A stretch of DNA of 64,000 nt from a virus (lineage: Duplodnaviria > Caudoviricetes). Position 1 is the first letter of the stretch. Each line of letters begins with the position of its first letter. The stretch covers positions 137,733 to 201,732 of IMG/VR virus record IMGVR_UViG_3300017917_003016; one strand, 5' to 3'. This document shows positions 1 through 64,000 of this stretch, one piece after another. Below the pieces are notes generated by a model. It worked only from the letters and a program-made list of their open reading frames with translations. It searched no databases and had not been told where the DNA came from. Position numbers and translations under genes: made by a program.

Positions 1-590
1 TGATTGTTGTGTAATTCTTCGCCGCCAATCCAAATCCCCCATGGCAGCAAATTGCGGCTGGTGTCTGCAACATCATAGTTGCGATATCCCCACCAGTGTG
101 CTAGGCCATTAATAACACCTGCTGCCCAAAAAGGTATCCATAGCAGTTGAACTAGCCACACTAAAATTCCCCACCAATCAAACAGCAGAACGTTAAAAAA
201 CAGCAGAATGGTAAACCCAAGGGTACTATATTTAGAGTAGACGTTACGTTCAACCCAATCATTGGGTGTACCTACTCCCAATTCCAGTACTTTGGGATCA
301 CGAGCAGCCCGTTTGTATAACCATACCCCCTTGAACAAGACTGTCCAAATTCCGTAAATTTTAGGACTGTGCGGATCTAATTCAGTGTCACTGGCCTGAT
401 GATGTTTGCGATGCACTGCCACCCACTCTCGAGTAACCATGCCAGTGGTTAGCCATAACCAGAAACGCATAAAGTGTGATATCGCAGGATGAAATGTTAC
501 CGAACGATGTGCTTGACTACGGTGTAGATAAAGTGTGACGCACATAATAGTAATGTGCGTCAACACCAAAGTATAGATGACAGGAGACAT
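1..590 (-). CDS. Membrane fatty-acid (acyl-CoA) desaturase, 3' end runs off the window
   Basis: Not in ORF track. Read manually from ATG at 590: MSPVIYTLVLTHITIMCVTLYLHRSQAHR...VHRKHH...DPHSP...GEELHNNH. Three His boxes typical of the FA_desaturase family. Confidence 0.9.
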   Translation of the reverse strand, partial: MSPVIYTLVLTHITIMCVTLYLHRSQAHRSVTFHPAISHFMRFWLWLTTGMVTREWVAVHRKHHQASDTELDPHSPKIYGIWTVLFKGVWLYKRAARDPKVLELGVGTPNDWVERNVYSKYSTLGFTILLFFNVLLFDWWGILVWLVQLLWIPFWAAGVINGLAHWWGYRNYDVADTSRNLLPWGIWIGGEELHNN

Positions 591-597
591 CTAGTAT

Positions 598-939
598 TTA
601 ACCTTCTCCTGCCGCTGCTGTATTATCGTCTTCTGTTCGTTTCTTTTCCGCGTCGAAGTGCGGACGATTTATTATTTTTTCTGCTTCGACACGTTCATAC
701 TCAATGGTTTTACCGCGTAGGTGTAGCACTGTATTGACCTTTTGATTAAGTCTAATTAGGTCGTTGTCCAGCATACGAATGCGGTCAATCAGTGCAATCA
801 ACACTGTATTGGCCTCGCTCAGCACGGGTTTGGCTTCTTTTGTAGCCCATAACCACACATAGTACACCAAATAACCCGCACCAACTGCTGCTACTATAGG
901 AAAACCATATTTTGAAATTAAACCAGCGATGTCTTCCAT
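598..939 (-). CDS. Small membrane protein, YvrJ-like N-terminus; paralog of 1756-2037
   Basis: LISKYGFPIVAAVGAGYLVYY hydrophobic helix followed by an amphipathic/coiled segment. Confidence 0.65.
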   Translation of the reverse strand: MEDIAGLISKYGFPIVAAVGAGYLVYYVWLWATKEAKPVLSEANTVLIALIDRIRMLDNDLIRLNQKVNTVLHLRGKTIEYERVEAEKIINRPHFDAEKKRTEDDNTAAAGEG

Positions 940-949
940 TTTTTAATCC

Positions 950-1525
950 TTAGAAAAATAAGAATAAACCCTGCAGCATTAAAACCAGACCAGCGCCAGC
1001 CACAACAAAACTTCCCCAAAACAATGCCATGCTTATTGATAAAATACTAGCACTTAATAATACAATGCTCAATTGATAAGCAGTGCTGGCATATCCTACC
1101 CATGGAAGTTGTTCTTTGTGATGATCACGTTCTGCTTCTAATGCTTTGGCTCGAACAAATAGTTCTTTCTTTCCTTCTCCAGAGGATACATCGCTTTCAT
1201 AACTTTCAGCCTTGTTTTGATATTTGGCTGCTGCTATAAAATTACCTCGATCCTGTGCTTGCTGTGCGGCTAACTCATACTGAGTTTGTTTAATTGATTT
1301 GGCTTGATAGAAAGCCCATAAGTCATTGGCCTGTATGGTATTGTTCATTACCTTACTGTTAAGACTGCCCTGCAGCCACATGTTAAAAGCCAACAGTGCA
1401 GCAAACACATTGATGACCATCCCTGCGCGAGTTTTGATGAATCTTTCTCTCGCAGTAACTTCGATGGGCATTTCTTTTTCCTTATGCCGAGTAACCATTT
1501 TTAAAACGGTGTCTGTAAATGCCAT
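950..1525 (-). CDS. DUF4337-like membrane protein
   Basis: TM segment, ANDLWAFYQAKSIKQ motif, coiled coil, two C-terminal TMs; SD AGGAG upstream. Confidence 0.7.
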   Translation of the reverse strand: MAFTDTVLKMVTRHKEKEMPIEVTARERFIKTRAGMVINVFAALLAFNMWLQGSLNSKVMNNTIQANDLWAFYQAKSIKQTQYELAAQQAQDRGNFIAAAKYQNKAESYESDVSSGEGKKELFVRAKALEAERDHHKEQLPWVGYASTAYQLSIVLLSASILSISMALFWGSFVVAGAGLVLMLQGLFLFF

Positions 1526-1546
1526 TTTTCTAGCTCCTAGTGTCGT

Positions 1547-1756
1547 TTAATAAACAGGAATAGGTGGTATAGATTCTTCTGTAGTTGTTTTAGAAATCTC
1601 ACCTTGTTTGATTTTATATAATACTATCCTGTTATTGAATAGTTTTACTTCAAAATGATCTCCGTCACTCCAGTTTAATTTTTCTAGAGTAAGTTCTCGA
1701 TCTAAAATCATGTTACCATTTGGACCAACTTCAAAGTAGTAATCGACGAATAACAT
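1547..1756 (-). CDS. Hypothetical protein, possibly AbrB/MazE-like swapped hairpin
   Basis: GNMILDRELTLEKLNWSDGDHFEV pattern; start overlaps upstream stop. Confidence 0.45.
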   Translation of the reverse strand: MLFVDYYFEVGPNGNMILDRELTLEKLNWSDGDHFEVKLFNNRIVLYKIKQGEISKTTTEESIPPIPVY

Positions 1757-2037
1757 TAGTCTCTCCTTGCGTCATTTTTACCGTCAGCACGGGCTATACG
1801 GTCAACATCAGGGCGCAGACCTAATGCATTTGAAACTATGGTATCTATACGTACTACATCATGGTTCATGGTCTTAACACGATTATCTAGGGCCACAATG
1901 ATACCAGCCATGCCTTTGATACTACCAAGCACGCCTGCTAGGATAAATTTTAGTGTTAGGAAAACGAAATAACCACCCGCCGTTGCGGCGGCAATCGGAA
2001 AACCCACCTCGCCGATGAGTTTAAATATATCACCCAT
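1756..2037 (-). CDS. Small membrane protein, YvrJ-like N-terminus; paralog of 598-939
   Basis: LIGEVGFPIAAATAGGYFVF helix; SD AAGGAG upstream. Confidence 0.65.
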   Translation of the reverse strand: MGDIFKLIGEVGFPIAAATAGGYFVFLTLKFILAGVLGSIKGMAGIIVALDNRVKTMNHDVVRIDTIVSNALGLRPDVDRIARADGKNDARRD

Positions 2038-2106
2038 TTGTCTGCTCCTTGAAACTCTTTTATGCCACTTTGAATTATTATTATCGGCAAGTTTTTATTG
2101 TAAAAA

Positions 2107-2114
2107 TATTTATA
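2107..2114 (-). promoter_or_regulatory. T4-type late promoter TATAAATA
   Basis: Plus strand reads tatttata; lies upstream of the minus-strand operon 2037->1. Confidence 0.75.
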
Positions 2115-2127
2115 GGAGTTGAATAAT

Positions 2128-3291
2128 TTAATGTGTTAGCACTTTATAAATTGCCTTATAGTCAATATGGCTATCGTCATATCCTAATTCTTTGAACAGT
2201 GTTTGACAATTTTCTAACAGTTCTTTGGTGATGACGTGTTTAAAGTCACTGTAAAAGTGATTGAAGTTATGCTCAACGATGGGAGCAATTTCTCTAGCGA
2301 TTTCTAATTTTTCTCCAGCAGACAAATTGCAGTATCGATGCAGTTCTTGAACCACAAATTCAATTCTTTGATCATTGTCTTTGATATCATCATATGATTC
2401 ATCGATGAATGGCGAGAAACTTTTGAAACCGTAGTGTTTTAGATAGGCTAGATTGCCTGGTGCAGCCAAAAGAATAAAAGGTTGTTTGCTGACAATAGGT
2501 TTAAATGTTTTTTCTGTTAAGTGCAGTTTATCATAGTAGAAAACCGTTTCGGTTACCACATGCCAAAATGCACTGTAGTCTTTGACATTATTGTTTTCGT
2601 CGTGTATGTCTAGAGTTCTGGGAATATCAGCACTGGCACTACCGTGTACATAAGGTCGATCGATTACCAATTTGTCAAGTTTGGCCATGTGCGTTTGTAT
2701 ATGTTGTATGGCATTGTAACTAAGTTTAGTTTGAGGATCTGTCACCTCAACACGCCAATCTGATTCATCGTTATCGGTAACTCCAAAACTGACCAGCCCT
2801 TGATTGAGTAACTGATGTTCTTTTAGAAGAGACACAAAATAAATCCTAAAACTTCGATCCCCATATATAAGTCTATTATAGGTGATAAAGTCTTTTTTAG
2901 GTTGTTCCGTCATTGGTTTATTATAATTCAAAGTATGATAACCACGGAACCAATCTAGAGCCGCAAAGCCATGAAAAAAGTAGTAAAGCGAACTGAGTTT
3001 ATACTTTGTGCAGATGTCAGTTACTAATCGAGATTTTTCACTGGACACAAAAACACCGGGTACTGGAATATTTTCAAGATGATCTAAGTAAGGTTTTGTT
3101 GTTGAAAGTAATACCGGTTCTTGGTCATAAAAAAAGATTTTTCTCTCAGCGTGGGGAGTTTGCGTAAATACCATTATGTCAGATCTTGACGCATTTACTA
3201 TGATTGGTACTCCTCTATCTAGATACCAAAATAAAAAATCTTTAAAAATTTTATCGTAGAAAAATTCGTAAACGTGATCAACTTGGAGCAT
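2128..3291 (-). CDS. Conserved phage protein, putative glycosyltransferase-like
   Basis: C-terminal VVTETVF..EKTFKPI...PFILL..GNLAYLK..GF..F...IDESYD motif recalled from large-phage glycan-related genes; function inferred. Confidence 0.45.
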   Translation of the reverse strand: MLQVDHVYEFFYDKIFKDFLFWYLDRGVPIIVNASRSDIMVFTQTPHAERKIFFYDQEPVLLSTTKPYLDHLENIPVPGVFVSSEKSRLVTDICTKYKLSSLYYFFHGFAALDWFRGYHTLNYNKPMTEQPKKDFITYNRLIYGDRSFRIYFVSLLKEHQLLNQGLVSFGVTDNDESDWRVEVTDPQTKLSYNAIQHIQTHMAKLDKLVIDRPYVHGSASADIPRTLDIHDENNNVKDYSAFWHVVTETVFYYDKLHLTEKTFKPIVSKQPFILLAAPGNLAYLKHYGFKSFSPFIDESYDDIKDNDQRIEFVVQELHRYCNLSAGEKLEIAREIAPIVEHNFNHFYSDFKHVITKELLENCQTLFKELGYDDSHIDYKAIYKVLTH

Positions 3292-3292
3292 T

Positions 3293-4540
3293 ATGTCATT
3301 TCAATTAAAAACTGTAGGTTTTGTTGGTATTGGTAAACTAGGACTTCCCTGCGCTGAGTCAATGGCGCAAAAATATGATGTTACGGGCTATGATATTTAC
3401 TCTAAAAAGTCAGACAAGATCAAGATATCTGATAATTTAGAGGGTGCTTGTAAAAACAAGGATGTTATTTTTGTGGCTGTGCAAACACCGCACGATCCAA
3501 TATATGATGGTAGTCAACCTATCACACATTTGGACAACAAAGACTTTGACTATACTGCAGTCAAACAAGTGCTGGCTAACATAAATCAATATGTAAACAA
3601 TCAACAACTAGTGGTTCTTATATCAACAGTTCTGCCCGGAACCACACGACGAGAACTACGTAAATGTATATCTAATGCAAGATTTATATACAATCCTTAT
3701 CTAATTGCTATGGGCAGTGTGGCCTGGGACATGGTCAATCCTGAAATGATCATTATTGGTACCGAAGACGGCAGTTTAACTGGTGACGCTCAATTGCTCA
3801 AAGACTTCTATGATCCGTTAATGGAAAACAATCCTCGCTATGCCATTGGCACATGGGATGAAGCCGAAGCAATTAAAATTTTCTATAATACATTTATCAG
3901 TGCTAAGATTGGCCTAGTAAACATGATTCAGGACGTGGCTATGAAAAACGGTAACATCAACGTTGATATAGTTACAGAGGCTCTGGCAAACAGCACTAAA
4001 CGCATAGTCAGCAGCAAATATATGAAGGCAGGTATGGGAGATGCTGGACCTTGTCATCCCCGCGATAACATAGCATTGCGTTGGTTAGCAGAACATTTAG
4101 ATCTAGGCTATGATATTTTTGATACCATCATGCATGCCAGAGAAAAGCAAGCAGAAAATTTGGCTAAATTTTTAATTCAACTACAAAAAGAAAACAATTT
4201 GCCCATAGTCATGCACGGCAAGGCCTACAAGCCAGACATCGACATCTTAGATGGTAGTTACAGTCTGTTAATCGGCAGTTATCTAAAAGAATCTAAGGCT
4301 AATTTCTTTTATGTCGATCCCATGACCAAAGATCTTTGGCACGACCCAAAGCCAGCAATTATTCTTTTGGCACACAATAGACAGGTTACCTATGGATATA
4401 CAGGCACTGCAAGTGAACAGGATTTATATTTTATTCCCTCTGGTGGCAGCATCATTGTTGACCCGTGGAGAACCTTCACTACTGATATAAAAAACTATCG
4501 AGTAATTCACTATGGCAACACTAGAAAAATTTCATCTTGA
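3293..4540 (+). CDS. ugd: UDP-glucose/GDP-mannose dehydrogenase family protein
   Basis: Rossmann GFVGIGKLG, FVAVQTP, ISTVLPG, catalytic GDAGPCHPRD, GKAYKP. Confidence 0.9.
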   Translation: MSFQLKTVGFVGIGKLGLPCAESMAQKYDVTGYDIYSKKSDKIKISDNLEGACKNKDVIFVAVQTPHDPIYDGSQPITHLDNKDFDYTAVKQVLANINQYVNNQQLVVLISTVLPGTTRRELRKCISNARFIYNPYLIAMGSVAWDMVNPEMIIIGTEDGSLTGDAQLLKDFYDPLMENNPRYAIGTWDEAEAIKIFYNTFISAKIGLVNMIQDVAMKNGNINVDIVTEALANSTKRIVSSKYMKAGMGDAGPCHPRDNIALRWLAEHLDLGYDIFDTIMHAREKQAENLAKFLIQLQKENNLPIVMHGKAYKPDIDILDGSYSLLIGSYLKESKANFFYVDPMTKDLWHDPKPAIILLAHNRQVTYGYTGTASEQDLYFIPSGGSIIVDPWRTFTTDIKNYRVIHYGNTRKISS

Positions 4541-5024
4541 ACCTTTTTGGGATAACCAATATGTTAGACTAGAATACAAAAATGAACCATTTAACAGCCA
4601 CCTTGATGTGTCACGGTGGTTGGTAATGGGCTACGGACCTAAATTCACTGGCGACATGTGTGACATGAGAAAATCTCAGCCCGATTGGAACAATCAAATA
4701 ATCAAACACTTTCAAAATTTGGGTTGGCAAGATGTCTGCACTAGTTACTACCGAATGACCAGCGGCACTGTATTGCCCGAACATATTGATACCTACAAAC
4801 GATACATAGAAATTTTTAACCTCAAAGGTTGCGAACAGACCATACAACGTGCATTGATATTTTTAGAAGATTGGGCCAGTGGTCACTATTTGGAAATAGA
4901 ACAGGTTCCCATAACGGGCTGGGCACGAGGAGACTACTATGTTTGGTCTAAAGACACACCACATATGGCTGCAAACCTAGGTGCAAGACCTAGATATACT
5001 CTACAGGTCACTGGACACCTATGA
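4512..5024 (+). CDS. 2OG-Fe(II)/cupin-fold oxygenase
   Basis: PEHID (HxD), distal His in TPHMAAN, R in PRYTLQVTG. Confidence 0.7.
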   Translation: MATLEKFHLEPFWDNQYVRLEYKNEPFNSHLDVSRWLVMGYGPKFTGDMCDMRKSQPDWNNQIIKHFQNLGWQDVCTSYYRMTSGTVLPEHIDTYKRYIEIFNLKGCEQTIQRALIFLEDWASGHYLEIEQVPITGWARGDYYVWSKDTPHMAANLGARPRYTLQVTGHL

Positions 5025-5932
5025 TAATAAACAGCACCAACGAATGGGGAAGATTGCGCAGTGTAGTTGTGGGCACGGCCAATCATGCTAACTGGCCAAC
5101 AAATGATCCAGTTTTTTCTCAAGAAAGTCTCAAAACAACATGGAAAGAAACCCCAGTGCCACAGGGTCCCGTTCCACAATGGATTATCGACGAAACCAAC
5201 GAAGACTTAGAAAAATTAGTCGATACTTTGAAACTAATGTCTATAGATGTAGTACGTCCTAAAGACATGAATTTTCAACAGTTGGGGGGAATGTATAACT
5301 ACTGCCCCCGTGATCGCTTGTTAATCTGGAAAGATTATATAGTTGATACTGCCATGATGTATCCCTGTCGAAACATGGAAATTCATGCATTGTCTGACAT
5401 AACCGCTGCCGGAAAAGTAATCAGCATGCCTCGTGATCAAGGTCTGATCCTTGATGCGGCCAATATCTGTCGATTAGGCAACACTTGGTTATTTTTAGAA
5501 AGTTCTAGTGGCAATCGTTTGGCCTACGAGTGGTTACAAAAACGATTTAGCGATATCAATATCGAGTTGGTAAATTTTTACTCTGGTGTACATATTGACT
5601 CGACTATATGTCCGCTGCGTGAGGGATTTGTAGTGTTAAATGCCAGTCGTGTCACAGCCAGCAATTGTCCTAAAGCCTTTGACGGGTGGACGAAGTTATG
5701 GGTTGACCATGTAGAAGCACAGAGTTTCTACCAATATCCCTATGCCAGCAAATGGATCGGTCTTAACATGTTAAGTATCGATCCAAACACCGTTGTTGTT
5801 GATCAAAATCAAGTGCAGTTAATCAAAGATCTAGAAAAATTTGGGTTTACGGTAATACCTTTAGAACTACGACATTCACGTACTCTAGGGGGAGGGTTCC
5901 ACTGTGTAACCCTTGATTTACTTAGGGATTAA
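5021..5932 (+). CDS. Amidinotransferase (Arg:Gly / inosamine-phosphate amidinotransferase family)
   Basis: NEWGRLRSVVVG, NYCPRD, catalytic D (LDAAN), H (HIDST), C (GGGFHC). Confidence 0.9.
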   Translation: MIINSTNEWGRLRSVVVGTANHANWPTNDPVFSQESLKTTWKETPVPQGPVPQWIIDETNEDLEKLVDTLKLMSIDVVRPKDMNFQQLGGMYNYCPRDRLLIWKDYIVDTAMMYPCRNMEIHALSDITAAGKVISMPRDQGLILDAANICRLGNTWLFLESSSGNRLAYEWLQKRFSDINIELVNFYSGVHIDSTICPLREGFVVLNASRVTASNCPKAFDGWTKLWVDHVEAQSFYQYPYASKWIGLNMLSIDPNTVVVDQNQVQLIKDLEKFGFTVIPLELRHSRTLGGGFHCVTLDLLRD

Positions 5933-5938
5933 TAAATA
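5932..5938 (+). promoter_or_regulatory. Late promoter-like ATAAATA
   Basis: Intergenic, 18 nt before the ATG at 5957. Confidence 0.55.
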
Positions 5939-5956
5939 ATAAAAAATGGAAATTTT

Positions 5957-6688
5957 ATGTCCCAAAGTTTTGCTAGGTACACAGAAACATCTGTAAAAGC
6001 CTACCAGTTCAATCCAAAGAAGAACGAGATCATTGATCGTAAAAAAGAAATATTGGATTCTATAATCGATCATTATGGTAGTTCTCCTTCCTCTGTTCTA
6101 TTCTACGGGTTTAGTCCTCTTATGCTGGGCTGTAATTCCAAACAGATTGCAGTGGCCAGTATAACTTCTGAAATAAAAACTTTTCTGGATACGCTGTCAA
6201 TTAAATACAGTTATATCAAAGAAGAAGATTTAACACAGTATCGCAAGAAATTTAACTGGGTAATTGCTGGAGATGAGTATTTTACTTTTGCGCAGTCTGA
6301 ACAGGAACAAATGACTAAAATACAAGAAACCTGCTCGTTGGCACAAGATCTAATGATTACAACCCTAAAAGACTACAAGAATCAAGATTTTCGAGACCGT
6401 GAATTTAGCCAGCCGTTGGCTGTGCACTGTCAAAATAATACAAAAATATTTTTAGAGAATCATGACCATGATTTAACTGATAGAAATTCATGGCAAACCA
6501 CAGTGTGGGAATTAGAAAAAACAAAGTCTAACGTATACGGACCTTTTGCCAGACGTAGCATGTATTTTAAACAGATGGCTAAATTTTCAATTGATGCAGG
6601 TGCTAAGAATTTCTTTGTACATAAGAATTTAATGTACAAAAGTTTAATAAAAAAGAACTACGAGCACGTAATATCAATTAGTTTTTAA
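5957..6688 (+). CDS. Hypothetical protein (possibly degenerate methyltransferase fold)
   Basis: 243-aa ORF; VLFYGFSP and WVIAGDEYF weakly resemble Rossmann strands; no firm motif. Confidence 0.5.
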   Translation: MSQSFARYTETSVKAYQFNPKKNEIIDRKKEILDSIIDHYGSSPSSVLFYGFSPLMLGCNSKQIAVASITSEIKTFLDTLSIKYSYIKEEDLTQYRKKFNWVIAGDEYFTFAQSEQEQMTKIQETCSLAQDLMITTLKDYKNQDFRDREFSQPLAVHCQNNTKIFLENHDHDLTDRNSWQTTVWELEKTKSNVYGPFARRSMYFKQMAKFSIDAGAKNFFVHKNLMYKSLIKKNYEHVISISF

Positions 6689-6721
6689 AACTTGTAAACT
6701 GATAGTTTAATTCAAAGACAT

Positions 6722-7996
6722 ATGGATATCAATAGCCAATTACAGCCAATTATTGCCGGCATGATAAATGATCTTAAGGTACAGATCAATCATGAATTGC
6801 GGCAACAATTATCCGGTGAAATAGTCAAAAGTTTGGCTGCTACAGAATTGACCAGCATAATTCAACAGGCAGTTAAAAATCAAGTTGAGGCCAGATTAGA
6901 AAAATTTGATTTTGCTGGTACCGGACAGCAGGAATTAAAAATAGCATTTAAACAGATCACTGACACGGTTAATAAAAATCTTGCCGCAGCCACTAACAAA
7001 CAAATCACTGAGTTTGTCAATCAAAAATTAGCCCAGATAAACATACAAGATTCAATTGCAGCCGTGGTACAGACAGCCTTGGGAGAAAATCTCAAAGGTA
7101 CTACATTTCCTGCGGGCAGTATTCATCATTCATCTGTTAACTTTGCTGGATTTCAAATAACAGGTAGTGCGATCAAAGGCGGAATCATTGAAAATTTTGG
7201 CAGCGTTGGCGTAGAAGATCGTGCCAGTCATGTTCAAATGACCATAATGGACCATGCTGTGGCTTTTGAAAATCCTGTATACAGCCCCGAGTTAAATGTC
7301 ACAGGTAACCTCACAGTAAATGGTCAGGTTGTTTTATATGGTGGGTTAGACAGCGATTCTCCGGGATTTAAACAATTGGTTAATAAAACCAGCGATGCTG
7401 TTAGAGAAGACCTAAATGATGAACTATTCTCTGGCTTTAGTGACACTGTCTTTAATCAAATCAAAAACCAAGGAATAGATCTAGACAAGGTTTCACAAGG
7501 CGGCCGCGAAATTGTCAGTGGCAACCGACTGGGTTATCATATTGTTGATACTAATATTCAACGTGTTGGGATATTGAATGATCTACAGACCTCCGGCGAA
7601 AATCTTCTGTGTGATACCTTGTATGTGACTGCGCGCCGCGTGGGTATTAACACCATGGAGCCGACTAATACCCTGAGCATATGGGATCAGGAAGTTGAAT
7701 TTTCTGTAACCAAACATAGTCAAGACACTGGCTACATCGGCACTCCTCGAAATCAAAAACTAGTCTTAGGATCAAACAACAAACAAAATCTTGTGCTTAA
7801 TCCAGACGGCACTGTCAAGGTAGAACACCTAGATATTGGTCCCATTGCCATGACCAGCCATAATGTAATACCTAATTATCCCAGCAGGGCTGGACATATA
7901 GTTTGGAACACTGCACCAGCAGAAGGTGGAGTTATAGGATGGGTCTGTCTAGGTGGTGCCCAGTGGGCAGGGTTTGGCAAGATAGAAAACCATTGA
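6722..7996 (+). CDS. Probable virion/tail-associated protein
   Basis: N-terminal coiled coil; C-terminal GHIVWNTAPAEGGVIGWVCLGGAQWAGFGKI motif typical of phage fibre C-termini. Confidence 0.55.
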   Translation: MDINSQLQPIIAGMINDLKVQINHELRQQLSGEIVKSLAATELTSIIQQAVKNQVEARLEKFDFAGTGQQELKIAFKQITDTVNKNLAAATNKQITEFVNQKLAQINIQDSIAAVVQTALGENLKGTTFPAGSIHHSSVNFAGFQITGSAIKGGIIENFGSVGVEDRASHVQMTIMDHAVAFENPVYSPELNVTGNLTVNGQVVLYGGLDSDSPGFKQLVNKTSDAVREDLNDELFSGFSDTVFNQIKNQGIDLDKVSQGGREIVSGNRLGYHIVDTNIQRVGILNDLQTSGENLLCDTLYVTARRVGINTMEPTNTLSIWDQEVEFSVTKHSQDTGYIGTPRNQKLVLGSNNKQNLVLNPDGTVKVEHLDIGPIAMTSHNVIPNYPSRAGHIVWNTAPAEGGVIGWVCLGGAQWAGFGKIENH

Positions 7997-8021
7997 CAAT
8001 CTTTAAGATTGTACGTATAAT
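7993..8021 (+). promoter_or_regulatory. Sigma70 consensus (early) promoter
   Basis: TTGACA(7993)-17 nt-TATAAT(8016). Confidence 0.85.
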
Positions 8022-8051
8022 AAACTATCTTGTACTTTATCGGACACTGTT

Positions 8052-9083
8052 TTGACCACTCAACGCATCGGCTTTGCCTGCAAATGGATTGATGACCCCA
8101 GTCAAGTTAACGGCATCAAAGCCAAAGACACCTGCAAAATCTATAACACTGGCACTACCACAGTAGCATGGTTAAATAGACAGGCACGAGATGTGTCTGT
8201 GGCAAAACTGTGGTCTTTAATGCAACAGAACATTGAATCTACACAAAAACTTATCGAAAAGGTTGGTGCACTAGATGAACACCTTAGAATGGTTCGTCTC
8301 TCAAGTGATATACTTCCAGTATATACAGAGTCTAATTGGAGTTGGTTTTGGCGTGAGCCTGACGTTAGGCTTTATGCTGAACGGGCGTTTGGCAAGGTTG
8401 GTGATGCTGCTAGGCGCCTTGGTGTGCGCATTAGTTTTCATCCGGGTCAATTCTGCGTTTTGGCTTCAGATTCTGTCAACATTGTTGACCGTAGTATAGA
8501 AGAATTTGAATATCACGCGGACATGGCTCGCTGGATGGGCTACGGCCGTGAATTCCAAGACATGAAGATCAACGTACACATTGCCGGCCGGCAAGGCCCT
8601 GAAGGTATTCGTCGTGTACTAAACAGACTCACACCCGAAGCACGTAATTGTATTACTATTGAAAACGAGGAGATGAAACATGGACTTGACGATTGTCTCA
8701 GCATCAGTGATTGTGTGCCTATTGTTCTTGACATACACCATCATTGGGTTCGCGAGGGGGAATACATTCAAGCAAATGATGATAGAGTTAAACGAGTTTG
8801 GGATAGTTGGCGCGGCCGTCGTCCTACTTGCCATTATAGTGTTAGTCGAGAAGACGTCCTTGTAAACCATTGCGGCCAAACTCTGCCCGATCATCAGATC
8901 TTGTTAGAAACAGGCTATAAGAAAAGCCATCTCCGTGCACACAGCAACTTCTACTGGAACTCTAAGGTCAACGATTGGGCCTTGACTTTCTGGGAAAAAT
9001 TTGATATAATGTGTGAATCAAAAGCAAAAAACCTTGCTAGTTTTGCCTTGTTTGAGCATGCTAAGGCTAACGGGGTAGTGTAA
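8052..9083 (+). CDS. uvsE: UV-damage endonuclease
   Basis: RIGFACK, VRLSSDILP, SFHPGQFCVLAS, INVHIAG, TIENEE, VLDIHHH, RAHS. Confidence 0.92.
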   Translation: MTTQRIGFACKWIDDPSQVNGIKAKDTCKIYNTGTTTVAWLNRQARDVSVAKLWSLMQQNIESTQKLIEKVGALDEHLRMVRLSSDILPVYTESNWSWFWREPDVRLYAERAFGKVGDAARRLGVRISFHPGQFCVLASDSVNIVDRSIEEFEYHADMARWMGYGREFQDMKINVHIAGRQGPEGIRRVLNRLTPEARNCITIENEEMKHGLDDCLSISDCVPIVLDIHHHWVREGEYIQANDDRVKRVWDSWRGRRPTCHYSVSREDVLVNHCGQTLPDHQILLETGYKKSHLRAHSNFYWNSKVNDWALTFWEKFDIMCESKAKNLASFALFEHAKANGVV

Positions 9084-9334
9084 TGTTTGGTGGCCCAAGT
9101 ATTCCTGAACGTTTTTTATGGTGGAAGCATCAGATGGACGGCAGGTACGTTTGGCAGCGCAGATTCGCACTACTACCACGTCGGAGTATGAGGTCAGACA
9201 CAATGATTTGGCTGCAATGGGCCTGGCAAGGTCAGAGAATTATTACCGGACCTGGAGAACCAGTGGTTATGATTCAATGGTTGACTGATAAAGAATTTAC
9301 CTGGGAACAACTAAGGAGTAAAAATGGGACTTGA
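9083..9334 (+). CDS. Hypothetical Trp-rich protein
   Basis: Translationally coupled ORF (TAATG overlap). Confidence 0.6.
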   Translation: MFGGPSIPERFLWWKHQMDGRYVWQRRFALLPRRSMRSDTMIWLQWAWQGQRIITGPGEPVVMIQWLTDKEFTWEQLRSKNGT

Positions 9335-9734
9335 TATGTATGCCTATAGTGCTACCAAAGTCAACACACAACGAGACTATTGGGATGGATATGATTTTGA
9401 AAAGAAAAAGTCTAACAGTCCAGAGCCCAAAGAACTGGCCTACTGGCGCAAGCATCCCAACCTCCATGGTTGGATGGAACGTCTATGGGAAAGCAAGGGC
9501 TGTCCTGGAGACAATCCAGAAGATATGTTCAACGGTGTAGAACTGGAATTGACCTGGGAGGATCTTGAACAACTAGAACAAGATGTCAGTGCTGGTCGAT
9601 TACCTGAAACCGCAGGTTTCTTTTTCGGCGCCGCCAGCGATGAATATTATCGAGAACAGGATCTTCAGTTTATTCGTGAGGCCAAAGCAGATATCATTGT
9701 GGGACTAAAGGTTTTTTACAATAGTTCATGGTAA
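9324..9734 (+). CDS. Conserved phage hypothetical protein
   Basis: MGLDMY...ELAYWRKHPNLHGWM motif; SD AAGGAG. Confidence 0.75.
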   Translation: MGLDMYAYSATKVNTQRDYWDGYDFEKKKSNSPEPKELAYWRKHPNLHGWMERLWESKGCPGDNPEDMFNGVELELTWEDLEQLEQDVSAGRLPETAGFFFGAASDEYYREQDLQFIREAKADIIVGLKVFYNSSW

Positions 9735-9961
9735 CTGATCAATTGAATTGGTATTTGGAGTGGATAGCCACAGCCGTGCTGATCTTTGGTACTGCTGTAA
9801 ACAGTCTTGGCTACTATCCCCTGGGTCCCATTCTCTTGTGCCTGGGCGGCGCTATTTGGACTGTGGTAGCGATACGCTGGCGTAGACCTAGTCTAATTGT
9901 AGTTAATATCATTATGCTACTAACAGGCATTACTGGTCTAGCATGGAATTATCTTGCATGA
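9728..9961 (+). CDS. Small three-helix membrane protein
   Basis: Three hydrophobic segments. Confidence 0.7.
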   Translation: MVTDQLNWYLEWIATAVLIFGTAVNSLGYYPLGPILLCLGGAIWTVVAIRWRRPSLIVVNIIMLLTGITGLAWNYLA

Positions 9962-10212
9962 AAGAATTAGAATTTAACGATGATTGGCAGTATAATAATG
10001 AAGAAGAAGCCGAGATGGGCCAACTTCATGCCATTCACAACAACATGAATGCTGTAGCAGATGTTCGCCGTAGACTTGAAAAACAGTCAAGTCAACCATC
10101 GGCTGAATTCTGTGAAGAATGTGGTGATGACATTCCTTTGGCTCGCCGCACGGCTGTGCCCGGAGTAAAGTATTGCATTTTTTGTCAAGAAAAACACGAA
10201 CGGAGATATTAA
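9958..10212 (+). CDS. TraR/DksA-family C4 zinc-finger protein
   Basis: CEECGDDIPLARR...PGVKYCIFCQ; start at 9958 overlaps upstream stop (ATGA). Confidence 0.88.
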   Translation: MKELEFNDDWQYNNEEEAEMGQLHAIHNNMNAVADVRRRLEKQSSQPSAEFCEECGDDIPLARRTAVPGVKYCIFCQEKHERRY

Positions 10213-10215
10213 AAC

Positions 10216-10806
10216 ATGCCTAATCTAGTACCAATGGTTCTTGAACGCACCAGTCAAGGTGAACGCAGTTATGATTTGTATTCAAGACTGCTCAAAGACC
10301 GCATTGTGATTCTTGACACTGACGTCAACGAACACTCAGCAAGTCTTATTGTTGCTCAATTGCTGTTCCTTGAAGCAGAAGATGCTGAAAAAGATATTTT
10401 GTTCTATATCAACAGTCCAGGGGGTATTATCACTGCTGGTATGAGCATTTATGATACCATGCAGTTTATTCGTCCTCAGGTCAGCACCATTGTAATGGGA
10501 CAGGCCTGCTCAATGGGCAGTTTTCTTGCACAAGCAGGGGCCCCAGGCAAACGTATGATGCTGCCCAATGCTCGACACATGATTCACCAACCTAGCGGTG
10601 GTGCACGTGGCATGGCTTCAGACATTGAAATTTCCTACAAGGAAATCATGCACTGGAAGCAACGTCTAACAGAACTTTATGTAGAGCACAATACCTCAGG
10701 TAAAACCTATGAAGATTTTGAGCGGGACATGGATCGTGACACTTTTATGAGTGCACAGGAATCTCTGGAGTATGGCCTCTGTGACGAAATTATCACTAAA
10801 CGATAA
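10216..10806 (+). CDS. clpP: ATP-dependent Clp protease proteolytic subunit
   Basis: [25 protein letters not shown] (Ser), MIHQP (His), DRDTFMSA (Asp). Confidence 0.96.
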
Positions 10807-12109
10807 TTTTTGCTCTAGCCCGTGGTTTCATGTCAAAATAAATCCCGGCGGTGACTTTGTTCCTTGCCGCTGGGACGCCGTCACGCTGACTAGTGATTAT
10901 AATATTGCAAATACCAGTATCAGCGAATATATAAATTCCTTGCCCATGCAAACTTTACGCATGGATCTACTAGAAGGAAAACAAATAAAAATCTGTGATT
11001 CATGTAAAAATGAAGATCGGAATCACAAGGTCAGCGGAAGAAGTCGACAACTGCTCAAAAGTGCAATAGACATAGAAAATTTTAATAAAACTTTTTGTGC
11101 CAGTCCGCATTTTGAATGGTTTGACTATTCCTATAGAAATCAAGGTCTGACTAAAAATTTGCCTGTAGACCTTCAAATTGATTTGGGCAATGCCTGCAAC
11201 AGCGGGTGTTTAATGTGCCATCCAATTTATAGTAGTAGGTTGCATACAGATTATCAAAAACTTTACAAATCAGATCCAATTGTTTTTGATTACACTACAC
11301 CAAAACGAAATTGGACCGATGACAAATTTCTAGTGGATAAGTTTGTAGATGAACTATCAACTATTCCAAATTTGAGATATCTGCATTTACTTGGTGGTGA
11401 AACACTTTATCTAGAAAGTTTTTATGCTATATGTGAAAAACTTATCGAAAAAGGGTTGGCTAAAAATATAAGCCTAGGCACTACAACAAACTGCACAGTG
11501 TATACCCCTAGATTAGAAAAAATACTACAAGAGTTCAAACATGTTCATATTGGTCTGAGTATCGAAGCATTTCATCCTCTCAACGATTACATTAGATGGC
11601 CTAGCAAATTAGAAGACGTTCAAGAAAATATCAAAAAATTTGTGGCTTTGAGAAACTCCTCAGATCTACAGTTGAGTTTGAGAATTACTCCCTGTAATCT
11701 CAGTATTGGTCACTTGGATACTGTGTTTGATTTTATGATCAAACATTCTATAATTGCTGAAAGTTGTAATCTCTTAGTGAACCCTAGTTTCTTACGAATT
11801 GAAATTCTACCGCATAACCTGTTAATGTCCGCTTTAGATAAAATCAATAATGTGATTAAAAAACACAAGTTGATCCCCAATTATGATGCATATGTCAATA
11901 GAAGAAACGAGTCTATTAGAAATGAAATTGTTTCTAAGACTATTTTTGAATACAAAGACCTATTAGAAAATCTGCAACCAGTTGAAAATCCAAAGCAGGA
12001 AAGACTGAATTTGGTTAAATTTTTAAAGGGATTTGAAGAACTTAGAAAAAACTGTATCCTAGACTATCTGCCAGAATATGAAGAATTTTTACGAAGCCAC
12101 AATTACTAG
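10751..12109 (+). CDS. Radical SAM protein with N-terminal twitch/SPASM-like Cys cluster; true start may be 10772 or 10781
   Basis: [19 protein letters not shown] (CxxxCxxC), LLGGETL. Confidence 0.88.
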
Positions 12110-12461
12110 ACCTAAACTAAAACTAGACCTGTGTCTGAAGTTAGACCCGGTTGGTGCAGTTCCCTGTCGAGTTGTTATAAATGAAAAACTGCTCTGTGAC
12201 GGATTACTTGACTGTGAAAAAACTGTAGTATATCAGATTCCTCTGACAGACCCAATTGACCTGGAGATTCAAATACAGAGACTACATCCAGAGGCAGTCA
12301 AGGTATCTTTGCAAATTGACGGCAAAGAAATCTTGCCAAGATATCAGGCCATGGCAGCACCGCCAACCTGCTACTTAGACAATAACGACCTTTGGAGATT
12401 TAAGATTCCAAATTTCTATTCTTGGTATCATGAGATTACAGGGCAGGGATGGATTATCTAA
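12078..12461 (+). CDS. Hypothetical protein
   Basis: 127-aa ORF overlapping the radical SAM gene end. Confidence 0.6.
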   Translation: MKNFYEATITRPKLKLDLCLKLDPVGAVPCRVVINEKLLCDGLLDCEKTVVYQIPLTDPIDLEIQIQRLHPEAVKVSLQIDGKEILPRYQAMAAPPTCYLDNNDLWRFKIPNFYSWYHEITGQGWII

Positions 12462-12469
12462 GATTTTGG

Positions 12470-12498
12470 TTGACAATCTCATCGAAATATCTTATACT
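12470..12498 (+). promoter_or_regulatory. Sigma70 consensus promoter
   Basis: TTGACA(12470)-17 nt-TATACT(12493). Confidence 0.8.
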
Positions 12499-12539
12499 AA
12501 CAGAGTAGTAAATTTTAACCATCCAACAAGGAGATGTAC

Positions 12540-12725
12540 ATGCAGTACGAAGTTAATGTTGACACCGCAATTCAACGTTTTAACAGCGGCAGTTACATCA
12601 GCCAAAGCCGTAATCAAGGAACTGTCACGGTCAATGCCAGCAGCATTAACCAAGCACAACGGTTGGTTTCTAATATGTTTGGCGGTTACAACAACTGTCA
12701 AGTTCGTTCAGTCCATCAAAAGTAA
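12540..12725 (+). CDS. Small hypothetical protein
   Basis: SD AAGGAG before ATG at 12540 (track start 12534). Confidence 0.65.
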   Translation: MQYEVNVDTAIQRFNSGSYISQSRNQGTVTVNASSINQAQRLVSNMFGGYNNCQVRSVHQK

Positions 12726-12734
12726 GGAGTAGTT

Positions 12735-13073
12735 ATGTTTACAGTAGCAGGTGTTAGTACTCATCGCGGACAGACTAAGGTCCGTTTCGCTAATGATTTG
12801 GTCAGTCGAGTTAAGATGCTAGTCAAGGACGGTCATACTGATGTAGAACTTTATGAATTGCCTGAACCTATGACCAAGGCAGAAGCCTGTGACTATCTTC
12901 GGCACAGCGACCTTGCACTTATGACTGTGCCGCATCTCGCTGAGGCTGTGGTCTCTGCCTGGGACAAGTATCATACGGTCAAGGTCACTAAGACTGCTAA
13001 GATTACTGTTAACCTTGAAGATCTCAAAGCACGTGCAGAAGCAGCCACTACCAAGAACGACGTTCCTTTTTAA
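12735..13073 (+). CDS. Conserved phage hypothetical protein
   Basis: SD AAGGAG; FTVAGVS...KVRFAND...RVKML.K.GHTDVEL. Confidence 0.75.
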   Translation: MFTVAGVSTHRGQTKVRFANDLVSRVKMLVKDGHTDVELYELPEPMTKAEACDYLRHSDLALMTVPHLAEAVVSAWDKYHTVKVTKTAKITVNLEDLKARAEAATTKNDVPF

Positions 13074-13092
13074 CCTGTAACAAATTTCTTGC

Positions 13093-13119
13093 AAAAAAAG
13101 GGGGTACTGCCCCCTTTTT
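13093..13119 (+). terminator. Intrinsic terminator (possibly bidirectional)
   Basis: A7-GGGGG-TACTG-CCCCC-T5. Confidence 0.75.
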
Positions 13120-13120
13120 C

Positions 13121-13128
13121 CATAAATA
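13121..13128 (+). promoter_or_regulatory. Late promoter CATAAATA
   Basis: Directly after a terminator, 4 nt before ATG 13133. Confidence 0.65.
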
Positions 13129-13132
13129 CATT

Positions 13133-13309
13133 ATGGACAAGAACTTTTATTACTTTAGCGATGTTGAATGGAGCAAAGTATTTGGCTATAGTTCTAGCCC
13201 TGAAGACTGCAGATATCCAGAAAATTGGCATCGCGAAGGGGAAATAAGAGTTACTCCCACGGGAGATTTGGAGATATACAGTGAAGGTTCATGGATCCCA
13301 AAATACTAA
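13133..13309 (+). CDS. 58-aa hypothetical protein
   Basis: Below track cutoff: MDKNFYYFSDVEWSKVFGYSSSPEDCRYPENWHREGEIRVTPTGDLEIYSEGSWIPKY. Confidence 0.65.
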   Translation: MDKNFYYFSDVEWSKVFGYSSSPEDCRYPENWHREGEIRVTPTGDLEIYSEGSWIPKY

Positions 13310-13367
13310 AATAACTTTTTGGCCATGGCATGCGTTTGGCTGCACTTGTCCCTTTTGTGCGAGATAA
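13281..13367 (+). CDS. 28-aa Cys/His microprotein
   Basis: GGAG-spaced GTG start; MKVHGSQNTKITFWPWHAFGCTCPFCAR. Confidence 0.35.
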   Translation: MKVHGSQNTKITFWPWHAFGCTCPFCAR

Positions 13368-13370
13368 ATC

Positions 13371-13487
13371 ATGTGGCCAGCACTGATAGGTTTTTTTGTA
13401 TTAATAGCAGTTTACTGCATAGTTACTTTTTCTGACGATATATTTGATATTTTTAACAACGACAACAACGACAACAACGAGCAATGA
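13371..13487 (+). CDS. 38-aa single-TM microprotein
   Basis: MWPALIGFFVLIAVYCIVTFSDDIFDIFNNDNNDNNEQ; ATGA-coupled to the next ORF. Confidence 0.55.
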   Translation: MWPALIGFFVLIAVYCIVTFSDDIFDIFNNDNNDNNEQ

Positions 13488-13645
13488 TTGTTTGTATTTG
13501 TAGAGATATTAGAACCAGCCAATACACTTGCGAAGAAGAACTTCGTGAGCGTATACTAGAGAATGACTTCAAGTGCGGTCTCTGTCAACTTCAATATCTA
13601 AATGAGTGCCCAAACAATAATCGAGTTCTTCAGGACCAACAGTGA
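13484..13645 (+). CDS. Bfd-like (2Fe-2S) ferredoxin microprotein
   Basis: MIVCICRDI...CGLC: N-terminal CxC plus CGxC as in bacterioferritin-associated ferredoxin, with a shorter spacer. Confidence 0.6.
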   Translation: MIVCICRDIRTSQYTCEEELRERILENDFKCGLCQLQYLNECPNNNRVLQDQQ

Positions 13646-14879
13646 CCATAGGGGAATACCCCACATACCTAACAGTGTTTGGTTAGAGTTTATCAACAAA
13701 CACGATCGTCAACTGATCAAAGATGCACTGGCTGACTATATTGTAGATAACCGTGTGCCCTTTCCTAGCGCAGAGATTGATTTAACTGATTTTGAAAATC
13801 TCTTTGTTAAATTTGCCAACACAACAATGTTGGACGAGTTCAAAACATTCGATCAAGTTCTAGAAAAACATCCTTATCAATATCCATATGAGGACAAGCC
13901 TCTAGGAGTCATTGACAAAAGTCATGTTTACAATCCTGTGAGTAATTATTTCCAGCAGGAAAATCGCATGCGTTGCGGTAGTAATCAAGTGGCCAGTCCC
14001 TGGGAATTTTGGCATGACCGAGAACTGTTGGCCAAAATGAATTGGCATTTTTGGCGCAAGGGCGCACTGGGGGACAGTGATGTCTGTGCACAGACTTTTC
14101 GATCGGCATTTCGTATCGGTACATACACAGCCACTCAGTTTAGACCTAGTGTGGCCAAAGCCATATACGAACGTCACCGTGCTGAGTATGTGTTAGATAC
14201 CAGTTGTGGTTGGGGCGATCGACTAGCAGGATTCTATGCTACACCTTGTACAAAGACCTATGTTGGTTGCGATCCAAATCCTGAGGTCTATACCACGTAT
14301 CAACAGCAGTGCCTAGCATACGAACGCTTGTTAGGTCATACCGCCACACTAACCGTCTACGACGACCACTTTGTGTGTCAAGGTAGTCGACGTGTAGAAA
14401 TTTGGAATCTACCTAGTGAGGACGTCAACTGGCTGCAGTATCAAAATACATTTGATCTGTATTTTACTAGTCCTCCTTACTATTCTACAGAAAAGTATGC
14501 AGAGCATACTAGCAATAGCGCAGCACAAAGTTGGTGCCGCTATCCCTCATTTGAGTCATGGAAGCAGGATTTCTTTTTTGCTATTAATCGCAAGATTTGG
14601 CAAACAATGAAAAGCCAGGCCTATTTTATGATCAACATTGTAGAACCTGTGAATGGCCGATATAAACTATGCGATGACATGGTCAATGACATCCTGACCT
14701 ATCCTGGTGCTAACTATGTTGGTAAGATTGGCATGCGGCTACAGGCCCGCCCGCATTCAATTGTACAAGCCAACAAAAATTCTGTGTTTGTAGAACCCAT
14801 ATGGGTGTTTCGCAAAGATACCTCTAACTACGATATAACTAAGGCATCAACATTTTGTAGTTTGTTTGAGTTTGCTTAA
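13602..14879 (+). CDS. DNA amino-methyltransferase (N4-C or N6-A)
   Basis: Motif I VLDTSCGWGDRLAG followed by motif IV YFTSPPYY. Confidence 0.85.
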   Translation: MSAQTIIEFFRTNSDHRGIPHIPNSVWLEFINKHDRQLIKDALADYIVDNRVPFPSAEIDLTDFENLFVKFANTTMLDEFKTFDQVLEKHPYQYPYEDKPLGVIDKSHVYNPVSNYFQQENRMRCGSNQVASPWEFWHDRELLAKMNWHFWRKGALGDSDVCAQTFRSAFRIGTYTATQFRPSVAKAIYERHRAEYVLDTSCGWGDRLAGFYATPCTKTYVGCDPNPEVYTTYQQQCLAYERLLGHTATLTVYDDHFVCQGSRRVEIWNLPSEDVNWLQYQNTFDLYFTSPPYYSTEKYAEHTSNSAAQSWCRYPSFESWKQDFFFAINRKIWQTMKSQAYFMINIVEPVNGRYKLCDDMVNDILTYPGANYVGKIGMRLQARPHSIVQANKNSVFVEPIWVFRKDTSNYDITKASTFCSLFEFA

Positions 14880-14909
14880 ATACTTTATACTACTATATGG
14901 ACGAATATT

Positions 14910-15041
14910 ATGAAAGTCAAAAACCTAATTAAAAAACTTTATAGTTCTATAATCAGCGGTCGTAAAAATTTAGAAAAGAAAGTCTACGAAAAAATAACTC
15001 GTAAAAGTTTGAAGCACAAGCACACACAGGCTGTGAGATAA
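14910..15041 (+). CDS. 43-aa highly basic microprotein
   Basis: MKVKNLIKKLYSSIISGRKNLEKKVYEKITRKSLKHKHTQAVR. Confidence 0.55.
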   Translation: MKVKNLIKKLYSSIISGRKNLEKKVYEKITRKSLKHKHTQAVR

Positions 15042-15045
15042 AATT

Positions 15046-15132
15046 ATGAATTATAAAATTGGTGAATATTTACTGACTGCATTGACATACATTGCCATTG
15101 CTGTTATAATTATTGAACTATTTTTGAAGTAA
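15046..15132 (+). CDS. Possible 28-aa single-TM microprotein overlapping the tmRNA promoter
   Basis: MNYKIGEYLLTALTYIAIAVIIIELFLK; starts 4 nt after the previous stop. Confidence 0.35.
   Translation: MNYKIGEYLLTALTYIAIAVIIIELFLK
15082..15110 (+). promoter_or_regulatory. Sigma70 consensus promoter for the tmRNA precursor
   Basis: TTGACA(15082)-17 nt-TATAAT(15105); late-like GTAAATA also at 15129-15135. Confidence 0.8.
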
Positions 15133-15136
15133 ATAA

Positions 15137-15204
15137 GAGTATTGCTGTATGAAGTTGATGGAAAGGTGTTCTGGACGCGGGTTCGACTCCCGCCGACTCC
15201 ACCA
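15137..15204 (+). ncRNA. ssrA: Two-piece tmRNA, acceptor piece (5' end approximate)
   Basis: T-arm GCGGG-TTCGACT-CCCGC (15177-15193), acceptor 3' strand CGACTCC, discriminator A, encoded CCA (15202-15204). Confidence 0.9.
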
Positions 15205-15207
15205 AAA

Positions 15208-15429
15208 ATGCACTGTATGACTGAAGACCAAAGACGTTACGCCTATGAATTGTTTTACCTAGTAAAAGGCCATGTCAAGTATTTTGACGATGCTGACCTA
15301 GAGGCCATAGTCAAAGATTATACTCGGCGTCTGTGGTACAATGAAGAAGCACATTTGTACCGTGAAGGGTTTGAAGAAGCATATCGTGTGTTTTCGCTGG
15401 GGTCGTACAGGTTTCGACAGGGCAAATGA
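15208..15429 (+). CDS. 73-aa ORF in the tmRNA intervening segment, stop codon inside the coding piece
   Basis: ATG 3 nt after CCA (alternative ATG 15217); MHCMTEDQRRYAYELFYLVKGHVKYF...LWYNEEAHLYREGFEEAYRVF...; open across the whole 194-nt spacer. Confidence 0.6.
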   Translation: MHCMTEDQRRYAYELFYLVKGHVKYFDDADLEAIVKDYTRRLWYNEEAHLYREGFEEAYRVFSLGSYRFRQGK

Positions 15430-15486
15430 GTACGGATATGGACAGCACGGTAGGCGAAGACCGTAAATCTAGCAAAACTTATAGAT

Positions 15487-15576
15487 GCCAACACATCTAA
15501 ATTTGGTACTGCAAAAGTATCTATGGGCCGCGGCTTCCGCTTCGGTACTCGTAGTGCTGAGGCAGTAGCAGCCTAA
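15487..15576 (+). other. tmRNA tag reading frame (A)ANTSKFGTAKVSMGRGFRFGTRSAEAVAA
   Basis: Resume codon GCC after ATAGAT downstream of pk1; begins AN, ends AVAA-stop. Confidence 0.85.
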
Positions 15577-15622
15577 ACTCTGCAACCACGGGGTTGGTTA
15601 GCCTTGTTACCCAATTAACCAA

Positions 15623-15645
15623 AGCCCACTTCGGTGGGCTTTTTT
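15623..15645 (+). terminator. Intrinsic terminator
   Basis: AGCCCAC-TTCG-GTGGGCT followed by a T run. Confidence 0.9.
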
Positions 15646-15663
15646 ATCTTGATTATAGACAAA

Positions 15664-15670
15664 ATAAATA
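15664..15670 (+). promoter_or_regulatory. Late promoter-like ATAAATA
   Basis: After terminator, before the 15690 gene. Confidence 0.6.
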
Positions 15671-15689
15671 TCTAAAAGGATGAGAAAGC

Positions 15690-16064
15690 ATGGGAATTAT
15701 TATCAGACCCGGGGTTACTATTGGTGGTGGTGTCTCCATAACAGCAGCAGGTGGCGGCGGTAGCCCGCCCACAGGGGTATATGGATCCGCAGAAGGACTT
15801 GGTACGTTTTTTTATACCAGTTTTTCGGGCGGACTTGATGTAAGCTATACCACAGGAACTGCTGCGGAAACCGCACTGGCAGCATTGAAAACCGGTTCTA
15901 CACTGATTTTACTTGCCGGAAACGGGTTCAACAATGTAGGAGTGACCGTGAACGCTCCCGGCACTGGCGGTGGAGGTCTGTATTCGTTTACCGTGACTTT
16001 CAATAACACCAGTGGTTTCAACTTTAGTGAAAACGGCAGCAGTATTAACATCCTGTCTTTTTAA
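15690..16064 (+). CDS. Gly/Thr-rich probable virion protein
   Basis: N-terminus IIRPGVTIGGGVSIT resembles the ORF at 33017; late promoter. Confidence 0.6.
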   Translation: MGIIIRPGVTIGGGVSITAAGGGGSPPTGVYGSAEGLGTFFYTSFSGGLDVSYTTGTAAETALAALKTGSTLILLAGNGFNNVGVTVNAPGTGGGGLYSFTVTFNNTSGFNFSENGSSINILSF

Positions 16065-16160
16065 AACAGGATGTTGAGTTGTCTTATTCAAATTATATTG
16101 TACAGGTCAACTGCCCCAAAAATATGTATACCTTATAAAAAGATAGTCTTGCTCTAATGG

Positions 16161-16189
16161 TTGACAATCTAAACGATTGATGTTAGACT
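16161..16189 (+). promoter_or_regulatory. Sigma70 promoter
   Basis: TTGACA(16161)-17 nt-TAGACT(16184). Confidence 0.75.
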
Positions 16190-16199
16190 GCTTGTTATT

Positions 16200-16787
16200 A
16201 TGCAACCTCTAGAAAAGATCTATACCGATATGAACTATGCTGCTGAAATTCGCCAGTCTCTAGATTTCAATCGTTATGCTAAACTGATTCAAGCATTGGG
16301 CAATTCACTCAATGACCGCAAGAGCCGCTTTGACAAAAGCGACATCATCGAACAAAGCATTGAAACCTATAGCAATGGTCGGTTCAAGTGGGTTGACGAT
16401 ATTGGTCGTGACCATGTTGACACTGAAACAGGCCATGATCTAGAGTTCAAATATGCGCAGAGCAGTCTTTACAATCACAAGGGCAAGCCCAAGGCCACAG
16501 TCAAGGTCAAGATTAAAAACAGCCTAGGTGAACACAAGGGTACTAATATTGACAATCCTGCAGACTACTATGTGATTGGCCAGCAAGATGCTATGGCTGT
16601 GATTTCCTATGAACAGTTGAAACCTTACTTGGTTGCAGTGCCCGACGGCATCGAAGCACATATTCCTTTTGAACAACTGTCGGTGATTTTTGCACCCAGC
16701 GATGTCAAAAACTCCTCTGCCCAGTGCCAGGTAGATTATCTCAAATTCAAGCGCGAGGCACAGCGCCGCCTTATTGAGAGTGTATAA
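16200..16787 (+). CDS. Hypothetical protein, possible PD-(D/E)xK nuclease
   Basis: GRDHVDTETGHDLEFKY resembles a D...ExK catalytic motif. Confidence 0.45.
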   Translation: MQPLEKIYTDMNYAAEIRQSLDFNRYAKLIQALGNSLNDRKSRFDKSDIIEQSIETYSNGRFKWVDDIGRDHVDTETGHDLEFKYAQSSLYNHKGKPKATVKVKIKNSLGEHKGTNIDNPADYYVIGQQDAMAVISYEQLKPYLVAVPDGIEAHIPFEQLSVIFAPSDVKNSSAQCQVDYLKFKREAQRRLIESV

Positions 16788-17283
16788 AATGGATGATCAG
16801 CAACTAAATGAGATTCTGGTAATCGACAGAGAGACTCTAATGTCAGTGGTGCCAAAAATTAATAATCGCCCGTTGAATATTGGAGACTATGATAAAATTT
16901 GGCGTTTAAATTTTAGATGGCACGATGTAGTCCAGGGGTTGAACAACAGACTGTCAAACTGCAAAAAACGTGCTAAAAATATGAATTTTGATGTTGACCT
17001 TGATCTGGGTTATCTTTCAAATCTTTGGTTAGATCAACAGGGTAGATGCGTAATTACAGACAAGATTATGAGTTTCACTAGCGGTTCTTTGTATGATAAA
17101 AATCCCCTGGCCTGTTCCATTGATAGAATTGACAACGACCATGGATATATTCGAGGTAATGTGCGATTATTGACGCATTGGGCCAACAATGCTAAAAGTA
17201 CCTGGGATCATGACATCTTTGAATCAATGATTGCCAGTAGTGCACGTAAATTGCAACTTGTTGAGCATAACCAAAAAGTTTGA
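16774..17283 (+). CDS. His-Me finger (HNH-like) endonuclease
   Basis: QQGRCVIT...SIDRIDNDHGYIRGNVRLLTHWANNAK. Confidence 0.7.
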   Translation: MRVYKMDDQQLNEILVIDRETLMSVVPKINNRPLNIGDYDKIWRLNFRWHDVVQGLNNRLSNCKKRAKNMNFDVDLDLGYLSNLWLDQQGRCVITDKIMSFTSGSLYDKNPLACSIDRIDNDHGYIRGNVRLLTHWANNAKSTWDHDIFESMIASSARKLQLVEHNQKV

Positions 17284-17313
17284 CATAAATAATTCTGCTA
17301 TGTATCATAGCAG
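17280..17313 (+). promoter_or_regulatory. Nested sigma70 and late promoters of groES-groEL with a palindrome over the -10
   Basis: TTGACA(17280)-17-TATCAT(17303); CATAAATA at 17284; CTGCTATG-TAT-CATAGCAG at 17295-17313. Confidence 0.7.
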
Positions 17314-17373
17314 TTTCGTGCCTAGATCAGGGCGGAACGAAAATTTTATTTGCTTACTAAAAGGAGTAAAACA

Positions 17374-19307
<1,934 letters not shown>

Positions 19308-19330
19308 TTAACTAACCAGTTAACTGCACT

Positions 19331-19361
19331 AAAAATAGCGGCCCTGGGCCGCTATTTTTTT
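19331..19361. terminator. Intrinsic terminator (bidirectional shape)
   Basis: AAAATAGCGGCC-CTG-GGCCGCTATTTT. Confidence 0.88.
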
Positions 19362-19368
19362 ATAAATA
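19361..19368 (+). promoter_or_regulatory. Late promoter TATAAATA
   Basis: Immediately after terminator, heads the structural block. Confidence 0.8.
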
Positions 19369-19406
19369 TAAATAAGATAAACAAGTCATTTGGGAGATAT
19401 GGAACA

Positions 19407-19955
19407 GTGGCTAACTCATACTTCGTAGTCCATAATGGACTTACGGTAGGTCCTCTTAGCATCGATGCAACAACTGGTGACATTTCTACACCAGGCAATG
19501 TTAACTTATCCGGTAATATTGGTGTAAGTGCAATAAGATCAGGTGATTCAAGTGTTGCAGTCACAGATCTTGGAACTAACAGTGTTATTAATTTTAACGT
19601 TGATGGTAATACTGCTGCCAATATTACCACCGCCGGTGCATGGTTTGCTGGTAATGTCTATGCTGCATCTATAAACACCGTAGGAGGTGGCTCCGCTAAT
19701 ATTTCAGGAGTTAACGGTCTAAGTGCGGTCACTATAAGTGCCAGCGGGTTTATTAACTCTTCGGGCAACATACTTGGTCGAGGGGGTATATTTAATGGAT
19801 TAACGGTTAATGGTAACGAGTCTATTACTGGTTATTTAAATGTCACTGGTAATATTCTTGGCGCCACTGCAACATTTTCAGCATTGAACGTTGCTGGTGC
19901 AGCAGTGGCTTCAGTAGATGATGCCACAGCATTGGCAATTGCATTAGGCGGGTAA
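19407..19955 (+). CDS. Virion/tail-fibre-associated protein
   Basis: G/N/T/V-rich beta repeats; C-terminal DDATALAIALG. Confidence 0.65.
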   Translation: MANSYFVVHNGLTVGPLSIDATTGDISTPGNVNLSGNIGVSAIRSGDSSVAVTDLGTNSVINFNVDGNTAANITTAGAWFAGNVYAASINTVGGGSANISGVNGLSAVTISASGFINSSGNILGRGGIFNGLTVNGNESITGYLNVTGNILGATATFSALNVAGAAVASVDDATALAIALGG

Positions 19956-19968
19956 TTAGGAAAATATT

Positions 19969-20301
19969 ATGGCAAATACTTTTTATAGAAAAGTCAGCGC
20001 AAACGTAGGTACATCGGCAACCCCAGTAGGAGGATATACTGTTGGTGGTAGTACCACCACAATTGTAATAGGACTGACAATTTCAAATACCACAGGAGCC
20101 ACTGTGAATGCTAGTTTGTTTTTGAACAACGGCGCAAACAACTACTATATAGTTAAAAATGCTCCAATTTCTTCAGGTGCAACATTAGTTCCGATTGGCG
20201 GCGAACAAAAAATGGTCTTGCAAACCAACGACAACGTAAAGGTTGTAAGCGACTCGGCCAGTTCACTTGATGTGGTCATGAATATCATGGAGATAACATA
20301 A
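19969..20301 (+). CDS. Small virion structural protein
   Basis: MANTFYRK...IVIGLTISN...KMVLQTND.VKV.SD..SLDV, typical of myovirus tail regions. Confidence 0.65.
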   Translation: MANTFYRKVSANVGTSATPVGGYTVGGSTTTIVIGLTISNTTGATVNASLFLNNGANNYYIVKNAPISSGATLVPIGGEQKMVLQTNDNVKVVSDSASSLDVVMNIMEIT

Positions 20302-20302
20302 G

Positions 20303-21778
20303 ATGGCTTATGTTGGATTACGGCCGGTTACACAAACTCTAAGCACTGCCACACAATACTTTAATGGTAACGGTAGTACCTTAGAATTTACTCTACAGCA
20401 GGGAATTGGCAAAGCCTCAGACATAATTGTGGTAGTGGGCAACACCCTGCAGGTTCCCGGCACTGATTATACAGCATCCGGAACGGCACTGATTTTTAAT
20501 TCAGGTAAAGCACCAACTGCTGGCACAAATAACGTTGCTGTAACATTTATCAGCGGACAGTTGCAGACATTATATGTAACTGCCAATGCCTATCCAACAG
20601 GTAACACAGTATCACCGTCTATATACAGTGTAAGCAGTCCGGCTACTGGTATATACTGGCCAAGTGCTATTTCTTTGGCATTGACTGCATCCGGTAACAC
20701 GCGAGTTATTGTAAGTGATGCTGCTTCGGGGGTAGCAACCAGTACTGGAACAGGCGCCCTACGTGTCAGTGGTGGTGCTGGTGTTACAGGTGCGCTATAT
20801 GCGAACTCTTTGGTTATTGTAGGGGGTGCTCCCAGTACCAGTACAGCCTCCGGTGCTGTACAGGTCACCGGAGGCGTTGGTGTAACAGGAGCATTTTACC
20901 TAGGTGGGTCAATGACTATCTCCGGAGGACTAACTGTTGCTGGAGCATTCAATACCACCGCAACCAATAGTTTAACCATAAACACCCCCTTTATCTTCGT
21001 AGCCAATACCAACGTTGGTGATGCAATTGACCAGGGATTAGTTGGGACCTACAATGATGGCGTACAGAGATATACTGGTGTCGTGCGTACACAGTCAGAT
21101 GGTCGATGGAAGATTTTTGCTAATCTTACTAACCCGCCAACCACTCTGGTAGACACTGCCAATGTAAGTTATCGCTATGCTGACCTATGGGTAGGCAATG
21201 CTAATATAACCGCAACCACAGAGTCAACCACATCGTTAACTGGTGCATTGACTGTCAACGGCGGTCTTGGCGTTCGTAGCAGTATGTATGTAAACAGTAA
21301 CAATAATGGTATAGCAATTGGTAACGGCGGAACCAGCGGGGTTGGCAACATCGGTGCGTCTGGCTCAGCATTTGGCACGGTCTTTGCCGTATCAACTTCG
21401 GCGCAATATGCTGACCTTGCAGAAAAATATCGTGCAGACGCAGATTACGAACCGGGAACAGTTCTAATGTTTGGTGGCACTGCAGAAGTAACTCTGGCAG
21501 AAAACGAAACAGCAAGAGTAGCCGGAATAGTGTCTACTAAACCTGCATATTCAATGAATGATCAATTGACCGGAGGACACATTGTAGAATTAGCATTGCA
21601 AGGGCGTGTCCCCTGCAAGATTTTAGGTACAGTTCGCAAGGGCGACATGATGACTGCGGCCGATAATGGACGAGCGCATGCTAATCCTAATCCAGTTATG
21701 GGCAGCGTAATTGGCAAGGCTCTGGAAGATCACGATGGACCCGAGGGCATAATTGAAGTTGTAGTTGGAAGATTATAG
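20303..21778 (+). CDS. Tail-fibre protein with C-terminal Peptidase_G2/IMC-like domain
   Basis: FNGNGSTLEFTL; C-terminal AQYADLAEKY...GTVL.FGG...ALQGRVP...IGKALE...IEVVVGR. Confidence 0.75.
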   Translation: MAYVGLRPVTQTLSTATQYFNGNGSTLEFTLQQGIGKASDIIVVVGNTLQVPGTDYTASGTALIFNSGKAPTAGTNNVAVTFISGQLQTLYVTANAYPTGNTVSPSIYSVSSPATGIYWPSAISLALTASGNTRVIVSDAASGVATSTGTGALRVSGGAGVTGALYANSLVIVGGAPSTSTASGAVQVTGGVGVTGAFYLGGSMTISGGLTVAGAFNTTATNSLTINTPFIFVANTNVGDAIDQGLVGTYNDGVQRYTGVVRTQSDGRWKIFANLTNPPTTLVDTANVSYRYADLWVGNANITATTESTTSLTGALTVNGGLGVRSSMYVNSNNNGIAIGNGGTSGVGNIGASGSAFGTVFAVSTSAQYADLAEKYRADADYEPGTVLMFGGTAEVTLAENETARVAGIVSTKPAYSMNDQLTGGHIVELALQGRVPCKILGTVRKGDMMTAADNGRAHANPNPVMGSVIGKALEDHDGPEGIIEVVVGRL

Positions 21779-21786
21779 GAGTTCAT

Positions 21787-22191
21787 ATGGCATACTTAGG
21801 TCAACCCCCGCAGGTAGGAAACTTTGTAAAATTAGATGATATCAGTACCCAGTTTAATGGTGTCCTTTCTACTTTCAATACCACAGTCAGTGGGACAGCA
21901 TATACGGTAAGTAATCCATATGCAACTATTTGCGTTTTGGGAGGATTAGTAAAAAATCCTGGAATTGACTATAACTTTAATGGAACAACTGTGGTTTTTT
22001 CGCAGGCACCTAGTGCTAGTTTTTTAGGTAATAGTTGGATTATGGTATTTGGAGATGTGCTGACTACAGGAACTCCCAGTGATGGTACTATTACCAACAG
22101 TAAACTAGCACAGGGAACAGTACAATACGACAGACTAGCAGCAACTACCAAGGCAACATTGCTAGCAAATTCTTTACTATTTGGGGCATAA
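21787..22191 (+). CDS. Tail/baseplate accessory protein
   Basis: MAYLGQPP..GNF..LDDIS..FNG...F motif; C-terminal ANSLLFG. Confidence 0.65.
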   Translation: MAYLGQPPQVGNFVKLDDISTQFNGVLSTFNTTVSGTAYTVSNPYATICVLGGLVKNPGIDYNFNGTTVVFSQAPSASFLGNSWIMVFGDVLTTGTPSDGTITNSKLAQGTVQYDRLAATTKATLLANSLLFGA

Positions 22192-22194
22192 AAG

Positions 22195-25100
22195 ATGGCA
22201 AGACAACAACTTAAAAATTATGTTTTTACTCCGGGCGGTGCAGGTGTTGGCACAGTTAAAGTACCGGGAAACTATAGCAGTGCTCAAATTATTGCAATCT
22301 TAAATGCTACCAAACAGCAATTTATCTATAATTTCGCAGACAGTACATTGCTAGGTACAATATCCTGGAACAGTCAACCTGATGCAAACTTTCCACAGAG
22401 TATCGATGGCATAACCACCATTACCTTGTCAACTAGTACATCAACTATGAGTTCTAGTGATAAGTTAGCCATTTATATTGAACAACCTTATCAGGCACTG
22501 CGCCCATTTGCCACAGATGCTGTTGAAAGACTGCGAGTCGCTAACCCAACATCTTTAATTGATGCTGACTTTGAATATGGTTTGCAGCAGACCAAATGGC
22601 AATCATTGTTTGTCAATAATGATAATCCAAGTATTTTTGAAATCCCGGGATCAGACTCATATGCTAATACTGTGTCATATGTTGGATTTTTAGGTAATAG
22701 TTTAAACACAACTTCAAACGTTATTATTCTATCAAATGGTGGCTCAGTAGGCAACAATCAACCCAATTGGACCCAAAACGACTATGCATTAGTGTGGAAC
22801 ACTGATCCAGTGGGAAGACCCCCAACAGTAACCTATCTAACTGCAAATGTCCCTTCATTAAATCAGCGTGCACTAACTGTAACCAACAGTTCTGGATTCA
22901 ACGTAGGAGATGCGATTACTATAATATACCAAGGTAATATACAGGCAGGTGCGACTGTTACCACCACAACTGCTAACCTCACTGCAGGACAAACTACACT
23001 AGGCATTTCTGGTACTAATGCTATTGTAAACGGTAGCATGATCATGGTTACTACAGGCAACACAGCGGCTGCTCCTGTGGCAGGCTACTGGACCGAACTC
23101 ATGACCGTGGCCAGCGGTGGCGGATCGGGAACACTTACAGTCATAAGAAATCGCTGCGGCACTAACCGCACTAATGTATCAATAGTTTCTGGTGCCAGAG
23201 TAACCTTGATCGGACAAGTTGAAATCGCAAATATTACCAGTGTTGATAGTTCAACTCAGATCACTGTAAACCGTGGATATATGAACTCTGTCCCACAAGA
23301 TGACATGCCTGTTGGCACAGTGGTGTTAGAAAATCACTTTGATCTTGGCGGTACCTCAGGCGGAAATCTAGAAATTGTAAGAATGACCAAGATTGGCACT
23401 GCTGCAGGCAATATTGCTGACGTTGGTCGAGCACAACTTGGTACTAGTACCATAAGTTCAATTGTTGGTGCTGGATCAGTTATTTTAAGATTGAGCGGAA
23501 TATTTGTAGCAGGCGATGCTAATTTGCCACTGGCAGTGATTAATCTGCCAAATCATAGTTTTGTTGCAAACAGCGCATTGTCAACTACCAATCACACTAA
23601 TCCAAACAGTGAAGGCCAAGCACAGGTTGGTTTCCCTGTTGATACTAATTACATCAGATACTATCCTCGTAGAGCCAGTGGCTTGCATATTGGTTATCCA
23701 CTGAATCGTTGGGATACTTATGTGCGTTATGCAGGTTTTTATGGTACTGCATCTTTACCTCCGGTAGTATTGTCCACTAACGGTGCTAACCCTAGTACAA
23801 TTACTGCTACCTCGGCTTATGCACATGGATTAACTCCAGGAACTCCAATTCTTGCTAACATTGCCAGTGCAGGTTCAAACGGCCAATATGCCACAGGATC
23901 GTTTACAATTTTAAGCATTCCAACTCCAACGTCATTTACCTACCAAGCACGATCAGGCGCCGCAGTCACTGGCAGTGTGGTCGGAACAATTTATGTAAGA
24001 CCCAGTGCATTCTTCGTACACCGTGCTGCAGATGGCGGCGTACTACTTGGCACCGGAACACCTCATACTGGTGCTTCGGCAAGTAGACAGAGTAAAAAAT
24101 ATTTCCGTTATCAATCTGGTAAAGGCATAATGTGGACTTCAGGTACTCTGCTTGGCGCCAACTATGACATAGTCAGCGTCAGTTCCACTGGAACAGGCGT
24201 GGGTAACACTATCACTATCACAACAGATCTACAACACCAATTGCAAATTGGTGCAAATGTTTTAGTCAGTGGTATTACTACCAGCGGATATAATGGTTAT
24301 TATATAGTAAGTGCAGTCACCGGTGACTATACATTCCAGGTGAATGCGCAGTCAACTCTAGGCAACACTGGCACAATCACTGGAAGTATTCAATATACTG
24401 ATTCGGCTCCAGGACCCAAAATTGCTGTAGCCAATTGGGTTGGCGCATCGGTTAGAGCCGGTATGATGGACGACCAAAACGGTGTTTATTGGGAAAATAC
24501 CGGTGTTACTATTAACGTGGTGCAACGTAGTTCAACTCAGCAAACATCGGGATATGTAAGTGTTGAAGTTGCTACAAACCTATGTACTGGCGACGGTACC
24601 TGCAGATTTACCCAGGAATATCGCGCTGGTGATAAGATTGTTCTTCGTGGTATGGTGCACACTGTGACTTCGGTTATTGATGACAACGCTCTGACTATTT
24701 CTCCAGTTTGGCGCGGTCTTACCAATCAAACACGCATTAAGCCGCAGAAACGTGTTGAACGTAGAGTTCCACAACGACAGTGGAATATTGATCCCCTAGA
24801 CGGTACCGGGCCATCTGGATATCTATTAGATGCCACACGCATGCAGATGTTAATGATTCAATATACTTGGTATGGTGCAGGCTTTGTGGATTTTGGTGTG
24901 CGCGGACCTCTGGGTAATTATATTTTCTGTCACAGATTTATGAACAATAACCTAAACTATGAAGCATACATGCGTTCAGGTAACCTTCCGGCTAGATATC
25001 AAGCAGTAAATGACTCTCCTTACCTAGTATTACGTGCACCAATGGATGCAAGTCAGACTACATTTGATGTCTACGATGTTACGCAATTCCCTGTGCCAAG

Positions 25101-26055
25101 CAGTACTAGTCCCGTGTTTGTGTTAGTTGAAAATGAAATTATGAAGGTCACAGGACTAACTGCCAATGTGGCTAATGCTGGTGTACAGACAGGAACTCTA
25201 ACCGGTGTAACTCGTGCTGCTACATACAGTCTATGGCAAGATGGTAGTAGCAAGTCATTCTCAGCAGGATCGGCCAATGTTCACCCTGCTAATGTTTCGG
25301 CACGTATTATTTCAGCAACATCAGCACCTACCCTAAATCACTGGGGTTCTGCTGTGATACTAGACGGTGGATTTGATACTGACCGAGGATATGCCTATAC
25401 GTACTCATTAGCAAATATTAGATTCCCAACTGGAACCAGCATAAATGACACTACCATCACAGCGTTTGCCATTAGACTAGCACCTTCTGTAAGTAACCAG
25501 ATTCCTGGCGATCTAGGATCGCGAGATTTAGTTAATCGAGCCCAGGTGATTCTAAACAACATGCTGGTAAACTTCTCAGGAGCCAACGTGGCCACAACCA
25601 CAGGTGCACGCTATCTAATCGAAGGTATTCTAAATCCCAATAATGTTAGTACAACCACTACCACTTGGAATTACCTGTACAATCAACCTTATGATGCAAG
25701 AAACAACCCAAGTGCAAGTATTCAACCAAGTTATACGCAGGTTGCATTTGGCAACATCAATGGGGTTGCAAACTACAATGGTCAAATTGGCTTTTCAACC
25801 TATAGTTTTGCCAGCGGTGGCATAAGTTATGCTCGTGGGGGAGAACGCTTGTTTGCTATACCGGTTAACTATACTAACTCAGGTCAACTTGATTTATCTA
25901 TGGTTAAACAGTTGGGCAACTCAGGTATACCTGGCTATAACATTTATCCAGACGGGCCAGAACTGTTATGTATTAATATCACGGCACTGGTACCTACTTC
26001 CGGCGTGAATGCCACAGGTGAAATTCAATTACAGTGGAATGAATCACAGGCCTAA
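22195..26055 (+). CDS. Large virion structural protein (1286 aa)
   Basis: LRVANPTSLIDADFEYGLQQTKW, RQSKKYFRYQSGKG, WYGAG motifs recalled from large myovirus structural proteins. Confidence 0.75.
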   Translation: MARQQLKNYVFTPGGAGVGTVKVPGNYSSAQIIAILNATKQQFIYNFADSTLLGTISWNSQPDANFPQSIDGITTITLSTSTSTMSSSDKLAIYIEQPYQALRPFATDAVERLRVANPTSLIDADFEYGLQQTKWQSLFVNNDNPSIFEIPGSDSYANTVSYVGFLGNSLNTTSNVIILSNGGSVGNNQPNWTQNDYALVWNTDPVGRPPTVTYLTANVPSLNQRALTVTNSSGFNVGDAITIIYQGNIQAGATVTTTTANLTAGQTTLGISGTNAIVNGSMIMVTTGNTAAAPVAGYWTELMTVASGGGSGTLTVIRNRCGTNRTNVSIVSGARVTLIGQVEIANITSVDSSTQITVNRGYMNSVPQDDMPVGTVVLENHFDLGGTSGGNLEIVRMTKIGTAAGNIADVGRAQLGTSTISSIVGAGSVILRLSGIFVAGDANLPLAVINLPNHSFVANSALSTTNHTNPNSEGQAQVGFPVDTNYIRYYPRRASGLHIGYPLNRWDTYVRYAGFYGTASLPPVVLSTNGANPSTITATSAYAHGLTPGTPILANIASAGSNGQYATGSFTILSIPTPTSFTYQARSGAAVTGSVVGTIYVRPSAFFVHRAADGGVLLGTGTPHTGASASRQSKKYFRYQSGKGIMWTSGTLLGANYDIVSVSSTGTGVGNTITITTDLQHQLQIGANVLVSGITTSGYNGYYIVSAVTGDYTFQVNAQSTLGNTGTITGSIQYTDSAPGPKIAVANWVGASVRAGMMDDQNGVYWENTGVTINVVQRSSTQQTSGYVSVEVATNLCTGDGTCRFTQEYRAGDKIVLRGMVHTVTSVIDDNALTISPVWRGLTNQTRIKPQKRVERRVPQRQWNIDPLDGTGPSGYLLDATRMQMLMIQYTWYGAGFVDFGVRGPLGNYIFCHRFMNNNLNYEAYMRSGNLPARYQAVNDSPYLVLRAPMDASQTTFDVYDVTQFPVPSSTSPVFVLVENEIMKVTGLTANVANAGVQTGTLTGVTRAATYSLWQDGSSKSFSAGSANVHPANVSARIISATSAPTLNHWGSAVILDGGFDTDRGYAYTYSLANIRFPTGTSINDTTITAFAIRLAPSVSNQIPGDLGSRDLVNRAQVILNNMLVNFSGANVATTTGARYLIEGILNPNNVSTTTTTWNYLYNQPYDARNNPSASIQPSYTQVAFGNINGVANYNGQIGFSTYSFASGGISYARGGERLFAIPVNYTNSGQLDLSMVKQLGNSGIPGYNIYPDGPELLCINITALVPTSGVNATGEIQLQWNESQA

Positions 26056-26075
26056 TCGGCTTTAGTTGGTCATGA

Positions 26076-26103
26076 CAAAACAGGAGCCCAGGCTCCTGTT
26101 TTG
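26076..26103. terminator. Intrinsic terminator
   Basis: CAAAACAGGAGCC-CA-GGCTCCTGTTTTG. Confidence 0.85.
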
Positions 26104-26105
26104 TT

Positions 26106-26113
26106 GATAAATA
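26106..26113 (+). promoter_or_regulatory. Late promoter GATAAATA
   Basis: After terminator, before 26136. Confidence 0.7.
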
Positions 26114-26135
26114 TAAGAACTTACCAGAGATATCA

Positions 26136-29100
26136 ATGGCATCACTAACTAAAGTTAAAATAACCAACATCGATACTAGTATAGTATACGTAGCAGATCC
26201 CCTAGTATCACTGAACTACGGTTCAACCTTGGCCAACACTGACATAGGTTTTGTCTTCAATCGAGACGGCGGCATTTCTTCTAATGTGGCTTTATTTTGG
26301 AACGAAACTACAGATCGACTTACCGTTGCCTATACAACCAGTGCAGGATCTATCAATAGTAATATATCCATTGCCAAATATGCAAACATTGCTGCAGATT
26401 GGTATTTTGGAAATCTGGCCGGAGGTACCAATGGTAATACCTATGTCATAGGCAACATTCTACCCACCGCCAACGGACTTTATAATTTTGGCAGTCCTAC
26501 AGCACGTTGGAACATTGGATATTTTGCTGCTAGTACTATAGATCTTGGCGGAAGCCAGATATCTGTTGATCCTGTAAACGGTTTTAAATTTTCAGTTGGA
26601 GGAACAGGTACTCCAACATTTTTAGCATCCAACGGTTTGGTATCGGGTTCTAGTTTAACAACGTCTGGTACATTAAATGTAGGAACCACAGCCGCAGTGG
26701 GCAGTAATTTAACTGTTGGTGGTTATATAAATTCCCTAGGTAATATTATTGCTGCTGCAGGAACTTTTAATAACTTAGTTATAAACTTGGGTAATATTAT
26801 TGCTCAGGGAGGCTATTTCATAGGTAACGGTAGCCAACTGACCGGTATACCCGCTGGATACAGTAATGTACAAACTGCTGCTTATCTGAACACACAGGGG
26901 TATAACTTATATTCAAATGTCAACGTTGCTGCTTATCTGAACACACAGGGGTATAACCTCTATTCAAATGTCAATGTTGCTGTTTATTTAACTAATAATG
27001 GGTATATCAATACCAACAGTGCTTATAGCAATGCTAACGTAGTCAGTTATCTAACAACAAATAATTATACAACACAACTTTACGTAGATTCTGCGAATAC
27101 TTCTTTAAAGAACTACGTAGATGGTCAAATTACAGCAGCCAATGCAGGTGTAACTGCTGCTAATATAGGAATTCAAGGGTTCATCAATTTAGGAAATGTT
27201 AATCTAAGAAACTACGTAGATGGTCAAATTACAGCAGCCAACGCGGGTGTAGTTGCTGCCAACGTTGGAATGAAAGGGTATGTTGATAGTCAAGTTTCTG
27301 CCGCTAATATTGCTTGGCAGGCCAATGCCTATCAGCAACAGGCCTTAATAGGCAATATTCAGTCTAGTTCTTACAGCAACGTTAATGTCAATGCGTATCT
27401 AACAACCAACGGATATATTAATACCAACAGTGCTTATGGCAATGGTAATGTTGCTAGTTATTTGCCTACATACACCGGTAATCTTAGTGCCGGTAATCTT
27501 ACTGTAAATGGATCAATTACCATCAGTGGTAGTGATGGTAATATCAGTGGTGTTAATAACCTAACTGCGTCCGGTTATATTAATACCTCAGGTAATATAC
27601 TAGCAAAAAACATCGTTGGTTCTTTGGTGACTGCTAGTCAGGCCAATATCACCACAGTGGGCAATCTCACTGGCCTCAGTGTTGCAGGAACTACCACAGT
27701 CTACGGAACTGCGCAGTTTGCCTCAGCCATACGCGACAATGTTGGCAGTCTGGGTTCAACCGGTAGATTCCTCATGAGCAGTAGCACAGGTGCACTGTGG
27801 ACTATACCCTATGGCCTAGGCAACTTTGCCAGTAATGTTCTAGTAGACCAATTGTCTGTGAATGTTGCAGTGGCTGGTTCTAACGTGATTTTTGTAAGTC
27901 AATTTGGATTGACCACTCAAGGTTGGATCAATGCTACCGGTAATGTAATGGCCGGAGATGCCACAGTATTCAAAGCCAATATCAACAGTACTCAGAATTC
28001 CACTGAATTTAACAACGGTGCATTGGTTGTGGCTGGTGGTGTGGGTATTGCTAAAGATGTTTACATACAAGGTAATTTGTACGTGGCAAATGTCATTGCC
28101 ACCGCATCAAACGTACTGACCATAACCAGCCCCTTGCTGTATCTTGTCAGTAATGCCTATCCCTACAACTATGACATAGGCTTTTATGGCCACTTTGTAG
28201 GCGGCGTAGGAAATATATATCAACACAGTGGATTCGTTAGAAATTATCTAGACGGCACATGGCGATTATTTAGCAACGTCATAACTGAACCAAGCGAAGG
28301 TATAGTTACATTTGACAGTGGCATTCTATATGATCCAATTTGGACCGGAGGTATGGATTCCTACGGCAATATTAACCTTAAGAACAACAGTTTACTAAAC
28401 ATCAACAATCCACCAGGCACCTACTCAAATAGCCCAATCAATGCCAGTTGGAATGCCAATGGTTATGTTCAAATAAACATACAAAATATTAATTCTGTAG
28501 GCAACCTAGTCAGTGCTGACTTTATTGCCACTGCCCCAGATGGCAATGACGGTAGTAAATTCATTGATCTGGGCATCAACGGCAACAATTGGAGCAGCGG
28601 TTCATGGACAGTTAGCGGGGCCAACGATGGTTATCTATATATAAATCAGGGCAATCTGACCATAGGTACGGAAACTCCTGGCAAGGTGCCCAAAATTCAC
28701 GTTGGCGGTCTGCTGTCCCAAAATATTACCACAACCTTTGATATCAGCACCACTTACTTTACCACACAACTTAACATCAACAGTCAGAATTTATCTGCAG
28801 CAGTGGTCAATGGTGGAACCAGCGGTATTGGCAACATTGGTGCTGCCAGTGGAAGATTTGGCACAGTATTTGGCAGTGATTTGAATGTCACTGGAAATGT
28901 CTTGTCCGCTGGCGGTACTTTTAACAACATAGTGGTCAATTCAGGTAACATCAACGCCGTCGGTGGATATTTCATAGGCAATGGTGCTTTCTTAACTGGT
29001 ATAGTAACCGGTGGCGGCAGCAGTTACTCAAATGTACAGGTAGCCACATATCTACCAACATACTCAGGTAACATCGCTAATATTGTATTGTCTCCCGCGG

Positions 29101-32100
29101 GAACTTTAATAGCCAACGTACCGAGCCAAAGAATAATGATCAGTGGTGCAAACATAAGCATCACCGGTGATGATGGTAATCTGCAGTATACACACATTCC
29201 TAGTGGTATTACCTGGAACAAATATGACACTAGTCCAAGTTATACTGGCTATTACAGGCCCGACAGTATAGGTTTATATCGAGGCGACTATAGTTCACTG
29301 ATGGACATAGCGCCAGAAAACATTAAGATTAGCAGTTTAGGAAGCACAAAATTTGAAGCCAATGCTACAACTATATACACTGTTGGTAATGTCCGAGCCG
29401 GTAATATGTTCTTGTCCGCTAGCGGCAGCATTACCTTTGCTGATGGCACAGTACAGACTACGGCTGCTAGTTATTCAAATGTACAGGTGGCTACATACCT
29501 GCCCACATATACCGGCACAGTTGGAGCCAGTTTAGTTAATTCAACCGGTAACATACTTGGCGCCGGCCTATCAGTGTTTGGAAATGTCAGAATGGGCATT
29601 GCTGGTGCTGTTAGTGGTCAATTTCACTCATTTGTTGGTAACGTAACTCAAACATCATCGGGTGGTGCTGTCTACATTAATACCACCGGTAATATCATTG
29701 CGGCCAATATTACTGCGGCCAACATCACCACAACCGGTAACGTATTATTTGGCAATGTCGTCACTGGTAATATAATCGCTGGAAATCTGTTGGTTGGTAA
29801 TATTGTCAGCACTGCCAACATAAATGCCATAGGTCACTTAAGAGTCTACAGTGGCCAACAGGCTTTTGGTGGGTCGGGTAATATACAACTAATTAGTTCA
29901 TCCGGTACTCCATGGCTAAATCTAGGGATTACCCCAGGTCCTAGCAATGCCATAATAGAAATGCAAGTTGCAACAGCAACCTCACCTGCCCTACGTTTTA
30001 GTGCATCATCAGCCGGTGGATCAAACATCACTTTGTACAGTACAGGAACTGTTGCTGGTGCCTATACCTATACAAATATCATAGATTCAGGAAGTGGTGC
30101 AGATATATTATTAGCCACAAGAAACCTAGTGATTTCAGGCAGCGGCGCATCAGCATCAGTAACGGTTAATATAAACGGCAGCATCACTGCTAACTCTTTA
30201 ACGGCGAGCGGTAATACTTCGCATGGTACAGTGGGTGCGATCAGTGGTCAATTCCACTCATTTGTTGGTAACGTAACTCAGGTTACATCGGGTGGTGCGG
30301 TTTACTTCAATACCACCGGTAACCTATTAGTTGGTGGTAATGTAGCACTATTTGGCAACACCAGATTTGGCACAGCGGGTATTGTGTCGGGTGCATATCA
30401 CAACTTCGTTGGTAACATTAACCAATACACATCGGGAGGTGCAGTTTATTTCAACACCACCGGTAACTTGCTAGTCGGTGGTATTGCACAAATTTCCAAC
30501 ATTAGATTAGGGGCCAGCGGTAATATTCAATTCGCTGACGGCACCGTACAGACCACTGCGGCTACTGGGGCTGTTAGTACAATTTATGCAAATGTGGGTG
30601 TAATACTTGGCAACCCAACTAGCAGTAATCTTGCAGTTGGAACCAATGCAGGATCAACCAATCAAGGCGCTAATGCTATATCAATAGGATTTAACGCCGG
30701 TAGTCAAAATCAAGGCGTTCAAGGCATAGCGATCGGCGCAACGGCAGGTAACGCATTTCAGGGCACTGTCGCAGTGGCCATTGGTGTTGGAGCAGGTCAG
30801 ATAAATCAAGCAAGTGGCGCTACCGCAATTGGTTATCAAGCGGGGCAAAATGGACAAAGAGGTTTGAGCGTTGCCATTGGTTATCAAACAGGACAAAATG
30901 ATCAGCAAGGTACAGCAACAGCAGTTGGTATGTGGGCAGGACAGAATAGCCAAGGAAACAACACTGTGGCTATGGGTTATAATGCTGCAGTTTACTCTCA
31001 AGGAGACCAAGGCATAGCCTTGGGATATTATGCTGGTTGGTCTAGCCAAGGACCGAGTTCAATAGCCATTGGCGAAAGCGCCGGGCAAACTTCTCAGGGA
31101 ACTGCTGCTGTTGCCATTGGTAGACTTTCAGGCACAGATAATCAAGGGCCTTATACTGTTGCCATTGGTTATCAAGCAGGATATCAATCTCAAAGCGCAA
31201 ACAGTGTGGTGATCGGAACCAACGCAGGTTACTTGAATACACCCGCCAATACCATTGTAATATCAGGCGATGGTAGTAACCTAAGTCCCGCAAGTTGGGG
31301 TACTTTCCTTAACCCGATTAAACCAGACACATCACCCAGTAACATACTTTATTACAACACCACTACCAAAGAAGTGACCTATGGTGCTGCTGCTGCAGGC
31401 AGTTATTCAAATGTACAGGTAGCCACATACTTGCCAACTTACACCGGCACAGTTAGTGCTAGCCTAGTTAACTCAACTGGTAACGTCCTGGCTGCTGGCC
31501 TATCAGTGTTTGGTAATGCTAGAATAGGTATTGCCGGAGCGGTTAGTGGACAGTTCCACTCAGTTGTAGGTAACATAACCCAGACATCATCAGGTGGTGC
31601 TGTGTACATCAACACCACTGGTAATATACTAGCCAACGTTGGTACATTTTCTAGTCTAAATGTCAACGGTAGCATTACTGCCAGTAACCAAATTAGCATT
31701 ACTAGCCTTACTGGTTTGGGAATAGGCATAGGGGCCAGTGCCCCTTCTACCGGGTTAAGTCTTCAAGCGGGATCTGGAAGTATACTTTTGGGCACCTCGG
31801 GCGCAATAACAAACGTGCAAATAGGAGCGGGTTCAACAACTTCAATTGGTATTGGAACTAGTCCGCCAACAGGTGGTATACAAATAGGATCAGGTGCATC
31901 AACTTCTATTGGTATTGGGGCAACTGCACCAGGATCAGGTATACAAGTAGGATCAGGCTCTGGTTGTATAGTTGTAACCGGTAGCACAGTAACATTGGGA
32001 CAAGCCGGAGCATCGGTTGCAATTGGTACAAGTTTGCCCGGTGGCGGTGGCATTGCAATAGGCGGCAGTGGTACAAGTATAGGCATTGGAATAGCACCAA

Positions 32101-32978
32101 CTGTTGGCGGAGGTATAGTAATCGGTGGTACGAGTGGTGTAAACGTTTCTGTCTCTGGCGCCGGTATTATAAACCTTAATAATGGTACACAATTTCTACA
32201 GGTTAACTCTGGTAACATACTTGTTTCTGGAACTTTGTTAACCACAACCGGTAGCAACATTCTACTTGCGGGCAATACCTCACATGGTACTGTGGGCGTA
32301 GTATCAGGAGCATATCACAACTTCGTTGGTAACATCAACCAGTACACATCAGGTGGTGCTGTGTACATCAACACCACTGGCAATGTAATGGCCCAAGTAG
32401 GTAACTTTGTTGATGTAAACCCCTTGGGTAATCTGGTTGCGGGACAGTCTATTGGGGATACAACTGCTGTTTGGAATAATGCCTACGTGGGTAACGTTTG
32501 GGCATATGGTAATATCATACCTAGTTCTAGCAATACCTATACTTTGGGAAGTTCCACTGTTTGGTGGAGTAGAGTGTGGTCAGTGGCAGTCAATGCACAA
32601 TACGCTGACTTGGCAGAAAACTACACCAGTGACTGCAACTATGAACCCGGAACTGTGGTGGTTTTTGGTGGTGAAAAAGAAGTTACAGTGTCAACCGCAT
32701 CTCATGATCCTGCTGTGGCAGGTGTAGTTTCTACCAATCCAGCCTATCTGATGAATGCAGCCACAGAGGGTATATCTGTTGCACTACAAGGACGAGTACC
32801 CACTTGGGTCAAAGGACCAGTACGTAAGGGCGATAGATTGGTCTCTAGTAAAATCAAAGGAATTGCTGAACGCCTATACACTCCAAATTATGTTCCAGGA
32901 TGTATCATTGGCAAGTCTTTGGAAAATATAGATACTGATGAAATTTGCCTGATCGAAGTGGTAGTAGGCAGAGTTTAA
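26136..32978 (+). CDS. Long modular tail fibre/adhesin (2280 aa) with YadA-like repeats and C-terminal Peptidase_G2/IMC-like domain
   Basis: Repeated YSNVQVATYLPTY and SG.FHSFVGN...SGGAVY.NTTGN modules; 16-aa AIG repeats; AQYADLAENY...IEVVVGRV end. Confidence 0.82.
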   Translation: MASLTKVKITNIDTSIVYVADPLVSLNYGSTLANTDIGFVFNRDGGISSNVALFWNETTDRLTVAYTTSAGSINSNISIAKYANIAADWYFGNLAGGTNGNTYVIGNILPTANGLYNFGSPTARWNIGYFAASTIDLGGSQISVDPVNGFKFSVGGTGTPTFLASNGLVSGSSLTTSGTLNVGTTAAVGSNLTVGGYINSLGNIIAAAGTFNNLVINLGNIIAQGGYFIGNGSQLTGIPAGYSNVQTAAYLNTQGYNLYSNVNVAAYLNTQGYNLYSNVNVAVYLTNNGYINTNSAYSNANVVSYLTTNNYTTQLYVDSANTSLKNYVDGQITAANAGVTAANIGIQGFINLGNVNLRNYVDGQITAANAGVVAANVGMKGYVDSQVSAANIAWQANAYQQQALIGNIQSSSYSNVNVNAYLTTNGYINTNSAYGNGNVASYLPTYTGNLSAGNLTVNGSITISGSDGNISGVNNLTASGYINTSGNILAKNIVGSLVTASQANITTVGNLTGLSVAGTTTVYGTAQFASAIRDNVGSLGSTGRFLMSSSTGALWTIPYGLGNFASNVLVDQLSVNVAVAGSNVIFVSQFGLTTQGWINATGNVMAGDATVFKANINSTQNSTEFNNGALVVAGGVGIAKDVYIQGNLYVANVIATASNVLTITSPLLYLVSNAYPYNYDIGFYGHFVGGVGNIYQHSGFVRNYLDGTWRLFSNVITEPSEGIVTFDSGILYDPIWTGGMDSYGNINLKNNSLLNINNPPGTYSNSPINASWNANGYVQINIQNINSVGNLVSADFIATAPDGNDGSKFIDLGINGNNWSSGSWTVSGANDGYLYINQGNLTIGTETPGKVPKIHVGGLLSQNITTTFDISTTYFTTQLNINSQNLSAAVVNGGTSGIGNIGAASGRFGTVFGSDLNVTGNVLSAGGTFNNIVVNSGNINAVGGYFIGNGAFLTGIVTGGGSSYSNVQVATYLPTYSGNIANIVLSPAGTLIANVPSQRIMISGANISITGDDGNLQYTHIPSGITWNKYDTSPSYTGYYRPDSIGLYRGDYSSLMDIAPENIKISSLGSTKFEANATTIYTVGNVRAGNMFLSASGSITFADGTVQTTAASYSNVQVATYLPTYTGTVGASLVNSTGNILGAGLSVFGNVRMGIAGAVSGQFHSFVGNVTQTSSGGAVYINTTGNIIAANITAANITTTGNVLFGNVVTGNIIAGNLLVGNIVSTANINAIGHLRVYSGQQAFGGSGNIQLISSSGTPWLNLGITPGPSNAIIEMQVATATSPALRFSASSAGGSNITLYSTGTVAGAYTYTNIIDSGSGADILLATRNLVISGSGASASVTVNINGSITANSLTASGNTSHGTVGAISGQFHSFVGNVTQVTSGGAVYFNTTGNLLVGGNVALFGNTRFGTAGIVSGAYHNFVGNINQYTSGGAVYFNTTGNLLVGGIAQISNIRLGASGNIQFADGTVQTTAATGAVSTIYANVGVILGNPTSSNLAVGTNAGSTNQGANAISIGFNAGSQNQGVQGIAIGATAGNAFQGTVAVAIGVGAGQINQASGATAIGYQAGQNGQRGLSVAIGYQTGQNDQQGTATAVGMWAGQNSQGNNTVAMGYNAAVYSQGDQGIALGYYAGWSSQGPSSIAIGESAGQTSQGTAAVAIGRLSGTDNQGPYTVAIGYQAGYQSQSANSVVIGTNAGYLNTPANTIVISGDGSNLSPASWGTFLNPIKPDTSPSNILYYNTTTKEVTYGAAAAGSYSNVQVATYLPTYTGTVSASLVNSTGNVLAAGLSVFGNARIGIAGAVSGQFHSVVGNITQTSSGGAVYINTTGNILANVGTFSSLNVNGSITASNQISITSLTGLGIGIGASAPSTGLSLQAGSGSILLGTSGAITNVQIGAGSTTSIGIGTSPPTGGIQIGSGASTSIGIGATAPGSGIQVGSGSGCIVVTGSTVTLGQAGASVAIGTSLPGGGGIAIGGSGTSIGIGIAPTVGGGIVIGGTSGVNVSVSGAGIINLNNGTQFLQVNSGNILVSGTLLTTTGSNILLAGNTSHGTVGVVSGAYHNFVGNINQYTSGGAVYINTTGNVMAQVGNFVDVNPLGNLVAGQSIGDTTAVWNNAYVGNVWAYGNIIPSSSNTYTLGSSTVWWSRVWSVAVNAQYADLAENYTSDCNYEPGTVVVFGGEKEVTVSTASHDPAVAGVVSTNPAYLMNAATEGISVALQGRVPTWVKGPVRKGDRLVSSKIKGIAERLYTPNYVPGCIIGKSLENIDTDEICLIEVVVGRV
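26877..26978 (+). repeat. Two near-identical in-frame 51-nt tandem copies
   Basis: gctgcttatctgaacacacaggggtataac... at 26877 and 26928 (AAYLNTQGYNLYSNVNV x2). Confidence 0.95.
27111..27241 (+). repeat. 32-nt exact direct repeat, 99-nt period, in frame
   Basis: aactacgtagatggtcaaattacagcagccaa at 27111 and 27210. Confidence 0.92.
29469..31632 (+). repeat. About 230-nt duplicated module (29469-29700 and 31401-31632)
   Basis: SYSNVQVATYLPTYTGTV.ASLVNSTGN.L.AGLSVFGN...GGAVYINTTGNI present twice. Confidence 0.9.
30633..31229 (+). repeat. 13 tandem 16-aa YadA-head-like repeats
   Basis: (N/S)QGxxA(V/I)AIGxxAGxx period. Confidence 0.88.
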
Positions 32979-32988
32979 ACTCTATGTC

Positions 32989-32996
32989 GATAAATA
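32989..32996 (+). promoter_or_regulatory. Late promoter GATAAATA
   Basis: Intergenic, before 33017. Confidence 0.7.
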
Positions 32997-33016
32997 AGTA
33001 AAATATAGAATAAATT

Positions 33017-33190
33017 ATGTCTGGAAATTTATACATAGGTCCTGGTATTACAATAGGCAGCGGTATTACTGTTACCATGTTGCCCTACGTTCCTGAGCCC
33101 GGGTGGGATTTTTCTGGTGACATGATGGTACTAACTGGCACAGTTGATCTGACCACAGAGACTGGTGCTGATGTAGATTTAAATGCATAA
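33017..33190 (+). CDS. 57-aa probable virion protein
   Basis: Below track cutoff: MSGNLYIGPGITIGSGITVTMLPYVPEPGWDFSGDMMVLTGTVDLTTETGADVDLNA. Confidence 0.7.
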   Translation: MSGNLYIGPGITIGSGITVTMLPYVPEPGWDFSGDMMVLTGTVDLTTETGADVDLNA

Positions 33191-33202
33191 AAGAGAATAA
33201 AC

Positions 33203-34168
33203 ATGCCAAAGACCCTACAATTTAGAAGAGACACTACCGCAAACCTAGCAGCCGTAACAGGTTCAATTGGAGAATTGTTTGTTGACACTACTAAAGACAC
33301 AGTAGTAGTCATGGATGGCAGCACAGCAGGCGGTTTTCCTTTGGCTAAATTTACTGATGTCACTGCTGCAAATTTGGGTATGAAGGGATATGTTGACAGT
33401 GTTGCCGGCGGCAGTTATTCCAACGTACAGGTGGCTACATACTTGCCCACGTATTCGGGAAATATTGCCAACGTCAGACTTGGTGTAAGTGGAAGATTAA
33501 CATTCCCAGACGGTACAGTACAGACCACAGCAGCCGCTGGGGGTGGCTCAAGTTATAGCAATTCCAACGTGGCCAGTTACTTGACCACAGGTCAAATTAC
33601 TATATCTAACATCAAACTAGCACCAAGTGGTAATATTGTATTTGCTGATGGTACAGTACAGACTACTGCTGCCGCAGGCAGCGGATCAAGTTATGGCAAT
33701 GCCAACGTAGCAAGTTACTTACCAACGTACTTGGGTAACATTTCTGCAGCCAATGTTTGGGTAAACAGTGGTGCTGTACAAATTTCTGACAACAGCATTG
33801 TACTACCAAATGATACCAGCAGTCTAAGTATTGGTCAAACTTTTGGTAACAGTTTCGCTTTTAGTACTTCGTTTGTTGGTAGCAATTGGCCTGTTCTGCA
33901 GATAAGAAAATCTACATTCAACGCTAGCAGCTTTATCTATGCAGAGGGATTAAGTGTAAACGATTTCAGTGGTAATACTACCCAATATTTCTTCAATGAA
34001 ATGCGAATTATCAGCGGTAGTAATGTTACAGTTGCTAATACACAGGGTGTATTTGCCAATGCAATTTACAGCACAGGAGGATTCTTCTGGGCTAACGGGA
34101 CACCATATTCAACTGGCAGTGCCTCTTTAACATTGGCCAACTTACATGCAGTGGCCTTATCTTTTTAA
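33203..34168 (+). CDS. Tail fibre with Mtd_N (major tropism determinant N-terminal)-like domain
   Basis: LQFRRDTT...TGSIGELFVDTTKDTVVVMDGSTAGGFPLA; internal modules shared with 26136-32978. Confidence 0.8.
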   Translation: MPKTLQFRRDTTANLAAVTGSIGELFVDTTKDTVVVMDGSTAGGFPLAKFTDVTAANLGMKGYVDSVAGGSYSNVQVATYLPTYSGNIANVRLGVSGRLTFPDGTVQTTAAAGGGSSYSNSNVASYLTTGQITISNIKLAPSGNIVFADGTVQTTAAAGSGSSYGNANVASYLPTYLGNISAANVWVNSGAVQISDNSIVLPNDTSSLSIGQTFGNSFAFSTSFVGSNWPVLQIRKSTFNASSFIYAEGLSVNDFSGNTTQYFFNEMRIISGSNVTVANTQGVFANAIYSTGGFFWANGTPYSTGSASLTLANLHAVALSF

Positions 34169-34180
34169 AAGGAATAAATT

Positions 34181-34612
34181 ATGGCAAAAACATTTACAGC
34201 ACCATTTGCTCAAGCACCAAAATGTGTAACTGCAGTAAGTTCAAATACTGCAGCAGGTATCACCACAGATTCAATATCGAACTCAACGCTACTGCTGACA
34301 GCAGGGGCTGACGGTGCTCTAATAACTCGACTAGTAGCAATGCCAAGAACCACAATTGGAGCAACTGCTGCTTATCTTTTCCATTCAAATAACAGTGGAA
34401 CTACACAAAGAATTATAGATAGCATCACTTTAGGAGCACAAACTCTTGCGAGTTCTACTCAAAGTTCTGGTATTATATTGACTGCATTTACCAATATCAG
34501 TGAAACTACTCCCTTGCGTTTAGGGGCAGGCGAATCAATTTATGTTGGTATAGGAAACACCCAACCGTCTGGTAATGGTATTGTGTTTAGTGCCCAATAT
34601 ACGGATTTCTGA
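34181..34612 (+). CDS. Tail-fibre accessory protein
   Basis: MAKTFTAPFAQAPK...LLTAGADGALITRL.AMPR, recalled from proteobacterial prophage tail regions. Confidence 0.65.
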   Translation: MAKTFTAPFAQAPKCVTAVSSNTAAGITTDSISNSTLLLTAGADGALITRLVAMPRTTIGATAAYLFHSNNSGTTQRIIDSITLGAQTLASSTQSSGIILTAFTNISETTPLRLGAGESIYVGIGNTQPSGNGIVFSAQYTDF

Positions 34613-34614
34613 CC

Positions 34615-36033
34615 ATGACCTATGCATTTGCTCCACGCGGCGCGCCAACAGTTGGCAAAGGATTGGGCGGCCTTCCACAAAGAACAGATTCAGAGATAGT
34701 TACCACAACTGTTTTAGGATCTTGTGCAGTGGGTGATTATGTATACACAGCAATGAGCGGTTATCCTTCCTATGCTTTTAAATCGTTTGCTACAAATGGT
34801 ACTGGACCTGCTGCAGTAAATTTTCAAAATCGTGTTCGAAAAGGAAGTTCAGTTGCAACACCATCTATAGGTGCCAGTTCGTTTGGGGCTAAATTTAATC
34901 CCATTACAAATCAATTTATGGTATTTGATACTACTAAAATAGGAATTTATAATTCTAACCTGACTTTGCAGGGCACAGTTACTAGTACATCAATTACTAG
35001 TTATTTAATTCCAAGAATGTCTGTTAATTCACTCAATGGAGATTTTGTTCTCAGTGTAGTTGATAGCAGCGATGGTTACAAATCAAAATTAATTAGATAT
35101 GATAGATTTGGTACACTGCTAGGAAATACAACCATAGATACTACCTTAGATTATGGCGGAGCAGCAGTTGCACACCATCCAGTTACTGGCAATATCCTAG
35201 CAGTTTTTACTAATCAAGGAGCAGGACCGGGGTGGCCCAGTTATGCTACATTTTATTCTAACGGAAGTGTAATTACATCCAAAACCTCGTTGGTCTCGGG
35301 CCCAGCACCATACTACTCAGAGTTAGGGTATAATCCTAATGATAACAGTTGGGTATATACCTATAGAGATCAAGGCGCGCCTCTTGGTTATGCAGGGTAT
35401 TTTCTAATTCAAAGCGGTAATACCTTAGTAAAATCTCAAACTTTATTTAGTAATGTTGCAAACTATGTACCGAGCAGAATTAGTTTTAATTCAAGCAACG
35501 GCGATTTTATGGTAACATATCTTAACTCTAGTTCTTACCCTAGTTTTCAAATTTTTAATAAGTCAGGAAACGTAGTTGTAAGTGAAACAGTTGTAGAAAG
35601 CGTTGCCAGTGGTCAAGTGCTTTCGGACTGGAACAGTAGCACTCAACAATTTTTTGTACTATATGCTACCAGTTCAGGCATCTCAGTAAAACTTGCTAAT
35701 TATAGCGCAAACGGTGTTATTAGCGGATCAATTGTTACTCTCGAAAGCAATGTGGCTGGATTCACTGGCCAATTTACATCATTTTCTTATATTCCCAATG
35801 TTGACGAACTTTTCTATTTTGACTACCCAAATTCTCTTCCAACATTAAATTTTGCCACACAAACAGTATCAACTGGTGATTATTATATATCTGGTATTTC
35901 ACTAGATAGTGCTTCTACTATAAGCGGACAAACAGTAAGGATATTAAAATCAGGAACACCGTCTTCCTTAACCGCAGATTTTCGTGCGGCTAATCCCAAG
36001 GGAGTAGCAATAGGTACCGGAGCATTCAAATGA
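34615..36033 (+). CDS. Distal fibre/receptor-binding protein, possible beta-propeller
   Basis: Repeating aromatic beta units (NPITNQFMVF, HPVTGNILAVF, NPNDNSWVYTY, NSSNGDFMVTY, NSSTQQFFVLY). Confidence 0.6.
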   Translation: MTYAFAPRGAPTVGKGLGGLPQRTDSEIVTTTVLGSCAVGDYVYTAMSGYPSYAFKSFATNGTGPAAVNFQNRVRKGSSVATPSIGASSFGAKFNPITNQFMVFDTTKIGIYNSNLTLQGTVTSTSITSYLIPRMSVNSLNGDFVLSVVDSSDGYKSKLIRYDRFGTLLGNTTIDTTLDYGGAAVAHHPVTGNILAVFTNQGAGPGWPSYATFYSNGSVITSKTSLVSGPAPYYSELGYNPNDNSWVYTYRDQGAPLGYAGYFLIQSGNTLVKSQTLFSNVANYVPSRISFNSSNGDFMVTYLNSSSYPSFQIFNKSGNVVVSETVVESVASGQVLSDWNSSTQQFFVLYATSSGISVKLANYSANGVISGSIVTLESNVAGFTGQFTSFSYIPNVDELFYFDYPNSLPTLNFATQTVSTGDYYISGISLDSASTISGQTVRILKSGTPSSLTADFRAANPKGVAIGTGAFK

Positions 36034-36371
36034 AATATTTATCTAGAGACAATAACTATATTGCAGAAGCAGAGTCCATAGTCTACGATGATAATCGTAG
36101 GGGTTGGGTAGTTGACAATGTTCTATATTCAGATGTTGGCGGAACCATGTATTCTGTTGTCGACACCAGACCCCCAAAAGATTCTAGAGAGATTATACTA
36201 GAGCGCAATCGCAGATTGGCAGAATCAGACTGGACCCAATACCCAAAATCCACAGTTGACAAAACTGCATGGGAAATTTATCGACAGGCTCTAAGAGACT
36301 TACCGAAACAAGAAAATTTTCCCTATCAATTTATTTGGCCAACTCCTCCAGGATCATTAACATCCCCTTAA
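36030..36371 (+). CDS. Tail-fibre assembly chaperone (Phage_tail_APC-like)
   Basis: ERNRRLAESDWTQ...AWEIYRQALRDLPKQENFP...WPTPP. Confidence 0.85.
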   Translation: MKYLSRDNNYIAEAESIVYDDNRRGWVVDNVLYSDVGGTMYSVVDTRPPKDSREIILERNRRLAESDWTQYPKSTVDKTAWEIYRQALRDLPKQENFPYQFIWPTPPGSLTSP

Positions 36372-36386
36372 ATTGTAATTTAACAG

Positions 36387-36415
36387 TTGACAACACTGTC
36401 AATTGATCTTATAAT
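36387..36415 (+). promoter_or_regulatory. Sigma70 consensus promoter with dyad over the -35
   Basis: TTGACA(36387)-17-TATAAT(36410); TTGACA-ACAC-TGTCAA inverted repeat. Confidence 0.85.
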
Positions 36416-36448
36416 AGGCTATCGATACTAGCAAAAAAGGTCGCAATT

Positions 36449-36823
36449 TTGCAAAATCTTCTGCCAATTGGTAGCCAAATTACTGTTACTACCCAATATA
36501 ATCTACCCAACGTCAAACCTCGCACTGTTACTGGTACTGTTTTGCCCAGGCCTCGTTGGCTGCAGCCCAATGAGATTGCAGTGAGCAATCCCTATCATCT
36601 AGATGGTATGTCCGTGATCAATCTCAATCGTGTGGTTAACCTGCGTGATGCTCAAGGACGCAAAATTGATTTTACCATGCCCGATGTCAGCGATCGTACT
36701 TGGACTGTACAGGGCAGCAAGGGCAAGGTATATCAAGTGGTTCGCAAGTCTGGCGCGGTCAAATGTTCCTGCCCAGGATTTCAATTTCGCCGTAACTGTC
36801 GACATATTCTAGAGGTGGCCTAA
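36449..36823 (+). CDS. SWIM zinc-finger protein
   Basis: WTVQGSKGKVYQV...CSCPGFQFRRNCRHI. Confidence 0.8.
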   Translation: MQNLLPIGSQITVTTQYNLPNVKPRTVTGTVLPRPRWLQPNEIAVSNPYHLDGMSVINLNRVVNLRDAQGRKIDFTMPDVSDRTWTVQGSKGKVYQVVRKSGAVKCSCPGFQFRRNCRHILEVA

Positions 36824-38136
36824 TGGACACAGCCAGTCAAATTATTCGTGCGCTGGAAACACACAACCTGCGTACTAACAAAGAAGCAATTATTCTTGCA
36901 CAAGCGCAAGCAGGTAACGATGAATTCTTTGAAGGATGTCGTCTTGCTCTGGATTCGATGATCACCTTTGGCATCAAAGCAGTCAGTGAAAAAACTGATC
37001 AGGTTGGCACAGGTCTCAGTTGGCAGGGGTTTCGTAAACTTGCAGATGCACTGGCTTCGCGACAACTCACAGGTAACGAAGCACAGACTGCGGTAGCACA
37101 TGCTCGTCTCAAAGCCACTCAAGAACAATGGAACTATTGGTATCGCCGTATTTTGATCAAAGATCTACGCTGCGGTGTCAGTGAAAAGACCATTAACAAG
37201 GTGGTTGGTAAGAAATTTAAACAGTATGAAGTTCCTACGTTTACCTGCCAACTGGCGCATGACAGTGCCAATCACGAAGAAAAGATCACCGGTGAACGAT
37301 TGATTGAAGTTAAACTTGACGGTGTGCGTGTGATCACTATTGTGTATCCCAACGGTCATGTCACCCAATACAGTCGCAACGGCAAAGAATTGGTAAACTT
37401 TGAACATATTAAGCAACAGATCAGTCGACATGCATTTATGTTTGCAGAGCCTGTGGTACTCGATGGCGAAGTAATGTCAGCAAGTTTTCAAGATCTTATG
37501 AAGCAGGTACATCGTAAGAGCAATGTTGCTGCTGATGATGCGGTACTGAATCTGTTTGATATCGTTACGCTGCAGGAATTTCTTGCAGGTCAAGGTCAGC
37601 ATCGTCAGATTGATCGCAGTTACAGTCTTGCAGCCTGGTATCGACAGTGTGCAGAACATATGCCTAATGTAACCATAGTTGGGCAAGAACTTGTTGACCT
37701 GCGCGAACCTGCAGGTCAGGCTAGGTTCCGAGAAATCAATCAAGAAGCCATTGCAGGTGGATACGAAGGTATCATGATCAAAGATCCCAGTGCGATCTAC
37801 GAGTGTAAGCGCACTGCGTCGTGGCTCAAACTTAAACCTTTTATTGAAGTTAGTCTGGAGGTTAAAAGTGTCGAAGAAGGAACAGGTCGTAATCAGGGAC
37901 GGCTCGGAGCATTTGTTTGTCAAGGAATCGATGACGGACGAACCATTAGTACCAATGTGGGTTCGGGCTTTACCGATAGTGACCGTAGCGTATTTTGGAA
38001 CTCACGTGCTGATTTGGTTGGTCAGATCGTTGAAGTCCGCGCCGACGCCGTGACACAGAACCAAGATGGCTCATACAGTCTGCGTTTCCCGCGTTTTCTT
38101 CGTTTTCGTGGTTTTGAGCCCGGGGAAAAACTGTAA
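36823..38136 (+). CDS. lig: ATP-dependent DNA ligase
   Basis: EVKLDGVR (motif I), VLDGE, YEGIMIKD, WLKLKP, VGSGF, SLRFPRF. Confidence 0.95.
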   Translation: MDTASQIIRALETHNLRTNKEAIILAQAQAGNDEFFEGCRLALDSMITFGIKAVSEKTDQVGTGLSWQGFRKLADALASRQLTGNEAQTAVAHARLKATQEQWNYWYRRILIKDLRCGVSEKTINKVVGKKFKQYEVPTFTCQLAHDSANHEEKITGERLIEVKLDGVRVITIVYPNGHVTQYSRNGKELVNFEHIKQQISRHAFMFAEPVVLDGEVMSASFQDLMKQVHRKSNVAADDAVLNLFDIVTLQEFLAGQGQHRQIDRSYSLAAWYRQCAEHMPNVTIVGQELVDLREPAGQARFREINQEAIAGGYEGIMIKDPSAIYECKRTASWLKLKPFIEVSLEVKSVEEGTGRNQGRLGAFVCQGIDDGRTISTNVGSGFTDSDRSVFWNSRADLVGQIVEVRADAVTQNQDGSYSLRFPRFLRFRGFEPGEKL

Positions 38137-38154
38137 TTTTGGTTAGATTATCAA

Positions 38155-38207
38155 TTGACCTAGATTGCAGTATAATGTATTATATTGACTGCTGATAGTT
38201 ATCAGCA
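38155..38207 (+). promoter_or_regulatory. Sigma70-like promoter with a downstream palindrome
   Basis: TTGACC(38155)-17-TATTAT(38178); TGCTGATA-GT-TATCAGCA at 38190-38207. Confidence 0.65.
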
Positions 38208-38243
38208 TTTCTATTTCACTTTTTCAACTAGGAGAAACAAGCG

Positions 38244-38600
38244 ATGTCAAAGAAGCAAACCAAGCAAGTAAAGAAGTCTAAGCAAAGTATGGTCACTACC
38301 ACGGTAACCTCATCCAAGGCTGCAACTTCTACTAAGTCAGTTAACAAGCCCACTGTTAACCTAATGAAGGTTACCAATCAGACTGCATTCCTTGAGAAGT
38401 ATCTGCGTGGCACCGGCCGCACCCTTAGCGAAGCACAGGCTCGCGCTAACTATGGCATCACTAATTTGAGCGCACGTATCAGTGAACTGCGTAAGGCTGG
38501 TCTTAAGGTTCTTGCTGCACCTAACAGCACTGGCAAGGTTGCCTACAGCGTTAGTGCACGTTCCATCACTGGCTCACGTGCACGTGTGTTTAATGTCTAA
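38244..38600 (+). CDS. Winged helix-turn-helix DNA-binding protein with basic N-terminal tail
   Basis: LSEAQARANYGITNLSARISELRKAGLKV; SD AGGAG. Confidence 0.75.
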   Translation: MSKKQTKQVKKSKQSMVTTTVTSSKAATSTKSVNKPTVNLMKVTNQTAFLEKYLRGTGRTLSEAQARANYGITNLSARISELRKAGLKVLAAPNSTGKVAYSVSARSITGSRARVFNV

Positions 38601-38617
38601 TTAGATTTTAAACCATT

Positions 38618-38646
38618 AAAAAACCGCCCATATGGGCGGTTTTTTT
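38618..38646. terminator. Bidirectional terminator between convergent genes
   Basis: AAAAAACCGCCCA-TA-TGGGCGGTTTTTT. Confidence 0.9.
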
Positions 38647-38974
38647 ATTCTGGAAATACCGGAGTTGGTCTTGGTGTGATGTCAGTTGTATGATAAAAAC
38701 TTTGTACAAGGGTTATTCCGTGAGAAGTATGCCAAGCAGCGAGGTCTGCTATCATCTGCGGGTCAGTTAAACGCCATTGATCTAAGAATTCGTTTAATTT
38801 TACATCATCATCAAAAACAAATGTCATTTGTTTTTGAAAAACCAAAAAATTTTCAGATTCTACATATGCCATGAGTTGATTATACCACTCAGTGGAGTAA
38901 AAGGATGGAGGGAAAAAATCAACATTGTCCGGGGGATCATTACCTAAAACTTGTAAATGATAAACTGATTTCAT
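38645..38974 (-). CDS. Hypothetical protein
   Basis: 109-aa ORF; late-like ATAAATA on minus strand at 39048-39054. Confidence 0.7.
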   Translation of the reverse strand: MKSVYHLQVLGNDPPDNVDFFPPSFYSTEWYNQLMAYVESENFLVFQKQMTFVFDDDVKLNEFLDQWRLTDPQMIADLAAWHTSHGITLVQSFYHTTDITPRPTPVFPE

Positions 38975-38994
38975 TTTAATTTAACCTTTGCCAA

Positions 38995-39023
38995 TTGACA
39001 AACACGTAAAACGATGTTAGAAT
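38995..39023 (+). promoter_or_regulatory. Sigma70 promoter
   Basis: TTGACA(38995)-17-TAGAAT(39018). Confidence 0.8.
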
Positions 39024-39077
39024 AGTAATATCTTAACCGTTTATTATTATTTATTTAATTTAGGAAAAAATATAACT

Positions 39078-39536
39078 ATGAAATATTTTGCATATGGAAT
39101 GAACACCAATCTACAGTCTATGCGAGGTCGATGTCCCCACGCACAAAGTCTTGGTCAGGCTGTGCTGCAAAACTATCAATTTGAATTCAAGGGTTGTGCA
39201 ACAGTAGTTCCCAACTTTGACAGTAAAGTAGACGGTGTACTTTGGGAAATCACTGATCAATGTGAAAGATCTCTGGATATGCTAGAAGGATACCCGCATC
39301 TTTATTTTAAAGTCAATGTTATGGTCGTCAAAGACGGTCTATATGTGCCAGCAATGACCTACATGATGCCACCTGAGTTGTCTTTGTCTTACCCCAGCGA
39401 ACACTATCTTAACATGCTAGATCAAGGATACATTGAGCATGGAATTAGTCTGCGCCAGTTGAACCATGCCCTAAAAAGAGTCAATCTTACCAAAGATCGA
39501 GACTTGACATTTTGGGAAAAAGAATATACTATGTAA
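39078..39536 (+). CDS. Gamma-glutamylcyclotransferase (AIG2/GGCT-like)
   Basis: MKYFAYGMN, VDGVLWEI, LDMLEGYP..Y. Confidence 0.88.
   Translation: MKYFAYGMNTNLQSMRGRCPHAQSLGQAVLQNYQFEFKGCATVVPNFDSKVDGVLWEITDQCERSLDMLEGYPHLYFKVNVMVVKDGLYVPAMTYMMPPELSLSYPSEHYLNMLDQGYIEHGISLRQLNHALKRVNLTKDRDLTFWEKEYTM
39504..39532 (+). promoter_or_regulatory. Sigma70 promoter inside the GGCT 3' end
   Basis: TTGACA(39504)-17-TACTAT(39527). Confidence 0.65.
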
Positions 39537-39575
39537 CTGTCGTGACAAATGTCACATTTTGAGAAGGAGTAATAG

Positions 39576-40256
39576 GTGAACACCAAGCAACTAGCAGTGG
39601 CAGTTTGTGTGGCCGTGGCTTTGGCTGGATGTAGTTCCACTAAGAATGTAGCAAAGAATGCCGAACTCAAACCCGATTCGGACAGCATTCGACCCAAACC
39701 AGTTAGTACAGTTTTTCATAGGCCCCAAGGTACCATGACCATTGTGTTTACCAGCGATGGCAAACTGCAGGAACTGATCAGCAAGGGATCCGCACCAATT
39801 GCAGGCAATAATGCATTCTCAGTAGAGCAGGCAGCACAGGTTGCTCGACTACGTGCAGAGCGCAGCATCGCTGACTTCCTGGGCACACAGGTTAACAGTC
39901 AGCGTACCGTTAAGGTTCTGAGCACCGCAGTGCAAAAAAGTCTTGAGAACACTACCAATGGCATGAGTGACGAAACTCGTGTTGACGACAAGGACTTCGA
40001 TGCCAACGGAGATCCTATTATCTCTAGGTCAGCACAAACGGTGGTAAACGAATTTAATCCCAATACCAACAGTGAAAAAGTAGCACAGTTGGTCAAGGAA
40101 ACTATTATCACTAACAGCACTGCACTGCTTCGTGGTGTCATGGTTACTGAAGAAAAGATTGACTCTGCTGGACGTACTGTACAGGTTGAAGTTCGTACAG
40201 GTCCGCAGTCTATCGGCATTGCTAACGAACTGCGTCGTCAAATGGGGAGTCATTGA
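39576..40256 (+). CDS. Lipoprotein (LPP20-like)
   Basis: Signal peptide with lipobox LAGC; AAQVARLRAERSIADFL; GTG start after SD. Confidence 0.75.
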   Translation: MNTKQLAVAVCVAVALAGCSSTKNVAKNAELKPDSDSIRPKPVSTVFHRPQGTMTIVFTSDGKLQELISKGSAPIAGNNAFSVEQAAQVARLRAERSIADFLGTQVNSQRTVKVLSTAVQKSLENTTNGMSDETRVDDKDFDANGDPIISRSAQTVVNEFNPNTNSEKVAQLVKETIITNSTALLRGVMVTEEKIDSAGRTVQVEVRTGPQSIGIANELRRQMGSH

Positions 40257-40384
40257 TGCGTAACTTCCTAGCGGGCATGGTTGTGGGTATTGTTGTGGCC
40301 AGTGTGGGATTTAGTGGAGTGGCTCGCATCCTAGACAAGGGTGTAGACACTGTTAAAACCCATAGTCAAGAACTGGCACAATAA
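40256..40384 (+). CDS. 42-aa membrane microprotein
   Basis: Below cutoff, coupled on both sides: MRNFLAGMVVGIVVASVGFSGVARILDKGVDTVKTHSQELAQ. Confidence 0.75.
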   Translation: MRNFLAGMVVGIVVASVGFSGVARILDKGVDTVKTHSQELAQ

Positions 40385-41460
40385 TGCGCTATTTGCTTGC
40401 TGTTTTGACCCTGTGGTCTTGTGTGGCCGCGGCTGGACAAAAAATTGAAGTTGATGGGCACGGTGCCAACTTCAACGAAGCCAAACTTAACGGTTTTCAA
40501 ACTGCAATTGAATTCGTAGTTGGTCAGGTCTTGGTCGCAGACACCGAAGTCAACGGCGATCAGATTACCAAAGAATTCATTGGTAGTTATTCAGCAGGCT
40601 ATATTGAAGGCTATGAAATCCTTAATACCTATCAAGCAGGCGGAAAGGTCATGGTATCAATGCGTGTTGCTGTGGCCACTAGTAAGATTGCCCAACGTAT
40701 GATGTCTAGTTCTAATCATAGAATTGTTTTGATTGGGCAACAACTTCAAGACCAATTGGATTCTGTAGTTGATCAACGACAACGAGGGGACAGAATTCTT
40801 AGCGAAGTTTTAACGAGTTATCCCAACAATGCTTTTACTGTAAACTTGGGCAAGGTTGGACTTGCTGTAAATGAAGTTCGACAACCAATCATTGAAGCCA
40901 CCTACGAAATAAAGTGGAATCAGGCATGGTTAGAATCTTTGATAGAAACTCTTGATGTAGTTGCTGTCGATAGTCGCAGTTGTAATAGTTGGTTTGCCAA
41001 GTGGGACAAAAAAATTGAGTTGGGCTACACACAGGGTCTGATTGGCCGCATGCGAGACACTCCCTGTGGACAGGAAGCAGACATGCAGGTAACCTATCGT
41101 CAACCCAAAAGTTGGCTGTCTACTACAAAAAGTTTTTATTTCCCTGACCTAAATACCTTAGATGTGATCAAAAGCAATCTTATGAATACTGCAGGTCAGC
41201 ACATTGGCGTTAGTGTATTGCTTATCGATGCTGGTGGGGGCGTTCTAGATCGTAGATGTGCTAACATTGATAGTTATGATCTAATTCGTTATCATGAACC
41301 TAAATTTGAAGTGATTAATCGTGCGCAGGTTCAAAAACATGTCAAACCAAGAATTCTTGGTCTGGGTAGTATCCAGGGAAATCTTGCTATTCATCCCCGC
41401 GGTATCAACTTAGCCAGCGTTGCCAGAATTGATATTAGTGTTGTAAAAACCTGCAATTAA
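40384..41460 (+). CDS. Secreted protein with FlgT_N/LPP20-like N-terminal domain
   Basis: Signal peptide; GHGANFNEAKLNGFQTAIEFVVG...YSAGYIEGYEIL. Confidence 0.6.
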   Translation: MRYLLAVLTLWSCVAAAGQKIEVDGHGANFNEAKLNGFQTAIEFVVGQVLVADTEVNGDQITKEFIGSYSAGYIEGYEILNTYQAGGKVMVSMRVAVATSKIAQRMMSSSNHRIVLIGQQLQDQLDSVVDQRQRGDRILSEVLTSYPNNAFTVNLGKVGLAVNEVRQPIIEATYEIKWNQAWLESLIETLDVVAVDSRSCNSWFAKWDKKIELGYTQGLIGRMRDTPCGQEADMQVTYRQPKSWLSTTKSFYFPDLNTLDVIKSNLMNTAGQHIGVSVLLIDAGGGVLDRRCANIDSYDLIRYHEPKFEVINRAQVQKHVKPRILGLGSIQGNLAIHPRGINLASVARIDISVVKTCN

Positions 41461-41670
41461 ATGACACGCAAAACAAAATGCCAAGTTGACCTGCAAGGTG
41501 TAAATATTAGAAACACAGTGGATTGGTGCAGCGAAAATTTAACTGAAAATCAATGGGAAGTAATTCCTTTGCACTTGTTTCCTTTAGAATGCCGATTTAC
41601 CTTTGACACTGAACAAACCAAACTACTGGTTCTTTTGAATCTTGACTTTGCCAATAAACAGATAGTATAA
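41461..41670 (+). CDS. Hypothetical protein
   Basis: Abuts upstream stop. Confidence 0.6.
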   Translation: MTRKTKCQVDLQGVNIRNTVDWCSENLTENQWEVIPLHLFPLECRFTFDTEQTKLLVLLNLDFANKQIV

Positions 41671-41671
41671 T
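41642..41671 (+). promoter_or_regulatory. Sigma70 promoter, predicted leaderless transcript
   Basis: TTGACT(41642)-18-TATAAT(41666); ATG at 41678. Confidence 0.65.
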
Positions 41672-41677
41672 GCAACT

Positions 41678-42016
41678 ATGATAGACTTTATTCTACAAAT
41701 TTTTATTTGGTGGATGATTTTTGAAGCCGTGTTTTTTGTCGCGCGATGGTATTTCAATTATCGCATGGAAAGTCGCATTGACCAAGAAATCACAGGTCTG
41801 CTCAAAGAGGTTCGTGAAAACTGCAAGTTGGTTAGTACTGAAGTTGTAGATAATGTACATCTCATGTACGACCAACTGACTGGTGATTTTGTCTGTCAAG
41901 GCAACAGCGAAGCAGAACTCTGGCAACGTGCTAAACAGCGATTTCCCAACAAAGAATTTGTTGTCAAAGAAAACGCAGATGGTGTTCCAACTTTTAAGTT
42001 TAGGAGAGAGCGGTGA
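41678..42016 (+). CDS. Membrane-anchored hypothetical protein
   Basis: N-terminal TM; HLMYDQLTGDFVCQG. Confidence 0.7.
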   Translation: MIDFILQIFIWWMIFEAVFFVARWYFNYRMESRIDQEITGLLKEVRENCKLVSTEVVDNVHLMYDQLTGDFVCQGNSEAELWQRAKQRFPNKEFVVKENADGVPTFKFRRER

Positions 42017-42441
42017 GCATGCACCTTGTAGGTCCTTATCTTACTACCACTAACTATCGCAAGCGTAAGGTCACGGTAACCAAAGCCAAACAAGCGCAGT
42101 GGCATGATTGGTGGATGGCGCGCAATCGAGAACTCAAACGTCAAGGGCTACCTAAGATTTCATTTGAACAATTTGTAGACGAACTACACGGTCGTGTGCA
42201 TGTCGCTAAAGTTCGCCCTAATCAACAGGGACAACTTGCGGTCAATTATCAGGTGCCACGCGAACGTAGTACTGCACATATCCCCTCCCGTGATTCGTGG
42301 CAAGGTTCAACGGCTAAGAAAGAATCGCCTAAGTACACCGGTGATGCTATGATTGGTATTGGTGTTATGCACAAGAGCAACAGTGTGCCTATTTTTAAGG
42401 CAGAAGACGCACGTGATATCAGCAGCATGCGCCGAGGATAA
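42013..42441 (+). CDS. Conserved myovirus hypothetical protein
   Basis: C-terminal YTGDAMIGIGVMHKSNSVPIF..EDARDISSMRR motif. Confidence 0.7.
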   Translation: MSMHLVGPYLTTTNYRKRKVTVTKAKQAQWHDWWMARNRELKRQGLPKISFEQFVDELHGRVHVAKVRPNQQGQLAVNYQVPRERSTAHIPSRDSWQGSTAKKESPKYTGDAMIGIGVMHKSNSVPIFKAEDARDISSMRRG

Positions 42442-42638
42442 TGAAACAGTCTGTGATTTTTTTAGTTATGATTGCATTGACTGGCATTGCAATGGTTATG
42501 TTCATAACAAAGAACTATTTAGAACCCCAGCAAAAGACTTTTAATTGCGGCCTGCTCGTTGGCGGCTGGCATCCAGATGTGCCTCAGCACATACAAGAAT
42601 ACTGCAGAAAAAGGAGTACAACCAGTGAGCAAGGATAA
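42441..42638 (+). CDS. Small membrane-anchored protein
   Basis: N-terminal TM; CG...GGWHPDVP....EYCR. Confidence 0.65.
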   Translation: MKQSVIFLVMIALTGIAMVMFITKNYLEPQQKTFNCGLLVGGWHPDVPQHIQEYCRKRSTTSEQG

Positions 42639-43017
42639 AGACATAGAAACCATATGGTTAGATACATTTGATTCAAATACCATAGACCTTACCCAAATAG
42701 GTAATATTGTCATTGATAGCACTGATAGCATGGTGTCAGACTATTGGAGCAGTATTATTAGTGGAGCAGATTACGACACACTTACTATCGGTGGTGGCGG
42801 TACCGATATATGGACCAGCAGTTCCTATCCAATTAATCAAGAAGTGGTACTCAGTGCTGGTGGCGAAGAAATGATCAAAATTACTCCAGAAGGATTTTGG
42901 GTGCGAGGTGTTAAAGTTGAACAAGATTCTAAAGAAGCACAGGCTGTCTACGAAGCATTTAGACGTTGGCAGACTGCACAGATTTTAAATTCCGACAGTG
43001 AAATTATCATTAAATAA
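42625..43017 (+). CDS. Hypothetical acidic protein
   Basis: SD AAGGAG supports GTG start at 42625 (track start 42559). Confidence 0.65.
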
Positions 43018-43022
43018 CTATA

Positions 43023-43238
43023 ATGGCTAAACAAGATGCGATTGTAATGAGCGGTGTTGTTGAAGAAGTATTAGGCAACAGTATGTTCAGAGTTAAACTA
43101 GAAAATGATCACATGATCACTGCCTACATCGGCGGAAAACTGCGTATGCACACTATCAAGATCATTATGGGAGACGAAGTAGAAGTTGAAATGACTCCTT
43201 ACGATCTATCCAAAGGTAGAATTACATTTAGGAAATAA
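43023..43238 (+). CDS. infA: Translation initiation factor IF-1
   Basis: [52 protein letters not shown]. Confidence 0.95.
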
Positions 43239-43240
43239 AC

Positions 43241-43564
43241 ATGGTAACAATGACCACAGAAGCCATAGCCAAAATTAAAACCATGTTAGCAGAAGAGTCT
43301 GACCCAAATTTAAAACTGCGTATGTTTGTGCAGGGAGGCGGCTGTTCGGGTTTTCAATATGGCTTTACCTTTGACGAAGAACAAAACGACGACGATTTTG
43401 AGTATGAGTTTGACGGTGTAAAACTACTAATTGATGCTATGAGCAGCCAATATGTACAAGACGCTGAAATTAACTATGTAGAAGATGTCAACGGTAGTCA
43501 ATTTAGTATCAAGAATCCTCAAGCAGTGACCACATGTGGTTGTGGGAGTAGTTTCAGCGTATGA
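43241..43564 (+). CDS. erpA: A-type Fe-S carrier (ErpA/IscA/HesB)
   Basis: [22 protein letters not shown]. Confidence 0.92.
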
Positions 43565-44406
43565 AAATAGCACTGTGTTTTAGCGGACAAAACCGTACGG
43601 GGCACGTTACCGCTGAAAACATCAAACGTTATGTGGGTGATCTACTGCCCAATTGTGATGTGTTTGCGCACTTTTGGGACAGCGAAACACGCGGTACAGG
43701 ATATGCTAATCGAGAAGGTGCAGTTAGCACCAATACAGAATGGCACAGTCCTCAACCATCTTCACAGAATAAATTTGTAGAGTTTTATAATCACTGGATG
43801 CCTCGTACCATTATGGTAGAGGAATATGATCTACAACCAACTCGCCCTAAGTGGGGAGGTCGCAGATGGGACCCAGTGGAAGGCAAATGGCACGTCAGTA
43901 TGTGGCGCAGTCTTTGGGAAGCCAATCGCCTTAAAATGAACTATGCTCAGAAAAATCAAATTGTCTATGATTATACTCTACGACTGCGTAGTGATTTGGT
44001 TTTTGATTCTAGTAAAAGTTTAGAAGAGGACCTAAAACTAATACAAAACAATCAGATGTTGCTTTTTGGTGATCATTATGCCATATGGCCAATACATGGT
44101 ATGACGAGAATTGAAGATATCTTTTGGATTGGTCCCAGTAATGTCATAGATCAGGTCAGCACTTACTATGCGGCCTATACCAACACTGTAATCAATATTG
44201 ATGAACCTCAACAGCCCGGGTATCAGGATTGGCAGTGGCATAGTGCTGCTTGGATTACCCGTGCACTGGGTTACAGGTTTTATCCTTTAGAAAACAATAC
44301 CATTCGTATCTACACTGAACAAGATATTCAGGCAGGTATAGATCCCTTATCGCCTGGTTTTGGGCCTGCACCTCGTTACGGTGCTTTTGAAAATAAAAAC
44401 CTTTGA
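43561..44406 (+). CDS. Putative glycosyltransferase-like protein
   Basis: [11 protein letters not shown]...DVFAHFWD...[11 protein letters not shown] pattern; function inferred. Confidence 0.45.
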
Positions 44407-44426
44407 CCTGCGTTCTGCGGGTTTTT
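44406..44426 (+). terminator. Possible intrinsic terminator
   Basis: ACCTGC-GTTCT-GCGGGT-TTTT. Confidence 0.5.
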
Positions 44427-44441
44427 AATTATTCATAGTTC

Positions 44442-44449
44442 GATAAATA
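44442..44449 (+). promoter_or_regulatory. Late promoter GATAAATA followed by hairpin CTAGATAA-CAAAGA-TTATCTAG
   Basis: Intergenic, before baseplate genes. Confidence 0.7.
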
Positions 44450-44481
44450 CTAGATAACAAAGATTATCTAGGTATCGAACT

Positions 44482-45033
44482 ATGACCATAACCACTCAAC
44501 CTTTTTTAGCAGTAGCCGTTGGCTCAAGTGCTAACGATGGCACCGGCGACGACCTGCGCACTGCCTTTCAAAAAGTCAACGCAAATTTTGGATGGATGGG
44601 CAACATTGGATTCAATGCAGCCAATCTAAGTGTTAGTACCGTTGAAGTGTCCGGAAGTTTAACTGTGTCCGGGCCTACAACGATCAGTGGTAATTTAATT
44701 TCAGGTGGCGCACATGTTGAAACTGGGTACAGACAGTTAAAACCTACAGGAAATGTGGAAGTCACAGCCAATGTAGGTATAAATCGTTTATTGTTACATC
44801 CAACCGGAACTATTATTAGTTTTGGTGCAAATGTAACTCTTCCTAATACACAAGCAGATGGAACTATTTTTAGTATTTCATCAAATGTAACTATATCACA
44901 ACTGTCCGTTCAGCCAAATTGGAATGGAGTAGTCACTGTATCGCCTTTTGGTAACATAAGTTCAGTGACTGCAGGCACAGTTACAAGATACATGTATATT
45001 GCTGCTGACTTTAAATGGTATAGAATAGCCTAA
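44482..45033 (+). CDS. Baseplate/fibre-connector protein with T4 gp9/gp10-like N-terminus
   Basis: VGSSANDGTGDDLRTAFQKVNANF. Confidence 0.75.
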   Translation: MTITTQPFLAVAVGSSANDGTGDDLRTAFQKVNANFGWMGNIGFNAANLSVSTVEVSGSLTVSGPTTISGNLISGGAHVETGYRQLKPTGNVEVTANVGINRLLLHPTGTIISFGANVTLPNTQADGTIFSISSNVTISQLSVQPNWNGVVTVSPFGNISSVTAGTVTRYMYIAADFKWYRIA

Positions 45034-45042
45034 GGAAATTAA

Positions 45043-48000
45043 ATGGCATACCCAGTTTGGTTAACCCCCGCAGGTAATCTAGGCACAGTTCCGGAGGCTG
45101 AATACTATCAATTTACCCTGGACGCCTATGATACATCAGGTGGAATTCTTAAATTCTTCAAACTCAGCGGAACACTGCCTCCAGGTTTGCAAATTACCCA
45201 AACTGGTAGTCTACAAGGTATACCTATCAGTACTGGCGGTCCTGATCTTAATCAAACCTATACATTTACTGTTAGAGTACAAAATCAAACTACACTATTA
45301 ATTTCTGATCGATCGTTTAATCTAACAGTAACTAACATTGCACCACCAATAATTGTGCCAAGAAACGTAGATCTTGGCGAATACTTTGATGGTCAACCAA
45401 TTAATATACAACTTGAAGCCACAGAATTCATTGCTGGAGGCAATCTTGTTTGGTCATTGAAAAGTGGAACACTACCCCCGGGGTTGACAGTTTCGTCTTC
45501 TGGTTTAATTGGTGGATATATCAATCTAATACCGGCTGTTGGCCCCGCGGGAGATCCGGGGTGGGATGACAATCAATGGGATACATCTTTTATCTATGCT
45601 AATGCTTCAGCCAATCTAGGATGGGATTTTCCATTAGGAACTGCGGCAAAACACTTTGAATTTACAGTTGAAGTTACCGACGGTGGATTATCCAGTACGT
45701 CGACTTACAAAATGTATGTGGTTCCAAAAAAGGGAACCACAGCAGACAGTACTTTAATAACAGTAGACACCACTATCATCAATGGAGTTAAGTTTACTGT
45801 TGACACAGGTGGCAAACACAATCCAATTATCATCAGTACTCAAGATAATGTTCCCTTGTCTAGACAGGGGTCTTGGTTTTCTCTGCAGATACAGGCCATT
45901 GATCTAGATGAAGATATTCTAGAATATACTGTTCCAAATCTATCTGCAGGAACGGTTGACGAACAAGTGGTAGTTGGTAACGGTGTCCCGTATATAGGAA
46001 GATCTTTTGTTATTGACGGTAATATTTCAGTAGGTATTGCAAACATCAGCAGCACCATTCCAGATTTAATCAGCGGAGATGTGGTACAGGTATTAAATCC
46101 ATTCTATGATTTTGCCAGTGGTCAAACCAGTTATGTTTGGTACGATGCCACTATTAACAATCATGGAAAAATTCGTATCACTGGCAATACTATAATTACA
46201 GCCAACGTTGGAGACTACATAAGCCAATCTATAGGCAATGCCAATGCAAAGATCACTAGTACTACTTCTACTACCGGTAATATTCTATTAGAAGGAACAA
46301 CCATCCTTGCTGACATCTTAATTGGCGGCAATTTGATTGTCAGTGCAAATGTTGGAGATATTATTACACAAATTGGTTCAACAGGCAATGCCACAGTGAC
46401 TTCAAATGTAAGATTGGGTGCACTGGTATCTGCAACTTATAATTCTGGTGTTTTTAGCACTACTGCAGGAAATTTAAGAATAAATGGTATAAATGCCAAT
46501 GCCTATCCAGTGAGTGTTTCAACTTCACTGATTTATCCTTATTTCAGAGCCAACATTGGTGATACTATAACCCAAACAAGCACTGGGGCAAATGCTACGG
46601 TGACAAAAAATCACAGTACTTTAAATGCTGACACCATGCGACCTTCTCTGTTTGAAGTGCAGTTTAATTCAGGAACTTTTGCTGTTGGCGCAACTGGTGG
46701 TAATGTGAAAATTAACGGTAATGATGTCGTTGCGTGGCCCGCAGAGGTCTTTACCAATGCAGATATAGGATATATCTATAATACATCAAATACTTTTAGA
46801 TTGAATGCATCGAGTGCTGCAGGTTTGGTTTATATCGATGGAAGAAACAGTTTTGCTATACCCACTAACTTTTTAGAAGTAGGTGTTGATGTTGGTGCTA
46901 GTCCCAGTACACAGGGAACAATTGGGTTTGACGAAAATAAGTTTGATCAAACTACTCTGATATTGCCAGGATCGTTATCAATAAACACGGCATCTGGATG
47001 GATCACTGGATTTTTACCTGCGCAGACTGCCAACGAAACTACTTATAATTTTGAAGTAATCGCTTTTAAAAGAGATTATCCAAGTTATCAAACTAGTCAA
47101 CTTTTTGATATTATCGTGCTTGGGGACTTGTACAATACTGTTGAATGGTTAACTCCTAGTTTCCTTGGTACTATCGAAAACGGCGAAGTAAGTGATCTAG
47201 GTGTGGTTGCATTTAGTCCAGAGGGTAGAAATCTTTACTATTATTACACTCCCGGATCTTACATTAATATGGTCCAGGGTCTAAGACTTCAACCAGATGG
47301 TTTAATCAGCGGAAGAGTTAGTTTTGAACTATTTGGTTTAGATTCAGGTGAAACTACATTTGATGCAGATATCATAACCAGAAACCCAACTACTACTTTT
47401 GATCACACATTTGAATTTACTGTCACTGCAAGAACCTACGACCAAACAGCATCTTCAAATAAAAAATTTACCATACTAGTACGCGAGCGTAATGTACGCC
47501 CATATGACAATGTATACCTAAAAGCCCAATTAAACAACTATCAGAGATTAGAATTTAGAGACATAATACAGAATACAAAAGTATTCCCACCTGAACTTAT
47601 CTATAGAGCCACAGATCCGTGGTTTGGTCTTGCTCGCGATGTTAGAACATTGTTTTTACCAGGTCTAAATGCCAGTAATCTAGCCGTATGGTCGGAAGCA
47701 ATTCGCACTAACCATTTTAGTAAACGCCTACTGTTCACTGAAGTTAAAACCGCAGTGGCCAAAAAAGATGGAGTCTACGACGTCATAGAAAATATCACTG
47801 GGGACGCCATCGGAACGTTCAATGCCTATACTAGAATTTTTGTACCTTTTGATTTAAATTCTGGTTATTCTGTGCTGTCAAATTCGATACCAACAGGAAC
47901 CACCATTGGAGATCAATCTATCAAATATGAAGTGGTATACGCTGAACTTAAAGACCAAAACAGCAATGCAGAAGGACAGGGCCCAGCAAACTCGATTGAT

Positions 48001-49278
48001 TTGCAAAAAGAAATAACCAATCCATACTATGATAGCAACGGAAATGCTTATGTCATTGCTGCTCCCAATGCTTTTACTAACATGGACGACATTGTGGTTA
48101 AACATATTGGCTATCAAGATCAGGGTGTGTTGCCCGATTGGATGACCAGTATTCAACCAAATGGTCAACAACTTGGATTTGTTAGAGCCGTAGTATTGGC
48201 CTATACTGTACCAGGTGCCGCTGAAACTGTGGCCTGGAGATTTAAAGAACTAAACTTTGACCTTAATGAGATAAATTTTGTTGCCGATCGCTACTATCTT
48301 GACAATATCTATTCATCAAACTATGATTTAACTGCTAATGCTTACATTACTAGTCGAGAAACCAGTTTTGATCGGTACCCTCCTTTGGGCACCAGTTTTA
48401 GTCCAATTTCCTCAGTCGATTATGCAGTTACTCAATCATTCCAAGATATAAATGAAAAAGCAGTATCTGAAATAGTTTTATCAGGCGGACTGGACGGTAT
48501 TACTTCATTTAGAAACGGTGAAACTTTGGTATTTTACGAACAGGAATTCAACTATGGAATTGCAATTTCTGATTCATATAATCAAGGCTGGGCAATAAGT
48601 ACGGCTCCATGGGATGACTCAGACCCTGCAATCGGCGACTGGGATTTTAACAGCCTACAAGGTTGGGATCCGGCTAGTTATGTTCCGGGATACAGAGAAT
48701 GGATCAGTAGCAAACAAGTTTTTGGATCTAATGTTGTTTATTCTACACCAAATCAACGTATGGGCATATGGAGAATAAATGTTAACAATGATTTTGTTAG
48801 GTTGACTCTTGCCAACGTTTCTGTCAATGTTGTGTCCGCAGCAGCAAATACTACAGGTTATGGGTCTAACGTTAGCGTGTCTAGTACAAATAATCTTTTT
48901 GTTGGTATGCCTATTAGAGGAGTTGGATTGGGTAGTGACAGTTCAATAACTGACATAATTGGCGGCAATATTGTTGTATATCCTGCGGTTTCTGGTACAA
49001 TCACTAACCCATGGACAGCAGTGCCAACAGCAAGCCTTAATGATGTTGTTTTTGTTAGAAATGGCTTTACCAATGGCGGTGTAAATATTTACTATGATCC
49101 GGTGATAAAAACTAACAAAACCGTACCAAGTTGGAATCGCTTGCCACAACAGGTCAAGGCCAAGGGGACAACATTTGACGGAGACGGGACTAAATTCTAT
49201 GATTATCGAGATAATTATGTAATTCCTCAACAGGGAGAAAAACTTGTTAGATTCCCACGTACTAATGTATTTGTTTAA
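45043..49278 (+). CDS. Large virion protein with Ig/cadherin-like domains (1411 aa)
   Basis: SGTLPPGL...G.L.G...YTFTVR repeats; TTFD motifs. Confidence 0.75.
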   Translation: MAYPVWLTPAGNLGTVPEAEYYQFTLDAYDTSGGILKFFKLSGTLPPGLQITQTGSLQGIPISTGGPDLNQTYTFTVRVQNQTTLLISDRSFNLTVTNIAPPIIVPRNVDLGEYFDGQPINIQLEATEFIAGGNLVWSLKSGTLPPGLTVSSSGLIGGYINLIPAVGPAGDPGWDDNQWDTSFIYANASANLGWDFPLGTAAKHFEFTVEVTDGGLSSTSTYKMYVVPKKGTTADSTLITVDTTIINGVKFTVDTGGKHNPIIISTQDNVPLSRQGSWFSLQIQAIDLDEDILEYTVPNLSAGTVDEQVVVGNGVPYIGRSFVIDGNISVGIANISSTIPDLISGDVVQVLNPFYDFASGQTSYVWYDATINNHGKIRITGNTIITANVGDYISQSIGNANAKITSTTSTTGNILLEGTTILADILIGGNLIVSANVGDIITQIGSTGNATVTSNVRLGALVSATYNSGVFSTTAGNLRINGINANAYPVSVSTSLIYPYFRANIGDTITQTSTGANATVTKNHSTLNADTMRPSLFEVQFNSGTFAVGATGGNVKINGNDVVAWPAEVFTNADIGYIYNTSNTFRLNASSAAGLVYIDGRNSFAIPTNFLEVGVDVGASPSTQGTIGFDENKFDQTTLILPGSLSINTASGWITGFLPAQTANETTYNFEVIAFKRDYPSYQTSQLFDIIVLGDLYNTVEWLTPSFLGTIENGEVSDLGVVAFSPEGRNLYYYYTPGSYINMVQGLRLQPDGLISGRVSFELFGLDSGETTFDADIITRNPTTTFDHTFEFTVTARTYDQTASSNKKFTILVRERNVRPYDNVYLKAQLNNYQRLEFRDIIQNTKVFPPELIYRATDPWFGLARDVRTLFLPGLNASNLAVWSEAIRTNHFSKRLLFTEVKTAVAKKDGVYDVIENITGDAIGTFNAYTRIFVPFDLNSGYSVLSNSIPTGTTIGDQSIKYEVVYAELKDQNSNAEGQGPANSIDLQKEITNPYYDSNGNAYVIAAPNAFTNMDDIVVKHIGYQDQGVLPDWMTSIQPNGQQLGFVRAVVLAYTVPGAAETVAWRFKELNFDLNEINFVADRYYLDNIYSSNYDLTANAYITSRETSFDRYPPLGTSFSPISSVDYAVTQSFQDINEKAVSEIVLSGGLDGITSFRNGETLVFYEQEFNYGIAISDSYNQGWAISTAPWDDSDPAIGDWDFNSLQGWDPASYVPGYREWISSKQVFGSNVVYSTPNQRMGIWRINVNNDFVRLTLANVSVNVVSAAANTTGYGSNVSVSSTNNLFVGMPIRGVGLGSDSSITDIIGGNIVVYPAVSGTITNPWTAVPTASLNDVVFVRNGFTNGGVNIYYDPVIKTNKTVPSWNRLPQQVKAKGTTFDGDGTKFYDYRDNYVIPQQGEKLVRFPRTNVFV

Positions 49279-49298
49279 TTTTTAAGCAGCGGAATTCT

Positions 49299-49326
49299 TA
49301 TAAATACACTTGTTAGTAGATAAATA
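49299..49326 (+). promoter_or_regulatory. Tandem late promoters TATAAATA and GATAAATA
   Basis: At 49299 and 49319. Confidence 0.75.
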
Positions 49327-49349
49327 ACTACATATTTGAGAGACTTTAG

Positions 49350-50246
49350 ATGAGTAACATAAACCCACAAAATATTGACGGTACATTTCCTATAGCGGGA
49401 CAAGACAATAACAGTCAAGGTTTCCGAGATAATTTTACCAACACAATTAACAATTTTACCTTTGCGGCTGCTGAGTTAACTGATTTGCAGACTTATGCAG
49501 TATTAACAGGTCCTCTAGGGTCGGTTGGTCAAACTGGTACACCAACTAACAATATGAATTATACCTATTTGACCGCTCCTCAATTGAAAAAAGCAGTTGA
49601 AACTATCAATGCACTAGGTAACGTTTCCCCGGGCGGAAGTCAAACAATTGATTGGAGTGTTGCTCACTTTCAAACCGTAAGTGTTTCAGGATCAGCCACA
49701 TTAAGTTTTGCCAGCACATGGCCTGCTAGTGGACTATGGACAAAGTTAAGATTGCGAGTTCTATCTTATGGGATTACTGCACTTACTTTACCGGCCACTG
49801 TTACAGAAAACGTATCAAAACTGCGAGGATGGACCAGTGGCACCACTGTTTATCTATCAGACGGTTTACATGAATATGAATTTTCAACTTACGACAACGG
49901 TAGCACTGTTGCTGTACGAGACCTTACAAGAAATTGGGGACCGGTAATACAACAACTTAAACCAACTGCAAATCTAGCAGTAACTGCCAACGTTGGTGTT
50001 GATCGCGTGCTACTTACGCCCACTGGCACTGTAGTTTCCTTTGGTGCAAATGTAACACTACCTAATACTAGAACTAACGGAACAACTTTACAAATTTCAT
50101 CAAACATCGCTGTGTCGCAAATGGCAATAACAGCATCTTGGACCAGCGCAGTGAGTCCTTTTGGAAATATTTCTTCACTGTCGGCCGGTAGCACTGTAGA
50201 ATTTGTTTATGTAACTGCTGACAATATATGGTATAGAACTAGATAA
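49350..50246 (+). CDS. Virion protein sharing its C-terminal domain with 44482-45033
   Basis: NIDGTFPIAGQDNNSQGFRDNF; C-terminal LKPT...FGANVTLPNT...SPFGNISS...WYR. Confidence 0.72.
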   Translation: MSNINPQNIDGTFPIAGQDNNSQGFRDNFTNTINNFTFAAAELTDLQTYAVLTGPLGSVGQTGTPTNNMNYTYLTAPQLKKAVETINALGNVSPGGSQTIDWSVAHFQTVSVSGSATLSFASTWPASGLWTKLRLRVLSYGITALTLPATVTENVSKLRGWTSGTTVYLSDGLHEYEFSTYDNGSTVAVRDLTRNWGPVIQQLKPTANLAVTANVGVDRVLLTPTGTVVSFGANVTLPNTRTNGTTLQISSNIAVSQMAITASWTSAVSPFGNISSLSAGSTVEFVYVTADNIWYRTR

Positions 50247-50259
50247 TTGTTCAAATTAG

Positions 50260-50288
50260 TTGACTCCTTGTATGGTTTACTGTAAAGT
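50260..50288 (+). promoter_or_regulatory. Possible sigma70 promoter (extended -10)
   Basis: TTGACT(50260)-17-TAAAGT preceded by TG. Confidence 0.5.
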
Positions 50289-50311
50289 AACTTTACAAGG
50301 AGTTTTCTTTT

Positions 50312-50758
50312 ATGCAAATTGATCTTAACAAATATACAGAATTTGTCAAAGAAGTAACCAGTAAGGAATCCAATGATCTAACTACATTTATTAATCGGTT
50401 AGATCGCGTAGACGGCAACTACGAGGACTACGGCCCCAACGGTGAAATGCAACACGGGCCGGACTGTAATGTTCCCCTGTTACTGACTGCAGCCATTGGT
50501 ATAGCCGCCGAAGCAGGTGAATTCTGCGAAATTCCTAAGAAGATTTTCTTTCAGGGTAAGAATCTCTCAGAAGAAGCACTGTTTCACATGAAGCGAGAAC
50601 TGGGCGATATTATGTGGTATTGGGCCAATGCATGTCGAGCATTAAATCTAGACCCCAATGATGTAATTGCTGAGAATGTGCGTAAACTACAAGCGAGATA
50701 CCCCGGTGGTGCCTTTGACCCTTATTACAGCGAGAACCGCCAAGAAGGAGACCTATAA
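50312..50758 (+). CDS. mazG: MazG-like nucleotide pyrophosphohydrolase
   Basis: AAEAGEFCEIPKK, KRELGDIMWY, N..KL..RYP. Confidence 0.88.
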   Translation: MQIDLNKYTEFVKEVTSKESNDLTTFINRLDRVDGNYEDYGPNGEMQHGPDCNVPLLLTAAIGIAAEAGEFCEIPKKIFFQGKNLSEEALFHMKRELGDIMWYWANACRALNLDPNDVIAENVRKLQARYPGGAFDPYYSENRQEGDL

Positions 50759-51006
50759 TGCATCCGTTGACACCAGATATATCTGGTCTTACTGACGAAG
50801 AATTATTTACTAAACGCAACGAAATTCAAAATCGATTGGGTTTTGCCTATCGAATTGGTAATGCAGATATGGTTAATCAACTTAATCTGTTGCTGCAAGA
50901 TTATATGTTAGAGACCGAGCGTCGAAATCAAAAAATGTTAGAAGATGCTCGCAAATCGGGTCGGGTGAACAATGGCGATGATCCCGCAAGAGATTTAACC
51001 AGATGA
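50758..51006 (+). CDS. Hypothetical coiled-coil protein
   Basis: Coupled ORF. Confidence 0.7.
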   Translation: MHPLTPDISGLTDEELFTKRNEIQNRLGFAYRIGNADMVNQLNLLLQDYMLETERRNQKMLEDARKSGRVNNGDDPARDLTR

Positions 51007-51524
51007 AATGGGATCAGTTTGGTCAGTGTTATACAGACTGTGGTGAACTAGCAGAATTGCTATATAAAAATCCAGATCTAGATATTGCCCGATTTTTAAT
51101 ACAAGACTACCCTGGACTAGACAAGTATAGGTATGGTAATCATCAACTTTATGCAAATCTACCCGAACCCAAAGAGTTTCAAGAATTCACGTGTACCATT
51201 GATCAGTTTGATAAAGAAAATCAAAGCCAATGGAGAATGCCGGAAGAATATAAAAACTTTGACATTGCTAAATGGGTACTAGATCAATGTCAGACTGAAA
51301 TAGAACTTCAGAGAGTTGGAAAAGAATTGTTGTTATTTCAGGAAAGAGATGCATTTAATTTGTTAAAATATCTAAAGTATCTAGTCGACACCCTGAGAAA
51401 AAATAATGTTGTTTGGGGGGTTGGCCGCGGCTCCAGTGTGTCAAGTTATGTACTGTATTTGATTGGAGTACACAAAATTGATTCAATTTATTATAATTTA
51501 GATGTTGAAGAATTCCTTAAATAA
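51003..51524 (+). CDS. Stand-alone fragment of DNA polymerase III alpha (GRGS region)
   Basis: VVWGVGRGSSVSSYVLYLIGVHKID...L..EEFLK aligns with DnaE GPGRGS..SL..Y.LGIT..DP...L.FERFL. Confidence 0.8.
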   Translation: MKWDQFGQCYTDCGELAELLYKNPDLDIARFLIQDYPGLDKYRYGNHQLYANLPEPKEFQEFTCTIDQFDKENQSQWRMPEEYKNFDIAKWVLDQCQTEIELQRVGKELLLFQERDAFNLLKYLKYLVDTLRKNNVVWGVGRGSSVSSYVLYLIGVHKIDSIYYNLDVEEFLK

Positions 51525-51527
51525 ATA
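51521..51527 (+). promoter_or_regulatory. Late promoter-like ATAAATA
   Basis: Overlaps the upstream stop. Confidence 0.6.
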
Positions 51528-51549
51528 CGCATATAACTAGGAGATTAAC

Positions 51550-52002
51550 ATGGCTAACAATTACAGAACCGCAAGAGGAATTCCCATAGATATGGATCGG
51601 TTGCGACTAGCCAACGAAACTTCCATTGCAGTTGGCAATATGAAAGTCAATGCAAGGGGAGATCTGTTAGGCGATGGCGGCAAGATCGTTAAAACTCGTG
51701 CTCAAATAATGGCTGAAAAAAATAAGTTACATAACGGTCCTATAGCAGATGATTTTGAAGTTTTTGAGAATTTGTCCGATAATGAAGTAATTCAACCCGA
51801 TTTACTACAGGTACAACCCTCAACGCTGCAGCCTGCTGCAGATGATACTCCAATTGCAGAATCTGTTAATAAGGAATATACCAGACCTCGAGGTAGTTTT
51901 GCTGAGGCTGTTGCTCAGCAGACTGAAGTTGTTCAAGAACTTTTAGATCCCAATCAAGTATTAAAAAATACAGATTCACAGCCTGGAATTAAACGCATTT
52001 GA
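51550..52002 (+). CDS. Hypothetical protein
   Basis: YRTARG..IDMD.LRLANE...AVGNMKVNARGD; SD AGGAG. Confidence 0.75.
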   Translation: MANNYRTARGIPIDMDRLRLANETSIAVGNMKVNARGDLLGDGGKIVKTRAQIMAEKNKLHNGPIADDFEVFENLSDNEVIQPDLLQVQPSTLQPAADDTPIAESVNKEYTRPRGSFAEAVAQQTEVVQELLDPNQVLKNTDSQPGIKRI

Positions 52003-52010
52003 GGAAAATT

Positions 52011-52364
52011 ATGTCAGCATACAGTGCAAAAAAATTTAAGTCTCTAAGACCATTACATGATTACGTTTTGGTTAGCGATATGAATTTTAAAGAAAAAATC
52101 ACCAGTAACGGTATTATAATTCAAAGTCTTGATAATAAATTAGAAGGAATACACCCTAGGTGGGGCAAGGTCTATGCTGTTGGTTCAGATCAAAAAGACG
52201 TACAGCCTGGACAATATATACTGGTCAAACACGGTCGCTGGACCAGGGGCACACTAATTGAAGACCAAAATGGCGAATATACCATTCGCCGTGTGGATAC
52301 TGCAGACATACTATTAGTCAGCGACGAACCCATGCAAGATGAAACCATAGGTAGTGGCCTGTAA
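52011..52364 (+). CDS. Divergent phage-type GroES co-chaperonin
   Basis: LRPLHDYVLV, GIII, GKVYAVG, DILLV; SD GAGG supports start 52011. Confidence 0.8.
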   Translation: MSAYSAKKFKSLRPLHDYVLVSDMNFKEKITSNGIIIQSLDNKLEGIHPRWGKVYAVGSDQKDVQPGQYILVKHGRWTRGTLIEDQNGEYTIRRVDTADILLVSDEPMQDETIGSGL

Positions 52365-52607
52365 TTGAATCAAAGAGTGGATTCAGTAAATCATCAACTT
52401 ACAGAGATAGATGCGGCCAGATATATACGCAATCTGGCTGCAACTGCTCGTAGTTCTCACAGTGATCCATTTACTCAATGTACTTGCAAGCACAACTTAT
52501 TTTTGTTAAAATGTCTAATAGAAGATTTATACAAGGACCTACCAGAATTTCCTAATCAGGAACGCGAGTGGGAACAAAAACGTCTAATAGAACTATTGCA
52601 AAAATAA
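52365..52607 (+). CDS. Hypothetical protein
   Basis: Coupled ORF. Confidence 0.6.
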   Translation: MNQRVDSVNHQLTEIDAARYIRNLAATARSSHSDPFTQCTCKHNLFLLKCLIEDLYKDLPEFPNQEREWEQKRLIELLQK

Positions 52608-52819
52608 TGTACTACTATAAGTTTATAAACAGTCGTTCAGACTTTCAGAGATGGGAAAGGCCTTGGAATCATCATATCAGGCATCTTCCCTACAGTATGC
52701 CGCACCAACGGCGCAAGACTAAACTAAAATTTGTAAGAACATGGCTATTTGATCGTTATCACGAGGCTCCTCGCAAACTCTCTACATTTTACTGGCGTAC
52801 ACACAAGGCAGAACTATGA
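52607..52819 (+). CDS. Basic hypothetical protein
   Basis: TAATG coupling gives start 52607. Confidence 0.55.
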   Translation: MYYYKFINSRSDFQRWERPWNHHIRHLPYSMPHQRRKTKLKFVRTWLFDRYHEAPRKLSTFYWRTHKAEL

Positions 52820-53742
52820 AAGAACTATGGGTAGAAAAGTACCGTCCTAAGACTCTGGACGGGTATGTTTTTCAAGATGTTGCAATGAAAGAGCAAGTAG
52901 AATCTTGGATTCGTACAGGAATGATCCCGCATTTGCTACTACATGGTGGCCCGGGTACAGGCAAAACTACCTTGGCACGTATGCTGATCAATGAACTAAA
53001 GGTGGACGAATATGATGTTATGTTTGCCAACGGAAGTAAAGAAGCACGCAAGATTGAGTGGATTGACAAACTAATCAGTTTCTGTCAGACCATGCCCTAT
53101 GGAGATTTTAAAGTTGTATTAATTGACGAAGCAGACTACATGAATCCCGTGAGCGTGCAACCTGCTCTGCGTAATCTTATGGAGGAATATAGCCAAACTG
53201 TGCGTTTTATTCTTACCTGCAACTATCCAAATAAAATTCTGCCTCCAATCCATAGTCGCTGTCAAACTCTGCACATCAATCGTGCAGATCACACAGAGTT
53301 CACAGCACGGGTGGCCACAGTCCTAGTCACTGAAAGTGTAGAATTTGATCTAGATACTCTAGACAGTTATGTCAAGGCAACCTATCCAGATCTGCGCAAA
53401 TGTCTAAATCTTGTACAGCAAAATTCAACTGGCGATCAACTGCGCAGTCCCAAAGAAGGTGACAAGGCTGTGGGAGATTGGAAGTTAGATTGTGTGTCTC
53501 TGTTTAAAGCAGGAAAGATCAAAGAAGCAAGACAACTGTTGTGTAATCAAGCAGAAGCAGAAGAAATGGACGGTATATTCCGTTGGATGTATGATAATCT
53601 TGATCTTTGGTCTAAGACTGAAGAAGGACAAGATGAGGCAATTTTAATCATACGCAAAGGATTAGTAAACCATAGTATGGTAGCAGACGCAGAAATCAAT
53701 CTATCAGCAACACTAGTTGAATTAAGTCAAATTTCTCAATGA
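52816..53742 (+). CDS. Clamp-loader AAA+ subunit (RFC small / T4 gp44-like)
   Basis: WVEKYRP, GGPGTGKTT, LIDEAD, Q.ALR..ME, SRC motif. Confidence 0.93.
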   Translation: MKELWVEKYRPKTLDGYVFQDVAMKEQVESWIRTGMIPHLLLHGGPGTGKTTLARMLINELKVDEYDVMFANGSKEARKIEWIDKLISFCQTMPYGDFKVVLIDEADYMNPVSVQPALRNLMEEYSQTVRFILTCNYPNKILPPIHSRCQTLHINRADHTEFTARVATVLVTESVEFDLDTLDSYVKATYPDLRKCLNLVQQNSTGDQLRSPKEGDKAVGDWKLDCVSLFKAGKIKEARQLLCNQAEAEEMDGIFRWMYDNLDLWSKTEEGQDEAILIIRKGLVNHSMVADAEINLSATLVELSQISQ

Positions 53743-54464
53743 AGATCGGCGTTTTTGGTGACAGTTTTGCTGCAGATAATCAATTTTGGTGCGAAAAAAC
53801 CAACACCTTACCTAGTTCTGATCCCTTTATTTGGTGGAAATTACTAGAAAATTTTGGTCACGAAGTGACTAGTTTTGGCCAAGAAGGCACTAGTATTTTA
53901 TACAGTATCAATCAGATTAAAAAGAACTACTCAAAATTTGATTTTATCATATGGTGTTGTACACAGTCATCACGAATAACCTTGCCTATTGATGAACGGC
54001 CCGGATATCTAAATTCCTCTACTTTTTTAGATCAAGAACACACACAAGATAAATTTATTTTAGACAGTACACATAAAAAAATTCAACTGCTAAAAGATTG
54101 GTTTAGGTATGCACACAACCAAAAGGAATCTGAATTAATTGGACTAGCATTAGTTAATCTTCTGTTATCAAAATTTGATAATCTAATGATAATTCCCTGT
54201 TTTGATGATCCGTGTTTTACAAATTTTGATTTGTTTTCCTTGAGCCAGCGAGAAATTAAAAACTTCTTTCCAGATCATGATCTTGAGTCTATACACAAGA
54301 ATTACACAGATCTAAGATCATGTCATCTAACAAAAGAAAATAACATCATCTTGGCTGAATTGATTAATTCAAGACTACAGCCGGGGATATTTTCTGCTGA
54401 CTACAACGAATTTAATTTTACCGCAGACCGTCTGCAGCAATATTTTAAACCAGTAAAATCATAA
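53739..54464 (+). CDS. SGNH/GDSL-like hypothetical protein
   Basis: IGVFGDSF; C-terminal DLRSCHL. Confidence 0.55.
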   Translation: MKIGVFGDSFAADNQFWCEKTNTLPSSDPFIWWKLLENFGHEVTSFGQEGTSILYSINQIKKNYSKFDFIIWCCTQSSRITLPIDERPGYLNSSTFLDQEHTQDKFILDSTHKKIQLLKDWFRYAHNQKESELIGLALVNLLLSKFDNLMIIPCFDDPCFTNFDLFSLSQREIKNFFPDHDLESIHKNYTDLRSCHLTKENNIILAELINSRLQPGIFSADYNEFNFTADRLQQYFKPVKS

Positions 54465-54490
54465 ACAATGTGGGGTTTCCCCCACATTGT
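54465..54490. terminator. Bidirectional hairpin between convergent genes
   Basis: ACAATGTGGGG-TTTC-CCCCACATTGT (11-bp stem). Confidence 0.8.
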
Positions 54491-54492
54491 GT

Positions 54493-55215
54493 TTATAGTT
54501 CTCCGTAAATCGATAGGATCTCCTTTACTGCTGGATGTCTGGCAATATCTTTGGCTTCAAATTCTACACCAGCAATGTACTTGCAATCTTTATATGACTC
54601 TACTAGATGTTTGAAATCTAATAGGCCATTGTCTCGATCACAGCGGTCAGCCTGACGAGTATCGCCGGTTACTACAATTTTAGAACCTTCGCCAAGTCGC
54701 GTTAGGAGCATCTTTATCTGTCCAGGAGTGGCGTTCTGCATTTCGTCTGCAACGACCCAAGCCTCCTTAAATGTGCGACCTCTCATATATGCTAGTGGAG
54801 CGATCTCAATGATTTGTTCGTCTAGCATACGGGCTACTTCTTTTGGACTATAGTACTCTACTATGACATCAAATAGAGGTCTAGTCCACGGTTCCATTTT
54901 TGCAGTAATGTCACCTGGTAGGAAACCATGCTTCTCGTCGTCCACTCCTACCGCTGGACGAGTTAGTATGATCTTATTAACTGAGTTTTCCTTGAGTGCC
55001 TTTACTCCGGCCTGCATGGCTAACATGGTTTTACCTGTGCCTGCGGGACCAGTGGCAAAAACTATGTGTTTTACAGGATCAGTGAGTAGGTCTATATAGG
55101 TTTCTTGGTTTAGACTTTTGGGTATCAAATTTATAGTTTTTCTACTTTGTACGTATTCGTTGAAATTAATTGTATTGTCTGCAACTGCTAGATTACGGCT
55201 TCTACGCTTTGACAT
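54493..55215 (-). CDS. phoH: PhoH-like ATPase
   Basis: GPAGTGKT, TRPAV, GFLPGD, PLAYMRGRT, DEMQN, TGD..QAD. Confidence 0.95.
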   Translation of the reverse strand: MSKRRSRNLAVADNTINFNEYVQSRKTINLIPKSLNQETYIDLLTDPVKHIVFATGPAGTGKTMLAMQAGVKALKENSVNKIILTRPAVGVDDEKHGFLPGDITAKMEPWTRPLFDVIVEYYSPKEVARMLDEQIIEIAPLAYMRGRTFKEAWVVADEMQNATPGQIKMLLTRLGEGSKIVVTGDTRQADRCDRDNGLLDFKHLVESYKDCKYIAGVEFEAKDIARHPAVKEILSIYGEL

Positions 55216-55368
55216 AATTCTCCCTATCGATGTGGTAATTAAAGTTTACTACACAGATATTTAAGAAACGAATTTTTCATTTTTAATGAGTATTTTATAC
55301 AGATTTTTCTGAGGTAAATATTAGGCTGAGGGTTAACATCCTTGTAATTCTCTAGTTTCATAAATGTG

Positions 55369-55376
55369 CATAAATA
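55369..55376 (+). promoter_or_regulatory. Late promoter CATAAATA
   Basis: 17 nt before ATG 55394. Confidence 0.7.
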
Positions 55377-55393
55377 AGTAAAAGAGCAAGTTT

Positions 55394-55942
55394 ATGACTA
55401 AAATTATATCTGACGTAATCGAAAACACCAAAGAAATCTTTATGACAGACAGTAGTCTGACCACGCTACTAGATTTTGAACGTGTACTTGATGAATTGGA
55501 TCTCTACGTGTTTGCCAATTGGAAAGAAGGCGAACTAGTTGAGGGACCAATCTACGAAAAATATTTTGTAACCTGCACCTTTATGTGGCCTTATAAGATG
55601 ATGCCAGATCCCCGGGGCGGCGAAAGATTAATAGACTATGATTGCGAAGTCTATTATGCTAAAGATATTTTAGAGTATCCTATAAAAATTAAAACACCTG
55701 ACGATTTTGAACCAGGCACTAAAATGCCTAAAATGGGCAAGAAACCCATATGGTTAGTTACCATAGTCATGCCTAAAAAACTCATGCAAGAAATACAGCA
55801 AGGCAGTTTGGATCTAGAAAGTGCTACCCTCGATCTAGAAGACATTGAACAGGCCTACGAAGAAGGCGATGATCAAGAAACTAGTTTCGCACCCGAAGAA
55901 GAGATGCAAAATGAACCCCAACAGCAACAACCACAGTTCTAA
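55394..55942 (+). CDS. Conserved jumbo-phage hypothetical protein
   Basis: LLDFERVLDELDLYVFANW..GELVEGP....Y.V.CTFMWP..MMPDP.GG. Confidence 0.75.
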   Translation: MTKIISDVIENTKEIFMTDSSLTTLLDFERVLDELDLYVFANWKEGELVEGPIYEKYFVTCTFMWPYKMMPDPRGGERLIDYDCEVYYAKDILEYPIKIKTPDDFEPGTKMPKMGKKPIWLVTIVMPKKLMQEIQQGSLDLESATLDLEDIEQAYEEGDDQETSFAPEEEMQNEPQQQQPQF

Positions 55943-56489
55943 CCAGTTACTAGAAAATCTTGAACAAGGAGATTTAAAAAGACTTGTTCATCCAGAACTG
56001 CACATTGACGAGTACAAATCAAAAATGGGCAGCGATTCAGACATTTGTGTGGTTAGTTTTAAAGTTTCAGGTAAAGAACCCAGTACAGATCTCGTAAACT
56101 TCATTGAAAAAGGTTACGATTATATATTAGATGCTGATGTAAGTTCAGGAGAAAAAGAAGGTGGGGACTATCTTGTATTTGTTGAATTAGATCGTACTCC
56201 CCAACTGCCAGAGCAGATCTTTGAACTTATGGAAGATCTGATGAATTTAACTGATCAAGATTTGGCTAATTGGCGTGTACGTTATCGTAAATCTACAGTA
56301 GACCATGAGTTAACCCAAAAACAATTAGAAAAAATTATTCCTCTAACTCCAGAGGAATACGATAGAAAATATGAAAAAGAACAGGCAGAAATGGACGCAT
56401 TAAAAGCAGCGGCTGGACTAGACGTCGACACGGCTGCGCCTAAAAATGAATTTACGGAGAGTCTGAGAATCGCAGCAGGTATAAGATAA
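55911..56489 (+). CDS. Conserved jumbo-phage hypothetical protein
   Basis: HIDEYKSKMG, DLVNFIEKGY..ILDADVS; probable start 55911 (track 55845). Confidence 0.72.
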   Translation: MNPNSNNHSSNQLLENLEQGDLKRLVHPELHIDEYKSKMGSDSDICVVSFKVSGKEPSTDLVNFIEKGYDYILDADVSSGEKEGGDYLVFVELDRTPQLPEQIFELMEDLMNLTDQDLANWRVRYRKSTVDHELTQKQLEKIIPLTPEEYDRKYEKEQAEMDALKAAAGLDVDTAAPKNEFTESLRIAAGIR

Positions 56490-56509
56490 GTTATTTCAAG
56501 GATTAAACC

Positions 56510-57355
56510 ATGCAAATTACAGCAGCACATATTCGAGCAATTTTCCCGCAGTACAAATATCCAGACGATTTGGCAGAAACCTTAACAGAGCAGTTTGAAA
56601 AATACGAAATTAACACAGTAAATCGTGCTGCTGGGTTTTTAGCACAGTGCGGTCATGAAAGCAATGGCTTTACTGTACTAAAAGAAAATTTGAACTATAG
56701 TGCAGAAGGCCTTAATAAGATTTTTAAAAAATACTTCCCTACAGTAGAGTCAGCGAAATCTTATGCCCGCAATCCTGAAAAAATTGCCAATAAAGTTTAC
56801 GCAAATAGAATGGGCAACGGTCCAGAGTTTTCAGGCGATGGATATAAGTTCCGGGGCCGCGGCGCCATTCAACTTACAGGCAAGGACAATTACACACAGT
56901 TTGCTATGAGTGTGGGCATGTCTGTAGATGAGGCCGTGGCTGATCTAGAAACTCTAGATGGTGCCATAGAATCAGCCTGCTGGTTTTGGAAGAAGAACGG
57001 GCTGAATGCTATCTGTGACGCTAATGATATTGTTAAAATGACTAAACGTATTAACGGTGGAACTATTGGACTAGAGGATCGCACCAAGCATTATAATCAC
57101 GCTAAACAGGTACTAAGCGGTGCACATGTAGTAGAGTCGCATGCAGCAGCGCCAACTACAACTGCTGCCTACGAAACTGTGCGCCTTGGCAGCAAGAATG
57201 AAACAGTTAAACGAGTGCAGGCCAAGTTAGGACTGGCAGCAGATGGATCGTTTGGTCCAGGCACAGAGCGTGCGGTTAAAGCCTGGCAACAGGCCAACGG
57301 CCTTACACCAGATGGAATCATGGGGCCAAAGAGTTTACAAAAACTACTAGGATAA
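56510..57355 (+). CDS. Endolysin: GH19 (chitinase-like lysozyme) plus C-terminal peptidoglycan-binding domain
   Basis: FLAQCGHES, ENLNYS, YKFRGRGAIQLTGKDNY, TKRINGG; DGSFGPGTERAVKAWQ..GL.PDGI.G. Confidence 0.93.
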   Translation: MQITAAHIRAIFPQYKYPDDLAETLTEQFEKYEINTVNRAAGFLAQCGHESNGFTVLKENLNYSAEGLNKIFKKYFPTVESAKSYARNPEKIANKVYANRMGNGPEFSGDGYKFRGRGAIQLTGKDNYTQFAMSVGMSVDEAVADLETLDGAIESACWFWKKNGLNAICDANDIVKMTKRINGGTIGLEDRTKHYNHAKQVLSGAHVVESHAAAPTTTAAYETVRLGSKNETVKRVQAKLGLAADGSFGPGTERAVKAWQQANGLTPDGIMGPKSLQKLLG

Positions 57356-57359
57356 TTCA

Positions 57360-57836
57360 ATGTGGATCTTACACTTTTTACCCGATAGTCTGTTACTTTA
57401 TGTAGTTAACCTGACCTGCATCATAGGTGCTGCCTTGATTGTGTCGGGCTTTGTTATCAGCATGTTTCATCCATGGTTCTACAAATTTCGTACTCCTTTA
57501 CAGATTTTAGGTACATTGATTTTAGTTGCAGGTATCTACTGGAAGGGCGGCTATGGTGTTGAAATGGAATGGCGGGAACGTGTAAATGACCTTCAAGCAC
57601 AGGTTGCTGTAGCAGAAGAAAAGGCTCGCACTGCCAATGCACAAATACAAACAAAGATCGTAACCAAAGTACAAAAAATCAAAGAGCACAGTGTTCAAAT
57701 TCAAGAAGTCATAAAAGAAAAAGAAAAAATAATCAATGCCGAATGCAAGGTTCCAAAACAAGCCGTTGAAATTTTAAACCGTGCTGCAGAAGGTCCCAAT
57801 GCCACTGTTGAAGTTGGCCCAGGAGAAGCCAAATGA
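57360..57836 (+). CDS. Probable i-spanin (Rz-like)
   Basis: N-terminal TMs, coiled coil, C-terminal C..P...V..LN.AA; follows the endolysin. Confidence 0.7.
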   Translation: MWILHFLPDSLLLYVVNLTCIIGAALIVSGFVISMFHPWFYKFRTPLQILGTLILVAGIYWKGGYGVEMEWRERVNDLQAQVAVAEEKARTANAQIQTKIVTKVQKIKEHSVQIQEVIKEKEKIINAECKVPKQAVEILNRAAEGPNATVEVGPGEAK

Positions 57837-58105
57837 TAAAATATCTTGCAGTTTTATCAACAATAGTTCTATTGTCTGGTTGTTCAACTCTAACTCCGGT
57901 AAAACAGAAATGGCCAGAAGTTCCTAAAGAAATATCTGAGTCTTGCCCTCAACTTAAGAAATTACCTGAGGATACAGAAAAACTCAGCGACGTAGTTGGC
58001 AATGTTAGTCAGAACTACGGAACCTATTATGAGTGTCAGGCCAAATTAGAAGCGTGGATCGAGTGGTACAAGACACAGAAAAATATCTATGAGGAAGTCA
58101 AATGA
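57833..58105 (+). CDS. Probable o-spanin lipoprotein (Rz1-like)
   Basis: Lipobox LSGC; P..P....E.CP.L...NY..Y.EC. Confidence 0.72.
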   Translation: MIKYLAVLSTIVLLSGCSTLTPVKQKWPEVPKEISESCPQLKKLPEDTEKLSDVVGNVSQNYGTYYECQAKLEAWIEWYKTQKNIYEEVK

Positions 58106-58512
58106 AAAAACTAATTGCAGCGGCAATTCTTCCTTTTGTTCTGTCAGGTTGTTTGATAACTGATGCATTTTTAATGGCCAAATGGGATAACAATGAATAT
58201 GGTTTAGCCAACGAAGTGCAGACACAAGCACAGTTAGGTGCAGAAACCTGCGGCAAAGATTCAAAAGAAATTTGGCCCTATGTTAACAAGGTCTATGTTA
58301 ACAGTCTAAAATTACGCAATTACAGTACAGGAATTAAGCGTAACGAAGAGGCCAGTAAGATGGCCAACGAACTTGTAGAAATTACCAAAGGTCTACGTGA
58401 ACGTTATACCAGCGGTGATGATGTCAGTGAAAAATACTGCCAACTAAAATTTGGCAATGTAGAATCATCAGCAGCATTAATTAAAAAATCTTTAGGGAGT
58501 AAACCACGATGA
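58102..58512 (+). CDS. Lipoprotein of unknown function in the lysis cassette
   Basis: Lipobox LSGC; two further Cys. Confidence 0.7.
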   Translation: MKKLIAAAILPFVLSGCLITDAFLMAKWDNNEYGLANEVQTQAQLGAETCGKDSKEIWPYVNKVYVNSLKLRNYSTGIKRNEEASKMANELVEITKGLRERYTSGDDVSEKYCQLKFGNVESSAALIKKSLGSKPR

Positions 58513-58757
58513 GTCTGGAACAAACATTAAAGGCCCTTAATGATCATCCCAACGATGATGTGGCTAATTTTGCAGCAGATGCATATGAACTACAGGACGA
58601 CCTACGTCAAGGAAAAATTTCAAAATCAGAATATCAAGAATTGCTAGAAGATATTAAACATCGGCAGGCAATTCTATTATCGGCCTCTGATTTAGAAACC
58701 AAAGGAATGTTGAACGAAGCACTTAACGGCCTATTAAAATTAGCCAGTGCACTATAA
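58509..58757 (+). CDS. Small helical hypothetical protein
   Basis: ATGA-coupled to the lipoprotein gene. Confidence 0.7.
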   Translation: MSLEQTLKALNDHPNDDVANFAADAYELQDDLRQGKISKSEYQELLEDIKHRQAILLSASDLETKGMLNEALNGLLKLASAL

Positions 58758-58760
58758 ATA
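58753..58760 (+). promoter_or_regulatory. Late promoter TATAAATA
   Basis: Overlaps the 58509 gene stop; precedes the holin. Confidence 0.7.
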
Positions 58761-58780
58761 GTTTACCTAGGGAGCAAACA

Positions 58781-59344
58781 ATGACCACAGCAGCAGAAAA
58801 GAAAACAGAAGATTGGATGACCAGCAAATGGCGTCCCTTAATGGCCATTACCTATATGGCTACGATATGGTTTGATTTTATTGTTGGACCTATTTTATTT
58901 AATATCCTACAGTATCTAAATCCAGGGCAAGCAGTCAGCAGTTGGACTCCCCTAACATTACAAGGCGGCGGGCTGTACCACTTGTCGATGGGTGCTATAC
59001 TAGGTATTGCTGCATGGACACGTGGCAAGGAAAAAGTTGCTGCTATCGAAAACGGCAAGGACGAATCTAAGGGTTTTAATCAGGGGTGGGGAACAGCCCC
59101 AGAAGTAAATGTTCCGCAGCAACCACAGTGGATAACACCACCAGTGGCACAGGGGGTTAAGGTAGAACAGACATGGACACAATCAGAACCGGTAGAAACA
59201 AGTTACTCAGATCCAGGTTTTGGTGCTGTTCCTCCTGCTAACAACTTTAATCAAACATCCTGGGATCAGCCTGCAGAGGGCGTAACAAATGTAACACCCG
59301 CAGCAGACGATCCAAATCGTCCAAAAAGACGCAAGAAAATTTAA
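58781..59344 (+). CDS. Probable holin (GTA_holin_3TM-like) with long C-terminal tail
   Basis: WM..KWRP.M...Y...FDF, GAILGIAAWTRGKEK; basic end RPKRRKKI. Confidence 0.7.
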   Translation: MTTAAEKKTEDWMTSKWRPLMAITYMATIWFDFIVGPILFNILQYLNPGQAVSSWTPLTLQGGGLYHLSMGAILGIAAWTRGKEKVAAIENGKDESKGFNQGWGTAPEVNVPQQPQWITPPVAQGVKVEQTWTQSEPVETSYSDPGFGAVPPANNFNQTSWDQPAEGVTNVTPAADDPNRPKRRKKI

Positions 59345-59369
59345 CTAGTCAATTGACTAGACATTAAAT

Positions 59370-59401
59370 AAAAAGGCAAGTAAACTAATACTTGCCTTTT
59401 T
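59370..59401. terminator. Intrinsic terminator
   Basis: AAAAAGGCAAGTA-AACTAA-TACTTGCCTTTTT. Confidence 0.85.
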
Positions 59402-59420
59402 TATTCAACGTGGAGCACAA

Positions 59421-60134
59421 ATGGTAACAGTCGAAGAGCAGGGTCCTTTTATTGAAAGTTTAATTTATCTTAATCAATCTAAAGTAGTGGTTGAGATCGG
59501 AGTCGCCGAAGCCAAAACAACTGATTTCCTCTGCCGCGGCGCAGCCAGAGTTGGCGGTCATGTCTACGGTTATGATTTGTGGGATACCCATGGTCTAAAA
59601 AATCAGTTTCAGCATTGGAGTTCACAAGAAAAATGCGAAAATTATCTAAGAGGCAAGGGACACAACAATTTTACTCTTACTAAAATTGACTCCAAAACTT
59701 CAGAATTTTGCCAACTGATTAAAGATCGTCACCCTAGCATTGATCTTGCATTTATTGACGGCTGTCACAGTTACGATGGTATTAAAAATGACTTTGATGC
59801 TATCTATCCACAACTAAGCGAAACAGGAATAGTGGTCTTCCACGATACTATGAGCATTGACGGCTGCAGAGAATTTATGATCGATCTCCGCGGTAAGTAC
59901 TGGGACGGTACATTTGATGTAATCACTTTCCCGTTTGGTAGCATGGTCTATAGCGACGGCAACGTAGTAGATCGACGTACCGGAGTTAGTATTTTAGTAA
60001 AGCGCAGTTTTGCTACCCTTACCCAATCAATTGACGAAATCTGTAATCTAGAAGATAGAACTCAAGAGATTTATGTCAAGGAAGAAGAATGGTACGAAGC
60101 AGAACTCAAACGTGCTGCTAAGATGAAGAAATAA
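59421..60134 (+). CDS. Class I SAM methyltransferase (Methyltransf_24-like)
   Basis: VVEIGV, DLAFIDGCHSY, GIVVFHD. Confidence 0.85.
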   Translation: MVTVEEQGPFIESLIYLNQSKVVVEIGVAEAKTTDFLCRGAARVGGHVYGYDLWDTHGLKNQFQHWSSQEKCENYLRGKGHNNFTLTKIDSKTSEFCQLIKDRHPSIDLAFIDGCHSYDGIKNDFDAIYPQLSETGIVVFHDTMSIDGCREFMIDLRGKYWDGTFDVITFPFGSMVYSDGNVVDRRTGVSILVKRSFATLTQSIDEICNLEDRTQEIYVKEEEWYEAELKRAAKMKK

Positions 60135-60138
60135 ATAT

Positions 60139-60167
60139 TTGACTATTTGTTAATTTTCTCGTAGAAT
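60139..60167 (+). promoter_or_regulatory. Sigma70 promoter, predicted leaderless dnaJ transcript
   Basis: TTGACT(60139)-17-TAGAAT(60162); ATG at 60175. Confidence 0.7.
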
Positions 60168-60174
60168 ATATTAT

Positions 60175-61026
60175 ATGGCTAATGCATATGAAACACTGGG
60201 TGTGCCTCAAGGGGCATCCGACGACGAGATCAAGAGGGCTTATCGTAAACTAGCAGCCAAACATCATCCAGACAAGGGCGGTGACACTGCTAAGTTTCAA
60301 GAGATACAACAGGCCTACGAAACTCTGAGCGACCCCCACAAACGTGCCCAACACGACAATCCCCATCCATTTCACGGATTTCATCAGGCTGGTCCAGGAA
60401 CTCACTTTGAGTTTCACTTTGGCGGTGGTGGTCCAGAAGATATTTTTCAACAGTTTTTTCAACACGGATTTGGCGGACCAAATCCATTTACACAACGGCA
60501 ACCCAGACGCAACAAGGATCTGCGTGTACAACTGACCATAGAACTAAGCAGTACACTGTCTCAACAACGTAAAACCATCAATGTACAGACCACTAAAGGT
60601 GATCGATACAATGTAGATGTTGACATACCACGTGGAATCAGTGATGGGACTACTATAAAGTATGGTGGTATGGGTGATAACATGTTTGACTCGTTGACTA
60701 GAGGCGACTTGTATGTTATCATTAGCGTTGTTAATGACACTGCTTATGAAATACACGGAATAAATTTGGTTTCAAATATTCAAATTGACTGTATTGATGC
60801 CATGTTGGGTGTTGAAAAAATTATCAAAGGTATTGACGGCCGTGAGTTCGCAGTTAAAATACCGCAAGGTTGTCAACATGGTAGTAAATTTGGTCTGCAG
60901 GCACAAGGCCTGTATCAAATGAATTCTAATCTGCGAGGTGATCTCATAGTATCAATCAACGTATCAATTCCCACACTAAGTGATGAACAATTAAACATAC
61001 TTAGAACACTGAAATCCACCAACTAA
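60175..61026 (+). CDS. dnaJ: Class II J-domain co-chaperone (DnaJ/CbpA-like, no Zn finger)
   Basis: [17 protein letters not shown]-rich linker, C-terminal GDLYV and GDLIV. Confidence 0.9.
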
Positions 61027-61048
61027 ATATTTTATCTTGAGGTGACCC

Positions 61049-63358
61049 TTGTCTGAAATGCGTTCAAATCCTGAAATTGAAAAAATTATAACCAATGCCT
61101 GTTTACTTGCCAAAGAATACCGTCATGGTTACGTTACTCTTGAACACCTATTGATTTGTCTAATAGAATTTCCAAACTTCAATCGTCTGCTGGTTGACTT
61201 TGGTGTAGATGTTGAAAATCTAATTAGAGATCTTTACGATTATGTAGGCAAGCAAGATCATTTGGTAAATTCCTCAGAAGAAGAAATTACACCCCAGAGA
61301 ACACACAGTTTGGAGAGGGTATTTAATCGAGCATTTACACAGGTTTTATTCAGTGCTCGTGAAGAAATGTTGCCCATCGATCTGTTTCTTAGTATTAGCC
61401 AAGAACCCAATAGTCATGCAGCCTACTACCTCCTGAAGTGGGGCATTAATCGCAAGCAACTGGTTGAATTCTTTACCGAACGTAACATTGACAGATTGGG
61501 TAAGAGTGTGAAAAAAGATTCCCTGCGCAAGGACACTGCAGAAAAAATTCTTGATGAATATTGTACTAATCTTAATCGTCAAGTTCAAGAAGGTAAGATT
61601 GATCCTGTAATTGGCCGTGCTACAGAACTAGAAGAAATATCACAGGTATTGGCTCGCAGACACAAGAGCAATGTACTTATGATTGGCGACCCTGGAGTAG
61701 GTAAGACTGCTATTGCAGAAGGCCTGGCCTATAAGATTGAAAATGGAGAAGTGCCAGAATATCTCAAATCTTACACTGTTTACAATTTAGAAATTGGCAG
61801 TCTCCTGGCTGGCAGTAAGTATCGCGGAGAATTTGAAGAAAAACTCAAAGAAGTTCTGGCGGCACTGGGACAAAAGGGTGACTGCATACTGTTCATTGAT
61901 GAGGCTCATCAGATGCAGGGTGCAGGTGCTGGTGGATCTAGTCAAGTTGACTTTGCTAACATGCTCAAACCGGCACTGGCCAAGGGCACTATCAAAGTCA
62001 TTGCTTCAACTACCTTTGAAGAATATACACAAAGTTTTGAAAAAGACCGCGCACTAATGCGCAGATTCTACAAGTTGAATATCGATGAGCCAACTCCGGA
62101 TATTGCCAAAGATATTCTCTATGGCCTAAGAACTCATTTTGAAAAATTCCACGGCGGTGTTATCACTGACGATGCAATTGAATCAGCCGTTGACCTCAGT
62201 GTTAGATATCAAACAGACAAGCGTCTTCCTGACAAGGCTATCGACCTAATTGATATGAGTTGTGCCAAGGCCAAGATCAAAGAAACTGACTTTGTCATTG
62301 GCAAGGATGAAATTGTTGACACTATCAGTAAGGCAACAAAAATTCCTAGAGAAAACCTCATGTCAGAAAAAGCCACAGAGAATCTAATTACCCTTGAATC
62401 AACAATTAAGGAAAAACTCTACGGACAAGATAGTGCTGTGGATACTGTACTAGAAAAAATCTATGTGGCCAAAGCAGGTATGAAGGCTCATAATAAACCA
62501 GTGGGTAATTTTCTATTCCTTGGGCCCACCGGAACTGGTAAAACAGAACTGTGCAAACTTTTAAGCGAAGCACTGAATATGAAACTTTTGAGATTTGACA
62601 TGAGTGAATATCAAGAGAAGCATACTATGGCCAAACTTATCGGTGCACCACCAGGATATGTGGGCTACGAAGATAGCAATCTTGGCGGCGGATTATTGAT
62701 CAGTGAAATTGAACGCAATCCACACGCTATCATTCTTATGGATGAAATTGAAAAGGCACACCCAGATGTCAGCAATCTACTGTTACAGGTCATGGACGAA
62801 GGTTACATCACTGGTTCAAACGGCAAGCGAGCAGATGCACGTCATTGCATGCTGATTCTAACCAGTAATCTGGGCGCCAGTGATGCTGAACAAAACGCTA
62901 TTGGCTTTGGTCGCAGTCTGCAGAAAGAAGGAACCGACGACGAAGCGGCTAAGAAATTCTTCAAACCAGAGTTTCGCAATCGACTAGATGCTGTGGTAAA
63001 GTTTGGTAAACTTGATAAGATTTCGATGAAGAAGATTGTTGTTAAATTCTTAAATGAATTGAACACCTTGCTCGTTGATCGAAGCATTAAGATTAGACCA
63101 ACTGAATCTCTAGTAGAACATTTGGTTGATGTAGGATTTGATCCTGCTATGGGTGCGCGGCCACTTAACCGCAAGATCAATGAACTGATTAAAGTTCCTC
63201 TCAGTAAGAAAATTCTATTTGAAAGTATCGAAAACGGCAGCACAGTGTCTGCAGACTTTGCAAACAGTTTAGTAAAATTCACTGTGATTCCCCCAACCAC
63301 AGTTGATCTATTGGAAAACAAAACTGTTGACGAAAATGGATTTATTGTTTTAGAATAA
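61049..63358 (+). CDS. clpA: ClpA AAA+ unfoldase
   Basis: N-domain VTLEHLL; NBD1 GDPGVGKT, FIDEAH; PDKAIDL; no M-domain; NBD2 GPTGTGKT, DEIEKAHP; IGF loop (AIGFG). Confidence 0.93.
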   Translation: MSEMRSNPEIEKIITNACLLAKEYRHGYVTLEHLLICLIEFPNFNRLLVDFGVDVENLIRDLYDYVGKQDHLVNSSEEEITPQRTHSLERVFNRAFTQVLFSAREEMLPIDLFLSISQEPNSHAAYYLLKWGINRKQLVEFFTERNIDRLGKSVKKDSLRKDTAEKILDEYCTNLNRQVQEGKIDPVIGRATELEEISQVLARRHKSNVLMIGDPGVGKTAIAEGLAYKIENGEVPEYLKSYTVYNLEIGSLLAGSKYRGEFEEKLKEVLAALGQKGDCILFIDEAHQMQGAGAGGSSQVDFANMLKPALAKGTIKVIASTTFEEYTQSFEKDRALMRRFYKLNIDEPTPDIAKDILYGLRTHFEKFHGGVITDDAIESAVDLSVRYQTDKRLPDKAIDLIDMSCAKAKIKETDFVIGKDEIVDTISKATKIPRENLMSEKATENLITLESTIKEKLYGQDSAVDTVLEKIYVAKAGMKAHNKPVGNFLFLGPTGTGKTELCKLLSEALNMKLLRFDMSEYQEKHTMAKLIGAPPGYVGYEDSNLGGGLLISEIERNPHAIILMDEIEKAHPDVSNLLLQVMDEGYITGSNGKRADARHCMLILTSNLGASDAEQNAIGFGRSLQKEGTDDEAAKKFFKPEFRNRLDAVVKFGKLDKISMKKIVVKFLNELNTLLVDRSIKIRPTESLVEHLVDVGFDPAMGARPLNRKINELIKVPLSKKILFESIENGSTVSADFANSLVKFTVIPPTTVDLLENKTVDENGFIVLE

Positions 63359-63379
63359 ATTTTTACCGTAGTTTTGGGC

Positions 63380-63387
63380 GATAAATA
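63380..63387 (+). promoter_or_regulatory. Late promoter GATAAATA
   Basis: Intergenic after clpA. Confidence 0.7.
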
Positions 63388-63414
63388 ATATGAGTATATT
63401 ATTAGGAGCCTAGT

Positions 63415-63579
63415 ATGGCAAAGTTACATGAGGAAGTTTTAGTAATTAAAGTAAGTAAACTGTTAAAAGACAGCGAAAGCACATCAGAGATTGTCAATAA
63501 CGAAGTATTACGTAGTCTTGAAGAAGTAGTAAGCGAACTTGCAGGTGCAGGCACACTTGTAGAGATCGAAAGAGCATAA
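63415..63579 (+). CDS. 54-aa hypothetical protein
   Basis: Below cutoff; SD AGGAG; MAKLHEEVLVIKVSKLLKDSES...VEIERA. Confidence 0.75.
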   Translation: MAKLHEEVLVIKVSKLLKDSESTSEIVNNEVLRSLEEVVSELAGAGTLVEIERA

Positions 63580-63605
63580 TTTACATTTAATAAGAGAGAT
63601 TTTCA

Positions 63606-64000
63606 ATGAGCACAAAACAATCAAAGCGTATCAAACCCAATTCACCGCAAATGATCAAGATGGCCCCAGGACAACCTGTGCAGATGCCCCAGGGCGGACA
63701 GCCGCAGGGTCAACCCTTTGACTTTTCAAAGGTACACATTCACTTTGGTATTCCCTGTTATGGTGGTCAAATCACTGAACCTTGCTTTACAAGTTTCTTG
63801 CGTTTCATTCTAATGGCAAGCCGCAGCGGACTTCAGTGGTCATTGGATACCATGGTCAATGAATCACTGGTCACACGTGCTCGCAACAATCTAATGGCCA
63901 AGATGATGACCAACCAGGCTGCTACACACTTTATGTTTATCGATGCAGATATCCGCTTCCAACCTGAGGCAATCTTTATGATGTTGGCTGCAGACAAGGA
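63606..64000 (+). CDS. GT-A-fold glycosyltransferase-like protein, runs off the window
   Basis: Not in track: GIPCYGG...VNESLVTRARNNL...THFMFIDADI (DxD). Confidence 0.8.
   Translation, partial: MSTKQSKRIKPNSPQMIKMAPGQPVQMPQGGQPQGQPFDFSKVHIHFGIPCYGGQITEPCFTSFLRFILMASRSGLQWSLDTMVNESLVTRARNNLMAKMMTNQAATHFMFIDADIRFQPEAIFMMLAADK

Follow-up and report, generated by a model that had tools for sequence, protein, structure and literature searches.

A candidate nucleotide-sugar tailoring and attachment cluster around a StrB1-type amidinotransferase in an uncultured jumbo myophage

The window, that is the entire 64-kb stretch of DNA analyzed here, belongs to an uncultured jumbo myophage whose relatives have genomes of 316-345 kb. 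It carries the following genes:

2128-3291, minus strand: GT-B-fold glycosyltransferase-like (GT-like) protein, 387 aa, as judged from its predicted structure
3293-4540, plus strand: NDP-sugar dehydrogenase (ugd-like), 415 aa, with PF03721 and PF00984
4512-5024, plus strand: minimal Fe(II)/2-oxoglutarate (2OG) oxygenase, 170 aa, recognized by invariant residues and a DSBH model
5021-5932, plus strand: StrB1-type L-arginine amidinotransferase, short form, 303 aa, placed by phmmer against the PDB and by a tree
5957-6688, plus strand: class I SAM-methyltransferase-fold protein (orf243), 243 aa, accessory, suggested by structural neighbors
6722-7996, plus strand: orf424, 424 aa, follows the cluster, membership uncertain, syntenic in relatives
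10751-12109, plus strand: twitch/SPASM radical SAM protein (rSAM452), 452 aa, possible distal partner, matching NF033640

The start codons of the GT-like gene and ugd are divergent, with 1 nt between them. An earlier note on this DNA had described consecutive overlaps of 29 nt (ugd/oxygenase) and 4 nt (oxygenase/amidinotransferase), and these match the ORF coordinates exactly. Its enzyme families were correct, the overlapping genes are translationally coupled, and alignments and motifs confirmed that the catalytic motifs of amidinotransferase, oxygenase and dehydrogenase are intact. TM-like segments were found in none of the cluster proteins, and the enzymes are probably soluble and cytoplasmic.

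The best solved relative of the amidinotransferase is StrB1 of Streptomyces griseus, an L-arginine:inosamine-phosphate amidinotransferase (1BWD; phmmer 1.5e-53, 185 bits), followed by weaker matches to AGAT (1.2e-25), SxtG (3.7e-24) and HsvA (3.1e-23). StrB1 aligns over the full length, and phage residues D98, R117, D145, H191, D193 and C295 correspond to StrB1 D108, R127, D179, H227, D229 and C332. These include the catalytic Cys, His and Asp as well as the guanidino-binding Asp residues, and all six are invariant among 15 homologues. The phage enzyme is shorter than StrB1 (303 versus 348 aa) and lacks approximately 25-35 residues present in StrB1 between residues 137 and 173. More than 7000 metagenomic homologues exist. 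In the tree, the enzyme lies in a phage-only clade of 24 phage or metagenome rows (SH-aLRT 99%) on the StrB1 side, where enzymes from Streptomyces and Mycobacterium gene clusters are also found. Phylogeny against AGAT and StrB1 had been named as a check in the earlier note; the grouping with StrB1-type and not with AGAT-like enzymes supports a sequence-based assignment to the side of aminocyclitol or sugar-like acceptors rather than to the glycine side.

StrB1-type enzymes of aminocyclitol clusters act on a phosphorylated six-membered amino-polyol, and cellular StrB1-like enzymes serve small-molecule pathways. The Streptomyces cluster around such a gene encodes DegT/StrS, inosamine-phosphate amidinotransferase and phosphotransferase proteins; the Mycobacterium cluster encodes an alcohol dehydrogenase, a Gfo/Idh/MocA oxidoreductase, an aminotransferase and a phosphotransferase. 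In contrast, the inosamine partners of StrB1 (dehydrogenase, StsC-type aminotransferase and kinase) are missing around the phage gene, whose neighbors are ugd, the minimal 2OG oxygenase and the GT-B protein.

By sequence, the dehydrogenase is a member of the UDP-glucose/GDP-mannose dehydrogenase family. It matches PF03721 (2.5e-18), PF00984 (9.1e-16) and phrog_9148 (2.7e-100), while the C-terminal UDP-binding domain and TIGR03026 (152 bits, cut-off 189.8) stay below their cut-offs. Three motifs are intact: GxGxxG at residue 12, K-x3-N at 195 and, around the catalytic Cys, GPCHPRD at 252. In the oxygenase, H91-x-D93, H151 and R161 are invariant among 19 homologues, and the AF2 model (pLDDT 91.8) shows a confident DSBH that matches Fe/2OG dioxygenases. 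The best Foldseek matches are AsqJ, FtmOx1, SptF and the Pseudomonas putida prolyl 4-hydroxylase (E from 6.5e-5, probability 1.0), of which the last has the highest TM-score among the top matches.

The GT-like protein belongs to a phage family without a Pfam model and matched neither Pfam nor, by sequence, the PDB. Its AF2 model (pLDDT 84.4, pTM 0.87) retrieved exclusively GT-B enzymes with Foldseek, T4 beta-glucosyltransferase (BGT) being first (E 1.2e-3). In the wide VIA-align comparison, BGT (Z 11.0) and T4 alpha-glucosyltransferase (AGT, Z 10.4) were followed by fucosyltransferases and other GT-B enzymes (Z ≤9.6). The T4 enzymes (AGT and BGT; 1Y6F, 1C3J) align over 266-282 residues at 7-10% identity and are statistically tied with those other enzymes. 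Since sequence-level family membership is lacking, 'glycosyltransferase' is here a statement about the predicted fold; the GT-like label of the earlier note stands in this structural sense, but not as a family match by sequence. Two further paralogues, both surrounded by unrelated genes, bring the number in the covered part of the genome to three.

Structural neighbors of orf243 in the ESM Atlas are Methyltransf_11/25 clusters (TM 0.75-0.81). No Pfam match was obtained, a profile search of the PDB found no methyltransferase, GAMT included, and the glycine-rich SAM motif seems degenerate by eye. We regard orf243 as an accessory protein of predicted class I SAM-methyltransferase fold and uncertain activity. 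Its gene comes directly after that of the amidinotransferase in about two-thirds of 33 related loci; in loci L022-L031 it was not detected. Most related loci have orf424 (30-67% identity) behind the cluster; it gave no Pfam or PHROG match, a weak Atlas lead to phage-tail-like trimerization proteins, and no similarity to the tail-fiber proteins of the window. rSAM452 exceeds the cut-off of NF033640 (N_Twi_rSAM, 4.7e-72) and has a SPASM/twitch domain plus weak PapB-type similarity. UvdE, a DksA-type zinc finger protein and ClpP are encoded between it and the cluster. Relatives of rSAM452 (20-29% identity) adjoin amidinotransferases in loci L061, L062, L066, L069-L072, L081 and L082, and rSAM452 is a possible distal partner of the cluster.

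The earlier note had also proposed to check whether the cluster is conserved. The core of GT-like protein, ugd, oxygenase and amidinotransferase is kept in 33/33 related IMG/VR loci (61-72% identity) as far as the contigs reach, the oxygenase being missing from L029 and L030. While uvdE, orf243 and orf424 shift or drop out, the core stays, and the 4-nt overlap is retained in many loci. The core is likewise retained in phage contigs that were binned into MAGs. As all these loci come from one phage lineage, their synteny is partly inherited rather than selected. The partners recur in distant phages, represented by 12 non-redundant loci at 32-48% identity. Here the GT-like family is the commonest neighbor of the amidinotransferase (12 members in 7/12 loci), followed by the oxygenase family (4/12) and rSAM452-like proteins (3/12). 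Among 148 neighbors, Radical_SAM was the most frequent Pfam assignment (16), along with 2OG-FeII_Oxy_3 (7), NDP-sugar epimerase/dehydratase (5), RmlC (3), DegT (2) and carbamoyltransferase (1). The association with ugd is limited to one amidinotransferase clade, and most distant loci lack ugd. Judged by these comparisons, the gene linkage exceeds chance, and what is conserved more broadly is the set of amidinotransferase, small oxygenase and GT-like protein, to which radical SAM enzymes may or may not be added.

Annotated amidinotransferase genes have appeared in phage publications from 2010 onward (PMC2853527, PMC12801897). The 'glycine amidinotransferase' of Campylobacter phages CP220 and CPt10 likewise sits amid tailoring and nucleotide-diphospho-sugar transferase-like genes (PMC2853527), and in CP220 it adjoins two GT-A-like genes. 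However, the CP220 enzyme shares only 24% identity with ours and lies on a long branch near the tree root, and its locus, which holds five radical SAM genes, lacks ugd; a homologue of the 170-aa oxygenase was not detected there. In Synechococcus phage S-SCSM2R, ORF308 (oxygenase, 29% identity, E 3e-22) and ORF309 (amidinotransferase, 34% identity) show the same 4-nt overlap; around them lie a series of glycosyltransferase genes, a radical SAM gene and a short gene resembling DegT/AHBA synthase. Neither ugd nor a homologue of the 387-aa GT-like protein was detected at that locus. Pathway function is uncharacterized in both CP220 and S-SCSM2R, and the statement of the earlier note that no phage pathway of this kind had been characterized is true, the existing annotations notwithstanding. 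The same ugd family (49-57% identity) occurs among the 'LPS-related' genes that pelagimyophages and cyanomyophages, which are aquatic T4-like myophages, carry in co-directional sugar-tailoring operons (PMC7029224). In Synechococcus phage Bellamy (57%) and Pelagibacter phage HTVC008M (49%), ugd stands beside genes for a NadE-like enzyme, a methyltransferase and a NodU-type carbamoyltransferase, and in Bellamy also beside a GT gene; in the present cluster it is partnered by the oxygenase, the amidinotransferase and a GT-B protein that belongs to a different family.

Because unrelated phages place the amidinotransferase gene next to those for sugar-modifying enzymes and GT-like proteins, a guanidinylated sugar is the most economical reading, and we give an even chance to the idea that the cluster is a nucleotide-sugar tailoring and attachment module producing an N-amidino sugar. 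For substrates, step order, product and target, we infer the following scheme. The ugd-like enzyme would produce a uronic acid from an NDP-hexose (or N-acetylhexosamine) that the host supplies, and the small oxygenase would hydroxylate or oxidize the sugar or the arginine-derived group. The amidinotransferase would accept the amidino group from L-arginine on Cys295 and then hand it to a primary amine of a sugar-like acceptor, so that an N-amidino (guanidino) sugar results. That amine would most likely belong to an amino sugar made by DegT-type aminotransferases encoded elsewhere in the genome. Neither the cluster nor the 56%-complete genome record yielded an aminotransferase; complete relatives encode DegT, more than 90 kb from the cluster, and also have an SDR 4,6-dehydratase and a carbamoyltransferase, and one of two relatives examined (G004) has a Gfo/Idh/MocA oxidoreductase. 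Short DegT-like ORFs adjoin the amidinotransferase in two other loci (L060 and L043) and lie nearby in S-SCSM2R. The methyltransferase-fold protein may methylate the product, and the GT-B protein would move the finished unit onto an acceptor in the cytoplasm, for which a virion protein is the most plausible candidate.

It is fairly unlikely that the genes are independent auxiliary functions that merely adjoin. For example, ugd and the GT could alter host envelope polysaccharide, and the amidinotransferase could yield free guanidinoacetate, an agmatine-like polyamine or homoarginine for the oxygenase or methyltransferase. Creatine is made by AGAT followed by GAMT, an order that an amidinotransferase followed by a methyltransferase of about 240 aa resembles, and HsvA is presumably a polyamine amidinotransferase. 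Moreover, Bellamy and HTVC008M carry the ugd family without an amidinotransferase, most distant amidinotransferase loci are without ugd, and pelagimyophage ugd and GTs were interpreted as modifiers of the host O-chain (PMC7029224). Yet the overlaps, the persistence of the core despite rearranged flanks and the recurrence of GT-like and oxygenase partners in unrelated phages argue for a joint function; creatine-type chemistry fits poorly with the StrB1-side placement and with the absence of GAMT from the PDB profile matches of orf243, and envelope modification would lack membrane components here. We consider it distinctly unlikely that the product is a diffusible aminoglycoside- or aminocyclitol-like compound, or another guanidino natural product, acting on the host, competitors or superinfecting phages. 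The nearest cellular relatives of the amidinotransferase do lie in aminocyclitol-type clusters, and twitch radical SAM (presumably BtrN type in aminoglycoside logic), DegT, Gfo/Idh/MocA, carbamoyltransferase and GT proteins form an aminoglycoside-like toolkit. The authors of the S-SCSM2R study named ORF308 and ORF309 'antibiotic synthesis genes' by annotation (PMC12801897). Against this, inositol-phosphate synthase, 2-deoxy-scyllo-inosose synthase, a sugar or inosamine kinase, an exporter and a self-resistance gene were not seen in the cluster or its neighbors, individual genomes and loci contain several GT-like paralogues, which fits glycan assembly better, and a secreted antibiotic would presumably give a lytic phage little time to benefit.

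Protein side chains as substrates appear very unlikely. On this reading, Pro, Lys or Asn residues of a phage protein or peptide would be hydroxylated by the oxygenase and glycosylated by the GT-B protein, and the amidinotransferase would turn lysine or ornithine side chains into homoarginine or arginine; radical SAM/SPASM enzymes would serve as peptide maturases. The prolyl 4-hydroxylase match of the oxygenase and the SPASM/twitch domain and PapB-type similarity of rSAM452 are consistent with such chemistry, the segment missing from the short amidinotransferase might open its active site, and purified S-SCSM2R virion preparations held a second amidinotransferase and a prolyl-hydroxylase-like protein (PMC12801897). 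However, neither a precursor peptide nor a leader-recognition element was identified, and NDP-sugar dehydrogenase, dehydratase, epimerase and DegT neighbors point to free sugar chemistry. Nor are we aware of any amidinotransferase with protein side chains as its acceptors. DNA hypermodification, in which the GT-B protein glycosylates a modified base like T4 AGT and BGT, the dehydrogenase supplies uronic acid and the amidinotransferase adds a cationic guanidino group, is highly improbable. The T4 DNA glucosyltransferases head both structural searches, all cluster proteins are soluble, and in phage SP-15 a UDP-glucose dehydrogenase was proposed to supply uronic acid for phosphoglucuronolactone on its DNA (PMC5977210). 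But BGT and AGT exceed the remaining GT-B folds by about 1 Z unit, which counts as a tie by the tool's standard. Four 91-100% complete relatives with the cluster encode a single thymidylate synthase each (canonical ThyA, E 4e-109, in one and ThyX in three), leaving no spare hydroxymethylase as needed for T4-type DNA glucosylation. TGT/DpdA was not found in complete relatives, nor was Tet_JBP in a search lacking a valid control. The earlier note had proposed a guanidinylated product for virion, DNA or host surface; a sugar remains the most economical product, and DNA is disfavored as target because complete relatives lack both hydroxymethylase and DpdA.

Chloroviruses, mimiviruses and mycobacteriophages encode glycan synthesis for virion glycosylation. 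Like the present cluster, these systems combine soluble sugar enzymes with GTs in the cytoplasm without membrane machinery. They differ in that none, to our knowledge, includes an amidinotransferase, and in that virion glycosylation is a prediction for the present phage group. An N-amidino hexose is not known to us from any natural glycan. With this conserved enzyme set, the phage probably makes a guanidino-bearing sugar and attaches it.

The window is the final 64 kb of an IMG/VR virus record of 201.7 kb, rated 56% complete by CheckV; four near-complete relatives (G001-G004) measure 316-345 kb, with terminal repeats in one of them. The source is an uncultured aquatic jumbo myophage, and elsewhere the window encodes GroEL, a 1286-aa virion structural protein, a 2280-aa tail-fibre-like protein, DNA ligase, ClpP and UvdE. 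The five ORFs in the stretch for which the earlier note had proposed an amidino-sugar pathway were recovered as described there, including the consecutive overlaps of 29 nt and 4 nt:

2128-3291, minus strand, GT-like gene, 387 aa
3293-4540, plus strand, ugd-like dehydrogenase, 415 aa
4512-5024, plus strand, Fe/2OG oxygenase, 170 aa
5021-5932, plus strand, amidinotransferase, 303 aa
5957-6688, plus strand, methyltransferase-fold gene (orf243), 243 aa

All five proteins lack membrane-spanning segments. The divergent GT-like and ugd genes (3289-3295) have start codons 1 nt apart, so that the promoter and ribosome-binding site of each gene must sit within the coding sequence of the other. The ugd start is preceded by GGAG, and the GT-like start has no clear Shine-Dalgarno sequence. 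A promoter scan gave sites no more numerous than in shuffles, and the sole TATAAATA near the cluster (2107-2114, minus strand) stands at the head of the operon that follows the GT-like gene. Further genes lie on the other side of the cluster:

8052-9083, UvdE-type UV endonuclease
9728-9961, DUF6552
9943-10212, DksA/TraR-type zinc finger
10216-10806, ClpP
10751-12109, twitch radical SAM protein

In this stretch (8052-12461) the ClpP and radical SAM genes overlap by 56 nt, and the order ClpP, radical SAM, orf127 is common to relatives. Two candidates were rejected: orf424 (6722-7996) as a tail fibre, with no similarity to the window's fibre proteins and a weak Atlas lead, and orf196 as a cluster member, which turns up beside an amidinotransferase in locus L059 but is ClpP.

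By its sequence, the 303-aa protein is a member of the amidinotransferase family, in the StrB1/AGAT branch of the 'pentein' superfamily. It aligned over its full length (residues 3-302) with StrB1 of Streptomyces griseus (PDB 1BWD; E 1.5e-53, 185 bits), and the other characterised relatives AGAT (1.2e-25), SxtG (3.7e-24) and HsvA (3.1e-23) were far weaker. Residues C295, H191, D145, D98 and D193 stand opposite StrB1 C332, H227, D179, D108 and D229, which we take, from the roles assigned in StrB1 and AGAT, to be the catalytic Cys-His-Asp triad and two guanidino-binding Asp; a counterpart of StrB1 R127 is also present. All six residues are invariant among 15 homologues, and the protein is predicted to be a transferase that passes the amidino group of L-arginine to an amine, and not a hydrolase. 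Matches to ADI, DDAH and arginine-dihydrolase models in Pfam and NCBIfam stayed below threshold and covered the C-terminal Cys region; because the two databases give only such sub-threshold deiminase-type matches, relatives are labelled 'dimethylarginine dimethylaminohydrolase' in their sources.

In a 76-row tree (quick IQ-TREE with SH-aLRT support only, rooted on AGAT-like Streptomyces proteins) the phage enzymes grouped overall with StrB1-like enzymes of Streptomyces and Mycobacterium aminocyclitol clusters, which places the window's enzyme on the StrB1 side. The short forms (~300 aa) lie together in one subclade within the phage/metagenome clade (99% support), and the enzyme of the published phage CP220 is a long branch close to the root. 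The phage enzyme is StrB1-like in sequence but is no StrB1 orthologue, as its context is not that of an inosamine pathway: the window's cluster lacks the inositol dehydrogenase, the StsC-type aminotransferase and the kinase, and the phage enzymes form a clade of their own. Bona fide inosamine contexts are present in Streptomyces and in Mycobacterium plasmids. In some relatives a second and very divergent amidinotransferase paralogue (20-27% identity) follows the first one 4-6 kb further downstream:

L011, 13854-14351
L014, 6853-7317
L024/L025, 12430-13077
L026/L027, 13306-14211

The published phage S-SCSM2R likewise encodes two amidinotransferases, one of which is reported from virion preparations.

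The 170-aa protein has, according to its structural model, the double-stranded beta-helix fold of Fe(II)/2-oxoglutarate oxygenases. The model (pLDDT 91.8) had 104 PDB matches at E <= 0.001 with Fe/2OG dioxygenases in the lead. H91, D93, H151 and R161 are invariant, providing an HxD motif, a distal His and, ten residues on, an Arg that by position only is the candidate 2OG-binding residue. No match was found in Pfam, NCBIfam or PHROG, and the family profile retrieved AtsK alone from the PDB (E 0.27). A StrG-type link was rejected, as hhalign found the oxygenase unrelated to a Streptomyces 'streptomycin biosynthesis protein' whose gene adjoins a StrB1-like one; CP220 gp085, tried as a homologue, showed no similarity.

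Domain matches and motifs assign the 415-aa protein to the UDP-glucose/GDP-mannose dehydrogenase family. The NAD-binding (PF03721, 66.8 bits) and central (PF00984, 58.2 bits) domains exceeded their cut-offs, and GxGxxG, K-x3-N and GPCHPRD with the catalytic Cys are present. The C-terminal UDP-binding domain PF03720 reached 23.7 bits against a cut-off of 30 and TIGR03026 reached 152.3 against 189.8; no equivalog model came anywhere near its cut-off. Among amidinotransferase loci, ugd was found only with short-form enzymes (the window's relatives, L060/L061 and L043). The phages Bellamy and HTVC008M share this ugd family (49-57% identity) but have it without an amidinotransferase. The ugd operons of these two phages occupy the following stretches:

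L036 (Bellamy), 868-6877
L037 (HTVC008M), 1633-5780

The operon partners are a methyltransferase, a NodU-type carbamoyltransferase and a NadE-like enzyme, joined in Bellamy by a glycosyltransferase. A NadE-like ATP-dependent amidating enzyme, NodU and a methyltransferase beside ugd suggest a carbamoylated, methylated uronamide sugar in the cultured phages Bellamy and HTVC008M. In our reading ugd would provide a uronic-acid scaffold, and the set of tailoring enzymes acting on it would vary from phage to phage; amidinotransferase, oxygenase and GT-like protein would represent one such set, which may also act on other scaffolds.

The GT-like protein is modelled with a GT-B fold of two Rossmann-like domains (pLDDT 84, pTM 0.87), and all high-ranking structural matches were GT-B enzymes aligned over 240-286 residues. 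T4 beta-glucosyltransferase (Z 11.0) and T4 alpha-glucosyltransferase (Z 10.4) came ahead of the others (<= 9.6), among them fucosyltransferases (7.8-9.6); for this model, such a lead counts as a tie by the structure tool's own standard. At the sequence level none of the 19 family members matched a Pfam GT even at E <= 5, the PDB held no relative and tblastn against deposited phages was empty. E248 and T259-E260-K261 are invariant in the family and recall the TEK motif of GT10 fucosyltransferases, but Pfam lends membership of GT10 no support even at E 5. The window's own record (G000) holds two further copies upstream of the window:

G000:C1:127525-128541, minus strand, GT-like paralogue (E 3e-31 to the family profile)
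G000:C1:97366-98388, minus strand, GT-like paralogue (E 4.5e-25 to the family profile)

Each of these is a lone minus-strand gene amid plus-strand genes, with functionally unrelated neighbours (metallophosphoesterase, PD-(D/E)XK nuclease, RNase H-like). Opposite-strand placement is common to all three copies, which may belong to a separate temporal class.

The structure predicted for orf243 is a class I methyltransferase fold: its ESM Atlas model matched Methyltransf_11/25 clusters with TM 0.75-0.81 over 225-237 residues. No Pfam match was found, and the conserved stretch L48-F49-x-G51-F52-S53-P54 departs from GxGxG, making the SAM motif atypical. A creatine-like logic of AGAT plus GAMT was discarded: the orf243 profile retrieved neither GAMT nor another methyltransferase from the PDB, and the amidinotransferase lies on the StrB1 side.

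One rival explanation is that these are unrelated neighbouring genes. An IMG/VR scan yielded 33 loci with an amidinotransferase 61-72% identical to that of the window. As far as the contigs reach, the core, a minus-strand GT-like gene divergent from ugd, oxygenase and amidinotransferase on the plus strand, is kept in all of them except L029 and L030, which lack the oxygenase, and a MAG-binned phage contig (L039) with no ugd detected between GT-like gene and oxygenase. Around it UvdE shifts between a downstream position and one upstream of the GT-like gene, depending on the locus, and orf243 and orf424 come and go; the core survives rearrangement of its surroundings. In six loci (L003, L004, L005, L014, L015, L035) a GIY-YIG homing endonuclease on the opposite strand splits the otherwise overlapping oxygenase/amidinotransferase pair, for example:

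L004, 7392-7922, minus strand, 176 aa with NUMOD-like repeats, family called by eye

Phage contigs binned into bacterial MAGs have the same layout, and a genome-contig scan for cellular relatives found only such phage-like contigs. The MAGs concerned (L038-L043) are named Haliscomenobacter, Bacteroidetes, Terrimicrobiaceae, Legionella and Legionellales; as the contigs appear to be phage sequence included in species-representative bacterial genomes, the names are no reliable guide to the host.

Conservation among these close relatives is by itself weak evidence, because all of these phages form one lineage; distant carriers are the stronger evidence for the cluster. In S-SCSM2R, oxygenase (29% identity, E 3e-22) and amidinotransferase (34%) again overlap by 4 nt, and the pair is flanked by glycosyltransferases, a radical SAM gene and a short DegT-like gene. 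The CP220 amidinotransferase (24% identity) sits among radical SAM genes and two GT-A-like genes. Two more scans seeded with metagenomic relatives yielded 24 viral loci at 32-48% identity, two of them contigs of the first set again; a viral-contig scan seeded with the metagenomic relative P0126 found nothing. We clustered 148 ORFs from 12 non-redundant loci of the distant set together with the window's proteins. The GT-like family formed the largest neighbour group, with 12 members in 7 of the 12 loci, often several per locus and sharing an operon with the amidinotransferase. The 170-aa oxygenase family followed with 6 members (4/12 loci), and relatives of the window's radical SAM protein with 4 (3/12 loci). 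Pfam matches among the 148 ORFs comprised Radical_SAM (16), 2OG-FeII_Oxy_3 (7), NDP-sugar epimerase/dehydratase (5), SPASM (5), dTDP-4-dehydrorhamnose epimerase (3), DegT (2) and carbamoyltransferase (1).

An amidino sugar calls for an amine, and the cluster contains no aminotransferase; the window's own record, 56% complete, has no DegT match. In each of the four near-complete relatives one or two full-length DegT genes (E 1e-85 to 1e-99) adjoin an SDR 4,6-dehydratase/epimerase gene, more than 90 kb from the amidinotransferase cluster. Both of the DegT regions examined (G001, G004) further include carbamoyltransferase and radical SAM genes, and that of G004 a Gfo/Idh/MocA oxidoreductase. The phage lineage is therefore predicted to be able to make NDP-amino sugars, which may be the acceptors of the amidinotransferase. 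Ugd-type, Gfo/Idh/MocA and DegT enzymes together constitute the WbpA/B/E route to 3-amino uronic acids, which Pseudomonas aeruginosa modifies with an acetamidino group; by analogy, a guanidino counterpart would be a natural variation. In addition, ORFs of ~200 aa resembling DegT/AHBA synthase, too short for a normal fold-type I aminotransferase, occur near phage amidinotransferases in three lineages:

L060, 6403-7008
L043, 6647-7252
L001, 5293-5880

Short frames are also seen in G001-G004. The short ORF immediately precedes the amidinotransferase in L060; in L043 it lies two genes upstream of it and in S-SCSM2R three.

We then considered what the product might be attached to. DNA, one of the targets named in the earlier note, is disfavoured. 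SP-15 provides a precedent, since a phage ugd is proposed to take part in its DNA hypermodification (PMC5977210). Base glycosylation of the T4 or SP-15 type would, however, call for a dedicated pyrimidine hydroxymethylase or another base-replacement enzyme, and the four near-complete relatives have one thymidylate synthase each, a canonical ThyA (E 4e-109) in one and ThyX in three. A single ThyA or ThyX, without a second ThyA homologue, leaves no spare hydroxymethylase; moreover, TGT/DpdA was not found in these four genomes and Tet_JBP gave no match in a search without a valid positive control. DNA modification is accordingly a low-probability explanation. In G001-G004 the thymidylate synthase gene is always a few kb from the DegT/dehydratase sugar genes.

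For pelagimyophages, ugd and glycosyltransferases have been listed as LPS-related, with modification of the host O-chain proposed (PMC7029224). In our case a cytoplasmic acceptor is likelier than a host surface polysaccharide, because all proteins are soluble and the neighbour families include no flippase, polymerase or GT-C nearby. Our preferred guess for the attachment target is virion protein. Purified virion preparations of S-SCSM2R are reported to contain the second amidinotransferase and a prolyl-hydroxylase-like protein (PMC12801897), which fits strong late expression and identifies no substrate. Two further rivals are editing of protein side chains and a small-molecule product; the latter would be a phage-made aminoglycoside-like compound.

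The cluster is best read as virus-encoded sugar tailoring, here with an arginine-dependent amidino-transfer step. The amidino-sugar pathway of the earlier note is borne out in part, with DNA disfavoured as its target. That the genes act jointly as a sugar-tailoring and attachment module making an N-amidino sugar has, in our estimate, an even chance of being right. It is a bolder and rather doubtful idea that aquatic jumbo and T4-like phages widely place a guanidino sugar, with arginine as donor, on virion proteins by means of their own GT-B family. To our knowledge, no natural glycan contains a sugar that bears a guanidino group.

Phage amidinotransferases have been annotated before, as 'putative glycine amidinotransferase' in CP220/CPt10 (PMC2853527) and as 'inosamine amidinotransferase' and 'antibiotic synthesis gene' in S-SCSM2R (PMC12801897); none has been characterised. 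The usual fate of sugar-tailoring genes in phages is to be labelled 'LPS-related' auxiliary genes and taken no further. Here one enzyme, whose predicted chemistry of amidino transfer from arginine is well understood at the family level, is tied to an oxygenase and a phage-specific GT-B family by overlap and by recurrence in distant phage lineages, and this family, of which metagenomes contain thousands of copies, is very abundant. The association offers a concrete handle on what aquatic jumbo phages make with their large 'tailoring islands'. Two cultured carriers are S-SCSM2R, which infects Synechococcus WH7803, and the CP220-type phages, which infect Campylobacter. If virions bear a guanidino sugar, it would be a building block new to glycans and would give phages a new means of changing the charge of their surface: the particle would wear a permanently cationic sugar coat, affecting adsorption or evading host recognition.

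Follow-up and report, generated by a model that had tools for sequence, protein, structure and literature searches.

It is noted that a phage-encoded two-piece tmRNA, the product of a circularly permuted gene, is per se already published and is not new. Of the 133 unique phage tmRNAs tallied by Buchholz et al. (2022, PMC9004378), 53 are two-piece forms, and the 2025 tmRNA database contains 79 phage sequences. Among the 118 IMG/VR loci that share the T-arm/acceptor motif, 41 are permuted. The gene considered here is located in the window, by which we mean the whole stretch of 64,000 nucleotides that was analysed, i.e., the final 64 kb of a 201,732-bp IMG/VR record with a completeness of 56% by CheckV.

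According to the accessible text of PMC9004378, Melnitz (an OM43 phage) and the pelagimyophages likewise carry a phage-encoded permuted ssrA in a large aquatic-type T4-like myophage, with the difference that the Melnitz tmRNA belongs to the alphaproteobacterial type and has a glutamine riboswitch while that of the window belongs to the beta type, contains a nested gene and encodes a tag of 29 aa; that text reports no gene in the Melnitz tmRNA spacer. The betaproteobacterial two-piece tmRNA (RF01850; Sharkady and Williams 2004, as cited in PMC11915505) has the same order of parts and the same P2, PK1, tRNA-like domain and terminal hairpin as the gene of the window. Its consensus spacer is of ~16-17 nt as compared to 194 nt in the window, and its tag region is of 72 nt as compared to 127 nt. 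The Stenotrophomonas phages (Marzo and Moby of Menderavirus, and DLP_6) give the sole DNA-level matches among 50,697 GenBank phage records. Their tmRNA genes are permuted and of the beta type like that of the window (95-104 bits with RF01850), whereas their spacers of 31-57 nt contain no gene, their tags are of 13-14 aa, and they are embedded in tRNA arrays and not preceded by a dedicated promoter. Of the 17 matching GenBank records, 12 have no annotation at the matching position. The genes are at L003:1473-1847 in Marzo and at L004:1473-1816 in DLP_6, and for Marzo ARAGORN additionally reports a 'standard' tmRNA, overlapping two tRNAs, which is spurious. In gammaproteobacterial hosts a one-piece tmRNA is expected.

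Genes inside tmRNA genes have also been described. In the intron-form tmRNA genes a group I intron is present in the T-loop, and in one permuted tmRNA the spacer contains a tRNA-Ala gene, which has been termed 'a unique feature' (PMC11915505). Both forms resemble the gene of the window in that another gene is carried by a part of the precursor which is cut out; there this part is a self-splicing intron or the passenger is a tRNA, whereas here the passenger is an ordinary conserved protein gene in a permuted spacer. In the searchable papers the sole passengers described for permuted-tmRNA spacers are tRNA-Ala and a repetitive element, and in the searchable literature no protein gene is described in the spacer of a phage tmRNA. 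What is unusual and specific to the present locus is its putative relocation history, the apparent loss of a stop codon and the expansion of the tag, as discussed below.

Judging from the sequence and its predicted structure, the locus is a genuine beta-type two-piece (circularly permuted) tmRNA gene on the virus record of a large, uncultured, myovirus-like phage. Its features, in positions of the window, are as follows.

15082-15110, plus strand: sigma-70 promoter, TTGACA, 17 nt, TG-TATAAT (extended -10), with 12/12 consensus positions
15143-15204, plus strand: core of the acceptor piece, with P2 strands (15143-15148 and 15167-15173), T-arm, acceptor 3' strand and ACCA
15205-15398, plus strand: spacer (intervening segment) of 194 nt, which maturation is expected to remove
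15205-15219, plus strand: 5' arm of the closing stem, AAAAUGCAC (15205-15213) and GUAUG (15215-15219), covering the start codon of the nested gene
15217-15429, plus strand: nested gene, here called gene64, of 70 codons from the conserved Met, with TGA at 15427-15429
15380-15394, plus strand: 3' arm of the closing stem, CAUAU (15380-15384) and GUGUGUUUU (15386-15394), which also provides codons A-Y-R-V-F of the nested gene
15399-15447, plus strand: start of the coding piece, with GGGGUCG (15399-15405), D-loop analogue GGUUUCGAC (15410-15418) and P2 strands (15418-15424 and 15442-15447)
15447-15470, plus strand: pseudoknot PK1, with one helix of 15447-15450 and 15461-15464 and another of AGA (15458-15460) and UCU (15468-15470)
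15487-15576, plus strand: tag reading frame, with resume codon GCC, 29 codons ending AVAA and stop TAA
15590-15622, plus strand: post-tag element, with hairpin UUGGUUA (15594-15600) and UAACCAA (15616-15622), and GGGG (15590-15593) facing CCUU (15602-15605)
15621-15648, plus strand: intrinsic terminator with a 9-bp stem (15621-15642), UUCG loop and U run; the coding piece probably ends here

An earlier note on this DNA had claimed a phage-encoded permuted tmRNA here and had named ARAGORN and the permuted-tmRNA models of Rfam as checks. Both bear it out: ARAGORN finds a single tmRNA in the window, at 15112-15667, and labels it 'Permuted', and RF04321 (tmRNA_permuted) gives 119.2 bits (E 1e-22, cut-off 47). 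Moreover, every element which that note listed is present in its place, and the gene is located on a virus record. RF01850 (beta_tmRNA) gives 86.2 bits (E 1.5e-24, cut-off 84), while the alpha subtype (41.3 bits, cut-off 50) and the cyano subtype (36, cut-off 70) are both sub-threshold, so that the beta subtype alone is above its cut-off. The three detectors agree on the tmRNA call, and the detection is far beyond chance. The margin of RF01850 is merely 2 bits because of two large insertions, and in the alignment to this model the middle P2 helix contains non-standard pairs. It had also been stated that gene callers miss permuted tmRNAs, which does not hold here, since ARAGORN, a standard caller, detects the gene of the window at once.

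The order of parts is the permuted one, with the 3' tRNA domain (15166-15204) followed by the 5' domain (15399-15425) and then by the tag (15487-15576). As had been claimed, the T-arm and the CCA end come first: the T-arm GCGGG-UUCGACU-CCCGC at 15177-15193, with a tRNA-like T-loop (UUCGACU), is followed by CGACUCC (15194-15200) and by the discriminator A and CCA (15201-15204), and the 5' end GGGGUCG is where it had been placed. GGGGUCG and CGACUCC rebuild an acceptor stem with 7/7 pairs, with G3:U present and ACCA encoded. This stem has five sequence variants in the family, each of which is 7/7 paired with G3:U. The two P2 helices that had been proposed are also present, with UGUUCUG (15167-15173) pairing with CAGGGCA (15418-15424) and UGCUGU (15143-15148) pairing with ACAGCA (15442-15447). 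An unconstrained minimum-free-energy fold of 15143-15450 recovers both P2 helices, the T-arm, the acceptor stem and the closing stem of the spacer. The mature 5' end of the acceptor piece lies somewhere from ~15117 to 15143. As the locus has its own promoter and its own terminator, the latter having been claimed and being found here at 15621-15642, followed by a U run, the tmRNA gene is a separate transcription unit.

Downstream of P2, both helices of the pk1 that had been named are present upstream of the resume codon, and the second of them covaries, with 3/3 pairs changing on both sides and being 100% paired in a small sample of 6 sequences. As a control the partners were slid, whereupon only 10-31% of the cells pair over the complete structure of 7 pairs, as compared to 93% for the structure as drawn. 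After the tag, one pseudoknot had been claimed. Here the hairpin stands, its arms showing compensatory changes in that they differ and stay complementary in 10 relatives, while the GGGG/CCUU helix is invariant, so that covariation is uninformative for it; GGGG (15590-15593) and CCUU (15602-15605) may pair to form the post-tag pseudoknot.

The length and position that had been given for the spacer, 194 nt at 15205-15398, agree with ours. Among 44 permuted tmRNA genes, i.e., that of the window, two of GenBank phages and a further 41 on viral contigs, the spacer lengths range from 4 to 200 nt, and that of the window is among the longest. The two ends of the spacer are complementary: AAAAUGCAC pairs with GUGUGUUUU and GUAUG pairs with CAUAU, after which CGCU stands ahead of GGGG. 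The spacer of the relatives is a hairpin with paired ends followed by UGAU ahead of GGGG, and the loci with the gene in the spacer (nested type) retain this layout. Note also that with U or C at 15209 and G or A at 15210 among the window and the nested-type loci L140 and L134, the pairing in the closing stem is kept throughout. The closing stem would hold the acceptor strands together across 194 nt, and in doing so it would bury the start codon of the nested gene.

The tmRNA had been said to be masked by a 95-aa ORF call. The ORF does exist (15142-15429, with a TTG start), but it is not a mere mask, as its core, 15217-15429, is a conserved gene, gene64. By starting at TTG15142 the 95-aa call is extended too far, across the acceptor piece, with the conserved start being the Met at 15217, and the last 11 codons of gene64 together with the TGA at 15427-15429 fall within the 5' tRNA-like domain of the tmRNA. 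For annotation it follows that where an ORF is called across a permuted tmRNA, the call may at once reflect a real gene and betray an RNA gene that was missed.

Gene64 has 18 homologues with 75-91% identity, mostly of 64-70 aa, and their alignment contains 28 invariant columns. By the Nei-Gojobori method, with synonymous sites saturated among the window, L133, L134 and L140, the dN/dS is 0.05 for the window versus L140 and 0.07-0.10 for L140 or L133 versus L134, all the pairs being of the nested type. Such low values within the nested type argue that gene64 is translated and selected inside the tmRNA gene, which would mean that a protein gene under selection can reside in the spacer of a permuted stable-RNA gene, a segment supposed to be disposable. 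Upstream of the start codon no Shine-Dalgarno sequence is seen, and the start codon itself takes part in the closing stem, which makes the mode of translation of gene64 hard to explain. The AlphaFold model of the protein (pLDDT 80.5) predicts a small four-helix fold. The protein has no match in Pfam, PHROG or PDB and no named match in AFDB, where one unnamed homologue is present, and among isolated phages no encoder was found.

In every readable locus gene64 is linked to a permuted tmRNA, with 14 of the loci having the gene upstream, 4 having it nested and 1 being decayed. In the upstream layout, which is that of 14 related loci, gene64 is located 8-110 nt ahead of a permuted tmRNA of the beta type with a spacer of just 7-78 nt. 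In the nested layout, gene64 is located within the spacer, and the 4 loci (the window, L133, L134 and L140) are from different samples. A conserved 68-aa gene (69% identity) precedes gene64 in the upstream layout and precedes the acceptor piece in the nested-type L134, and therefore gene64 and the acceptor piece have swapped their order. A further layout is present at L135:178-545, on a metagenome contig of 610 nt, where gene64 stands between two degenerate starts of the acceptor piece without a working tmRNA; in copy A the 3' half of the T-stem is gone, and copy B ends after GGACGC. The locus L135 is probably a decayed intermediate of a duplication, and it shows that the lineage can lose the tmRNA altogether.

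From these gene orders we infer that the ancestral position of gene64 was directly upstream of the tmRNA. The simplest route to which they point is a tandem duplication of the gene together with the acceptor piece, after which the downstream copy of the acceptor piece and the upstream copy of the gene would have been deleted, and the three layouts (upstream, between duplicated pieces and nested) thus trace a plausible route into the spacer. The nested-type proteins end with ...AYRVFS(L/M)GSYRFRQGK, which is encoded by the tmRNA's own 5' domain. It appears that the deletion took the last five or six codons of gene64 together with its stop codon, and that the gene now reads into the 5' domain of the tmRNA.

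In the four nested-type loci the acceptor piece is near-identical, with two P2 positions differing and both still paired, and the 5' domain is near-identical as well. One variant of the acceptor stem is exclusive to the nested type and the junctions of the nested-type loci are identical, and it is solely these shared junctions and this acceptor stem that argue for a single origin of the nested layout. The tree of gene64 (177 columns), in which 8 of the 10 forks have less than 80% support, is poorly resolved and too short to bear on the number of origins. It is also observed that at 15047-15133 the window contains an ORF of 28 codons for a hydrophobic peptide (MNYKIGEYLL...), which overlaps the tmRNA promoter, and that this ORF and that at 14910-15041 (43 codons) occupy the site of the conserved 68-aa gene of the relatives.

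The tag frame that had been named is confirmed; it is located at 15487-15576, has an Ala resume codon (GCC) and ends in AEAVAA-TAA. Among the nested-type relatives with a complete gene L140 is the nearest, and it has at the same offset a canonical 14-aa tag, ANDNVYAEDFALAA. The tag of the window is 45 nt longer than that of L140, in frame, giving 29 aa in which the AN start and the AEAVAA end are kept, while in the N-terminal part the ANDxVYAED of the relatives is replaced. The tag of Caulobacter also ends with AVAA. The commonest length of tags is 10 aa (PMC11915505).

As to where the insertion of 45 nt came from, nothing similar is found elsewhere in the 202-kb genome. A subfamily of long tags joining the window with the locus L071, whose 31-aa tag looks alike by eye, was considered and rejected, as BLASTP gives no alignment and 18.5% of shuffles in which the canonical tag ends were preserved score as high. 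Within the expansion (15502-15553), there are two occurrences of TT(T/C)GGTACT at a distance of 39 nt, which encode KFGT and RFGT. This repeat might be the trace of an internal duplication; the rest of the 39-nt units match at ~36%, which may be chance.

The tmRNA gene sits among the proteostasis genes of the phage, which are as follows.

10216-10806: ClpP (258 bits)
17350-19307: GroES and GroEL, with GroEL 69% identical to enterobacterial GroL
60175-61026: DnaJ
61049-63358: ClpA-like double-ring ATPase of 769 aa, with Clp_N and two AAA modules

The identity of GroEL points no further than to a proteobacterial host. A virion structural protein of 1286 aa has its best matches in T4-like cyanophages, with 41% identity. 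SmpB was not found in the 202-kb record, which is 56% complete by CheckV. When 185,579 prokaryote species, represented by one genome each, were scanned for exact 21-mers and 31-mers of the tmRNA, there were 0 matches, and the tmRNA was therefore not captured recently from a sequenced host. In itself, the tmRNA merely adds an example of the beta type, from a giant phage that has Clp proteins and chaperones of its own. The 27 tRNA genes of the record form an array upstream of the window, at G000:C1:125958-134759, which covers most amino acids and has three tRNA-Met-like (CAT) genes.

Based on the above, we consider it quite probable that the locus encodes a functional two-piece tmRNA which works with the SmpB of the host and whose tagged products are fed to Clp proteases, some of them phage-encoded, with the precursor doubling as the messenger of gene64. 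The proposed pathway is as follows. A single transcript would be made from the promoter at 15082-15110 to the terminator at ~15646, and in it the paired ends of the 194-nt spacer would bring the acceptor strands together. RNase P would then cut before G15399, and maturation of the 3' end would leave the acceptor piece ending at CCA15204, with the two pieces staying joined via the acceptor stem and the P2 helices. After charging by AlaRS via G3:U, the tmRNA would enter stalled ribosomes with the SmpB of the host, which is proposed because none is encoded in the 202 kb. Translation would resume at GCC15487 and append the 29-residue tag ending with AVAA, which should send the product to Clp proteases, for which the phage supplies its own ClpP and ClpA-like unfoldase. 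The spacer would double as messenger for the conserved gene of 64-70 codons, which is under strong purifying selection. Two questions can now be tested, namely whether the precursor is also a messenger and whether 5'-end processing, which would remove the stop codon, controls this messenger.

By contrast, it could be argued that the RNA is a retargeted tagger or a decoy, which would still enter ribosomes or bind SmpB, with the long tag being no degradation signal or the RNA mainly competing with the tmRNA of the host, so that the phage would alter the fate of stalled-ribosome products instead of merely increasing the capacity for rescue. The tag of 29 aa versus 14 aa in the nearest relative, with the ANDxVYAED part replaced, is what would be expected from such a role, as is the failure to find SmpB in the record, and there is a precedent in the tag-less tmRNA-like RNA of mycobacteriophage DS6A, which inhibits the endogenous tmRNA in E. 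coli (PMC11915505). The tag of the window, however, is in an intact frame and has at its C-terminus the A-V-A-A of known proteolysis tags, which the ClpP and ClpA-like ATPase of the phage could use, and we take a retargeted tagger or a decoy to be unlikely. Still smaller is the probability that we give to decay of the gene, with the insertion in the spacer and the expansion of the tag marking the early loss of an unneeded tmRNA. It is true that in the relative L135 both copies of the acceptor piece are degenerate and the remaining tmRNA is missing, and that the score with beta_tmRNA is barely over the cut-off; but RF04321 gives 119 bits versus a cut-off of 47 bits, the tRNA-like elements are intact and near-identical in the four nested-type loci despite the saturation of synonymous sites, the insertion in the tag is in frame, the promoter is of perfect consensus and the terminator is clean.

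The association of gene64 with a permuted tmRNA at all the readable loci and the strong purifying selection on it could also be accounted for if the locus were mainly the messenger of a small protein, with the tmRNA halves being chiefly tRNA-like processing signals that trim and stabilise it. This leaves the conserved tag frame, PK1, G3:U and the D-loop analogue unexplained, and in the relatives the gene is outside a tmRNA that is nonetheless complete, so that we regard it as very improbable. A functional two-piece tmRNA whose precursor also serves gene64 is thus the preferred reading.

Within the preferred reading, the arrangement of gene64 brings to mind arfA of E. coli, whose non-stop mRNA arises from RNase III cleavage and whose product is controlled by tmRNA tagging. 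In parallel with this, an RNase P cut at 15398/15399 would strip gene64 of its stop codon and make it a substrate of trans-translation; the likeness is a functional analogy only, with no similarity in sequence or fold. The cut at the 5' end would then turn the spacer into a near-leaderless non-stop mRNA, the product of which would be tagged and destroyed while trans-translation works and would build up when it does not, a proposal that we put forward very tentatively and to which we assign only a small chance. If it is true, an arfA-like feedback sensor would be present inside the tmRNA gene, linking a protein that always adjoins phage tmRNAs to the function of the tmRNA.

Finally, we note that ORFs are also present in the spacers of other permuted tmRNAs. 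At L071:937-1444 (minus strand) the spacer of 146 nt contains an ATG-started ORF of 57 aa, and at L056:6039-6540 the spacer of 200 nt contains an ATG-started ORF of 62 aa. Both begin within ~11 nt of the CCA, and that of L071 reads into the 5' domain. They have near-identical homologues only, for which reason selection is unmeasurable, and they are thus candidate genes. In addition, within L126:2805-3217 (minus strand) a spacer of 105 nt contains the T-arm-like GGTTCGATTCCGGC, which may belong to a tRNA gene inside the spacer or be a fragment of a tRNA.
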